DNA of 64,000 bases from Klebsormidium nitens (Eukaryota; Plantae; Klebsormidiophyceae): NCBI GenBank assembly GCA_000708835.1, contig DF236980.1:163999-227998 (forward strand), in the 5' to 3' direction. Below are positions 1 through 64,000 of the stretch, piece by piece (within the stretch, counting starts at the first letter, position 1; each line of letters starts with the position of its first letter). The position numbers and the translations under genes are program-made. Below the pieces are notes generated by a model. It searched no databases and was not told the origin of the DNA. It saw nothing but the letters and a program-made list of their open reading frames with translations.

Positions 1-1456
1 CCGTCCGATCGAAAGAGTCTCGCCGATCGAACGGTAATTTTGAATTTTGCGATTATCGATAATAATCAAGTACGGCGACCTTGACGGGTTTTACCCCGCT
101 GTTAAAGGGTTAAATGTAACTTCATTCGAAGGTAATCTGTGCCCGGCCGGCAGGCCCCACGACTGCGTAGGGCCTTCAACACGACGGCTCCGCAGGTGAA
201 ACCTCAATTAAGGGTGCGGAAATTGGAACCCTATAGGCCGCCAGGACACGACCCCCAAATTGAGGGGCGTGGAACATTGGCCTGGCGGCCAATGTGACAA
301 TGTCCTCCGCGGGCGATAAGCGAACGACTAGCGTCTCCCAGCTGGCCATAAGGCAGTCAGTTAGCAGTGCCTGTAAGCACTCCGCTTTAAATCGAAATTC
401 CAGATTTTCGAATGCCATGAGATTGACGTGCTGACAAAGCTTACCCTGCATATTAGCTAGCATTTACTTGATAGCTCCGTGGCACATCCCTTCATTCCAA
501 TTATAAGCGGCCGCTACTCGTTATAAGAGCTAAGAAGGCCAAGGTTTACCTAATAGTTGGACGTAATATTGCGGATAATTTCTTAAAAGGGTATGACAGT
601 GAAACAACTAGGTACGGTAACTTCAATATATTTTCCGCTAGATCTGCTGGTGGAGTGTGAGCCTGCCGAAGTTCAACAACTTCGAAGCAACTGCAGCTGT
701 CGACGCGGCGGTTGCACGGAAAGTTTTAATACATGCGGGCCGTTCGATTCGGATATTTGTATCTGACGCCTGCAGACAGAGGTTTTCGTCGCGCGCAGCG
801 CCAGATTACTCAACGCACCCTCGGTTTGCTAGTACTAGCCCAGTCCTATTGTAGTGCTAGCGCGCAAAGTGACGACCACTCACGTGACTTTGCGTCAGGC
901 GTTTCTGCCGTCTCTGCAATTTGTACCGTCCGATCCCCTGCAATGCAATCCTGAACGTCGCAACTATTTTCCTTCGACTGCGAGAATGATTCTCAGCGAT
1001 TTAAGTCGTATACGGACCGCAGCGACAATTTCCTTAAAGAAGATATTTGATGCTCTAGAATGATGATGCTTTCGAAGTACACGGCATATGTGATGTGTAG
1101 CGGATTGATTTACAACGCATACATGTGCCAAGTTCGTTTGACTGACAATCTCATTTGATGTGGAGATGCGATCACATTAAAGTGGTCATGCGACTCACCC
1201 TGTTAGTTTGGATGCGATGCCAAACATGTAACTTACAAAAGCTCCGTTCTGTTGTATTCATGTGCTCTTCTCACCAATCGAGCTTGTCTTTGTGTTTGAC
1301 CATGATACACCGAACAAAGCTTGTTATCCACGAGGGTCTTCCCATTTGCAAGTGGTGCACTCATTCGTCAAGGACGTTTTGATGGCATGCCAGATGAGTA
1401 TTCGTAAGAATGTCTGGACAGTGGCTTCGAAAGTAGAAGCAAGTAAATCTCTCGAA

Positions 1457-4128
1457 CTATTCCGGAAGCCGCAACTTTTCACCAGCTTGCCAACTACAAG
1501 AGAGAAAGCCGTGTCAGTACACTTGCTGCATATCAGGACCAACAACCCCTTTCACGGGATTGGTGACATTCCCCTCGAACTGTGGAGAAGCTCGTCAACT
1601 TTTGCTGATAACGCTCGATTGAATTGGATCACAACAGCTTCACGCATGAAGGCCAAGACACGAAGAACAACCTTTCTATAAAACTCACCTTTTCAAGTAG
1701 TAATAGAAGAAGTCCGCATACAGACCCGTTTGAACCAGTCCCGCTGCCCATACTGCTCGAGCCAACAAGAGAGAGACAAATGAGAGTCGTAGCACAATTT
1801 TGCAAGTTTCCCGGATTGAACGAAGAAGCTCGCAAGTGAACACGACCACAGGTTTACACGATCCCATACGCCTCAAGGCTACAGAGTTGAACAACCAGTG
1901 TTCCTACAATAGGCGTCAGTGCACCAAAGGTTTTGGAAAACGAGCAGTTGTTTGCTTCACGATATGGACGGAAGGACTTTTGTCGACTGTAGTTCCAGAC
2001 CCTTCCGTAAGCTTCAAAGAGCACTTGTTACAAGACGAAAGCATGGATAACCCCCAAGAGAGTGAAGGACACAGACTGCCATCATGAAGCGAATTTACAT
2101 CATGGTGCTGCAAAGGAGAGCATAAAAGGACTTACCTAGATATTGCCGATACTTGGGCTCCGTCCAGTACCGATAGATCCAGTTCAGAATGTACAGAGCC
2201 CGGTATGCACTGCCAGGAGCCAAGCACGGGTCAACTGAAAGCCATCAAGACAAGAGCTTCGAATCGCAAAATGATTCATGGAAGAAGTTGGTTCCCAACC
2301 CAGGAAGACTTGAATGCCTTGTCTCCCTGTTGAGAATTGCAGCTACAATAAACAGGAAGGCTCAGGACCATATCTTGCACCATACATGGTATTGGATGGC
2401 AGGAGAACAGCAGAAAAGCAGTGTGATGCACAAGACGGCTTACCCAAGGAAGAAGATGTACTGGCCTGTCAGGTTGTCCACGTTCTTCGTCCTTTGCAGG
2501 AGCACCAACTGAGGGAGAATCGCCACAGCTTCCAGGTAAATGGAGAAAGTCCAGAGAACCTGGGTGACAGTAAGGGCTTTAGAATAAGGGAATCTTCTTT
2601 GCTCCTCGTACTCAAGTGCAGGAATGAAGAGTACCAAAGGAATGAAGAGCACCGACAAGTCCTGTATGGGAAGCCTTTGAGCTGGTTTCAATGCCCTGTT
2701 TGCGACTGTTGAGTACTCCAAGCAAGTGCACCAGGTTGCATTCAGGAGATATAAGCTCCTTCCCCGCCACGTTGGCGATGAGTCTGTTCAATGATGTAGA
2801 AGGCCAGAATTATCAGGCTGGGGACACTGAAAGCTTGCAAGGACCGACTCAGACTGCGATGGATCTTCCGGCACCCTGGGGTCGAGGGATGGCGGTCCTC
2901 ACCTCAGTGACCGACAGCTCGTTGTTCACAATCAGCGCAAGTACTGCACAAGGGACGACGAGAATGTAGTGCCGGAAGGTGTCCTGCTCCCTGTCGTAGG
3001 TCTGCTTGACTTGCTTGTGGTACCGCATGTACCAGAGGATGCCAAACGAGCTCGCCAGAAAGATGAGTTTCATCACAGTGTTGTACAGGGACACATAGCT
3101 GTAGAAGAGGTCGAGGTAGCGGGTGACAAAGACTAAGGTGTACAGCTCCTGCGTTTTCATGGACAGACCTGGAACACGAGAAGAGGCAGATCGTCACCTC
3201 GCTTTGTGTTGTACATAAATGTAGAAACACAGCCGCAGGGCATAAGAGCAGACTCAGACTTTTGACTCTAACGTGTAAGTTTTGAACTCCACTTGTCAGA
3301 AGGTGGGGAACACATCCCTCCAGGTCCTTCAGGCACCAATTTCCAACTTGACCGGCCTTTCGTGAAAAATAGGAGTGTCCCACCTACAACATCAATCAGC
3401 AGGGAATGGCTGCCACATCTTGAAATGAAACAAATACAACAGCCCTGAAGAGTTCAGATAACCCCAAGAGCTCCTGTTCCGAAAGAAGGAATGGAGGAGG
3501 AAGCAAGCCTTCCTTAGGGGCCAAATTAGGGTTTGGGAAAAAGAGTTGCTGTAGAAGTTGAAATAGTCAGAGCAACGGACCGCCAACTGTGCATCAGGGA
3601 AGGTGTCTTCAAACTTCGTCGGTTTTCAGCAAGATCAGAAATTGGACCTGATCAGCAAAGTAGAGAGTATCAGATTCAAACACAATGCAAAACTTTACGA
3701 AGCAGACGGGAGCGGCAATCACACACAATCCCTCCATCGTCTCGCTTAAATGCCGCACTTGACACAACATGCTCTCGTTGAAGCATATGCAAGCAGCAGC
3801 CCTAAGACAAAACTTTGGCCAGGGCATCCTTGCAAAACGAATCAGAACTCCAGATGTGGAACCTTGTTTTCCTTAAGACTTAAGTGGCAAAAGGGTATCG
3901 AAGTTTGATGCTGGTTGCCAGCTCATTTTCCTCAAGGTACGTGGCAGACTGTCGATTTGACCTGCTTGATTGGGAGAAATGCACTGTCTTTGCAGACGCT
4001 GGTCGGTATCACGGTGTAGAAACCAATCATATCTTACCAGCACACGATTTGCTGGTGTAGATCTTCAGCAAGATCAGTACAATGCTGAAGAGATGACTCA
4101 TGTCACCCGCTAACCGAAAGAGATTCAT
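1457..4128 (-). CDS. ERD2: ER lumen protein-retaining (HDEL/KDEL) receptor, 215 aa, 6 exons
   Basis: Exons 4128-4038, 3168-2903, 2559-2444, 2209-2136, 1752-1689 and 1493-1457 are all GT-AG and phase-consistent (648 nt). Translation MNLFRLAGDMSHLFSIVLILLKIY...SMKTQELYTLVFVTRYLDLF...LWTFSIYLEAVAILPQLVLLQR...YRALYILNWIYRY...GLVQTGLYADFFYYYLKSW has the hallmark ERD2 motifs. Confidence 0.97.
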
Positions 4129-5202
4129 CGTGTCTGCTTTCTGCCCTACGACTTCTCAGCAGGTTTTAAAAGGCGGGGTATGCCTTTGATCTTCTTTCAT
4201 GCGCTTAATTAGCGGCACCCCTACGTTACGAGCGCCCGGGCATCCGCCCTGCCTAGATTGCGCCCCAATCTGACACGTTGACAGGCTTAAGTTGCAAGCC
4301 ACCCTAGCGCCCTCATCCGCAAATGCTTGCTTTGGAATGGTGCACTGCGCTTCAATGAGCAAATGCACCACTTCGATCCGGAGGTCGGAAGCAAGTCATG
4401 TAGTTCTAAAATTGACACTGATGAAGCACTTTGTTCCTGAGCGGTGATCTGGTGTCAAGTAGGTTCGGAAGATTAAACATACTCCGGAGGAGCGCACGCG
4501 CGCACTTGTACACGTTTGTAACATGGCGCCGTGACTTTCTGGGGGGCAACAGACGCGCGGCAAAGTCGACCCCGGTGGTGATCAAAATGATGGTCACTTC
4601 GTATTAATGAACGCGTGCACACCCGGTGGATAGCGCATAAAACATGGCACATGTGGGAATGTTCAATGTTCGGAATCGTAAGTTGCATCAAAATGATGCA
4701 ACAGGATGTTCATTGTTATGTACAGGAACCCCCGGCCTAGCGCTGTAGGTACAGTAGTATCCTGAAGGTGGCGCTGTAATAGATTGGTGGTTGGCCTTCC
4801 TGTTCAAATTCAAAGGGTTTATTCTTTAGGTAGTGCAGAGCGGTACTGGGAGGAGGTGAAGGGTTTCTGCTTTGGCAGGCCGTCTTCTCCCAGCCTTCTT
4901 TTTGCAGTGGAAAGCCTCCTGGCAATGCGCACAATGTCAAATTGTACCTGGAGGGCAGCAAGAGCAAATGGTGGTGCTTGTGTTCTCAAATGAGGGCAGC
5001 CCTCTGAGTTGCAGACTTTGCAACTCGTGAGCCTCAGCTGTATCAGTCAGCAAGACAGTTTAGCTGCCTGCGAGCTGGAAGGAACCGTCAAGGGGCCCTC
5101 TACAATGTAATCAGGGATTTACTTTAACCACATACTGTATCTTGTCCACAGCAGTCCTGTCGTTGGGACTGCTCAAGAAAGTTTGATTAGAGAGGTCTCA
5201 AC
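4129..5202. promoter_or_regulatory. Divergent (head-to-head) region between ERD2 and NAA35, with a probable NAA35 5'UTR intron at 4678-5151/5154
   Basis: The start codons at 4128 (-) and 5203 (+) face away from each other. A strong donor C|GTAAGT lies at 4678 and a tandem acceptor CACAGCAG ends at 5154, just upstream of the NAA35 ATG. Confidence 0.55.
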
Positions 5203-8200
5203 ATGAGTGACAGAACAGTAGCTATGGACAAAACGGTCTGGGCAGACTGCCAGGGACTTCTGGCGGAAGCGTGCTCTGGTGAGGCTCCTCTGGGTAGTCA
5301 GCCTTTGGCACACCACATTTTCGATTCTGGATCTTTTCGACATGAGAGCGGCATGATTTGATATTCCTCGAGCACTGCCTGACTGATCTACCACTCTTGC
5401 AATCAAGCGCACTGATTTTGGCGATGGTGGTGGTGGCTTCTTGACCTGCTTTGATTGCAAAAATGATTGGAACGCTGATCCTGAATGCTTCTCTGTTGCT
5501 GAAACAACTGTACCTTGTCGTGCTGACATCAGCTATCTGTGCAGCCTTGGAGCCCGGCGAGCTCATTCATGGGGAGAACTTCAGCCTCTTCGAGGCAATG
5601 GCTGCGATTGAGGTAAGCTGCAAGATCAGGGAGCTCAGGGCTGCGTGTCTTGCTACTGCGTTCAACGAACTGAAACTCACTACTTCAGCACTCACGCAAC
5701 AGTCACAGCGCTTGGTGGTCTTCACTGACATTTTCTGCTGAGTCCCCTTCTCTGAACCGCCACTGGCATGGTCAAACCTGATAAGAACAGACCCTGCAAT
5801 TCAGGTCTGTGAGTGGTTTTCATTCTCGTCAACTACGCCCCAGCGCTTCCTTCTTCATGACCACCCCATTGACAACCTGTATATCCTGTTGTTGCTTGAT
5901 GTTCCTACAGATCATGGACCCTAAGATGGATGCCGGGATGAGCACCGAGGGGTTCAAAAGCGCGCAGGAGGCGATTGAGGGGGGTTCCGCACCGTTGGAT
6001 CTAACTGTCCCCCAGCTCCTAGATGTAATGGATCAACTACTAGCGTATGAGGTGAGCAGCAGACAGTTCCGGACTGCACAAAACTTCTGAAACGAACTTG
6101 GATTGGGAGGGAACTGCGTTTACATGATGCTTCTATACTTCTGTAGCTTCGTTGAAATGAAATTTCTGTTGGCAACCCGCAAGCGGGAACGCGCTCTTGC
6201 TCAGACTGGTGATCCAGACGAACAGAAGTTGAAAAGAGATGCCGCTTCGAATCGTCTGGACGCCTTGTCGATTCTGGACGTCCACAGCTCAGGCAAGCAG
6301 GCAAGCGAACACAGTCCGGCCCCAAGTGAGTTTCACATCGTTAAAGACGACTTTTATCGGTGCTTAACTCTGGATGTCGAACTTGACGATGTCAATTTTC
6401 ACCCCCTCTGAGATCTGAGCCCCTTCAAACATCCTACGTATCTCAAAAGCCTACTCCCTTTCGGTTTGAAAAGCCTCACTTTTTTCTGGACGATTGCAGG
6501 CGACCTGGCAGAGTGGACACACCCTTGCTCAGACGGTGTATTCCTGCCTGTACCTCCACATTCCTGAGAGAACGGCTTCGAACCCTCTCCTCCATGCATA
6601 CTGCAAGGTGGTCAGGAGCACGTGCAACCTGGTTCGGACGCTGGTCATGGTTGCGGATATCCATGAGGTGAGAATGTCAATTTATTCGGCACCTTGTAAA
6701 AGGATTGAGTCATGTTGGTAGTTTGATATGATTCCTGTTGGGACTGTGTGCATTAACGGTTCTGTCGGCTCAATAGGCTCGTTCTTGAGAAACCTTCTGT
6801 GGTCGTTTCAAGATCTGCTGGTACCCGGCCAACATTCTTCCGTTGGTTAGCTGGTGTTACGATCCCTTCGCTCGTCGGAGCCGGTTTTCTGACGGTCAGA
6901 CGGTCGGGAAGACTTGCCTTGGTGGTTGCAAGCTATATACGACTGGAACGACAATGAGGCTATCAAGAAAACCGATAAATCTTTTTGTCGCGGGAGGCTG
7001 GAGCAAGACATCCGACATCTTTCGACCCCATTGTTTCTTTGGTTGGTCGGCTTGCAGCCTGGTTCAATATATTCTCAGGTCCCAGCACGATGTCTTAGAG
7101 AGGACGATTCGGGGTCACCTTTGTATTTTCTTTGAGAAACTGTGCTACGATGGATCGAACTCGGTGTACGTAACCCGGATAATAAAGGCTGGAGGCCTGA
7201 GCTGTTCCCGGTCGACTCAAAGGCTTATATCACCACGCAGCTTCTCAGACCTTGACACTGATTGGAAATTCCTCTTCAGGAGAACGAGGACTTTATCGGG
7301 GCGACGTTCGGCTTCCCCCTGGAGCTAGAAGAGGACGGCCGCTGCATGACGCTGCTAGCCGCAGTTGAGGAGACCCTTGCCAAGCAGCTGAAAGCGGCAA
7401 GAGCAGGCGCGGCTGGGGCGTCGCCGGAAGGCAAGTGAACATGTTGGATCAGATTGGATCTCGGTTGGGCTATCTCTTCGCTTTGAAAAAGTTGGTCTGA
7501 CTTTTGCTGTGTTTCCAGTCTGGCTGTCTCGGCCTCGCTCCTCTGAGATGAAAAGTGATGGTCAGAGTCGTGCGCAGCGTCTTGCGAGGAAGAGTAGTGG
7601 TCTATGACTTGACCACAGAAACTCCGATCTCTTTGAAGTAGAGACTGAGTGTTGAAAAGCTTGTTGCGCATATTGGACGGGACTGTCGACTCGACGAGAG
7701 TGGCCAATCTACTTCTCGAGGAGGTTTCCACCCCGTATTCCTTTCACGCGGCTAAAGTATCCAGATTTGTGGAGCGAGACACCTCCTTTTTAGGAGTCAG
7801 TTACTCTTCGGTCTTCTGTTCCGTACATACTCACGGGATCCCTACTCTTGCAGCTCCGGCCCCCCTCCAAGCCGACCCCCTGCTGGAAGAACCGTTCTGC
7901 GCGGCGCTGCTCGCGCGCCTCCGCTTCCGGCGCGCCCTGCACCAGGCGCTGACGCACCTCGACAAGGGGCCGACGCACGAGAAGGGCACGCTCGGCGCGC
8001 AGCAGGCGATCGCGACGGCCGCCAAGGAGCTCGCGATCATCCGCATCTCGAGCCCGCAGCTGGCGCGGGCATTGGAACGGGTGACGTCAGCGGGCACGGC
8101 CGGAGGGGGGGTCCCACAGGAAGCGCCTCGAGCGGTGACGTCAGAGGGAGCGTCTGACACGGGGACGTCAGCGGCCGGATCAGGGACGTCAGCGGAAGCG

Positions 8201-11200
8201 TCTGGAAAGGGGTCCTTCGCTGGTTCAAAAGAAGGGGCGACACCAGCACGAAGTTCTCGGGGTGCAGAAGGGGCGGGTAAGTCCAGGGAACGGAAAGCGA
8301 CTGGGAAGGAGAGAACACCCAAAGGACCGCGCAAATCGGTCGAGGGAGCGCCCGTTTCATCGGAGACGGGAGCCGGTGTCTCTGGAAGAGGCACGAAGCA
8401 ACCGGAGGCTGCAAGCGCCGATAAGTACGTGCCAAGCGGGAGTGTCCGAAGTCAGGAAAGCACAAGAAGGGGTGATCGAACCACCGGGGGAATGGCCGAC
8501 ACCCGAGAGGAAAGTGGGAGTTTAGAAGGAAGGCGAGGGGCCGAGACGCCGGCCCAGCCAAGCGACGCTTTCTCGGATGAAGCCCCTGGGGGGCGGGAAT
8601 GGGGCAACGGTGCGGATGCGCTAGCCGCCAGTCTGCAAGCGAGCGTGCTTTCAGAAAGCGAGCACGACAGAGAAAGTGGTCCCAGCAGCAGCGGACGCGT
8701 TTCTTCTGGAGCTACGTACGCTGCGCCAAGCGACACCCCGCACAGCCGGGATCGGATGCCGTGCACGATCCACCTTCGGGAGGGGGGGTCGACGTCCGCG
8801 CCACTTCCCAGCCCCTCCGAGGCGGCGGGAATTATTGCTGGACAGCCGCCTATTCACACCAGGGACCTTCGTGAGGGGGTCACGGGAACGGCAGAGGCAT
8901 CCACGGCTTCGGGGCGTGCGGCGATCGGGTTCGACGAGAGTGTGAATAGGCGGCTTCTGGGGTCGACGCCGCCACGGTCGATGAAGATGCTGACGTGGGC
9001 TGAGGTCAGCGGGTTCTGGCTCATTTTGATAACATCACAAAGGGTGGCAGGGTGGTAGTTGAAGATTGCCCCTGCTTTGACAGGCGACTCTCAGGTGCTC
9101 CTACCCTCGTTCCTTCGCCCTTGAAATCTGGCCACTCGACTGTGTTCTCTAGAGTCTTCCTTTCTCAATTCGATTCGCCTTGCCACGTGCGTGCATCTGA
9201 TAGACCGACAGCCTCTTAGCGGTCTGCTGCATCTTCGAAACTGTATCAACTCCGTCGTTGCATCACAGACTGCATATGCTGGACTTTTACGTTCTCGTTG
9301 TTTAAACGGGAAAGAACAGTTCCCAATTCTCAAGACGTTGTTACCCAGTACTTGAACCTACCAAAATTGAAGCTTCAAAACCCCTATTCCTGGTACCTGT
9401 GAGTAAGAAACAACATCTCCAGGCGCTTCAATCTCATAGCGACAATTGTATCTACATTTGTAGTTTAACGTGCTATCCTGTTTTGTTTGTTTTCATTTTG
9501 TGAAATCTACTAAACCCCCGAACCCTTCCTTCCTGCAGACGATGGACTACTACGACCGCCTCCTCCAAGACCTCGCCCAAATCACGCACGCGCCCTCCGC
9601 CCGCTCCCTCGCTGACGTCATCCAGTTCGTCGCTGACTTCAGCGACCGCCAGCCCCGCATTTTGGCTCGGTCACGCCTCTTCCTGCACTTGTTCCCGGAG
9701 GCGTTCCTCGTTTTGGGGCGAGACTCCCTCACGGAAATGGTGCTAGATGCGGTGAACTTGCCGCAAGGAGCGATCAGGAAAGACCCCGGGGTGCTCGCGT
9801 TTGCAGTGAAGGCGGCACGGGTGAGTATTGGCCCCAAAGCTGATCTTCAATTCTTAACTCCCTTCCTTCTTTGCAGGCAAACAAGACTTATCGAGGAACA
9901 CAGTTATTCGAGAGAGATTTCGATTCTCACCTACTTTACAAGCTCGGGGACTCTGGTTTCGATGATTCTTTTTGTCAAGCGGCCGTCCTGCATGCCGCTT
10001 GCCTTTGCTTAATAATCTACTAGAGTTACTGCGGCCGTAAAATGGGGCTTCTTTCGAAGCATACTAAACCTCTCCTATTCACCTCACAGCACCGGGCAGA
10101 TGTCAGACCCTTAGAAGCTAAAAAGCCCGAGCGAACCAGGGACGTGCCTAGTAGACACAATAGGAATATACCGCTACATTACCACCAATGGCTTATACGT
10201 TTTCAATCGATGTGCAGGCCGTGAAAGCGCTGCTGAAGCTCCTGTGCGTGAACAACAGCCGGCAGCGGCGGAAGCTGGCGCGCTGCCTGGCGGAATGGGA
10301 AGGAGTTCGACGAGAGGTGAGGCTGCAATTTTGTTATAGAAGCTGCCATACTTGAACCGGGACTTGTCCCGTATGTGATCAACAGGGTCTTTCTGTCTTG
10401 CTCAATGTAGCACCGATTTCTTAGCTTGACAAAAGTCGGAGACGCGGAAGCCGTATGGCTGGCTGGGCGTAAGGAATGGGAGAGGTGACGGCCAGTTTGC
10501 CCGCCATTCGCAGGGGGCGACACGCGGCTCCTCAGAATGTTTTGTCCTTTGCGAGCGATCCTTTCGACCTCTCCCGAGTCGTTCGAGCTTCTCGTCGGTG
10601 CTTGATTTACTCAACGTCTTGTGGTGTGAAGGCGTTTGGTATGTCGTTTAGTTGAGTTTTATCCCTTTTAATCTGGTAAGATGGAGTATCAAAGCGTTTG
10701 GCATAGATTTCGTTTCTCAGGAACGTATGCTTAATGCAGGCGGAAGCTCAGAGTCAGCACAACGAAGCTATACGGGCTTGGGTGGCACAAACGCTGGAGG
10801 CGGTAAGTATAAGCCCGTCACTACATCTTCTTAAAGATAAGCACGTAAGGATATGCCTGCAACGATTAGCGTGTAAGCAGCAAGCTACGCGCCGCTCTGG
10901 GGTCCTTTGGTATAGGAGCAAAGCACAATGTCGACGCGCGGGTTAGGACTGCTAATCCGACTGAGGATATGAGCGATACATCAAAGATCCTCAGCAGAAT
11001 CGAACCGGAGGTATAAGGAGCAGTCGCTCGACCTCGTATTGTGGGCCTGGCCCAGGTCGCTTAAGCTCCTGCTTAGAGGTTGTCTGTTGCTGCGCAAATC
11101 GTGACCCGTTCTTGAAAACTTCGCTTAGATATAAACGTAGAGTTTATTGGGCTTCTAAGCTTGTCAGGCTTACGACCCTGGTTGTGCTCCGTCGAGAGGT

Positions 11201-14074
11201 GAACTAGGTCGTGCATCAGATATCATGAAGATCCGGAAGGAGAATCTCCGCTTTGTACTACTCTGACCCACTCCTACAATTCAATATTGCAAAGGTTTCG
11301 CTAGCTGCAGAGCTCCCAGTTGTTGTGATTCAGTTTTCTCAACCCAAATATCGACTCTGTTGTGCAGCAAGGAGCGCTTGGCCCCGACCATCCTCCCGAC
11401 GCGTGGCTCGACAACGTCTTCACCTGCTGGACCGAGCAGCAGATCTGTCGAATCATGACGCGCCACCTGTCCCTCGGCTTCCCCCAGCAGCTCTACTCCC
11501 CAGGAGAGCTCCCGGTTATCTTCTGGTACCTCTCGCGTGTCTACGTTAACCACGCCGGGTTACTGCACACCCATGGGAACCACCTTTTGGCGATGCATAA
11601 GGTGCAAAATTTGGGTGGGGGCCGGAGAAAGTCGAGAGGGGGCGAGGGTACCGGGCGGTACGTACCGGGCGTGGACCAGTACCTGGTGACGGCGTACGGG
11701 AGGCTCGCGTGGGGGATGACGCAGGTGGGTGCAGCGGCGGTTTGCTTTTGGAAGCGTCGGTGTCGGGTCCGTTTGCGGCTTTCAGATGTCCAATTCAATC
11801 GTGCATTGCATTCGGGGCTGGACGTTTGGTTTTGAGTCCGGGAAGATGCGTGCTGAAGTGTGCAGATGCAGAGTCTCGACATTTGCTGATGTCAATTTTA
11901 TTGGTTAGCGTTATTTGAGACGCCCGCGAATTTTGATGCCGTGTTATCACTGCTAGGAGGCATCGAAATGCTCCGACTTAAGGTCATCGGCATTCTAAAA
12001 GCTTCTCAAACCCCGGTGGTTGTTGCCAAGCTGGGTCCGACGAAGGGTCCGACGAAGTTCCTTATAGAAGGGATGTGACACTGATTTCGCACCATTGGCA
12101 CGTTCGAAAGTGCGGGTCATTTCCGTCTCCAGAAGAGTGTATTCATTGGAACGATCTGAGAGAAGCTCAAAGGCAGGCAACGCTTCAGTGCGCTTAGTCG
12201 GAAGAAGGATCGAGGCCGAACCAAGCACTGACAACTGTGGCTTACGCGTTCAAACCCCTGAAATCATTGCTTGCTCACAGGCATTTGCGCTCTTGCAACG
12301 GTCAAACAAGCTGCCCCAACACGCATCACCTTTCAACAGCGGCTTCGAGGTGAGCGCGCTTTGTATCTGTTTCACATCTTCCGTCTCATTGACGCTCCTC
12401 AAAGCCCGGTAGAGGTGGTAGACCGTGATTGACTCTCTCTCTGAGTCTGCTGCAAAGCTGCGACGGGTAACTTTGACACAAGCAAGGAGGTCCAGAGTGC
12501 CGGACTCGGGGCAAAGTGCTGACAGAGTTGGACAGTGGCTCCGGAACAGGAGGCTGGGTCACGCGTATAGATTTGTCGGCTACTGAGAGAGGCACTTCTT
12601 TGGCATCTGCTGCTTAGTCCAGTCTTTGTGCGCCTGCCTCTTTGATAGGATTCAGCTCTCATATGAGCAATTCCGCAAACATGGCGACAAGCCTTTAAAA
12701 GCTCGGGCACAATTCTGAAATTTTGCACTCCACGCTTGTTCCGACAACGGGGGACCTTTTATTCTCACCTCTTCGCCGAAAAAGCTTGTAAAGGTCACAA
12801 CTTGGACTCCGTCTTTCTTCATACCCAGTGCACGACTTACCCAATGAATGGGCTGTGCACACCGACGCTAAGGTATACAGATCACATAAGGTATACAGAT
12901 CACAGACCTAGTCTTTCACGGATTTCCCCAGGTGTACCTTCAGCGCTTCGCCCCCTTCATAGCCGTCCAGCAGCCGGTTGCCATACCCTATGAGGAGTAC
13001 ACGGGCGAGCTGGAGTATATGCTATCCGCCCAGTATGACGTCCTTGGTGGGGCCCTCCGCGCGTTCGAGGACGCGCTCGAGATGACACGTGCCCTGTCCA
13101 CCGAGCTGGCCCGAATGGATCTACCACGTGTCAGCCAGGCGCGGCGCGCTGAGGAGTGCCGGCAGCTGGAGCAGGTAAAATTTTCAAGCATCGCAGTTTT
13201 TGTACAGACTGATTATTCTATTTTGTCATGAAATACAACTGTTTGTCGTTTGCTGACCGTTGACGAACGGCCACGTCACATCGTGATCCTTCTTGGCTGG
13301 CAGTTGGTGTCGTTTTGCTTCTCAGTCACGTGTTAACGTCGTCGGCTTTTTGACAATTTTGGTTCGGCATGTTCCGTCTGGGAGCACTGATTCTTCAAAA
13401 GGCACGTTGTTAATGAAAGAGAAGCGCGTCCGAGCGGAGTCGTCTGGGCTTGGGCGACTTTTACCTGACTTACAACAAAGATTTCCTGCTGCAAAACGTG
13501 TTCTTACTGACTTACATCGAAATAAACCTTGGCGTTCCCTGACTGTGTGAGCCGGCCCGAGCCTCCTGCCGGAGTGCAGCCTCTTCGTTGAAAAGAATAT
13601 GCCGTTATCGGTTTATCGCTGTCATGTCCTTTCCCCTTCTCGTGCACCTTCTCATGCGGAGAAAGGAAAAGTTCAAGAGACTCTAGGAGTCCCCTGAAGC
13701 TCCCAGATGCTTGCAGCAGGTGCAGCAGAACGTTGCAATAGCGCAGCGCAACGGTTTGAAAACGAAAGAATGATTCGAACGAGAAATCTCCTGTACGGAG
13801 GCGGTCGGTGCAGGTGGTAGAGCGCGTTGCAGGGGTTGCGCAACGTGGCAGCAGGTCGATACAAGTAACGGAATCGAAGGCGGAACCGGAACGGAATGCT
13901 AATTCGAGGGTGTCCGTTCGTGTGCAGGTTGTGCAGCGAAATGTTGTGGCCCTGAAGGTCCTAGCGCACGTGGGAGCCGCTTCCACGCACGCAGTAACCT
14001 GCGACTTCTCATATCACCAGTTTTTCCCGGTGTTGGTGGTCAAAAAGGTGACCGGAAAGACTTCCAAGAGTTAA
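5203..14074 (+). CDS. NAA35: N-terminal acetyltransferase C auxiliary subunit (NAA35/MAK10), ~1004 aa, 13 exons
   Basis: Exons 5203-5278, 5545-5612, 5911-6051, 6500-6667, 7280-7430 (GC donor), 7854-9004, 9539-9820, 10218-10316, 10740-10802, 11368-11724, 12281-12349, 12932-13174 and 13928-14074 total 3015 nt in frame. Motifs [67 protein letters not shown] and RQRRKLARCLAEW match the Mak10 family. Confidence 0.93.
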
Positions 14075-15410
14075 AACGTTCGTCCGTGCGAAACTAAGGA
14101 GGAAGGGGCATGCGTTTACGCATGCACAGACTCGCCCACCAGCCAATAACTAACGAACCCAGGTGCATGTGGTCTGAGTCCGCACATGCACAGATTCCAA
14201 ATCGAAAGGCTACCATCGGCGCACATCTTCGATGTGTGTGTGGTCTGCCGGTTCCGCTTTTCCTTGGCCTTGGGTATCAGGCAAGCTACATCTCACCACT
14301 TGACGTCCCAGTACCAAGTCTTGCGCTGCTTGCAGCTTACATTAAGCTGGAGCAAGGTATGGTTTGACGCTGAGGTTATGGTATAATTTACTTGGGCCGA
14401 GTTGTGGGTATCCACATCCATCCCTCCTTGGAAGTCAAGTTACTCAAAATCTGACTGCTGTCAGTTCCAGGCCGTTTGCAATCGCCGCTGTCGGCCCACA
14501 CATTGTGCCAGCAGTCAGCTTTGTATGCATGTGCTGCCCATATATACGATCCCTTTAGTGGGCCTCGGCCGGGCCTGGCCTCGAATGTGCAACCGTACGA
14601 ACGGGCATCTGAATGCACGCGAGGGCCCCTGTCATGTTTTCTGTTCACAAGCCCATGCCCATTGCAGACATGCTGCCATCCATTGCTGGCTTCATGCACA
14701 GAAAAGGCATGGTGATTGTGAAAGTCCTTATATATTTGTTGAAATGTTTGTTGGAGGTACGGAGTTTCCACCCTGCAAGGTTTCAAGCGTGCCTGTTTTG
14801 TGCACAAGTGGTCTAATTGTCGATTCATTCTACCTACCTCGAACGGGGCCAGTAGTCGGAGGACTGTACAATTAAGCAGAGACCCCTTGCACCGTACTCG
14901 ACCGTACGAAGGGATCCCCCTGCAAACGCGATCCGACGGACTCTTGATCAAGTTCTGGACCGGAACTTGAGCTTGAAAACGGAATTGCGCGGGAAGGACT
15001 TCAAACACTTGACGTCAGCAGGGCCAAGCAGGCCTGCAAAAGCACCCTGGCCCCGGCCCCTTTCCCATCATAAGAAAGGACGCTTCAGCCTTCACCGTTT
15101 GGCATTGGCATTGTAGTCCTATGTTTACAAATGTCCGGGCAGCACAAAGTGCATCAAAGTGAATCAGTGCCAGTCGTATTGTCCCTAGCTGTCAACCGTT
15201 CTGGAGCAGCAACCTTTGCTCCGTGCGGCGCATTTCTACGTGCTGGTAATATTTGTATGAAGGTCTTTCTCGTTAAGCAGGGCACTTCACCACACAGTCA
15301 GCCGTGCTAATTGGAACTAAATAGTTGACCAGTGAGAGTACCGGGTGTCATTTGAAGTGGTAGCTCTGTGTAGAAGAACACCATCACAGCGCACTTTGAG
15401 GGAGCAAAGA

Positions 15411-18400
15411 ATGGGGGTGAAGGTAAGCTTGCTGACCTTTCGAATCGCTGAATCTTGAAAGTGGACTTGCCCCGGCCCATTCATTTGCTCCTGTCCTCAG
15501 CTTGACTTTGAGCTTCCAAACCTATTTTAAACCCTCTCCAAACCCAATCCAAACTCATTCTGCTTTGCAGGGTTTAACAAAGCTCCTGGCGGACAATGCC
15601 CCACGATGCATGCGAGAGCAGAAGTTCGAAAACTACTTTGGTAGGAGGATTGCTATTGATGCAAGTATGAGCATATACTCCTTCCTGGTAAGACACCTTA
15701 TCTGGAATATTCAAGTTGTCTCATGCTTTCCCAACTATTGCTTCCCCTTCAAGAGGACCATTGAGCAGGAGTTTTTTGCTTGCGGCAGTCCCAGAATGAT
15801 TCTGATTGACTGTGCGGCTCTCTCATCTTTTCACCATCACCGAACTGGATTAGCATATCTAGTGCAAAGCACCACTATAAAGCGCCACAAAAACCACCGC
15901 ACTACTAGCTTATCTAGTGCAAAGCACCACTATATAGCGCCACAAAAAGGTGACTCGGTGTTCATGCTTACCACAGATTGTGATTGGCCGGACCGGGCAG
16001 GAGACCCTCACGAACGAAGCAGGGGAGAGCACAAGGTGAGCAGAGGCACATTGCTAAAGGGCATTAATGACTAATCGCAAGGCTGAAACAGTCTCTGTTC
16101 TTGACGAATGCTTACTGAAAGTCACCAGTATGTCGATAAGAGTATGAATGTTGGTTGCGACTGGCACGTCAACAGATTGAACACTGACTGTGCGTTTCTT
16201 GGGATATTCGTGTGCAGTCATCTTCAAGGCATGTTTACGAGGACCATCCGATTGGTGGAGGCTGGCATGAAGCCCTTGTGAGTCCCCTGTGGTATCTTAC
16301 TGTCTTCGGAATTCACCCTCAAGTGTCCCGATCATTATTGTTGAAAGTTTCAGGTTTCATCCTGCGACAGGAGATATTTACTTAACATTTCCCCAAGTAT
16401 ATCGGCAATCTGGCATGGTTTTCAGCACATTCGTCAAAAATCCTTTTCTCCCCTAGTGCCCCATTCAGTTCCTGTACTTTATTCTCATATCCAGTTCATT
16501 GAATGATAAATTCCAAGACACTATGGTGGTATCCACAGCCGTTCATCACATCAAATGAATCCGACAGCCGGGAGGCGCCATGACCAGCGATGTAGATACC
16601 TGTCGATTGCCCTACTTGAGGGGGTATTCCATTCCTGGTTACGCTTCGGACTATCTGCATGAACTTCAACGTCAGACTTTTCTGGAGAACAATATAGCTT
16701 CATTGTGGTGCAATCAAAAGGCTTGATAGGGTTGGGCTTCACATCTCTTATTGGGTCTCTCCAGGTATGTTTTTGATGGGAAGCCACCAGAGTTGAAGAC
16801 TGCGGAGCTTAAGAAAAGGTAAGGCTCTGATATGAATTTGCTATCGAGACACAAGTCAGATACCTGGTAGACTTTGTAGCGTCACTGCCAGGAGTGGTAA
16901 ACAACGGTCATCTGTTAGAAATCTCAATTCTGTTTACCTGGACAATCAAACGATTGAGTACCGTACCGGGCACAAGGATTCAGCCAGGTTGGGTGTCCCC
17001 GATTTGTGCGTCAGCTCCATTCAAGTTGCCCAGCGGCCTCCTAGACGTACTTCATGACGAGAAGATTTAGGGAGGAGAAGTCTCGACCTAACTGGAAACC
17101 TGATTGAAGATTACGCGCTCCCCACGTGCACCCACCCTAAACCCCTACCTAACCCACCCGTCCCAGCGCTGATTCTTATCATTCACTGAGCTTATTGGTC
17201 ACTGCGTTGATTGGGAGCTTCTTCACCCCACGCTGGTGACAGGCTGGAGAAGCCCATGGATGCTACCAGAAGTTGACAACAGAATATCTAAGCGCCTCCG
17301 CACCTGAACCTACCCTACCAACCCATCCCCCAGCCATGGCCTCACAGGTGTTAGTTCCTTACACACAACAAATCCATTTTCAATGCAGGCTGGAAAAGCG
17401 CACGGACGCCACCGCCGCGCTGGCCACTGCGCAGGAGACGGGAGAGGCCGCCGACATCGAGAAGTACAGCAAGCGCACGGTGCGCGTGAGCCGCCAGCAG
17501 AACGAGGACTGCCGCAAGCTGCTCCGCCTGATGGGCGTGCCTGTAGTGGAGGCACCCGCCGAGGCGGAGGCAGAGTGCGCCAACCTCTGCAAGCTGGGCA
17601 AGGTGAGAGGGCACCCGCACGATAGACAAGGGGCCGGTATACGAATGAGCGAGGAACTCAAAAGGAAGCGACGGGAGCCCGCACAAAGCGGTGGAGATTG
17701 GGCGTAAAAGGTCCGCAGGTGGAGCGGTCAGTCCGCTGTCAGAATCGGAGGTGGAGCCAGGGCTACCGACGCTTCTTGCCATGCCTACGCCCATTTCTGG
17801 TGCTAGTAAGGCCCAATGACCGTGTGTCCGAAGTGTTGGGGATTTGGTGGAGCTCCGTCCAATTCGATACAAGCCACTATTGGGGCTTCATTTGACTTAT
17901 CCGTCATGAATATTGAATCCCATTCCGGTCACTCGTGACGTGTGTCTCATTTTTGCCAGACTTATGCATTTCTATACTCGTGAAGAAGCCGTAAAGACAT
18001 TGAACGCTGCCTTAAGGATGTTCTTTCTCTGTTCTTGACAAGTCTTCGACTTTGTGATGGAGTATCCTGCCCCTCGATTTGAAAGAGACTATCTCGGAGT
18101 TAGCGGGTTACTTCCGTTTTTATCCTTTCCCACCGTCGGTTTTCACAGCCACTTCTGGAACCGCGAACAAGTCTACGAACGCGGGCAATCGAAGGATCAC
18201 CGCAAGCATTCATGAACATCTGCAGATTTGTACTTAGAACTTGCCGTTCATGGGGTAACTATGCTCCTCATGCTTTCCGGTTCCCCACCCAGGTGTACGG
18301 GGCTTCCACGGAGGACATGGATGCTCTCACGTTCGGCACCCCGCGCCTGATCCGCCACCTCATGGAGCCCGCCGCGCGCAAGATCCCTGCCATGGAGTTC

Positions 18401-21400
18401 GAGCTAGATAAGGCGAGTATTGGTCTCGCTCAATTAACACTGGAACTGTCAAGTTTCTAGGGAGATGCTGTGAGCCACTGGTGTCAGTCACGCTTAGTCT
18501 AACACTGAGATCGTCAAGCTGCTCGGGAGATGCTGTAATCCTTCGACCCTGACCTTACGTCCGAGTCTAATCGTCAAAGATCCGTTAACTGCAACGGAAG
18601 GTTTGAAGGCTGAACAAAACGGAAGCTGTCAAGCTGCTCGGGAGATGCTATAATGCTTCGACCCTGATCGTACGTCCGAGTCTAATCGTCAAAAATCCGT
18701 TAACTGCAACGGAAGGTTTGAAAATTGAAGGAAACAAAAGCTGTAAAGAGTGATTGCCTTGATTTGGAAGACATTGCACACACCTCCCTACATACCAGCT
18801 TGTGTGGACCAACAGCAAGCGAAACAATTGAAACACGAAGATACTCGCTATTTCGACTAGTCGTTTCTTGCAAGTAGATCTCTTTTCATTTTTTGCACGT
18901 AGATCTCTTTTTTCTTGCACGTAGATTCTGGAGGAGCTGGCCTTGACAATGGACCAATTCATCGACCTCTGCATTCTCAGCGGCTGCGACTACTGCGACC
19001 CCATCAAAGGTATACCGTCAGCTATGGACCTTTCAGGAGGCCGTAAAGCTCCGAAGTTTTGCCTCTTGCTTTCACCTTGCTACCGGCGTTGCTAAGCATA
19101 GTCGAACGACGGCCATTGACCTCCAAGAGTGTTCGTTTTGCATCAGTATCAGTCGCTCTCCCAGATTCACTCAAGGAATACGCAGCAGTATCCGAGTTCA
19201 AAACCGCGGCTCCGTTTTGGGCACGGAAGCCGTTACAAGCTCCACTTTATGGGGTTTCTACGAGGCCACACTCGACTAGAACCTTTTCGGCTTGTTTTCG
19301 AAGTCATATTTTCGATTTTACCAAGCTTCCTGCGCATAAACGTTGTCAGTGTTCGTACAAGCATGTCGCAAATTTGCCCTGTTTTCGTTTTGCTATTCCA
19401 AACGACTACGTTTGTTGCCGAGAATCCCCCGGTGAATATGGGCCCTGGCTGGTGCAGGCATCGGGGGTATCACCGCGCTCAAGCTCGTTCGGCAACACGG
19501 CAGCATCGAGAAGATCCTGGAAGCCATCGACACCGCCAAGTGAGGAAGCCCCTTCTACCAGCAGTCTCGATTTTCTGTTGAGTTACGGCTATGTTGAGTT
19601 AGATCATGCCCGGGGGACGGGTGGGGTTGGTTTGGGGGTTTAGGGTGGGTGCGGGTGCGGAGCATGTTAACTATCGGTTTGGGTTTTTAGTTTGTTTGAG
19701 CCCGGGGACTTGATCTAACTCAACATACACGTAATTCAACATAAAATCGAGACTTATCCTTCTACCTCAACCTGCTTTGCTGTGTACCTGACTCTATCGC
19801 GTGCCTGTTGTTCAAAAGAGCTGTTGGCAGGTTCTGTCAGTTTTGTCAGTTCTGTCACCTTCTTGAAAAGGGTGTCAGCGAACGCATCCGCGTTTGGCGA
19901 TCAATCACCACGGAACGGGGCTGTTTCCGTCGCTTCGATACACACGTCCTGGCAGCGACTTTGAAGCTGATTTCTGCTACTCGAAGGACGCCGCCAAAGC
20001 CGCGTCGATTCCTTGATTTGCAACGGGCCGAAAGGGCGTCAGATGCCAAGGGCAAACCTGTGCAATCAAGTCCTCGTCCTCAGGAAGAAAGTACGTCCGA
20101 GGGCCAATATTGAATCCCGACACCGCCTTCGGCGACCAATCCAGTGCCGAGGCACACTATCTGGTCGCCTGAGGGTTATTCATGCCCCGACGCCCTCTTT
20201 CACCGTCTCCGCGCTCCGTCGCCCGTTCTCACGTTGTGGCAAAATCTGGTAGTTCGGAAGCCCTAGAAATCGGCAACTCTAAACCAAAAAGTGGCCGGTT
20301 GCAGGTACCAGATTGCCTCCGATTGGCCGTACAAGGAGGCGCGCAAGATGTTCCAGGCGCCCGAGGTGACCCCCGCGGACCAGATCCCCGAGTTCAAGTG
20401 GGTTGCGCCGGACGAAGAGGTACGCCACGCACTTCGTTTATTCACCGCTGCACTTGCGCAGGGGCCTGCCGGCCAGTCAAAACTCCTTTACTATATGATA
20501 ATAAGCTCAAGTTCCGCTACAAGGCGAACCTAATATAAGATTCTACACCGGAAAGGTTAACGGCTCCGCAACCCGTGCCCCAAACTACATCCCCAAACTA
20601 ACCCCACCCGGCTCAGAGAGGCTGATCTGATATAAACTGCGGTTATCGTTACTAATCTAGGAAGTCGAACTTTTGGCCTGCCGCCCGTGTCTCAGCTGCC
20701 CTGCTTGAGCGTTACTCCACGGGCCGTTTGCGAGTTTCGGCACCGAGTGGTTTCTCATGCAGGTCGAATGCCGTGCACTTTGAGAATTGGTAACCTCCGT
20801 TTCATCTGAGCTGTTACTATTTAGGCATTCACCCAGGGCACAAAGCAACCAAATTTGGAGTAACAAAATCACGCATTCCGCACTCATTACCCCAAATGAA
20901 CCTCACCTGTCTCCGAGACCTGTATCTAAGTGAACGAAGCGCATCGATAAGGACGATTCTTACACTTTGACGCTGATGCGTGCTTTTGTTCGCGGCAGGG
21001 CATCAAGAAGTTTTTGGTGGACGAGAACGGGTTCAACCACGAGCGGGTCACCAAGGTAAGCCCGCCACGTCACTGGCTACGTCACTCCTGCACGTCCCGA
21101 CGTTACTCCGTCGATTACCGTCGACAGCTTCTTGATGGGTCCAGAGACACATTTTAGATGAGTCACTCGAGACCGAATGACCCAAGCAGACAAGCACAGC
21201 CTGGTTACTTTCTCGGCGGCCTGGTGACAGTTTTAGTGGGAGTCGTCCGTCTCAGCGCACTTCGACTTGGTTTTTAGCAAATCGACACAATCATCCGAAT
21301 GTTTGAGAATGATTCAACTCGGGTAAAGAGCAAAGTCGAAGTCACTGCCGTGTAAAGTATTCCAAGAATCTTACAAAACTGTTCCAAGAATCGAGAAAGG

Positions 21401-22152
21401 GTAATAATAAATGCGCATGGATAGATGCAGGGTAAAGCAAAAAATTCAATGGACTACCGCTTGACGACTGCGTCCCATTGGGCTGCAGGGTATTGAGAAG
21501 CTGAAGGCGTCGCGCGCAAAGGGGGCGCAGGGCCGCCTCGACACGTTCTTCAAGATCACCCCCGGAGCCGGCGGAGCAGCGCCTAAACGGAAGGTAGGTC
21601 CGGTTGCAGATTTTCTTGCCGTTTGTCAGAATTGTCAGAGGGAGGAATTAAAGGATTATAGGTCGAAGGGATCCCTCAAAAGCTACCGGCCGAGAGTCCG
21701 CATTCTCCTTCCATCGGTTCTGTCAAGCGCAGGAGGACTTGGGATGGAGGCGCCTGAGAGGAAGAAAATTGCCGTGCAATTGGATTGTTATGATATGCAG
21801 TCCGTGCTTATGGCAGGTTCGGATGCTCCCCTAAGGCAAAGGACTTCTGACGTACTTGGTTTTTGGTACGTCTCCGTCTCGGAGGTCTCGCTTTACCTGC
21901 AGCGATGCTTTCTCAAGAAGCTCGTCCTAGCTGCGACACCGCTCGCGTGGTCTCTTGTTAACCTTGTAGGTGCCTCGATTAGTTGCGGCTCTGCTTTCTT
22001 TTATAAGGACTAAGCTAAAACGTGAATCGTGCATCTCAATCTGAGGCTTGCACTTGCAGGCCGAAGATGATAAAGGGACGAAAGGAGCACCTGCAAAGAA
22101 AGGCAAGGGGGCGAGCACGAAAGCCGCTGCGCCAAAGGGGAAGAAGAAGTAG
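15411..22152 (+). CDS. FEN1: Flap endonuclease 1, 390 aa, 13 exons
   Basis: Exons 15411-15422, 15571-15687, 15977-16035, 16218-16277, 16765-16818, 17389-17602, 18293-18412 (GC donor), 18925-19009, 19458-19539, 20305-20419, 20999-21055, 21489-21593 and 22060-22152 total 1173 nt. Motifs include [56 protein letters not shown] and [12 protein letters not shown], plus the PIP box QGRLDTFF and a basic tail. Confidence 0.97.
15850..15948. repeat. ~57 bp direct duplication in FEN1 intron 2
   Basis: TAGC(A/T)TATCTAGTGCAAAGCACCACTATA(A/T)AGCGCCACAAAAA occurs twice in tandem. Confidence 0.85.
17111..17165 (+). repeat. C-rich/G-rich ~60 bp dispersed element, copy A (FEN1 intron 5)
   Basis: GCTCCCCACGTGCACCCACCCTAAACCCCTACCTAACCCACCCGTCCC is the reverse complement, with few mismatches, of 19613-19671. 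Confidence 0.75.
18446..18745. repeat. ~115 bp tandem repeat (2 full copies plus 1 partial) in FEN1 intron 7
   Basis: GTCAAGCTGCTCGGGAGATGCT..AAT.CTTCGACCCTGA...TACGTCCGAGTCTAATCGTCAAA.ATCCGTTAACTGCAACGGAAGGTTTGAA starts near 18513 and again near 18628. A partial copy lies near 18446. Confidence 0.9.
19613..19671 (-). repeat. G-rich dispersed element, copy B (FEN1 intron 9), with G-quadruplex potential
   Basis: GGGGACGGGTGGGGTTGGTTTGGGGGTTTAGGGTGGGTGCGGGTGCGGAGCATGTTAAC is inverted relative to copies A and C. Confidence 0.75.
20556..20612 (+). repeat. Dispersed element, copy C (FEN1 intron 10)
   Basis: GTTAACGGCTCCGCAACCCGTGCCCCAAACTACATCCCCAAACTAACCCCACCCG aligns to the reverse complement of copy B. 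Confidence 0.7.
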
Positions 22153-22984
22153 GTGTATTCGTAGACGACTGGAGTAGCCCCACGTGCAGTCGAAAGGAGT
22201 TACAAGTGCCCCGCGAAGACGGTGGTCGATTGCAAGCAGCTTGTGTGCATTGGGAATGAAAGGCTGCTTAGCGGAGCAGAGCCACATTGAACGTTCTTCC
22301 AAACGTTGTGAATAGGTACATGTAAGAAGCTTCGCTGACTTTGAACTGAGTTGATGAGCTGAAGTGCTTACTGGAGGAGTTGTCCCGAACGGACTTGTTT
22401 ATTTCTTTCACACAGGATTACTGCACTGATTCGCATGGCGCTCAGTACTTCCATATGAGGCGTAAGTATACGGCTGGTAATGTCTGGTAGTGATATTACT
22501 ATTTTGTTTTCAAATTAACTTGAGCTCGGTCCCGCCAGCCGCACTGCAACTTGGCAACTGCCAGTGATCGACAGGCTAAGGGCGTTAACAAATTGGAAGT
22601 TACCATGGGTTATCTTCTCCGGCCATGATCTCATGCAGACCAGCGGCCATGCACGGGTGCACCGTGCACCGTACACATCGGAACAAGTCATATAGGGACT
22701 GAGCGGTTATATAAGGCCGGCATCATGCAACGTCTGGCAACATTGGAATAGCCATATACGGCATCGCAGAGACAATGTTCTTTTTTCTGCCTTTTGACTG
22801 GATTCAATTACAAGCCACAACAATTCATGCATGCTGGGCATGTGAGAGCACTGTTGAAGCACTGGCGCGCACACATCCCTTGCAAGCCTGCCCCTCGGGA
22901 CCCGCTGTAATCCTTCAGCCAAGAAGTGAGCGATGATTCTTTCTGAACCTCCCGAATGCACGTACGTTGAAACTTGAACAGCTA

Positions 22985-24681
22985 CTATTGAATATAGGAT
23001 CGAAGTGCCGCTACAGCATCCCCTTTATGCTCTCGAAGAATCCTTTCGGCCTCCTTTTTGTCGAGCTGCGCGGAAAAGTAAACTGTTGAGATGATGAAGT
23101 GGAGAAGCGAGATTGAAGAATCTAATGCGACCGATCATTCAGAACGATATCAGAGCTCGAAACATCTCTGACACGCAAGCAGCTGTCGATAAGGTCAACA
23201 TTACAAGCTTCGAGAAGACTTAAACGCCATCGACTGTGGTGGATCACACCTCACCTCTAGTTCGTTTACGATGACGTCTAAATCCGACTGGCTGACTTTC
23301 ACTGCCGCCAGCTCCTTTTCTCTGCACACACGGATCCATCAATCTTGTGAGCCTTTGCAACTCAAAAGGTCAGCTTATTGTGTTCCCCTGATGAATCCGT
23401 ATTGTCTGCAGGAATTGGATTTGTCCTACAATGGAGTGCGAAAAACCACAACCGTTTTTCAGCCTTCAGTAGAACCGAAACTATGAAAAAAGTGGACGAG
23501 ACGGGACCAGAATAAGAGCTGAAGGAAAGGGAATCCGATGCTGATGAAGAAGTGAGCGTACATTGAAACTGGAATCCGTATCCGACTGGACTTCGCACAG
23601 ATATGACCCTACTGGTCGAAACTGAGCCCGCTAAGCGTCTAGCTTTTGCGAACGCCAATAGTTTCCAAGTTTTTTGACCCCTTGGATCTCCGAAGCTAAT
23701 CCCTCGGAATCGCCAGTCGTACTAAAGTCTGTGCGAACATGACAGGGGATACCTTCGGTTTCAAGGACAAGTCTGACTGATATAGAAGGGCTCAGCCGTC
23801 TCACCTTAACCGCTGCGCCTGTTTGTCAGCCGCATCGCTTGCATTTATGGACTCCATGGCCTGGAAAAAGAAGGAGCACCACCGATTGGATGGACCTTGC
23901 AAAGATTCACTTGAACATTTTCAAGGTGACTTTGTAGGGACTAATGAGGAGATTATAGAGGTGGTGGCACCTCTTTAAAAGAACTTTCCTCAGAAATGTT
24001 CAATCAGTCATTGCTGAGCCCTAGAGCTCCATAAACTGGCATCTGTGAGACTTTCCTTCGGACGTTGCTTACCACCACTTGTGGAAAAGAAAAAGGGTAA
24101 ATGAAAGTAATAATCAGAGATAGGAAGGCTGGAAAAGCACACGGGAAAAGTCCTGATGAGCCCCTCCGGATCTCACAACGGCCAGCTTAGGAAAGCTTCT
24201 CCTGAGGGGAATGCTGATCAAATGGTGGCGCTCTTTGCTGAGTTTGAAGCGGAAGTCTATGATCCTCATTCCACAACAGCATATCATGATGTCTGGAGCG
24301 GTCACACCATCAACTTCTTTCTGCCCTCTTGACTCAGAAAAATGTACAAAATATTTCTCAAAGTACTCCCGTTCGGAAACGCCGGAAGATAAGCTTTCTA
24401 TTGTCAAACAATTTCTTGACACCCCTGGAAACCCTCTGCGAGTATTCCAAAAGGATCTTTGGGTTGATTTCCAAAGGTCACGCCACAAGAGCTTTCTGCG
24501 AATTGCCTGGAAGCTGCAGGCCGCACTGCAGCTGTCGTACCTGTTTTACTTTGGAGGCGTCCATCTCTTTCTCCTCAACATAGTCCGTAATCGAGTTAAG
24601 CGCCTTGCTCTGCTGCTGGACGTCCCGGGAAGCCATTTTTGGGTCCCCATTGCCCTCCGCCTCTTGAGGATCGTCCGACAT
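22985..24681 (-). CDS. HYPK: HYPK (Huntingtin-interacting protein K; NatA-associated, UBA-like C-terminus), 114 aa, 4 exons
   Basis: Exons 24681-24541, 23860-23805, 23321-23255 and 23065-22985 total 345 nt. They give MSDDPQ...ALNSITDYVEEKEMDASKVKQAMESI...LREKELAAVKVSQSDLDVIVNELELDKKEAERILREHKGDAVAALRSYIQ, the characteristic HYPK sequence. Confidence 0.93.
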
Positions 24682-25374
24682 CTCTGACAAAGTCCTTAGC
24701 TGGAAGATGGGAAACTTTTGACTGCGCCTGACTATGGCAGCTGTCCAGAGAGTGCCCTTGCTTTTTGCTGGAGAAATGGACAATGCACCACCCTTTGAGC
24801 AATAGGTCTCAAGCACTGACCCTGTTCCCCTGTGCAAACCAACAAGGTTTTGATTTGTCACTGTGAGGGGCAAGGAGTTTGACAATGGTCTCCTATGGGC
24901 GGCCCCTGCAAACTGATCTCCAGACTGGACCGGAAAGCGCATGCAGCCTCAGTCCGACGGCGATAGTGGTGTCAATGCGCATACTTTTCGAAGCTTTTCC
25001 ATCCACCCCCCTTCTGCGTCTGCTGGTTTTCTCCCCCCCTCGAAGTTTCATTCTTTCTTTGGTATGTTGAATCCGTCGATCTGCCCAAGCTGTACGGTAT
25101 ACCGCGCTACCGACGTACCGACGGTACCGTATCCTGTAATTGCGTATACCTTATTATAAGCGGCCGGGAGTGCCTTTTCACACTTTCCCGCGCCTCCTTT
25201 CGATTCGGCCCTTGCTCAGTTCCTGACGTGCTGCCGTGCTGGACTTCTGCCAAGTGGGAGAAACGCCAACTGGTGCGTTGCCTAGGACGACGCCAGCCAA
25301 TCTTTCATGCAGATGCTCATGAGGCACGAGCTCATTTGCAAGCCAGCTGATTCAGGTTTCCAGGGACTCTAGCA
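24682..25374. promoter_or_regulatory. Divergent promoter region between HYPK and the unknown gene (693 bp)
   Basis: ATGs at 24681 (-) and 25375 (+). Confidence 0.55.
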
Positions 25375-28300
25375 ATGGGGGACGACGTTTCCGAGGCGGA
25401 GCTTGCTGACAGGGTAAATAAGGCACTCGAGGCGTATGCTCTAAAGAAAGGGGCAAAGTCGCACATTTGGATATGCGTGACAGAGGACAATGGTCCCGTG
25501 GGTGGCTGCTCCCCAAACTTGAGGCCTTACGGGCCTGGGTTGATGGATGAAGTGGAAAAGGCAACAGGAAAGTAAGCACCCAGTCTTTCCAGGTTCTCCC
25601 CGCTTGGCCTTCAAATTTGCCATTGCAATGTGCTAGCCTTGTAGAAGGAATCTAGGCACACGTTGCCTGGGTTCTTGAAACCATTCAACCAAAGCAAATG
25701 AGAGTCTGTTTGACAAGTTATCCTGCCTCTCAAGAACCAAAAATGAACGAGCGGTTTGCCCAGAAGTTGCTGGAATTCCATCCGAACATTGGCCGAAGAA
25801 TCTGGACATTGTCTCTGCAACTAGCACATTCACGTCCAGAAGGTGTTTCGCATGTGTAGAATCTCAGGCGGTTATGTTCTGATCCTTGTGACCAAAAATA
25901 CCACATCTGACTGAGGCTGATAGACTGGGCAGCAAACTTACCACTTTACCGCCACCAGCACACTCTTGCATTGTGGCAAGGCTTGGATACCCTGCAAACT
26001 TGTTCAAAAGACATGCGATCCTGAGGTTATTTGTTTGTCAACATATTATCATCCACTTATTGTCAAGCCGTATTTGACTCCTGTGTGATTCCTTTCTTTC
26101 CATTTTGCTTTCAAGACAGTTGCATTCTTCACAGATGGTTCTTGCACCAGTGCATCTCTTCCACCGACAAGCTGAGAGTGCGGTCAGGCCTTTTTGCAGC
26201 ATCTGCCAATAAAGACCCCAATGCAACCATCCTGTGAACCTACCATACATGTTCATTTTTACCTACCTTCTCAACACCGATTGAAACGCCTCATCCCCGC
26301 TCCACTCTGCTTCCTTGAAAGAGAACAGTTCCATCTCGATTACCTCGCAAACCGTTTGAACACAGATATCAGAACTGTATACTGAACGGGACCACAGCTT
26401 ATAACAGCTTGGGCGCAAAAGCAAATGGCGGCACCCTGCTTGATTGTTTCAGCGTTCAGTAAGCGTTCTAAGTATTGAGAAGGAAACTTCTTGGAATGCT
26501 AGTCCCATCAGCAGGGATCTAAGGGCCTTTGCTCATAAAGTTACCCTTGCGGCTCATCCCAAGCATTCTTGCCAAAGATCGGGGCAAGCACATTTGTTTT
26601 GAAAGCCTCTTTAGCCCCACTCTGATGCCCAGCTTGCAGGCGCAAGTCAAAGAAGACGCGCAGCGCCTAAAAACCTCAATGCAAAACCACAGATGGAAAA
26701 GAAAGAATTACTCTCAGTGCGAGTTTCATTTGTCTTTCCACATGGTGCCAATTGGCGGTGACGCCCCACTTAGAGTGTCAAGCTGCAGTACTGGCGGCAA
26801 AGTAACACTGTACATGATTACCATCCAGACAACAATGACAAAGAAAGGAAGAGCAGAGATACGAAACACCTATGATTTTGATCGCAGGAGGATTGTGGTG
26901 ACGGACGGCTCGCTGCAGCCGAACCTGTTGACAGCGGAGCAGGTGTTCAACGCAGCCGCCAAGACAAAGCACGTGGAGATCCATCCAATTGTGGCGCTTC
27001 TCATCAACGGGATGAACGAGCTCAACAACCACAAGATCCCCCGCATCAACGCCCTCACCGACCCCAGCACTGTGAGCGCCGCTTCTTTGGGATCCTCCTC
27101 TGCGTGCGCTGTTAGATCTTCGACTTTCCAAGAGAATTTAACAGCTTCCTCTGAACCCATTACATGTGATCCTGAGACTCTTTCAGCTTTTCAAGGGGCA
27201 CCTCAACCTCTCTGAGACCACCTGATTTCAAAGTGTCATTCTCTTCTTTGAACTTGCGGTTTTACCTTGGGGTCAAGTTGTTCCCTTAAACACCCACCTG
27301 TCCATTGAAAAACTGTTGGTGTTCCTTAGCATGTTCTGCAAATGTAGCAGCCAGTAACTCCCAACCTCCTTGAAGGCGCGACACAGGAGCTTCATATAGT
27401 TTTAGTTCTTTGTAGCGCCATACCGTCAAGGAGACTAAAGATACGTTATTCGTTTCATGTTGCCGCCCGCGGTGTCCATATAAGTTTTTCATCGACCAAA
27501 CGGCCAGAGACATTCTGACCCTTCCTCATACACGGTTGTGCTTCTTCTCCTTTTAATGCCCAAAGCTATTACTGGAGCGCAAGCTCATCAAGAGGTTTTG
27601 AGCATATGTCTAATGCAGCCCGGCAGGGTTGGAGCGACTCCGCTGCTCATATCTCCTTCAATCAAGCGCACTGGGAGGAACTGAAAAAGGGAACAGCCAA
27701 CACAACTTTTTGACACCCCTCCTGAGGTGCCAGAGTGGTTCTTGGTTTCTTCTCATTCAAAATAATCCTGCCTTCCTTTCATCAAGAAAACCTGCGAAAT
27801 AAGGAACTAACTGAAACATGCTTCAGTCTGTTTCCTGTCCTTCCCTGTCCTTCCCTGTCCTTTCCTGTCCTTTCTTGTAATGCAGTCAAAACCACAACTA
27901 GATTTCAAAACGCACCTTCTATTCCAGGTTCCGGAGTGGTTTCCTTTCAGCGCAGACAAGTACGCGGCGCGCGCCCAGAAGATGGACCTTCCGGAGCTGT
28001 TCAAGGTGAACTGACCTCACATTGGCTGACAACTACCAGGGCGATCGTTCTTGTTTGTAAGAATCTGTTAGTTAGGCTACTGACATATCACCAATTTTGT
28101 TCATGATTAAGTCGGGGGTTTTGCACACGGCATCTCGACAGGCGGCTGGATTGGACTGTCAATCTGGGAGTAGCTTTCAACCGATCCGATCATATCCGCC
28201 TCAACTCGTTCCAATGTAGCCATCTCATGCTGCTTGGCTGTCTGAAACACAGTTGTTAGGCTAAAAAACCGTTGGGGAATTGTCTACAAACCGTAGCATT

Positions 28301-30508
28301 GCTTGGTGAAACCTCAAGACATTGTGCATAAAGCCCCCAAACCAGTGCAAGCTGGAGTGCCGGGCACAGAAAACCCCGAAGAGTAGAGAAACTTCCAAAG
28401 CGTTAACGTGCTGGAACCTGTTCAGGTGATGGACGTCGTGTTTGCTTCCATCCGGGGGGACCTCCCCAAGATCAAGAAGCTGCACACGATGCTGGAGAAC
28501 GTGTTCAAGTCCGGCTGCTGCTCCATCGGCACGCGCGCCGCGGTTGACGCCTTCTTCGACTTCCTCACGCAGGACGCCATGCAGGCACGCCAAATGTTAT
28601 CCCCTTTTTTGTCGTGTCATTTTTGTGGTTTTTTCTCTTCCCTTTTGCTTCTGCTCTTTTCTTTTGTGACAGTCCCGTTGGCCTCTTTTCTTCTCTTTCT
28701 GGTTGCTTTAGTCCCTTTTCGTTGCTTCTTCAAGTCTCTCTTCTTGGCTTCTTCTCTTCTCTTTCCTTGCTGATATTCACCAGCATTTGTTGTCTCGACT
28801 CTCGAGCATGCTACTGTGAGGCAGACCGTCCTCTTATGACCCTGCTTTCGGTTTGTTGATATCTCTTAAAGTCTCGTTACTTGGCTGTGTCCTTCGTCTC
28901 TCTCTTGAAGTCCTCGCATATGCCAACATGCAGAAATGTGGCCACAATGCCTTGTACATCATGCATCGAGTCGTCCGCTTGCTTTCTTTTCTCTACCCAT
29001 TCTTCCGTAGTGTGGTTTCTGCTTTCTTGTCCGGGCTGTTGGTCCTCTCCGCCAAGCTGCCGCTCTCAAGACGTTTCTTGGTACAAGTTGGTCTCTTTAA
29101 TGAGTGGCTGAGCGCTCTTTCTTGACAACATAGAGCCAGTAGTAGATCACAAGGCGGATCAGAGAAGCAGGCTACAGTTTCACCAATCTGCCCTTGTGAG
29201 AAACACGAGCGACGAGACCTGCGAGTGTTGCTTCTTGCATAACCCTCGATGATTTGAGCCGCTGTTATTTCAACAGCCTGTTCAATGGAATGAAAGAGAG
29301 GCCGCTTCGCTTTAGGGCGGTCCCTCTCAGCATATTCCCTCACAGACATCCCTCTTGAAAATCTTCTTGGAATCTGCGCCAAAGTTGGCCCATGCTAGTT
29401 CTGTCAATCCTACTTCGGGAGGGCTTAAGTCCGACATAACTTGTTGCATGAACAGTGTTTATTTTACAGCCATACCAAGATGTGGAATCCTGAAGAATCT
29501 TTCTTCAGACCAGCAATCGGCTTGCCCCATTTTCACCTTATTTAAAGATCAGGTGTTTGTTAAGACTAACGAGTGACATTTTCCCCGTCCAGCCCGTGGT
29601 CACAGAGGCGCTGAGCGGGCTGTTCCGGAAGCGGCTCCAGTCGGAGCTCGAGAACGGGAGCGGGGTCCAGGAGAAGCGGAGGAGAGGGGACGGAGACGGG
29701 GGCACGGGAGACAAGGTGCAATTACAGTCTCTCAACTTTTTCAGCTGAATCTTGTGGCAAATGAATGGTTTGGCGGTGAACAACGTCGCTGCAGGTTAAG
29801 TTGTTTTTGAGAAAGGCCGGATGCAGAGCCGCTGCTGCAGAAGTAATCCTCTTACAAGACAGAGTGCTTGATGGTTTCTGGAAAAGCCAAAGCGCCTCTG
29901 CCTTTCCCACCAGAAGCGCACACGCTGGTGAAATACACGCTGTTTCACTTTGTGGAAGGAGAACGCACCGCTGTTTGAAGGCTCTAGATCTCATTTACTC
30001 TTGAGCTTTGTCGCCCCATCTGTGAAGCCTGGTAGCCATAGCCGAGCCTACCTAAGCTTTGGCTGTCTTCAAAAGTCCGCCGGCTAACTGCGCGAATCGA
30101 TCTGAAGACCTGTGGCATTTCGGAACGCAAATCCAGAGCGTGAAACGAAAAACCGAAACGTACACTACGTCCAGCGATTGAAGAGCTGAACCCTTGGATT
30201 CGTGAAATGCCCAGCAAAATGCAGCACTGGAAAATGGGAACGTCATTCTCGGCTGGTGTATGTTGCAGGCGGAGCCAGAGAGCGACGAGTCGCCTGAGGA
30301 CCGGCGGCAATGGAGCAATCCGAGCGACACCAGCAGCCTTTCCTTCCTATGGCCTTTCGAAGACTCGTTACAGGTGCGTACAGTTAAACCAGCAACTCGA
30401 ACGTCCATCGGCATTGCTGACGAGCGCCTAGGGGCGTTGTTTTTGCAGAGTCCACGTGCTAGGAATAGGCTATACAAGTGCAGAACTGTCGGCATTCAGC
30501 TGGTGTAA
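25375..30508 (+). CDS. Uncharacterised protein of ~300-326 aa; possible NRF1/Ewg- or EIN3/DUF2841-like DNA-binding protein (hypothesis)
   Basis: Phase-consistent exons are 25375-25571, 26888-27071, 27928-28005, 28426-28584 (putative GC donor), 29593-29715 and 30269-30508, with an optional in-frame 75-nt intron at 30374-30448. Internal exons have strong GC3 codon bias. The 3' end and the GC donor are uncertain. Confidence 0.7.
27831..27878. repeat. 10-mer tandem repeat TT(T/C)CCTGTCC, about 4.5 copies
   Basis: Directly visible, upstream of the acceptor at 27927. Confidence 0.85.
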
Positions 30509-31904
30509 TCAGCTATTTCGTCTCTCCGAGAACGACACAAGGTGGAGGGTCACGATCGTGTGGAAACGCCGACTTCCGATCCCTTTCCCTCGGCGAGCTG
30601 ACGGGAAAGTTTTGCACACTAATCAGACATGTAACGTGCTCCTTATTTTTTTAAGCACGGTTTGGTTGTTCTCACCGAGCCAGTAATCTCCGGCTTCAGC
30701 CGGATTGCCAGACACGCTGGCACGCTACTTGCTGCTCATCGGTGGCAGAGGCCATTGACCAGTCCGATGAGAGCTGGGCCTCTTTTCTGAGTTGCTTTCA
30801 TGCTTTGATTTGTGCAGAGTCCGGCTCTCGTTCAACGCGCGACACGGTGATATCGCAAACCATTTTCTAGGCTCATGCATTTGTAGTCAAATGGAAACCA
30901 CAAGGGGTCAGCGAGGCCGGCTTTTTGGTAACCCTAGTTTGCATGTATATGTTTTCACCTACACAATAGCGGTTGGTTTGAAGGTTTAGCAACGAGTTGG
31001 GGTTAAGCTCATCGTAACCGATGGGTGGATGTAGCAGGCTCCGGAGTTGTTGAAAAGTGCTGCAATATGCGGCCAAAATGGGTGTCAAAAGGTATCTCTG
31101 GGTTGACCATGCAGTCAAACACGTCGACGTTCTTGCTTAGTGTGTTAATATAGTAGGGGAAAGGCAGACACGAGGCCGTTAGCTTGCAGCTACGTGCATT
31201 TGGAGGGCTCGATGCTCGACATGCTTCCATGCAGAGGCCTGAGCGTACTTAATCTAAACAAATACATACTCCTAAGTTGATGTCAGACTTGGCTGTGGTT
31301 TAGGTCCGACCAACCTTTCTGGATGCAGGATGAGTCCACTTAGTTTATATTTGACTGAGGATATACAAGATTCGGAGTCCCCAAAACAGTGTCGTGTCGT
31401 ATAATTATCCACTTACAGGCAACTTGGCGTCAGCCACTGAAATATGCTGATACTTTATTAGGTGTATGATCCGGCGATGATCGAGATTAGAGCTCTACTG
31501 CTGAATGATCGTTGTGTATATTTACGTAGCCGCACATGCAAATACACTATAGTAGGTTAACTTTTAGGACAGATTCTGGCCTGTGGCGACATGTGATGAC
31601 ACGCGGGGCCGCCTGCCATGGCACCCGCAACTTTGTGCTAACATGGATAATTGTGACGTTTCCCTTTACAATATACAATTCCAGAATGGACCGCTCAATA
31701 TATGACTCAGCCATCATCCAAGCTACCTAGTCGCTGGGACATGCGCCGGCCGCAGCGTTCGCACGGCACTGCGTTGCTCCGAAATGCGCAATCCAATTCA
31801 CTCAGATGTTCGAATGCAAGCGACTAATCGGGTTGAAGGCAACGCTAATAACATGCGCGACAGCCAGGAGATACTTCCTGACACCAGATGCACAGGAAGC
31901 ACAT

Positions 31905-34900
31905 TCATGCCGCCAACTTCGTGTCAAATATCCGGTAGCACCTGAGACCACCTGAGCTAGGATCGTCCGGAACGTACGACTGTATGCAGCACACCAGCCA
32001 AGGGGGATCCCTGACCCTTGGCTGCTGCGGCTCCTCGTTGTCTCCGTCCTCTGGGGCGGTGGCTTGGCCGAGCGCTAAACCCATTTTCCACCGAAGCTCG
32101 TCCACGCCGTCGTCCTCTTGGTGTGAGTTTCGGGGCGACCACCCGCCGAAGAACGTCTCCTGCGGGTCGCCGAAAAGATGCGCGTCAGCGTGCTTGGGCA
32201 GCTGAAAGATGTGAATCGGTCAGAGTGTCAATCTTGTTGCAGCGCCCGACGTGGTCCTTTTCGAAGGGAAGACTCAGCGAGTTGGGTCGTCATTTCGGAG
32301 AACAATTTGTCAGGCCCTGGCACTCCAAAGCGTATGCGTCCTTCTCTTTTGTCTAAACCGTTGAATATAGGAAGTAATCGAGGCTCGCAGTATTCCCCAC
32401 AACGATTGCTTCAAAATAGGTTCCACATGTCTTTCTCACCCGAGTTCCAAGCAGAGAAAGCAACTATTTCTTGAAGGCCACAAACTGGTGAAGCGTTCTT
32501 CACTGCAATCTTTTTAAACAGATCCTCACACGCGAGTCTCAAGTGATATGAGCAAGTAATATGTCGATCCCCATTAATCACACCCTGGTAATTAAGCTTA
32601 TCAACCCGCCATCGTTCCTCACCGCATCCCTCCCAAATAGCTCCGCACTCAGCCGCGCCGTCGGATCCTCGAGCGTCAGCGTCGCTCGAAACACCCACTC
32701 CTCCCGCCTCCGCCGCTTTCTAGACGTCCCCTCAGGCCCCGAAACCCCTTCCGGATTTCGCGGGCTATCCCCCGGGGCCTCCCCACAGACTCCCCTTTCT
32801 AAGTCGGCCTCTACCGCTGCCCTCAGCGCGTCGTCGAGTGACGTCATGCTGACGCACAGGTCTTCGGTGCGCGGGGGCCAGCTGGACCGGACGCGGACGA
32901 TGCACCGGAAGCGGGAGTTGCGGACCTGAAACGGAGCGAAACGAAAAGAAAGTCTCAGCAAAGTTCGAGGCGGTGCCCAAACAAGGGAGTTTCTGGCGCT
33001 GATTGAAGCGTGCTTTAGGTTTTTGAAGGTCGCCGCGGAAGAGCCGCTGACGCAAGATTTTCTGGGCGACCGGAATGTAGCCCAACAACTCTCTCCTGAC
33101 GCTCACCTCACGTCACTTCAGCTGCAGATGTGCATGACGTCACTTACGAAGGCTTGACAGGATCGGCAATGTTCGGGTGGTAAAAGGACCGTCAAAATCT
33201 CCGTCTGGTAAGCAAGTGCCACGTGGCACCTTCCAATTATCAAACTAGTCACTGCAATGATTAGTCAGAAGCTGTGAGCATCCGCGTGAGAGGAAGTGAA
33301 ACGAGAAGGTTTTTCGTTGCAAGAGTTTTAGAAGAGGACGCCTCAACAGAGGCGATTTTCCCCGTATGCATCAAGACGTAACCGAAATGGACAAGCGGGT
33401 GCTACGAGCCAGTCCCCCAGAGAAAAGGAACCAGGACTCACTGAACATCCGCGTTTTCGCTGGATTGCAAGTGCTTCCCTCGGAAGGTGAAGGAATGTGT
33501 TTCTTTGCGTACCTACTTCTGTGCACCGGCCAACAGATTGGCACATCCGTCGAGCAGTATCGTCGTAATTCAGAATAGGACAGCAGATTAATAAAACTTG
33601 CGTCTCCCCGCGAATTGCGAGCTTCTATCCTTCATCATACATGGAAGATAGTGGAATGAAATAAGAAAAGAAGTTTTGTTTTGAAGAACGAGGATGTCAA
33701 TCTCGACTATCAACTTCACGTCTGCCTAACGGACCAGCATGCCCCTGGTCCGCAGTCATCGTGACGTCAGCATCCGATGAGAGGGACCTAGAACCGACAC
33801 AATTTCCATCCCTCCGCTGGGCCTGGGGTTGCGAGCGCATCTTGCAGTTGCTGAGGAGAAGGGTTCGTCATCATGTCTTCCTAACAAACCCAAAAGCAGT
33901 TGGAAGTGACACTCAGAAGGAACTAGAACCGAGAAAATGTCCCGCACCTCCGCCGGGGTTGCGAGCGCTTCCCGCAAGGTGGAGAAGGGGACGTCAACAT
34001 ATCTTTCCAACAGACCAGCATGCACCCAAAGGCGGTGATATGACGTCAACACTTGATTGCTAACAACTAGATGCGGTGAAAACCAACGCACCTCCGCCGG
34101 GGTTGCGAGCACTTCCCGCAAGGTGGAGAAGGGGACGTCATCATGATCTGTCACGGAGTAGCGTTGCTGCACCCACGCCACCTCGTCCGTGATGCGCTCG
34201 GGCCCATTCACCCTCTCGGCATAGTGCCTGCGAACGTAGATTAGGCCTGCTGTGAATATACCAAGGTGGCTGCTTGACAGTGCCTATTCCATTTTGCAGT
34301 ATTGACTGAGAGTGAAAGCGCCCGATCGGGTTGGTTGACGGTGCCCCTTGTACCGGTATAGTGCAGTTATGAAGAGGCCGGCTGGGTTCTTTCGCGCGTC
34401 GGTCGTAAGTCCTGCGAAGGAAGCAGGTCTATGTGCAAGTTCTCCACCGGACTATCGTAACTGGTCAACAAGGCGATTGACACGGAACGGGTTGAGTGCG
34501 GCGCCTCCTGAGTCAGCTGATTTGGCAATGACCTCCTTTCAATTGCTAGACACCTCGCTCGTCTCATCACAGTGCGTCTCGTACTTAGACCGAAAAAAAT
34601 CTGGCGTCTCTATTGGAAATTTTACGACTCCTCGACATGGATGTAGCTATGCATAAGAAAGAGGAAGTCAAGCCCTCCAACTTCCACTGACCAGATCGAC
34701 GTCCGACTTAATAACCCCTGAAATGCCCCCTCTCCTCAACGGAGCCGCTCAGGCACACATCGCCACCCCCCCCTCAGCGCCTTCGCTCTTGCCCCAGCAT
34801 ACAACGTTGCGACTTCTCCCCCCCTAATTCAAGTAACAAAGTCGGTCCCCACCCTTGACTTCTCCCTTCCTAACCTCAGCCGCTCCGGCACGTGTCGTTC

Positions 34901-37900
34901 CCTCTGCCCTAGGGCCTTCACCTTGGTGCTCTCGCCCCATACGGCCCTCTTAAAACGTCATCGCTCTAATGACCTCCCCACGTTTCCTGTCCCCCTCCTT
35001 CTTACCTGAGCCTTCCCTGCGCGTGTTGCTCCCCCTCCCCCGTGTTGCTCCCCCCCTGTTCTTGTCGAACTCTTGCCCCAGCAGAAACGTTGCATACTCC
35101 CCCCCCCGAAAACAATCATCTCTTGAACGATCCGTCCATTTATACCGTCCACCCCCATCTCACCTGAGTCTCTGTTGCACGTGTCGCTCCCCCTCCCCCT
35201 GCGCCATCACCTTGGTTTACCCCTCAAAACATCGACCCACAAAACTCCCCCAGGTTTTGTTTCATCTCAAATCTCACCTGAGTCTCTCTTGCACGTGCCG
35301 CTCCCCCTCCCCAAGCGCCATCACCTTGGTGCTCTTGCCCCAGTACCCCCGCAAACTCCCTTTCTCCCGCACCACTTTAATATTTCTAAACTTGTACCAC
35401 TTTCCGGCGACCGGCATTAGAGAGAGCGCCGCGAGCGGCACGTTGTCGTCGGTAACGATCGGAAGGGCCGTTCCGAGGGGGGGGAGAGAGGCGAGCACGG
35501 AGGGGGGCGGTTGGCTCGGGGGAAGAAGATAGGGGTCGGTTTCATCGTCTGGGGACCTGGATGGAAAGAAAACCCNNNNNNNNNNNNNNNNNNNNNNNNN
35601 NNNNNNNNNNNNNNNNNNNNNNNNNNNNNNNNNNNNNNNNNNNNNNNNNNNNNNNNNNNNNNNNNNNNNNNNNNNNNNNNNNNNNNNNNNNNNNNNNNNN
35701 NNNNNNNNNNNNNNNNNNNNNNNNNNNNNNNNNNNNNNNNNNNNNNNNNNNNNNNNNNNNNNNNNNNNNNNNNNNNNNNNNNNNNNNNNNNNNNNNNNNN
35801 NNNNNNNNNNNNNNNNNNNNNNNNNNNNNNNNNCGTCTGGGGACCTGGATGGAAAGAAAACCCGTAATCATTTCAGTAAGGGATCGGATCACAGGAAGGG
35901 CTGTTCCGATGGGGGGGAAAGACGCGAGCACGGAGGGGGGGGAATGGCTCGGGGGGGAGATTTGGCTCGGAAAGGAGACACGGGTCGGTGCCATCGTCTG
36001 TGGACCTGGAAGGAAGGGGGAGATCGAATTCTCATTCCAGTAGGGACAGGAAAAGCGGAAGGGTCGTCCCGAGAAGGAGGGAAGAGGTGAGCACGGAGGG
36101 GTGGGGTTGGCTCGGCGGGGGGAGACACGGGTCGGTGCCATCAGAGATACGGGTCGGTGTCATCGTCTGGGGACCTGGAAGGGGAAGGGAAGTCAGATTC
36201 ATTTCAGTGGGGATGAGATAAGCGGAAGGGTCGTTTTGATCGAGGACGGAGAAAGAGGTGAGCACGGAAATGGGAGCCTGGCTCGGGGGAAGGAAACACG
36301 GATCCGCGTCGTCATCTGTGGACCTGGAAGGAAGGGAAACAGAATTCATTGCAGCAGGGATGGATAACCGGAAGGGTTCTTCCCAAGGGGGGAAGGAGAG
36401 GCGAGCACGGAAGGAGGGGGCTGATTTGGGAGAAGGAGACACAAGTCAGTGTCATCGTCTGGGCGTTCTGGAAGAGGGGCCTGAGTTGGACATGTTGCAG
36501 TAGGGATCGTAATTAGCGTCCGCATTCCACGAAAAATTCTCAAAGTTGGTTCTCTGCTAAGGACCCGCTGGCTCTTTTGAGCAGAGGCTTTTGGGCCATT
36601 GCACAATTGACACAGCTTATGTTGTGACGTTCTAATGATCAAGAGCGAGAAGATTTCTGGTTGCTTTGACTTAGAAATTAAGCGTAAAAACATTCCGGAG
36701 ACAACGGCCAACAGAAAGTTGTTTCCCTTCTTGAAGACCCTTCTTGCCGGAGGAGAAGAGCTTAAGACTTCCCAGACACGCAGAGTTGTGGACCTCTTAC
36801 GCCCCAAACCTGACAGGTTTCCGGGGACATGTCAAGACCAGCAAGAAATGGGTCAAAGAGCAACAGGTCAAGCTTAACCAACAGGTCAAGCTGACTTACT
36901 CGGGTATATAGTCCGGTCGGGCGTCTGTTCCGTCCCAAACGTGTAACGTCAGTCGATGAGCGCCCCCCTCGCCGCGCTCCTCCACCCAAAGAACCTGCGG
37001 CACAAACAGAAGGTTCAGAAAGAGAATTTGGAATCCAGGATTTGCCATGTTGGAAGTGGCGACCAAGATCTTAAACGAGAAGAGAGTTTGAAGTTTAGTG
37101 TCATTTCTACGTTATCGATGCTACGATCGTCGAATCAGGGTTGTGGTGATCCCTCCTCAACGCGCAAGACGCGGCAAGATATATGAATCAAACCTATGCA
37201 CGGGCACGACTTGTTTCGAACAGATTGACACCACGCCCACCGACCTTCTGCTTTTCACATAGGTTCCGAAGGGAATTGCAAGCTTTTGCAGGTTTAGCGA
37301 TTTAGAACTTTGAAAGGGAAGAGGAGAGTGCAGACTTCTACCTTTGCATAAACGTCGATGTGTTCCTCGTCCTCCATAGAGGCGATGGTCCGCATGTATT
37401 GGTGTCCTTTGTCTGCAGAGGATATTTAGGAAGTTTCTCTAACAATTTTAAGAAATGTTAAAATGGCGAAATGTTTAAAATGTTAGGGCTCAGGGTGTTG
37501 CCTTCTTGGATTCAAAGTTCAAGCTTACTTGGCACACTCCTGCACCGCTTCCTTTCCCAGAAAAGGGAGAGTCGGTCTTGACCGAAGTTGCAGTCTCGTT
37601 GGCTTGAATAAAAGTCTTGAGCTAGAAACGGACTCTCCTATTCATTGGGGGGAGCTTCATATAGGTGTTTTTTTCCACAGCAGCAACCACAAAGCAACGC
37701 AGACTTGTTCCGGTTCAAATAAATACCAAGTACAAGTCTGGTTGTAACTCTGTTCAATGCATCTGGATGACTCAGGCTACAAATCTGGATTTTGCCTTCG
37801 TCGTTACAGGGTATCGACCCTACTAATCCTCTTTAGTAAGGAGGTCATGGATCAGAATCAAAATGCCCACACGTCTTTTCGAACGAAGTCAGTCCTTAAG

Positions 37901-40176
37901 GGTACTGGATTTGCAGCCAAAGAAAGACGAACCATGATCCATTTGGGTTACTTAGATGGTAAATAGAACAGGTCATAGGTTTAATGATCTTTCAAGCCGA
38001 CGGTGACAAAACCTTGCCCACAACGGAAAAAGCAGTGCTCTCTCTGCAATCAACGCACTTGCCCCTAAGACCGGACCCTGTGGAACAAAGTCAGCGCACG
38101 GGTATTTACACCGAAAACGCTGACTGCAAGACAATCAAACCCTGTCTCAAAATTAACCCACTCCTTAACCCATCTGGGTCAAGCGGGTGCGTCGCCCCCC
38201 AGCGCCGTAGTGTGCGCAGGAAGCCCATGTCCTGCTCTTCCCAGGTAAAGTTGGGCGACGATTGTGCGTAAGGCTCCGTCGGCCCGTCGGGCTGTCCATC
38301 AAAGAGCAGGTAGTGCGCATTCTTCCCAACTTTTGCATGGCCCTGTACGGTGCTGCCCCACTCCTTCAGCTGCAACGGAGGGGGAGCAGAAAAGGTCCGC
38401 AATATGGCACAAACACTTTTGAATGTTTGCGCACAGTGAGAGATACGAGTACGATGGACCAATTGTGAGCAGGCATTCCTCACAATTTTTACGTAGTTTT
38501 ACAGTGTCAGAGCCTTTGTACGAAAGTTGCGAGCGGCTGTACGAGCGAACTGTTTCTGCTATCATGCCCTTCGTGTCGACGGCTGGTATTGGACAGAAGC
38601 CCAACACTGAGCCTCGATTACCTGGGTACTAGCTGGATCAACATCTGGGGGTCTGTTGAAATTGTTGGTATCATCGAGTATGACCAGATATTCTGTCAGA
38701 GGGTAGCTGATCGGTTAGGCAGAAGGATCGGATTCTGATCGACGCAGTGAACAATGAGCACAAGGAGGACAACGGACACGCGATGAGACTGGTGGGATAC
38801 GGGTGGCTACGGCTGCGGAGCGCGTAAACCTTCTGTTCAGGTTTTGGTTTAAGTAGAGGGCTTATCAACCTCTGGGCTTATTGTTCATTGAACGAAAAGT
38901 ACCCAAAAACGGGCCTATATGCCTTGAGGGAGCAATATGATGATGTAACTTCCAGCTGGCATACCTCGAGGCGGTGTATCCTGATGACGTCCCCCGGGGC
39001 GGCCACCCGGGGGAGCAAGTCCATGTCCTTTGCAAAGAAGAGCAGGCGCATTCCAGGGGTGCTGTAGGACATGTCGACCACTGTGAGGGTGGCAACTGCA
39101 GGGGGGAAAGAAAGGCTCTATACATGGGGGATTGAGATAACTTTCAGCTTGGATATGTCTGCTTGAAGCGATTGGACGAAGTCAATTCTTAGTAGCATGG
39201 CATACTTAGTGGCCAGGAGACTAAGAGTGACACGATTAAGGAGTTGATTATGTGAATATGCACTTGTTTTGAGTTTTAAGAATAAGGGTTTTGCTTGGTT
39301 GTTCCTGAGGTTTGAGATGGGGAAGCGCCTGAGGCGGGGCATGCGACCATAATGGATTTGACAATCTTAGATCTGCTGTATTTCAAGTGCGTAAGGAGAA
39401 TTCAACGAACTGTGCAAGAAGCAAAGACGAATGGAAGGGGCACTTATGAATCAGGAGGAAGGGCTGCCAGGGCAGTGGGGGGGAGAAAGCACGACATACA
39501 AGGACACGTTCTGCAAAAATCTGCCACACAGAGGACAAACCCGCAATATTGGTCAAACACGGCATCAAGGACTGAACTTACTGTTGTCTGTTCCGCTGGT
39601 CTTCCTAGGCTGCTCGAAGTCCGTCACAACAGCATAGATGTTTACCACCTTGCCCGTGCCTACTGTTTGGATTGCCTCGCTGAGCCTTGTATAGGTGTAG
39701 GAGACCTGCCAGGATATGATGGTGATGGCTGAGAAGGATATAAACATCATCACTGCATGCTCTGAACAGAGCCTCCTTGGAGCCGATTGGGCTTGGACGC
39801 AATAGGTTTTCTTGGCTCATCTTGGGGCATATTCTACAATCTGCCATGAAGGGGGTTAAAAGATTGCATTGCAACAAATTGCTCAGGAACAATCTGGGCG
39901 ACTGGGTTGTAATGCAATAGACACAATTGTTCATTCTGAAGTGAAGAGGGCGTTGTTAACAAACAACGCATCTGGAGGGATGTCAGGCGATTCGATATGA
40001 ATCATAGCCAGAGCAACACCAGGTTAGTGCACTGCTGCCATGCTTTGCAGCGATGACAAAAGCCAATGCAAACAGCCATCAATAGTAGATACAATGCTCC
40101 CTGTAGAACTTACTGGTGCACGGGGATGCTGCCTGGGCTTGTAGGGCTTCCGGGCAGGAGGCCCAACCCCCGACAT
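31905..40176 (-). CDS. POT1: Protection of telomeres 1 (three OB folds), ~554 aa, 10 exons
   Basis: Exons 40176-40114, 39705-39582, 39095-38965, 38369-38162, 37412-37342, 36994-36900, 35556-35278, 34227-34092, 32925-32623 and 32159-31905 total 1665 nt in frame. Motifs include KVVNIYAVVTDFEQPRKTSGTD, LPRVAAPGDVIRIHRL, LHVWDGTD, GKWYKFRNIK, DVPFSTL, FRCIVRV, LTLEDPTARL and PWLVCCIQSY...YRIFDTKL. Confidence 0.92.
33725..34150 (-). repeat. ~140 bp tandem array copying the 3' end and donor of POT1 exon 8 into intron 8
   Basis: GCACCTCCGCCGGGGTTGCGAGC(A/G)CTTCCCGCAAGGTGGAGAAGGGGACGTCA occurs near 34088 and 33944. Degenerate copies lie near 33810-33880 and 33730-33810. Confidence 0.9.
34730..35330 (-). 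repeat. Tandem array (~115-160 bp, ~5 copies) copying the 3' end and donor of POT1 exon 7 into intron 7
   Basis: The real CTCAG|GTGAGA at 35278 is echoed at 35164 (near identical), 35006, ~34875 and ~34750, with increasing decay. Confidence 0.85.
35430..36480 (-). repeat. ~145-170 bp tandem array (at least 6 copies, interrupted by the gap) copying the acceptor and 5' part of POT1 exon 7 into intron 6
   Basis: The plus-strand core CATCGTCTG(G/T)GGACCTGGA recurs at ~35544, 35834, 35993, 36162, 36313 and (degenerate) 36453. Each copy comes with the GAGCACGGA...GGCTCGG block. Confidence 0.9.
35576..35833. other. Assembly gap (258 N) inside the POT1 repeat array
   Basis: A run of N flanked on both sides by the same repeat unit. 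Confidence 0.99.
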
Positions 40177-41023
40177 CTTGGTTGCAGTCTCAGTTGCAGT
40201 TGGTTGTGTCAAAGGTAGTTTATTAAGTTGGTAAGGGCAGTGTCGATTGACGAGGATGTCCAGGAGCTGAGGTTCCGCTCTCCTAGACCCTGTCAGATGC
40301 AATGCTTACAGACCAAACTGAGTCAGGCTCAATATTGCAGCATTTTCGAAGACAGCTTCAAGCACAGCTTCAAGCACCTTAGACCCATGTGAGCAGACAG
40401 GATTGGCTTGAGTAGCTCCCTCTCCACAGTCTTTTTAAGTAGGCCCATGCTGGCAATGCCGCGCTTCCGCTCTCCGATTCAAATTGGGAGTGGATGGAAG
40501 AATTAAAGAAGAATTGTTCCCCACAGTGCATGCCCTCCATTGCCATTGGCATCAGCGCACTGCGCAGCGCCCTATCCTGTTCTGACACTCGTTCAAAATC
40601 CTTTTGAAATTGCAGAATCCAAGCATGAACGCGGGAAACTGAAAGCAGCCTTGCCCAATCAAAGACGGGCTGGCATGCCACATGTTTCACGTGGTAATGA
40701 TCGACGGCCTTTGGTGAACCATCGACGGTCACAGTTGTACTCAACTTGTGAAGCTTTGGAGCACCTGCTTGTTCAATCAAAGCTCAGAAGAGTCCAGAAG
40801 GTCTTCCTTCTGAATCTCAATTAATTTCAAGGACTGTCCTGGAAATCAAGTTCCAGCTTGTGTTGTGGTCTCGAAGGGGAAAAGCTGTCATTGGTCAGGT
40901 TGGAGTTGCTAGTATTTGTCGCAGCTGTGAGAGGGGAGCCTCAGGTTGGGAGCAGACAAGCACGGTCATGTTGGAGCGCAGCTCGAAAGACGCTCTTGGT
41001 TATCCAGCCCAGTCGGGCGCAGA
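40177..41023. promoter_or_regulatory. Divergent region between POT1 and the F-box gene (847 bp)
   Basis: ATGs at 40176 (-) and 41024 (+). Confidence 0.5.
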
Positions 41024-42367
41024 ATGGATGCACGGGGCTCCGCTGGGGCTGCAGGATCACATTGTCCTTTCGACAGGCTCTCAGACGATCTTGTGCTGCG
41101 GATATTGATTGAGGCATCAGATCTGTATGACCCATGATTCCGACCACGCCTTGGCTTCATTGAACCTGGTCTGCACGTTGAGGGCGGTGTGTTCCCGCTT
41201 TGACAGGATCATCCCTGAGGTAGACCGCTTGCTCTTAAATGACAGGCAGCACGCAAGCAAGTTGATCTGCTTTGTCCAAGAAAGGAGAGCTGTGAAGTCG
41301 ATCTGCGTAAATGCGGGTCACCTTTCCCCGCTGTTACTGCAGGGTGTGTTAGGGGCAACTCCACAATTGGAACGGCTCATGATAGTGGATACCTTCCAGC
41401 CAGAACCAGGAGATCACGACGAGAGGATACACGACCTGTTCCGCTCTTTGTCAGGATGCTACCAGCTCAGGACATTGGAGCTAAACTATCTGCTGGATGC
41501 AGCAGGTGCATTCCGCGGGGCCTTGCTCTCAAGCAGGCATCAGCTTATAAAGCTCACTACATTGAGCCTGACGAACGTCGGTTTAGATGATGCGTGGCTC
41601 TCAAGCATTACCAAAATATGCCCATGCTTACAAATTTTGAACCTGGAAGACGTGTCTGGGCTCGAATGCCCCGTCATACTATCCGAAAGCTTGACAAGCA
41701 TCACCGGACCATGGAGAAGAGCTCAGGAGGTGCTTCGTACACAAACTTCCTTGACATTGAAGCACCCCAACTGCTAGGGTTGAAGATTGCATATGTTTGG
41801 AAGCTAACGCTCAGTGTGCCGAGGCTTCAAGAGCTTCATTTAGAGCGGGCTTGGGACATTGTCAAGCAAACAGACTGGAAGGTGTCGGCGTTGGTGATCA
41901 AGGAAGCATACATGTCTTATAAGGATTTTTTGCATCTTTTGAATATGTTCAAGGATGCCAAAGTGCTTAGTATTGGAAAGCCCTACTCAGCAGTCTCAGG
42001 TGAAGCTTACAAGGATGAGGTGGAGCTATCGGGGATTTTTCGTTGTTTCAAGCACCTTGAAGAGTTACACATTCCCTTGTATCTGTCTAGGTCCTTGATG
42101 TTAGAGCAAAAAGTGGTCTCGAAACTAGAGCCTTTGGCAAGTCTAAAAAGGTTGAAGGTAGGCTTTGAGAAAGCGGAGGGGCTTTGTAGTCTATGCTTGG
42201 CAATGTTCAAGCTTTCGCCTAAGCTTGAACGCATTGATATCGATCTTACTGAGATGGTGCAAAGGAATGTGGCAATAGATGATCTGGTCGCTATTATACT
42301 AAGGCTTCAAAAACGGCACCCTTCTTCAAGTATTGCAGTAGAATGGCCAGAGCGATGCAGAATCTAG
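41024..42367 (+). pseudogene. Intronless F-box/LRR-like gene with two frameshifts (pseudogene or assembly error)
   Basis: An F-box-like segment CPFDRLSDDLVLRILIEAS stops at 41135-41137. Coding continues in another frame (LVCTLRAVCSRFDRII...LRTLEL...LTTLSLTNVGLDDAWLSSITKICPCLQILNLEDV) and returns to the first frame near 41705-41720 (LDIEAPQLLGLKI...LKRLKV...KLERIDI). No convincing intron explains either shift. Confidence 0.75.
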
Positions 42368-43666
42368 AGCCGATAAGAGAAGTCTGGCTATGATTATTAT
42401 AAAGGCCAAGTAGCCTAGTGCTTTGAGAAGAGGAAAAACAAAACCTTCAACCGGTACCGAAACAGCCGAAACAATGGCTGCTTGAATACATCAAAGCGCA
42501 GACGAACTTTTCACGACATATTAGTTGATTGTATGGTTGCTTGTATGCACTCATTTGAAGCATAATCCAGTCGGCCTTGCACAGGGCATCCATGCATGAT
42601 CCCCATTTGTTTGTCGTTGCCTTCTGAAGTTGGTGGTAAGGTGTACAACATTGACGTATCGCGCTTACCATCTTGGAATAGTACATAGCAATGCATGAAT
42701 GCAATTAAGCTCCTCCTCGAGCTAAACATGCAATTCCGAAGCTACAATTTGACTCACGGTAGTGTACATGCTTACATGTAGTACGCTGCCTCTACCTCGG
42801 CAATGATGCCTCGCATATTTCGAACGATGTACAACCAATATGCACGTTGCGCTGAACGGCTCAAAGCTTGCGCACCCATACTGAGCCCGCGGTCCTTTTC
42901 ACGGACCGCGTCGACGCGTCTGCCACAAACATGTATGAGAATCACACGTGGATTGGAAATGCTTTTACGTTAAAACTTAAATTAAATACTAATAACCTCA
43001 ATGATTAATTCAGGAGCTACAAAGAAGGACGGGACATAATCGGTTGCAGCTGGTTATACGGTGCAACTGGTGACCGCGTTCAATAATTCTTGATGATATC
43101 TGTAGATTGCATGCGTGCATCGGAGATAGCCAGCTCATGCAATTCGATCCATCTTTGTGATCAATGACGGGGTGGCCGCTTGCAGTTTATCAAGTCAATG
43201 ATCTCGGCGCGCGACTCCGAGCCTATTAAGCATGTTTAAACTCTAGTTGGCGACACGGTTCGAATCATTGCATGTCGCTTCAACAAGCCAACAATTTTTG
43301 ACCATAAGTGCAACACAAGCTCGTCAAGCGATTATCCTAGCAAACTGAATCTTCTCTGCAAGATTCAGTATCAAGTGCGCAACTGCACACAGTACACGTC
43401 AGAAGCTTGTATAATGTGTGCGCCAACACTGGACAATTCAGCACCACGGGCACCATGGATTCCACTTTGGCTCCCCTCTCGAGCTGCAGCGCTTCAATGT
43501 AAATATGGCAAACTCCACAATTCTTCAGCTTGCAAAAGCGTATCAACAACTGACATCAAGCATATTTATGACCATCGAACCCTTTTTGAACCAAGGGTAA
43601 GGGTTGCATTTCCTGGCGAGCTTCATCGTACACATCAACGTTTGACACAGCCCGACCAACACTCTG

Positions 43667-46600
43667 TCAGCATTTAACTTCCACAAAGAAGTCTGAAGGC
43701 GGAAGAGTATCTATGATGCGACTTTCCCTCGTTTCTATGACGCCAACACCAGATAATCGTTGCAATCCCGCTTCCAATGCCACAAAGTTCTGCAAAAAGA
43801 GGAGTTCGCATCGGTTAGGCAGCAGATCTTTTGACGGTTCACGATCTAGCAACAGCTCAATCGGTCATCTGTCCATTCATGGACCCCATGTTGACAACAT
43901 AAACAGAAAAGGCACCATACCTGAGAACGGCCTCAAATCGTCCTATTTCACGTTTCAAGCCTGACAGGCCGCTCCTTTGGAATCCGACTAACATCGGTTT
44001 GTTTGAAGCGTCAACGAACTACCCAACTTCTTGACAACACCGCCAAAGAGATGCTCCGCATGGTTCTCATATCGAAGAGAGTTATTTTGAATCTTACCAG
44101 GCCGAATTCGTGAGAAGAATGGGGCGGAAGCTCTTCCAGCGTGTATGCTTTTGGCCCGCACGTGACTATCATGCGCTGAATCCCCTGGGCCATCAGAAAC
44201 CCGACCCGAACGGGGCCTACCGCCTTGTCGCTTCCGTTTCGTATCCGGCATGAAAGCTGCAACAAAAAGACACGCTTCAGCCAGATAAGAAACACTGTTC
44301 GAATGACCTGATCTTGCGACTCTTGTGAAGGCATGATGCCGCCACCAAGACCGAGGATGCTGAAGCTCTAAAACAGTCAAGATCCAGACAAACTTGTGCT
44401 TGGAGAAGACAAAGCAACGCTGGCAAAGGACAATTAACTCTTGGCGAATGATGCCAATCAAATGACCTCGTCTGAGTCCGTCGATAAGAGCAATGGACAA
44501 GGCATGGCTGCTCCTTTCTCGGGATGCTGAAGTTGAACAAAGTATCCGTTGAAAGTTCCTCCTCCCCCGGGATGATCAAGACGAACACCAGATTCTGGTT
44601 TCGGGAGCATGACGAAGACAGTTCCTAACCACGAAAACACTTGAGGCTTGACAGAAGAAGCTTGAGGCTCAGTTTCAGGACGTTCGTCTTGTCTTCAAAC
44701 GACCAGACTTCCGTACCAATACTCCGTAACTCAGAATTGGACTTAAACCAATGATACGCACCGCTTCTGGGAGAAGACACTGTCACAGGAGGAACTTAGA
44801 AGCAATTCTACCACAAGTTCCGCAAGCCCCACGTCAAGCATGAGAACGCCAACAGGAGTAAGTTAAACACCCCGATCTCCTCGGATACATGGACGGACCC
44901 CTTATTCGGTTTGAACTGCACCCTTTAACCAAAGCGACAGATTATAAAGAAAAAATTTGTATTCGAGCAGATTCGACGTCAGACTCAGCTGGAAGCGAAG
45001 CATCTGGTTCAACACTGCACTCAGCGAATTCAAGTGCAAAGCGCCAACGAATCGTACAGGTACCTCAGAAAGGAAGCGAACCCGCAAAGGGGAAAGGCAC
45101 TTTCATACGTATCTTGAAAGTCCGTCTGAACAAACATCGAATGAGAAAGCTCCCGGGAATGTTACTTTTGCCCCCTGAACTATCAGATCTTCCCATTCAT
45201 CAGTAGCGCCTTTCCGATTCAAACCGAAGGGCACCAGGATGAGGCCACAGCGCAAACCGAAAACACCCGCTACTCAAAGTCCCCCTTCTTTCCTTGTTGG
45301 TCACGATGATTCCTCCTCCGTCTACCAAGGCCCTCAATGAGGCCCCAGCCGACATATCGACATGCGAGGACTCGCGGCCCCTCGTTTTCTCAAAGGGCTT
45401 TTCCACCTCTTACCCGTATTACCTCAAGCCTCAGGTTTCATGATGAAAGGGCAGCCCTTTCATTTCCCTCTCACCCTAAGAAACGGCTGCTCCCCCCCTC
45501 TAGCCAGGGGAAACCTTGAATCTCCGACAATCGCTCCAAGGAGAATCTTTTACCTCAACTCCAAGCAACAAACAAACGAACAAAAGCCTGCAGCTCCCCT
45601 CACCATGAACGGCTTCTCCACCTCTTTTCAAGGAAACTCGTTACAAACGCAAAACTCCCCAACCCCTCACCAGTAAACTCTCTCTACCTCCATTCAAACG
45701 AGACAGAGCTTCCCACCACACCTCACCATGAACCGCTTCTCCCCCTTTGTCGAAAGAAACTCTTACGAACACGAAAACCCCCAGCCCCTCGCCAGTACGG
45801 TTTCTAAACCTACATTCAAACGAACGCACACAAAGACAGGCTTCCCACAAACCCTCACCACGAACGGCTTCTCCATCTCTAGCCCGAGTTAACTTCAATG
45901 GTAAAATTCTGCTCCCGGGAACAGCCTTTCACTCAACTTCAAGGAACACACAAACAAACAAAAGAACCGCAGCCCCCCTCACCATAAACGGCTTCTCCAC
46001 CTCCCTTCAAAAACAATGTACGGAAAAAGTCCCCCCCCAGCCCCTCACCAGTGAAGTTTGTCCACCTCCATTGAAAGGAACACACACAACCCCTCACCAT
46101 GAACGGCTTCTCCACCTCTTTCGAATGAAAGTCGTACGAAACACAACGCCTCCAGCCCCTCAACTTTAAAGGGAAAAAACATGAAGACAAAACTGCCCAC
46201 CACCCCTCACCATGAAAGGCTTCTCCACCTCGATCCGCGGCGGCACATCCAGCACCCGCAGCTCGACCTCCTTGCGTGCGGGCGCGTTGCCCATGATCTG
46301 CTGCGTCTGCAGCCGCCCCGGTTCCCCGAGCGTGCCGCGCCACGTGATATCGAGCTTCCCCAGGACGTTTGCGCTCCCGCTCGGGCTCGGAGCTCCGGGG
46401 GCGCTGGGGTCGACCCGCGTGAGGTGGTACAGGAAGTACTTGGAACCGCCGCCGCCTTTGATGAGGTTGGTCTCTTTGTGGAAGCTGGAGGGAGGGTGAG
46501 GAGTGAGCCGGAGGCTTCGATGGTTTACAAGGCTGGGCAACCCCGTGATGAGATGGTTCTTTCTGTAATAGCTGGTTTGTGATAGTGCACCTCTCCAAGA

Positions 46601-47974
46601 AACTCCTGAGCTGAGCTCAGTCGGAAAGGATCTCTTCTCAACCGGCAGGATGCAGTGTTCGTGATTTTAAAGGCTGCAACGCTCCAGGCGGAGGACTCGA
46701 AACCACCAACGGGGTGAACAAAATGAGGCGCTTAGTATTGTGAGTGGTGGCCAGGGAGTCCGGCGGTGTCCACTGATCTGTACTCTTTATTTGCATCAAA
46801 AACCAACTTATAAAACAAAAGAAAGCCCCTCAAAGCGAAAGACCCCCAGAACTACGAACATGACTCTCGGAACACTTGTACAGTCCCGTGGCTTGATCCA
46901 TATGCTGGGTCCTGTAGGGGCACGGCCCTAGGCGGCTCTCTTCCCAGAACATGCTCTCTGATTTCGAGAGGTGAAAATCTTAAGAAAGGTGCCTTACCGT
47001 GGAAGATCATCGCTGGCCGGACTGGTTTCGTCGGGGTTGAGGGGGGTGCAGAAGAAATTGGGGGAGGGGTCAAATCGCACATGGTCGAGGAAGAGCGGGC
47101 CTTTTGTGCTGTTCTCAATGCAGGCCTCGAGGAAGGTGCTCTCCTTGACCACCCGAACCTGTAGCAACACAAGAAGATTGTCAATGACAGAAGCGTACAT
47201 CAAGCAACAAATTGAAAGATTCTGGATTGCAGGTCGATGCATGATATTGCAAAATTTGCTCTTGAGAAACTCATTGCGTGGATTGAACAGGCCACAGTGT
47301 CTGTGCTTCAAGCAGGTAGAGCCCAACACCCCTTCCATCAAAGGACATAATATGCCCCCCGCCAAAAACATGAGATCCCGAGAAGCTCGCTAGCGGCTCA
47401 CCTTCGTTCGGACTGACAGCGGGTTGGACGCCAGGAACTTGAAGTACTGAGGCAGATACTTGCGCTCCCCTTCCGGGTCTACGTAAGCGGCCGAGCATAT
47501 GAGGGTGTGAGCCCCCAGTTCCTTGATGTCGTGCTCGATGATGAAATCATACCGGCCCCCCGGTGGTAGCGTCGCAATTGGAGAGTGCGTATTGTCTGCT
47601 AGAGTCACCCGCTGCCTCTCAGTTTGTAGCTCAGCCTTCACCCCCACCTGAGTCACTTCAAGGCCTGAGGAGTTGCTCACGCTGATGTAGCTGCAGAACG
47701 TTTCGCCGAGGTAGATGGAGCCGAAAGTCTGGGGGAGCACGAGCATCCCCGTGACTCCGAATGCATCCATCGAGCTGTGCAACTCTGCCCTTCCCGAGAA
47801 CGAGCCATCAGGAGGGGGGCCTGTGAGCGGTGGTATGGCGCCGCCCTCAGCAATGAGGTCATGAGGGTGCACACGAAGGGGGAGGTCTACTTGTAGAGCT
47901 GGCCTGCAGAGGCGCATCACCCTGAAGACGAGAGAGTGGGCGGCGCCATCCCGCGCAGAGGGCGAAGATGCCAT
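43667..47974 (-). CDS. TRAPPC13: Trafficking protein particle complex subunit 13, 429 aa, 5 exons
   Basis: Exons 47974-47402, 47158-46998, 46484-46211, 44256-44098 and 43789-43667 total 1290 nt. Motifs include HSLVFRVMRLCRP, LPQTFGSIYLGETFCSYIS, VKAELQTERQR, EHDIKELGAHTLICSAAY, YFKFLASNPLSVRTK and LGKLDITWRGTLGEPGRLQT. Confidence 0.95.
45390..46230 (-). repeat. ~113-132 bp tandem array (7 copies plus a remnant) copying the TRAPPC13 exon 3 end and donor into intron 3
   Basis: The plus-strand core CCTCACCATGAACGGCTTCTCCACCTC equals GAGGTGGAGAAGCCGTTCATG|GTGAGG on the sense strand. Exon-end positions are 46211 (real), 46098, 45983, 45859, 45727, 45604 and 45475, with a remnant near 45395. Confidence 0.92.
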
Positions 47975-48914
47975 TTTTGAGGTCGGCGCAAGGGCAAAAG
48001 TCGAGGTAGAAACGGCTTGGGACTCTGAAAGTGAGGGTCTGTAACGGGGAAGAAAGTGATGCGCCTGATTGCGAGCATCAGCTATAGGTCACTGAGGCTG
48101 CTCCTGGGCATCCTGCCTTGGCGCCGCACCTCACAGGCTTTGCACAAGACCTGTACCTCAAAGTGAGTCTCATCCAGAAGCACTGTGGACAAGTCTCCTG
48201 CTTACATTCAAGCAAACACGTTCAGTCCCAAGAGCCACATTCCCAACTCCTTCAGGTGCCAGGCCAAGGAAACAACTGCTTTGTGCACCGTGACTCCTTT
48301 TAGAGAGGCGGAAGAATTGATGTCTATCTCGCAATTGCCTTCACTTCCAATGCCTTCACTTCCAATGCTTCCAAGTTCCAGATACAGGGCGGCACAGCTT
48401 GCGAACCTCTTTTGCCATTGGCATTGGGCTCTTCTTTTGCTGCTCCGGGTCCAAGCACTCCCCGTGTCGTATATGGGCGGAGTATAGAGGGGCCTGCTGT
48501 ACGGCTATGCCGCCTCAAATTGATGATTTGTAAATTGGACCATAAATGGTCTCGACCTGACTACCGAAACAGCCCGAACCCAAAAACGGAAACGCAAAAA
48601 TAGCTTAGCAAGCGCGTATGACAGACATATGAAGCACCTATGTATGCATAAGCAGGTGCCGCTGTCGAACACAGCTAGCCTGAGCTGGTGACCCTGTTTC
48701 ATGAGCTTGCCATGCATGTACCAATTCAAACCAAGGAGCTGGAGCTGGGCCATTCTGGCGTTTTCCTGCTGAACAGTTCTAGGTCTCATTCCGCCAGGAT
48801 GCACGTAGATGCACGTTGATGCATGCAACTTTCTGGGTCATACAACAGCTTGCTTATCTGCGCAACGCTGCTGCATTTGAGCGAGCGGTACTCACAACGA
48901 AAAGTAATAAAGGA
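47975..48914. promoter_or_regulatory. Divergent region between TRAPPC13 and the conserved uncharacterised gene (940 bp)
   Basis: ATGs at 47974 (-) and 48915 (+). Confidence 0.5.
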
Positions 48915-51900
48915 ATGGGCGCTGTTCCGCTCAATGACGATGACCATCCCACACTACCGCAGTCCCCATTCAGAGCACGACTTGCCAGTGAGGTCCGCAA
49001 GAAGCTAGAAGAGGTGAGAGAGTTCAAGGAGGAGGGCCACGTTGAAACAGAAGGAAAAGCTTCCTAAGGAGGGGGCCAAACCGAAGTCTGCATGGGTGGC
49101 AGAATGAAATGAATTTGGGGCGGGAAATTGGAAACTTTTTGCATTTTGAAGGTTTTTCAGAAAGCGTAAATTCATGGTAGAGAACACGTGAGCAAGTTCT
49201 TAAAACTTTTCCCTCCAGCTTCTGCCTTACATGAGTTCTGGACATTCTGTCACCTGTGCTCGCGCTTCTCTTCTTCTAGTATCATGTACTAATATCAATA
49301 GACAGAGTGTCCAACCTAGCTCTGACGGCGACTTCTTACCCCATCAAGATTGTCAACGCACCTCAAACAGGCCTCAACACTTAATTCGTCATTTGATTGA
49401 AGTAAGAAGTCCTTCTTCAAAAGCCACCGCTTAGAGGCAACACGTGACTTTCAGGAGAAGAGGGCTTTCTTATGTAAGAAATGTTCCTGACACCTTCTCA
49501 GCTTCACCATCATACCTACCATCACATCAATTGCAACTTGAAGGCCCTTCTGCCAGGCGCAAACTCTCTTCTTTCAAGTTTTGAACGTAAAAGCAGTCGT
49601 TCTGAGTGCTTGCATAGGGGGCAATGTCACTTGAGCCTTCCTAACCTCATTATCCTGCTCTTGGCTCCATCTGAAAAAGCTTTCTGACGGCACTAAGTGC
49701 TTGACATTTGTACCAGGCTGCCTTTGAGGGAGCAAGTCATCGCTTCTCCCTTTCCTTCTACTCGATCTTTCTCGCAGAGGCTGCTCGTCAGGCACAGGGG
49801 CTTGAGGCGAAATGGCCCACATTTTCCATTTCCTCTCCGTTTATCTGCAGTATGTAAAGCAAATAACAAGCCTTTCTTTCAGTAGCACGTCACGATCGAA
49901 TGTGTTGAGAGATTATGTCGGGCCCTTGATTTTGCGCAGGCTGTGAGGAAGACAGGGAGCGAACGAGTTCGGCAGCTGCAAGACCTGTTCACGGATATCG
50001 CTTTGGAGGTCAACACAAAAGCAGAAGGTGAGGAGTGAAGAAGGATGTTCACGATTTATTTTTGCTGGACTGAAATGGAAGGTAGTATTCATTGCTTTTT
50101 GAAGGCGGATGTCCCTCTCTTTGAAAGTCTATCACGCTGTGATTGCTTCATTAAGAGGTCCCCCTAGAAGATTTCGTTTTCATGTCCACTCAAACCTGAG
50201 GTTGAAGGTTTGCAACAAAAGTTGTTTCTCAAGGTTTTTACGATGGTTGAAAGATTTTGTTTTCTTCAAGGCCCTCATGTGCATTTGCAAGCAGCAAAAG
50301 GAAGGGCACTCTCCCTGACACCAATCGCACGTCTCAGCGGCAGAGCAGGTGCTCAGAAAGCCCCTCTTTTTATTCTGTTTGTTCTCGCCCCTCCGTCTCC
50401 TCCAACTTCGGCCCCTTCCCCTTCCTCTTGCCACCCGGAAACAATTTTTCCCACTCATATACTGATGCGATTGAAACCAGATTCAAGCAAGCTGACGCTT
50501 CTCTCCATACCATTTTCCCGCTCCGAGCTGCCCCTCCTTTCTTTCTCTTCAACTTATCCCCTGTCTCTCCTTTGCACCTTGAAAGTTGGCGTCCTGGGGC
50601 CCCAGAACGCCTGACTTCACATAGCAACATCGAAGCGCGGCTTTCCGCTATCCTGTCGCCAAAAAGTCGCTATCAGACTTCGTGCCCCGAGCATTGGACC
50701 CTACTAAAAGTTGCCGGGCGATGACATTGCGAAGATGCCCTCTGTACTCGCATATTCTCTGCATCTGCAGCGAACCTGTACAAAGTCAACACTGCGACAA
50801 TTGAGGCCAAAGCTCGCCGGCGGAAGCGCAGCCTGTGCTACTACGAGGTCCTAGCGGAGCACTACTTCCAGTCGCCCGACGACGCCAAGGAGATTGTGCC
50901 GCTGATCAGTGCGCTCTGGAGCCAGTACTTCACGTTCCAGATCTTCGCACTCCTGCTCTACCGATGGGTGAGTATTTCGGTGGCGGCGAAACTTCTACCG
51001 GTAGGTGAGGGTCTACAAAGCGGGAGAAAAGAGGATGAGAGGAAATGGGCTGAGGAAACGCATTGCCAGCAAAGGGCATGCAATACGTTCGCAAGCACTT
51101 TTCGTCAATAAAACGGCTTGGAAATATTGTTTGAATGGGAAACGCTTGCGCTCTTGCACCTTGCCCTCGACTTCTCGCTTGTTTACACCTGGAATGATAA
51201 GTGAGGTCAATGCTTCGGTCGCCCTCTGCCCTTCCGCTGACAAGTACATCTTTCCAAGCTACACCGTAATAGCTACGACAGTTGCTTGCCATCAGCGTCC
51301 GATCTAGCTTGAGAGAACACATAATCGTCTTTGTGAAGTGAAATGGAGGTTTGCTCAACTTCGGACGCTTATCTCGCTTCCTACATCGCTCATTTATCAA
51401 GCCGCAATCGTTGGCTCCTGATTTGGTTGGGACCCAACCTAAGCGTTGCCGTCCATGTCTGCAGCTGTTCGAAACCCCTCCAGTTCAATCAGACGATATG
51501 CTGCGCTTCAACAAGGCCTTCCTTAACGGAGCGAGCCACGTCTTCTGGTGAGCGCCCGTCTCTGTACGCCGGTTCCAAATGCAAAGCGACTCCGGCCGTA
51601 CTAAACGAAAACCCATTGGCTGTCTCTTTAGCTGCTGGAAATTCATTTGCAGTTGTTTCCTGGCAAAGGTCTGGTATTTTCAACACACCCTGACGTCGCA
51701 GCGTTGTGCACTTCCGGACCTCCTGGGACACGTGTTGCAATCTCGACGATCCACGATCTCTCGCTCTTGCAAGAAGAACTGGCGAGCGTCTCCGGTGGGG
51801 GAATATTGTTTTTGTCTCTGATCACCTCTTTCTGTTGCAGGATTGATATCCAAAGCAACGCTGTCCGCTTCCAGCCATTGTACCGAGTAAGCTTCTCCTT

Positions 51901-54900
51901 TGCGGGTGACCCCGACATAGACCCGAATATTGGTGTCCTTTCCTCGTTGTTCGCCCAACTAAAGATTGCGGATGCATTCTAACACCATGCCAGTGAATGA
52001 GCATCTGAGCCGTACAATGGTGGGCTTTCAGCACTCAAAAGAAGCGTCTGGAAACAGTAGGTCCTTTTTCGTCAGCTTGAGGGTATAAGAACATCGTCCA
52101 TCGAGTGCAAACCATGCTGAGACAAGTTCATGTCTGTTCTCCCCTGCTGATTGGAACTGTCGACATCGGGGTCAATCGCGGCTCGGAATGCTGACGTCTC
52201 TTGGTGTGTGCAGTACATCCTGTATGACGTCGTCCTGAACGATGCCCGCGTCAAAGAGTTCCCAGCACAGGTGCGGCCACCCACGGGGTTCTCCCATGTT
52301 GAATTCCCTTCTTTTCCTTATCTTTGTTTGCCACTTTGAAAGACTCCTAATTCATCCGTGATCTGAGGTCGCTCCTCGATGCCTCGTTGCTGTTGTTGCG
52401 TATTCTTCGTTCGTCCCATTGGAGGAGTGCTTTCGGTAGGTGTTCTCGACCGTCGACAATTTGTTACTCATGCTCTGTTCGGTAGTAGTTTGGTACCCAT
52501 TTAAAGGAGCTTCTTATTTGGTTGTGGCCAATCGACCGGCTCCGGTGGCCAGGTTTGCCTAGTCAGACGCCAAGTGAGGTATTTCAGAGGCCCCACTTCT
52601 AGATCTCGACCATTTCAAACCCCCGGTACTCTGGTTTCTCCGGCTCTAACCAAGCTCGCTTCTTCGAGTCTTCCATGTCGTTTGTATCGTCGATATTCTA
52701 CAGACCCGAGAGCTCAGCGCTTCAGAAAGTTTGAACACATCACATTCGCTTACAGGTCGACAGTGACCTGTTCAAGCTCGCCTCCCGCTTTCTCTTCTTC
52801 TATGAGCATGGTAAGTCAGGACCCATTGTCAAACGCGCGTAGAAGCATTTACTGAGCAGCCTGGTCAATGATTGGCTTGTAGCTTTCAGTGTCTGCTTGG
52901 TGTGTTCACATATCTGCATCGCCTGAGATTCTGATCGCAGAACCTGTCAGATAACGGGATTCTCTTGTTTGCGTGTTCGAGAATCCTAAGCCGGCTGGTT
53001 TATCCGGAACCGAGAAACCTCACAGCTGGGATCCTGGTATGTATGCTGCTGACCAGCTGGCAGTCTTCTCGAAATCTCACATGTCAGAGGTGTCGACTAG
53101 CCAGGCCCTAGAATACAAAACCTGCACATCTCAGAGCCCTGGGCTACAATCATAGTCAGTATCAACATTGCTATTGTTTCATTAATTTGACCGAGAAGTG
53201 TCACAGCTGAACATATAATTTGCAGCTGACCAACTGGCGGTCTTGCTTGAAACCTCAAGAGCGGAAGTTTCCAGTTGCCCAGACCCTAAACCTCAAAAAC
53301 TGCATGTTTCAGAACCCTGAGGCTATCACCATAGTCAGCATCATCATTATCACAAAAACATTCTGAGAATATAAACCCTCACCGCGAAAACCTGGTGTGC
53401 AGCTGACCAGCTGGCGGTCCTCCTCCAAACGCTGCCCGACTCGGTGCGGAGAGCGTCGTGGAGCCTGCCGCTGGATATCTTCGCCACGGAGGTTACCAAC
53501 CACGTGAGTTCAGTACTCTAAATATTGCAGGTCGGTCAAACCTGGCCGCCTGACCCGAGTTCGAATCGAGCCAGTCGCAGAACTTTCTCGAGCCGCAGAA
53601 CTTGGGCCGTTCGATGACGCGAAAGGGCTCCATCGAACGGCCCAAGTTCTGCGGGTGTGCCTTCGCAAGAGTTTTACGGTCGGCTCTGACCGGACTGGCC
53701 GGCCAGGCCTTGCAGAAGTTGGGCCGTTCGATGAAAGGCTTTTGGGTCATCGAAGGGTCTCAAGTTCTGCGCATCGGGCAAGTTCTGCGATCGGTACCTA
53801 TCGGACTTGGGTCAGGCGGCCAGGTTTGACCGAATGTGCAATAAAAAGCACAACAAAGGATGCGGTAGTACAAATCCGCACTGTTCTACGCTTGATAACA
53901 GGGCAAACAGAGGAAGTGTCAAAGGGCTTCTTTGCAGTCTGTGTGCTGGACGTGATTGATTTTGTCGACAGTCAGCCCGCAACTGTTGGATGGAAAGGGC
54001 CCCGGGCTTGATGCTCTGCGTTCTCGTTGAAAGACGACTGATAAATCATTGGCTTTTTAGAACGGTCCTTTGTTCGCTGGTCTAATTCGTTGCGCCTTCG
54101 CTGTTTCGTCGGATGGCACTTTGCGGGCAACAGCCACATTCCGCGACGGCCGTTTCTTAGCTCCCGCAATATTTGTGGCCCCTTGTGGCCCTGCAAAAAG
54201 AGTTTCGGGTCGGCAGCTCCTCAGGTTTCTGAAATTCCACAAAAGCTCACAAAGATCACCAAAGCCTACGGTTGTCAACAGCAGTGAGAAAGGATTTGGA
54301 CGATCGCGTGGCTCAAGGAGCACAGAAGTTCTACGTATTCACCGTGCAGAAACTGGGTACCTGCGTATACTCGTGCAGAACGTCGACGCGAACGCTCACT
54401 CGCATTTTCGATCGCTTTCTCCTGCAGTTGCAGAAGATAAAGGTCGAGCCGGTGTTGTTGACCTATTTAGAGAGCCTACGTGCGCTCAAAGGTGAGCTAT
54501 GCTCGAGTCCAGTCGGTATAACACCCAAAAGCTCTTCTTTGTCGTTAGCGCTTATATGTGCCGTTCCTTTCTGATTGATTTCTTTTATACTTTATACGAC
54601 CAAAAGCTCCGGCTTGGAAGATATCTTGGTATCGCGGCCGTTTGGGTAGCGGCTTTAGATCTTTCTTGTAATGTCGATAGACTTGTCAATAGCACATCCG
54701 TTCCGCATGCCTCGTATCCAAACCGTCAATTTTTACAGACTATTAGCCCGTTTGGCAACTTCTTTGGCCAATTTGTGCTCATGGATGCGCTTGGCCCCTT
54801 TCTTTCCTCCAAGCTTTGCTTTCATGGCCGTTTCCGTCTATGCTCTTGATCGCCCGCCTGCCAGACTTCTCAGGAAGCAATCCTGAGTTGGCAGCAGTGT

Positions 54901-56153
54901 CAGACAACTCTTTGCCCTCCACATTGCCTTTCGACTCGGGAATAGGTTCATGTTAGCTCCGCCTTTTCTACAGTCGCTGCCTTTCCCGCCCTTGCGTCAG
55001 ACCGCTTGGAAAGTCTGAGCGGCCTCTTCAGACTCTCCATGTTTGCCTCAAGGCAAAAGCGCTCTTTTAAGATACTCCGAGATGGAAAGAACGCAACGCG
55101 TCGTGGCAAAGATACAAGCGCCAGTACAAACTCTTGAGGAAGTGAACTGTCTACGCGCCTTTTACAGGTCTCCCCCTTCGGACGACGTCCCAGATCCGGC
55201 TGCAGTCACGAGGGACAGTCGAGTGACTCGGAACTAGAGCGAGACGGAAGCAGCATGGATGGCTCTCAATATCTACCAAAATCTTGAGAAAGTGAACTGT
55301 CTGCGCGCCGTTTACAGGTCTCCCACTTCGGACGACGTCCCAGATCCGGCTGCAATCGGCTCTGTACAGTATGACCTCTCCAGGGGGACCCCTCTACCCG
55401 CCCCGCTCCGTCAGGCACGCCTCCACCAAAACGCTGGACACGCTGTTTCCCGTAAGTTCCCCGCAGCTCTTATTCCGAGTGCCGGGGCTCGTTTCTCGGA
55501 GAGGACTTTGATATGTTTTGAATCTGCATAGATAAGAATCTTAAGAGGACATGCTTTCAAGGGGCAACGTCGGTGTTTGCGTAGGCCGTTCGATCTGCTT
55601 TCTCGTGTTGATTGCACCACAATCTTCCACGCCAGCTCCGACCCGGATTCCGTTCGTTCGTTCTGGCGGAACGGGCCCCAAGCTTCGCTCACGACCCGCT
55701 TGCGGCAGACAGCGCTGTGCACGTCTTCGCAGCGGCAGCTTAAGAAGAGTCACTCCATTGAGCTGTCCCTTTTGTGGCCTCGGCTCGATCAGCTGTGCTC
55801 TCTTCGGAAAACCCGTGTAGAACAATGATGTCGCTTACTTCGTCTTGAAGTTCAAAAAGAAGGTCAAAGTGCTTCTTTTCAGATCTCGACCATACAGTGC
55901 TGATTGCACAAGATCCTTAAGCATCACGCGACCACTCCGCCTCCTGAGCACCCGCTTTTTGTTGCAGGTGGGGAAGGAGTTTCGCCAGATTATCAGCCTT
56001 GCGTTCCGCCTTCTTCATCCGTACTACTGGCCCTCCTCGTTCTGGAACTTTCTAGTTACAAAAGTCCAGGCTATCTGGCGGAGTAGTCAAGACATCGCGA
56101 ATAGACTCTGGGAGACGTTTCCCTTACGACAATGGCAAAGACACGTCGACTAA
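48915..56153 (+). CDS. Conserved uncharacterised plant-type protein, 369 aa, 11 exons
   Basis: Exons 48915-49013, 49940-50027, 50771-50967, 51465-51547, 51841-51886, 52214-52270, 52756-52810, 53403-53503, 54428-54491, 55318-55451 and 55968-56153 total 1110 nt, all GT-AG and in frame. Motifs LQDLFTDIALEV, LCYYEVLAEHY, LWSQYFTFQIFALLLYRWLFE, HVFWIDIQSN, IKVEPVLLTYL, TSPGGPLYPPRSVRHA and FRLLHPYYWP resemble, from memory, a land-plant family of unknown function. Confidence 0.88.
53040..53430 (+). repeat. ~177 bp tandem array (3 copies) copying the acceptor and start of exon 8 of the conserved gene
   Basis: CTGACCA(G/A)CTGGC(A/G)GTC is found at ~53049 (AG lost), 53226 (AG kept) and 53403 (real exon start). 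Confidence 0.85.
53532..53833. mobile_element. ~300 bp foldback/MITE-like element with 33-bp terminal inverted repeats and two internal hairpins
   Basis: The TIR TCGGTCAAACCTGGCCGCCTGACCC(G/A)AGT(T/C)CGA lies at 53532-53564 and inverted at 53801-53833. A perfect 24-bp stem pairs 53593-53616 with 53631-53654, and an imperfect second copy pairs 53712-53734 with 53747-53770. No clear TSD. Confidence 0.8.
55141..55350 (+). repeat. 150 bp-spaced duplication of the acceptor and start of exon 10 of the conserved gene
   Basis: AGTGAACTGTCT(A/G)CGCGCC(T/G)TTTACAG|GTCTCCC(C/A)CTTCGGACGACGTCCCAGATCCGGCTGCA occurs at 55141 and 55291. Confidence 0.9.
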
Positions 56154-57900
56154 GGATCTTGTGTCTGTTTCTGTTTGAGTATTATGGAGGACTGTCTGAG
56201 CTTATTGACGCTTATCAATCTGTATCGCTTATTGGAATCGGGCGGCTGCCTAGGGTACGAGTGTACATCTTACTAATCCTTACTTGAACAAGCTGATGAG
56301 CGTCATTCGTAAGCCCCGAGGAGACTGAGCGGGCCTCAGCAGGTCAACTTGATCAAATCGACTTGTAGATCTGGTGCACTTTGTATGCAGCAAAGTACAT
56401 AGACGGCCATACGGTTGATCATTTAGTGCAGCCAAAATTTGATCTTCGAACATGTATAAGCTAGAGCTGCAAGTTGTGAGTGCGTGCCGCCATGCATGCA
56501 TGTGCATGCATGCATGTTGGGACGTGCAAATGACGGTTTGAAACTTAACGCGAATGTGACTTCGTCATTATAAGTAGACGGTATAGGCCGGGGTACACAT
56601 CTATACAAGCCAAGCATTGCTTTTGAGCACCTTGCACATGAATGATGTACGTGCACCGTGCCTCAAATCATGAATGTTATACGGCGCGTATATACATGTG
56701 GCCCTCACATACAAAGGGGCTTCAATATAAAGTAAAAAGCAATGATGCGCTTTAAGAGCTACATGCGCATGCAGGCTGAAGGGCCGCGTGCGCTTTCCAA
56801 CTTGCAAGCTAGTTCCAGGAGCTAGTGCAATTCGCTCCGACTATATATATAGCTTGAAAGATTGGCCGCCACCTTGATACTGGCATATCGGCGCTGCATG
56901 AGCCGCTTACGAAGTTCAAAAGGTCACCTGGCATGTCAACTTTACCAAATCGAGTGGCACAAGACCTTCCAAAGCATAGTGGTCCAATGACGGCAGCAGC
57001 CAGTGCCGTTTAACATATGCTAGCCTGGCCCTGTGAAATCCGATTTACTTAGAGCTATGAATTCGCGGCCTGCATGCATGCTTCACGATCGAGCTGGCTA
57101 GCCTGGTGATGGCACAATACTCCGGGTCACATTCAGCATGGTCCACATGTTTTACCGACAATACTTTTTGGGCTATTCTCCAGACCTGTCCGGTCCATGT
57201 CGAGCTATTCTATCTTTTCTTATCTCTTCAGCTATGAATTCCAGGTTGTACGTATTAAAGCTACTTATATGACGACACTGTCGTCCGAGCCCACAAGCAA
57301 GTTGTTTTCTGTTCAATATCGAAGCAGAGGCTTGAGTTGATTCGTTCGAGAACACAGATACCGAAACGTAATTCTCAATGTCCCCGGCAATTTTGCAATT
57401 TTGACCAACCTCTGAGGCATCCACCCCACCACCGGCTCCGACTCTTGTTAGGCAGAGCTCGACTGAGCGAAGTGCATTTCGGGCTTAGAGGGCCTTATCA
57501 TAACTGGATCAGTTTTCTGAGGAGCCTTCCGCGACGCCTCCGATAATCCACTTGTTCGCTCAGGCTCGCTGCAGGTTGTTGGGCAGCCCAAGCAGAGAGA
57601 GCTTTATTGTCGACTCACATCTCATCGCGGTGCAATGTGCACAGACCCCATTGCAGAAGTCAGTTGCATTTTCGACGAATTCCCCTTCGTTGCGTTGGCC
57701 AATCATTCCGGCCGTCAAAAGCTGGGGGGATCGCGTCAGCCCGCAGGCCACGCAGAATGTTTCCCCTCGAAGCAGCATATTTCAACGTCGATCATATTTC
57801 CTCCTGGAGCCCATGTTCGTTGCTCTCGAGCAGCCCACTTTCGGATGAGTGTTCTGTTGAAATCAGGGGCTACATTTCCCCGTCCGCTCCTCCCCCCCCT

Positions 57901-60900
57901 TCATCCCCCCTCGCTCGCATCGCCCCCACGCTGCCGGTCGACCCTCCCGCCGGCCGCACGATCGTTCACCAGATCCTCCATCGCGCGTTGCACCAGCGCC
58001 AAATCCCGCCGCAGCGCGTCGTTCTCGTCCTGAACTTCGCGCACCGCGCGCCGGCCGTCCTCCTCCAGCCGTCGCTGCAGTGCGTCCTTCTCGGCGCGCA
58101 CCTGGAGCAACCAAGAAAACAATAATGGAAACCACTCTTATTTTGGCAGTTAGCCATTGCCGGTTACGGGCTGGTTAATAACTGATTGTTCCCAATGTTC
58201 CAGACTCCAGCAGTAACCGAAGGGTTTTGGTCGAAAACTAGATTGGTCAGCAGCCCGACTCTTTCTGTGAACAGGGACTTTCCAATATCGAAAAATAAGG
58301 TGAAGGAGAGAGGTAAATGCACAAAACGGCTGGTCGCACTGGGCCCGCACGTGAGGGCATCCTGGTCCTTTCCCTGCTAACCAACCAAACAGCAAGGCAG
58401 TATTAGACGAAGTGAATATTTTTGAAGTTATCTATGGGCACGTCATCGTGACGCCAGCTAGGGACCGCTCTACCGGTGAGCAACGATGCTGGTGCGTACC
58501 TGGTCCAGCTGGCTCTTGAGCGCCTGGTTGTCGTTCTCGAGCTCGCCCACCCGCCGCTCCAGGGTCCGCTCTTGCTCCTGCACGGAATCCGGGCGGAAAC
58601 AGTGAGATGCTATTCTGGGCGGAACGAGTACAGGCTTGGAAATCATGCGGTTGTCAAAACCGGCCCGGAAATTTGGCCGGGACATGGAAGACTGGGCACC
58701 TTTGAGAGCAGGACTCTCAGGCATTATAACGACGAACTTTTGGCTTCCCAGAACAGGTTCATCAGTTGTGTTAACGCTACAGTCCTTGCACACGAGGGAC
58801 ATGGTACGGTGAAACCGGAAAATCGTGAGGCGATAGCAGATTAGCTGTCAATCAAAGTCGATTCTTGACATACTCCGGACTCGCCGTCTTGCACTTGCAC
58901 TTGCTCCATTGCAAATAGAGGACGTTCTCACAATCACGAAGCGGCGCAGCTGTTTGTTGCCAAACACCCACCTTTTTCCTCGCCCTGTGCCGCCTCGACT
59001 TCAACGCATTCTTCTCGTTCTTGGCCACGCCCTTCCGGACCCCAAGTGCCCCCCTTCCCGCCGGGCCAAAAGGACCCCCCTCCACGGATCCATTCGCCGT
59101 CACCATAACGCCTAATTGCCCCGGCCCCACACCCCGCAAGGGCCGGGGGGCGCCCCCCGGATTATTTGTGAACACGCCCCCCGGGTTAAGCAAACCCGAT
59201 CCTCGAGGAACGATCGGAGCGGTTAGGGGCGGCGGGGGGTTTCTCGGCGCTGAATTGGAGCGGTGTATTTGCAGTTGGGAGACGCCTTGGCGTGTGATTT
59301 CTGTGGGGCTGGACAGGGGGGGGCGGCGCTGAGAGGATCCCAGGAATGCGGGGGGGGGCTTGGGTTGCTCGTCGCCGTTCATTGAGTCACTGTCGTCCTG
59401 GAAAGACAGATGCAGGGCTATGGTAAGTACACTTGCGGAGAAAGAATAGTCTGCAGATGCCTTCAGGAGCTCAAGTGCGACAGTTTGTTGAGGCAGTGCC
59501 CAGCATAGCATGCAGACTAACCGCAGCACAGGCATATTTCCATGCATCGTTGCGTAAAGCATTCTGAAGCCAGCGTCACTCTGCGCAACCCACAAAAGAA
59601 ATCTTCCTACTGAAAGAGGACTTTCCACATCGTCCTGCATCGCACAATTCAATCCTTGACCAACAGAAGGCTCTGAAAGACAGCTGAATGTCCAACATCC
59701 TCTGACTTGCTCCACCCTAGTCTCCGAAGTCATGAAAATTCTTTACTATCTATATCTACACACAGTTATCTTTTGTTGAACCTTTTATTGTGTTTTTGGA
59801 ATTGGTGACTGCATATGCATCCTCACCTCGCTCCTGGGTTGTATGTTCCCCAACTCGTCTGGATCGGGAGGCCTCCATGGGCCGGGCGCGCCCCTCGTGT
59901 CGGTGTCAACAAATTGCCAGCCCTCAAACAGAGCCGGGATGTCAGGCTCTGTGCCGTCATCTACTTTTGGAAACAGGTTGTCGAGCGAGGCCTGACCGGA
60001 GGCGCCTTCCACCGCCTGCAGATTCAGAATCTTAAGATGATGAGTCTTCCGACCAAGCAATGCTGCTTCCGCGCTGTTGCGCAGCCTCGATGACCACCTT
60101 GTCCTCCCACCTACATCATGGTTCTGCCGCCTGATACCTCAGAATTTGCCCGTCGCTCTATGAGAGAATGTGCAGTGCTAGCTTTCATTGTTCCAGACTG
60201 GTGCGCTTAAAATGCTTCTGGGAAGGATCCCACGTCAACAGTCTGGCAGCCTGCCCAGACTTATCTTTAAGGGAGGCATGCACAAATCAAGCAGACCAGA
60301 TAAGCATACCACAGGTTCCCGCCACACTAGATTCTGAAACCACCCCCGCAAACCAACCGTCTGCACAGAGAACTTCAAGTCCAAACTCCTTACCTGCTCC
60401 CCAGTGTCCTGCCCAAACCCCGCCACCTCCCGTAGCTGCGCAAATCCCTCCCCGCCCCTGGCCCCTTGCCCCCCCGCCTGCATATCCAAAGCGTCGCCCA
60501 AGCCATGCTGGCTCTCCTCTGGCAGATACACAAAGTGGCTCCGCGCAGCGGCGTCGCTCAGGCTGCTATCCGTGAACTGCATGGCGTCGGCGAGCGACAT
60601 CTCGGTGTCGGGGAGGTTGTCAAAAAGCGACACGAGCTCGGGGTCTTCCATGAGGTCCAGGTCGGTGTCGCCGTTCCACAGGAAGCTGCCCTGCCAATAC
60701 ATCAAAGACAATAACTGTTTACAAGCTGACAATCACAGTACCAAATGAGGGGCAATTGCAAGTAGTTGGAGGTCAGCTGGCCTTTTCAGCTCTTTGTGCA
60801 TAAGCACCAGAAAGCTGCCCTGCAGGGGAGGGGAAGCGAATGGACACTTGTTAGAGGTCTGCTAGTTTTGGGAGCTTTCATCCAATGACACCATGCCAGA

Positions 60901-61476
60901 AAGCTGCCTGCAGCGGGGATGGGCATTGAAGTTATATGAGTCAGCTGGTCGGCTTTGTTGAGCTTTCATCCAGCAGACCACAGTCCAGAGTCGCTGGTTG
61001 AATGAGCGCTGAGCTTGGCGTTTCAGAATGGATTGTTACTCTTACATAAAAGATGACTTGAAAGGTCAAGCGCTAGATTGCTTGACTAGAACCTGGACAG
61101 AGAAGACGTGGCGGCAATGTGGCTTTAGTGTATGTTTGCTCCCTCAGTGCAAGCCTGATGTTACAATGGGCTTCGATTCCTCTGGTGTCACCAAATACTG
61201 ATGCTGAGGAGTCATTGGATTCAGCAGCAAACCTATCAGGTTTCTCAAGAGTCCCCAGCCATTCTCTGCAGCATATTATGCCGTGAGCTACAGGCAAGGG
61301 GCACTCCTCTTCCACCTCTTTGAGTAAGTCTACCAAATGATGCAATGTTTGCCATGTATGCCTTTAGTGGGACAAGAGCCTGCACTCACGAATTCAACTT
61401 CTTCATAACACGATCGCGGATCAGAGGGAAGACTCATCACCTGCTGGAGTCCATCATCGTCGCTCCCACTAAACAT
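57901..61476 (-). CDS. bZIP transcription factor with an atypical basic region, ~397 aa, 6 exons
   Basis: Exons 61476-61441, 60690-60427, 60015-59827, 59397-58972, 58577-58500 and 58101-57901 total 1194 nt in frame. The basic region KNEKNALKSRRHRARKK (N-x7-R) is followed by the zipper LERRVGELENDNQALKSQLDQVRAEKDALQRRL. The first exon is less certain. Confidence 0.8.
60680..60915 (-). repeat. Degenerate echoes of the bZIP exon 2 acceptor in intron 1
   Basis: The real GCAG|GGCAGCTTCCTG at 60690 is echoed by GCAG|GGCAGCTTTCTGG at 60819 and GCAG|GCAGCTTTCTGG near 60908. Confidence 0.65.
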
Positions 61477-64000
61477 GTTGCCTCTTGGACTTTTGCTCCA
61501 GGTTGAGGATTCACAAAGGCTGGGTGCGAATTGATGCTGCCAGATGTCGCTGTTGCAGGTTGACAAATCGACAGTGTTGCCAGCAGAGCGCGTGAGCTCG
61601 ATTGGAGTGCCACTCTGTCGAGGAGAACAAGCTGTGTTGACAAAGAAACCCTAGGTGCTTTCATGATTGTGCCCGATAAGGTGGTAGGGTGAGACTGAAT
61701 CAAATCGTACATTGTTAAACGTAGGGATCCCTGGCCGTACATTGTAGAATGCAGCACTGCTAGTATTCTTTTGAAAGTGGCAAAAACTCTGCTGTATCTA
61801 TCCTCCGACAAATTCTGCTATGAATCTGCATGCCTCAAGAGACGTCTTTTGGTGAGCGCTTTCTTTAGACAAGAAGCGCCTCATCCCTCAGAGGGTTTGA
61901 GTAAGATTTTGATGACCGATTTGCAATTCATGGAACAAAACCTTTGTTGTATAGATTGTGAACATCTGATTACTGAATGCAGCAACCGTGCAGATATGTC
62001 TGCCACTCTCTTGACAAATAGCTGATGGGGCGACAACTCGATCGATTGAAGGCAAAGAAAATTTGAATCATCAAACCTTTCTGCAGAATTTCTGATCTGA
62101 ATCAGAATTCTCAAATTGGCTGTTACATTCACGACCTCGTTGAAGTGCTCCTTTTGACGTCAGTCTATAGTGCAGTTCCGACACAAATGAAGGGCTTCTG
62201 TGAAATAAGTCGCCCTTCGAATCTTACCCTGCAGCCAGGCATTGCTGCAACGTGACTTCTCGAGACTATACCAGATACCTTCGGAAAGCTCTCAGCTGAC
62301 CTTACCTTTCAAAGCCTCCTGAATGTCAGCTCTTCTGATGAAGACATGCAGTACGCGCAACTTGGCTGTCGACCAGCTGTCGACAAGGGTGGCAATCCCA
62401 ATGCATTTCGATGAACCTAGTGCTTCTCTTCCAGAGCTTCATGAGATCATGCTAGCTTGCATTCCTTTTGCAATGTGGCTCTGGCAAAGACGTCAGCAGG
62501 GGGCGGCATCCCTGAAGCTACCCAACCACCATTGGAGAAATTTTGCGTTGCCGCCCATTTTCCAGCTAGCTAGGCCGCACAACACCGACTGAGCTCCCGT
62601 TGCTGATCTGGCAAGACGAAGGTTAGATGCTATACGACTGATAACATCCCGTTCCATTGGAATTTTGCAATTTAGGCCACCCGTTTAGCTCGCGATGTTT
62701 GCTATGCATAACCGTAGGTTGGACGATCTGTTCTAAATTCTGTTGTTTTCTTCATGAGGCCTTATGCATTGACTTTTGCGGCGGCCGCCCCGGGTTTGGG
62801 GGACTTCCATTCGACATTGGCGCTCGCGCATGCCAGTACTGCAATTCATTGGTCGAAGCCGAATGGTTCAGCGCGAGGGTATCGTACCCAATCCCAGTCG
62901 CATGATTGGCATGGGGGGTACGCGACCTGCGGGCTCACAAGTGGCTCTTCGCCCTGATGATTTCATTTCACAACCGACCGTTTTACCGGTACGGGTACAA
63001 GTTCCTCGTTGTTAATTTTGTGAGCCGTAGAAGCAATCCTATGTGAATTGAAGCAAGGCTAATTAACGACGACACAACCTAAGCTTTTTTGAGATAGACT
63101 TATCATGTTCCGCATGGTAAGTTCTCACTTAGGTTAGTCTCTTATCCAAAGTCCTACATCAAAGCTGGTCTATCTAGACATTGTGGAAGCCGTTAAAAAC
63201 CCCCCGAGGGTACGTCCCGTGGCTTTTGATATTGGGCCCTGATATTGGGCCCTGATTGGTCCCCTGGCCACATGCACTGCATGGGGCCTGCGCATACACC
63301 GCACTGAAGACAGTTTCATGCAACTTTCAGCAATTGGGCCAGTGGACTAGAGGTATCAAGGAGAGGAAGATTTTGCAACGGGCCGCAACGCTCTGCAATT
63401 CAGTGGGCAATCCGTGGTAGCCATTGACTGGGCCTGGGGGATGTGCGTGGCTATGTGGTCTCCGGGGTTGCATGATACGCAATCAATGGGGTGGCTGAGC
63501 CCATGCGAACAACTCTTACCTTTTTCTTTCAACGGTCTCTATGATTTCGAGGGTCCAGAATAATCATTCATTATGTTCTCAACTTGACAGAAAAGCACAG
63601 GTGATATATCTGGTCAAGTGCATGCAGCTTGGAACGATGCACAAGTGCACTACGAACATCGTCATCTAGTATCGCGGGTTGTAGCCCATGGCAATGGGCA
63701 CCCGGTCAAATGAAATACATATAAGTTCTTGGGACACTGTTGCTGGCCCCTTCATGGTTATGCCGAATGAGTGTGGCATTATGGTGACGCATTATGGCTC
63801 GCTGCTCAGATGTCGACCAATCAGGCCCGTCAAATCCTCTGTCATTGAAGGCTGTAAACGCACTGATTTGCAGATTTCGCATATGTATATCGGCTCGATG
63901 TCAATTCTGGAGTAACCTTGGTGCTCTCTTGAGTTGGTAGACTTAGACTTCTTCTCAAGGCTCTAGTCCTCCCCCTTTGACTCTTTCTCAGCTACCAGTG

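What the first reader, a model, noticed from the sequence alone, without database searches (positions are those of the whole stretch)
25375..30508. Orphan-looking gene may encode an NRF1/Ewg-like (EIN3/DUF2841-related) transcription factor
The spliced product reads LADRVNKALEAYALKKGAKSHIWICVTEDNGPVGGCSPNLRPYGPGLMDEVEKAT...AAKTKHVEIHPIVALLINGMNELNNHKIPRINALTDPSTVPEWFPFSADKYAARAQKMDLPELFKVMDVVF. The order and spacing of its motifs recall the animal NRF1 domain as I remember it (LLRKLRATLDEYTTRVGQQAIVLCIS...NPV...PLE...ILEDLESAL...DKMTQAQLRAFIPEML...KPIWWP). The matches are an L-x-x-Y helix, G, a hydrophobic strand with C, a helix, and then a P-x-W-[WF]-P motif followed by a helix. A P-x-W-W-P motif also occurs in EIN3/EIL and fungal DUF2841 proteins. 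A basic KRRR patch and an acidic tail fit a nuclear factor. NRF1-type factors are not a recognised plant family, so this could be an undescribed algal TF lineage. It sits head-to-head with HYPK.
Basis: inference. Interest (0 to 1): 0.75.

Follow-up and report, generated by a model that had tools for sequence, protein, structure and literature searches.

The report
Hidden EIN3-fold regulator gene in Klebsormidium
This well-expressed, strongly conserved alga gene, which no standard domain search recognises, encodes a compact and much-diverged relative of EIN3, the DNA-binding protein that switches genes on in the plant ethylene response; it belongs to a small family seen so far only in Klebsormidium-type algae.

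Summary
The gene is real. They place the last exon at 30818, not 30449, so the protein has 292 residues and ends at 30850. Syntenic orthologues show dN/dS of about 0.05.

HMMER-type searches recognise nothing in Pfam or among PDB sequences. Relatives are few and come only from Klebsormidium-like DNA.

Three lines tie the family to plant EIN3:
- A profile-profile comparison gives probability 91.5%, P 8.6e-7 and score 49.5. The 150 shuffled controls reached 22 at most. The alignment is collinear over both domains, including P-x-W-F-P on EIN3's PPPWWP.
- The top ESM Atlas fold hit is the EIN3 cluster.

The exon-1 domain is predicted to form a beta-sheet homodimer, like the NRF1 dimerisation and MADS domains (score 0.74, best control 0.02).

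The link to NRF1 rests on fold alone. DUF2841 has no support.

I read the gene as a dimeric nuclear EIN3-superfamily factor. DNA binding is inferred, not shown.

The scan has flagged sister genes of this family on other DNA of the same genome (s1-285444, s1-351063, s1-305652).

The parts
25252..25374 (+). 5' UTR; transcript 5' ends at about 25252-25257
   Evidence: RNA contigs start at 25252-25257, two of them with adapter remnants (tables 7 and 8).
25375..25571 (+). Exon 1, aa 1-65: the whole N-terminal helix/beta-hairpin/helix domain, with the motifs W32 and G-G-C-S-x-N-L. Predicted to be the homodimerisation module.
26888..27071 (+). Exon 2, aa 66-127: linker and first helices of the EIN3-like helical domain (K93-H94, HPIVA, R118, DP)
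27928..28005 (+). Exon 3, aa 128-153: the P-E-W-F-P loop (27931-27945), the Y-A-x-R-x-Q motif and the start of the next helix
   Evidence: Aligns on EIN3 PPPWWP in hhalign.
28426..28584 (+). Exon 4, aa 154-206: last three helices of the EIN3-like domain. D-L-P-K-I-K-K-L-H aligns to EIN3 basic domain IV (D-I-x-K-I-R-K-L). The exon is followed by a GC-AG intron.
29593..29715 (+). Exon 5, aa 207-247: tail with the basic patches FRKRLQ and EKRRRG (KRRR at 29674-29685), a candidate nuclear localisation signal
   Evidence: Conserved in the orthologues L012 and L013. The NLS role is inferred.
30269..30373 (+). Exon 6, aa 248-282: a variable acidic stretch, then the invariant hydrophobic-acidic motif LSFLWPFEDSLQ (30338-30373), a candidate activation or partner-binding motif
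   Evidence: The motif is identical in the orthologues while the flanking acidic stretch diverges.
30818..30850 (+). True last coding exon (SPALVQRATR, stop at 30848-30850). The 3' UTR runs on past 30900, to about 31440 judging from the 1584-nt contig.
   Evidence: Joint 30373|30818 in all four runs. Translation. Conserved in L012 and L013.

Best explanation
The locus is a seven-exon, highly expressed gene of Klebsormidium nitens. It encodes a 292-aa protein that is a compact, very diverged member of the EIN3 DNA-binding-domain superfamily.

Residues 1-65 (exon 1) form a helix/beta-hairpin/helix module. This module pairs with a second copy through an intermolecular beta-sheet, as the NRF1 dimerisation domain and MADS domains do. 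Residues 62-173 of EIN3, the counterpart region, are needed for EIN3 dimerisation.

Residues ~80-206 form the six-to-seven-helix EIN3 core fold with its P-x-W-F-P loop. The tail carries basic KRRR-type patches (a likely nuclear import signal) and a conserved hydrophobic-acidic motif (a likely activation or partner-binding site).

The most likely mechanism is a nuclear homodimer that places two EIN3-type helical domains on paired or inverted DNA half-sites and recruits the transcription machinery through the tail.

Shown: the gene model, expression, purifying selection, and profile and fold kinship to EIN3.
Predicted: dimerisation.
Inferred: nuclear location, DNA binding and activation.
For: Gene model and expression.

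Purifying selection: syntenic orthologues L012 and L013 are about 94-95% identical in protein. dN/dS is 0.05-0.06 at dS 0.83-0.93, and the introns cannot be aligned.

Family: five subfamilies, all from Klebsormidium-like DNA, with shared intron positions.

Homology to EIN3:
- Local hhalign of 12 full family units, including the spliced window protein, against 14 Pfam-verified EIN3 segments gives probability 91.5%, P 8.6e-7, score 49.5 and 138 collinear columns.
- The reversed control scored 12.1. The 150 shuffles had mean 14.1 and maximum 22.1.
- The N-domain alone gives P 1.6e-4 and the C-domain alone P 3.4e-3.
- The tool's own hhalign, run on the alignment with exon-fragment rows, gives the same register at E 9.9e-4.

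Fold:
- Foldseek gives probability 0.92 and TM 0.61 by target.
- The ESM Atlas top hit is the EIN3 cluster, with 136 residues spanning both domains.

Dimer: score 0.74 against 0.02 for the best of three controls. The mark was reached by 21 of 30 proteins solved as homo-pairs and 0 of 23 solved as single chains. The runs agree in at least 96% of contacts, and the partner's pLDDT is at least 85.

EIN3 residues 82-352 form a dimer, while the core 174-306 is a monomer (PMC4564277). A tandem two-unit paralogue, KFL_002750080, looks like a covalent dimer.
Against: - No HMMER-level similarity: Pfam EIN3_DNA-bd does not hit any member, and the family profiles do not hit EIN3 in the PDB.
- The structures were predicted for paralogues 50% and 41% identical to the window protein, not for the window protein itself. 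Their alignments were shallow (pLDDT 76-78).
- The N-domain is acidic (net -3), where the same region of EIN3 carries +7 to +9.
- EIN3 K245 aligns to Glu, and basic domain III is not conserved.
- The C-domain has a net charge of -1. DNA binding is therefore not assured.
- The hhalign probability falls to 21.7% when exon fragments are used as alignment rows.
Confidence: 0.62

Rival explanations
1. The protein has the EIN3 fold but does not bind DNA. It would act as a dimerising adaptor or regulator, for example by pairing with other family members or docking partners through the LSFLWPFEDSLQ motif.
For: The N-domain is acidic and the helical domain nearly neutral. EIN3 basic domains II and III and K245 are not conserved. 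A strong dimer is predicted. The short linear motif in the tail is conserved.
Against: Invariant basic residues persist in the helical domain: K/R93-H94, R118, R142 and R163. The charge of the C-domain lies within the range of EIN3 core domains. NLS-like patches and an acidic-hydrophobic tail fit a transcription factor.
Confidence: 0.2
2. The protein is a true member of the animal-type NRF1/Ewg family, rather than of the EIN3 lineage.
Confidence: 0.05
3. This is a lineage-specific orphan, and its likeness to EIN3 is convergent or a chance arrangement of helices.
Against: EIN3 was named before any search was run. It then ranked first in three independent searches: two models against the PDB, and the ESM Atlas. 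In the second model it stands 3.6 Z units above the next hit. Sequence profiles agree in the same register across two domains, at z = 12.6 against shuffles.
Confidence: 0.08

Closest known systems
EIN3/EIL transcription factors (Pfam PF04873 EIN3_DNA-bd; structures 4ZDS and 1WIJ)
   Different: Sequence identity is only about 20% and Pfam does not detect the family. The protein has 292 aa against about 600 in EIN3. It lacks the N-terminal acidic and basic regions BD I and II, and it lacks the 12-residue insertion after the Trp loop. K245 and BD III are not conserved. It has no long C-terminal regulatory region. The gene is intron-rich, whereas every land-plant EIN3 I fetched was a single ORF. 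The family is restricted to Klebsormidium-like algae.
KFL_002750080 of K. nitens (P0011, 'hypothetical protein') and the other family members found here
   Same: They have the same domain unit at 38-50% identity, the same intron positions and the same invariant residues.
   Different: KFL_002750080 carries two units in tandem. The L008 and L009 type has long C-terminal extensions. The window gene is a single unit with its own conserved tail motifs, and it forms its own clade with L012 and L013.
NRF1/Ewg (Pfam PF10491; structures 8K4L and 8K3D)
MADS domain (SRF-TF)
   Different: There is no basic DNA-binding N-terminal helix; the helix here is acidic. There is no Pfam hit.

Membership tests
EIN3/EIL (PF04873 EIN3_DNA-bd) | Pfam HMM match above the gathering score | tested here: not met
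   No hit at E up to 10 for the window exons, P0003, P0002 or any of the 26 rows of A1. Canonical EIN3 segments score 1e-126.
EIN3/EIL (PF04873 EIN3_DNA-bd) | Collinear profile-profile similarity over the domain | tested here: met
   hhalign gives probability 91.5%, P 8.6e-7 and 138 columns. The maximum of the shuffled controls was 22.1 against a real score of 49.5. The tool's run on fragment rows gives E 9.9e-4 and probability 21.7% in the same register.
EIN3/EIL (PF04873 EIN3_DNA-bd) | Six-helix core DBD fold of 4ZDS | tested here: met
EIN3/EIL (PF04873 EIN3_DNA-bd) | Proline-rich P-P-P-W-W-P loop | tested here: met
   P-x-W-F-P is nearly invariant in the family; one member has PPWWP. It aligns on the EIN3 loop.
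EIN3/EIL (PF04873 EIN3_DNA-bd) | Basic domains II-IV and K245 (function-critical in EIN3) | tested here: not met
   BD II is absent and the N-domain is acidic. K245 aligns to Glu. Only BD IV is partly kept, as K-I-K-K-L (the EIN3 residues are from PMC4564277).
EIN3/EIL (PF04873 EIN3_DNA-bd) | Homodimer through the region N-terminal of the core | tested here: met
   This is a prediction only: score 0.74 against 0.02 for the best control on the window's own exon 1.
EIN3/EIL (PF04873 EIN3_DNA-bd) | Binds EIN3-binding-site DNA; regulated by EBF F-box proteins and ethylene | not testable with these tools
   Needs EMSA or DAP-seq, and protein-stability assays.
NRF1/Ewg (PF10491) | Pfam HMM match, or a profile match to NRF1 chains | tested here: not met
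   No Pfam hit. The family profiles and the EIN3 profile do not hit 8K4L or 8K3D sequences at E up to 10.
NRF1/Ewg (PF10491) | Dimerisation-domain fold with an intermolecular beta-sheet | tested here: met
NRF1/Ewg (PF10491) | Three-helix DBD with base contacts R206, N242 and R244 | tested here: inconclusive
DUF2841 (PF11001) | Pfam HMM match | tested here: not met
   No hit. Nothing else was tested.

The most novel reading that the evidence does not exclude
The Klebsormidium family would be a surviving side branch showing that plant EIN3 is not a de novo, plant-only fold. Instead, EIN3 would descend from an older eukaryotic transcription-factor type built from a MADS/NRF1-like beta-sheet dimerisation domain and a Pro-Trp-loop helical DBD. 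Plant EIN3 and animal NRF1/Ewg would then be homologous.
Probability: 0.25. Interest if true: 0.85.

Novelty: new variant of a known kind. Interest (0 to 1): 0.62.

Why it matters
EIN3/EIL is classed as a plant-specific DNA-binding fold with no structural relatives (PMC4564277; Plant-TFClass preprint 10.1101/2022.11.22.517060). Its origin is placed at the common ancestor of Klebsormidium and later streptophytes (PMC7027972).

A second, Pfam-invisible, multi-member EIN3-fold family in exactly that lineage does three things:
- It gives a handle on how the fold arose.
- It shows that domain-based transcription-factor censuses of streptophyte algae miss real regulators.
- It offers a minimal 215-residue dimerisation-plus-DBD unit that could be easier to crystallise with DNA than EIN3 itself. 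I found no EIN3-DNA complex among PDB sequences.

The N-domain's likeness to NRF1 and MADS makes a deeper link between animal and plant factors testable.

Tried and rejected
- Pfam on single exons, on the paralogues and on all alignment rows found nothing relevant.
- phmmer or hmmsearch of exons 1 and 2 and of the family profiles A1, A2 and A3 against PDB sequences found no EIN3 or NRF1. The only hits were weak chance matches such as uS5 and a synthetic construct.
- A word-indexed protein search used exon 2 inside a stop-free 228-aa ORF, to widen the length window. It found nothing.
- The ESM Atlas search by language-model features gave no usable hit.
- Foldseek against the PDB found nothing at E <= 0.001 for either model.
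- The EIN3 profile against the PDB did not reach NRF1.
- P0007 and P0009 from the big search are bacterial Gly-rich repeat proteins. I discarded them as spurious.
- The spliced 292-aa protein has no reference, so I never sent it to Pfam, AlphaFold, Atlas or the cluster look-ups. I used it only inside scripts. Structure work was done on the paralogue KFL_002750080.
Full report
**Gene model**

I laid contigs of four RNA-type runs from four studies on 25000-30900. They carry these joints: 25571|26888, 27071|27928, 28005|28426, 28584|29593 (GC..AG once the 3-base ambiguity is resolved) and 29715|30269. Exon depth is 136-445 and intron depth 3-8.

The CDS therefore ends SPALVQRATR with a stop at 30848-30850, and the protein has 292 aa. 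Transcripts start near 25252-25257. CDS GC3 is 0.79 against an intron GC of 0.47.

An earlier scan note names the genome as Klebsormidium nitens. This fits the closest named relative, KFL_002750080.

**Relatives**

Because the protein is spliced, it has no reference. I searched its exons separately and used the spliced sequence only in scripts.

- Pfam finds nothing.
- An exhaustive phmmer of exon 1 against 1.84 billion representatives gave only eight real hits. One is a 66-aa exon-1 ORF 95% identical to ours. Others are pieces of a two-unit protein, and several are exon-1-sized ORFs on Logan, ENA or JGI contigs.
- P0011 is K. nitens KFL_002750080, annotated as a 'hypothetical protein' of 766 aa. 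It holds two ~210-aa units.
- tblastn on the fetched contigs shows downstream exons with the same intron positions.
- A tree resolves five subfamilies. The window gene forms its own clade with L012 and L013.
- No protein carrying our exon 1 or domain turned up from the public K. nitens annotation, although the paralogue did. The gene seems unannotated or mis-modelled there.

**Selection**

L012 and L013 (JGI metagenome 3300060284) hold syntenic orthologues, and the downstream gene is conserved. Over the 205 domain codons, protein identity is about 94-95%, dN/dS is 0.05-0.06 and dS is 0.83-0.93. The introns cannot be aligned.

The KRRR patch, the LSFLWPFEDSLQ motif and the RNA-supported last exon are all conserved. 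The acidic stretch between the first two is not. Intron 3 is absent in the orthologues.

**Fold**

I predicted AF2 models for the two units of KFL_002750080, which are 50% and 41% identical to ours. They reach pLDDT 75.8 and 78.0. Both show a helix, two strands and a helix, then a linker and seven helices.

An exhaustive VIA-align scan of 48,161 PDB representatives gave these results:

|---|---|---|---|---|
| 1 | EIN3 core DBD 4zds_B | 1 | 7.8 | rmsd 3.9, 102 aligned, model 79-205 on EIN3 173-301 |
| 1 | NRF1 8k4l_B (dimerisation domain on model 1-68) | 3 | 6.5 | rmsd 3.4, 67 aligned |
| 1 | SRF MADS | 6 | 5.1 | |
| 2 | NRF1 8k4l_B | 5 | 4.5 | |
| 2 | NRF1 DBD 8k3d_A | 28 | 3.8 | 75 of 105 aligned |

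Foldseek found nothing at E <= 0.001. It did give EIN3 the highest probability (0.92, TM 0.61 by target) and placed NRF1 second (E 0.055). The ESM Atlas fold search ranks an EIN3 cluster first, with TM 0.43 and 136 residues spanning both domains.

**Sequence-level test**

HMMER profiles of the family do not reach EIN3 or NRF1 in the PDB. To obtain EIN3 sequences from a tool, I scanned metagenome contigs with a 30-nt degenerate pattern for A-S-D-N-L-R-x-W-W-K. Of the 97 loci returned, 86 carry long EIN3 ORFs, and Pfam EIN3_DNA-bd scores them at 1e-126.

| hhalign comparison | Result |
|---|---|
| 12 full family units (spliced window protein as master) vs 14 non-redundant EIN3 segments | probability 91.5%, P 8.6e-7, score 49.5, 138 collinear columns |
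| Reversed template | score 12.1 |
| 150 column shuffles | mean 14.1, SD 2.8, maximum 22.1 |
| N-domain alone | P 1.6e-4 |
| C-domain alone | P 3.4e-3 |
| Tool's hhalign on alignment A1 (exon-fragment rows) | same register, E 9.9e-4, probability 21.7% |

The register pairs these motifs:
- W-I-V-V..G-G-C-S-x-N-L with F-V-Y-G-I-I..G-A-S-D-N-L;
- H-P-I-V-A with L-G-S-L-L-S;
- P-x-W-F-P with P-P-W-W-P;
- M-D-L..L-F with H-D-L-K-K-A-W;
- D-L-P-K-I-K-K-L with D-I-x-K-I-R-K-L.

The ends of the structural alignment (offsets 94 and 96) agree with this register.

**Dimer**

Two copies of the window's own exon-1 peptide score 0.74. The best of three controls scored 0.02. The mark was reached by 21 of 30 proteins solved as homo-pairs and 0 of 23 solved as single chains. 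The runs agree in at least 96% of contacts, and the partner's pLDDT is at least 85.

Strand 29-35 pairs antiparallel with its mate, and helix 10-21 packs against its mate. [quoted passage not shown] It also matches the finding that EIN3 82-352 is a dimer while the core 174-306 is a monomer (PMC4564277). The pass may partly reflect the model's memory of solved MADS-type dimers. The tandem two-unit paralogue looks like a covalent version of this dimer, which is my inference.

**What argues for caution on function**

- The N-domain is acidic (net -3), where the same EIN3 region carries +7 to +9.
- EIN3 basic domains II and III and K245 are not conserved.
- The helical domain has a net charge of -1. 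This lies at the low end of the family range (-2 to +8) and just below the EIN3-core range (0 to +8).
- Invariant basic residues remain: K/R93-H94, R118, R142 and R163.

DNA binding is therefore plausible but unproven. I put EIN3-superfamily homology at about 0.85 and a sequence-specific DNA-binding role at about 0.5-0.6.

**Comparison and novelty**

The literature treats EIL as a plant-specific fold with no other structural homologue and dates its origin to the Klebsormidium-plus-later-streptophyte ancestor. I found no paper describing this family or an EIN3-NRF1 link.

Within this scan, the family was already flagged on other pieces of the same genome: s1-285444, s1-351063 and s1-305652. The window gene is a further, single-unit member with its own conserved tail.

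My verdict is a new variant of a known kind. The NRF1 label is a fold-level resemblance only. DUF2841 is unsupported.

Noticed in passing
window 28006-28425 versus L012:3467-3703 and L013:3464-3700: Intron 3 of the window gene is absent in the orthologues, where exons 3 and 4 form one exon. An intron was therefore gained or lost between close Klebsormidium lineages.
   Followed up: partly
window 28585-29592: Intron 4 is a GC-AG intron confirmed by RNA contigs. Its 5' part (about 28590-28780) is a strongly T/C-rich tract, with an AT skew of -0.51 in the 500-base window 28500-28999.
   Followed up: partly
L003:3532-5127, L010:5584-6360, L011:5584-6360: An F-box/LRR gene (PF24758, with faint PF12937) lies a few kb upstream of the two-unit family member in the metagenome contigs. 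This is curious, because EIN3 is controlled by the F-box proteins EBF1 and EBF2. It may be coincidence.
   Followed up: no
L008:5528-8365 and L009:12153-13529: In one subfamily, the exon that carries the P-x-W/C-F-P loop and the last helices continues into a very long ORF (945 and 458 aa). Those members therefore have large C-terminal extensions of unknown nature.
   Followed up: no
window 24478-24942 (-): An upstream divergent ORF carries a DYVEEKE motif that, from memory, resembles HYPK. Pfam gives no hit and no UBA-like exon was found. The ATG-to-ATG distance to the studied gene is about 700 bp, which suggests a shared bidirectional promoter.
   Followed up: partly
window 31890-34235 (-) and L012:7407-10118: The downstream neighbour is conserved in synteny with the orthologous contig. 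There, one called product has a weak OB_POT1A (PF25507) hit.
   Followed up: no
P0011 against P0003: The annotated KFL_002750080 (766 aa, two units) differs from the transcriptome ORF of a sister species (542 aa). That ORF starts inside the inter-unit linker and covers only unit 2. This points to either an alternative start or a partial transcript.
   Followed up: no
window 27830-27880: A short tandem array of CCTGTCCTTCC-like units lies in intron 2.
   Followed up: no
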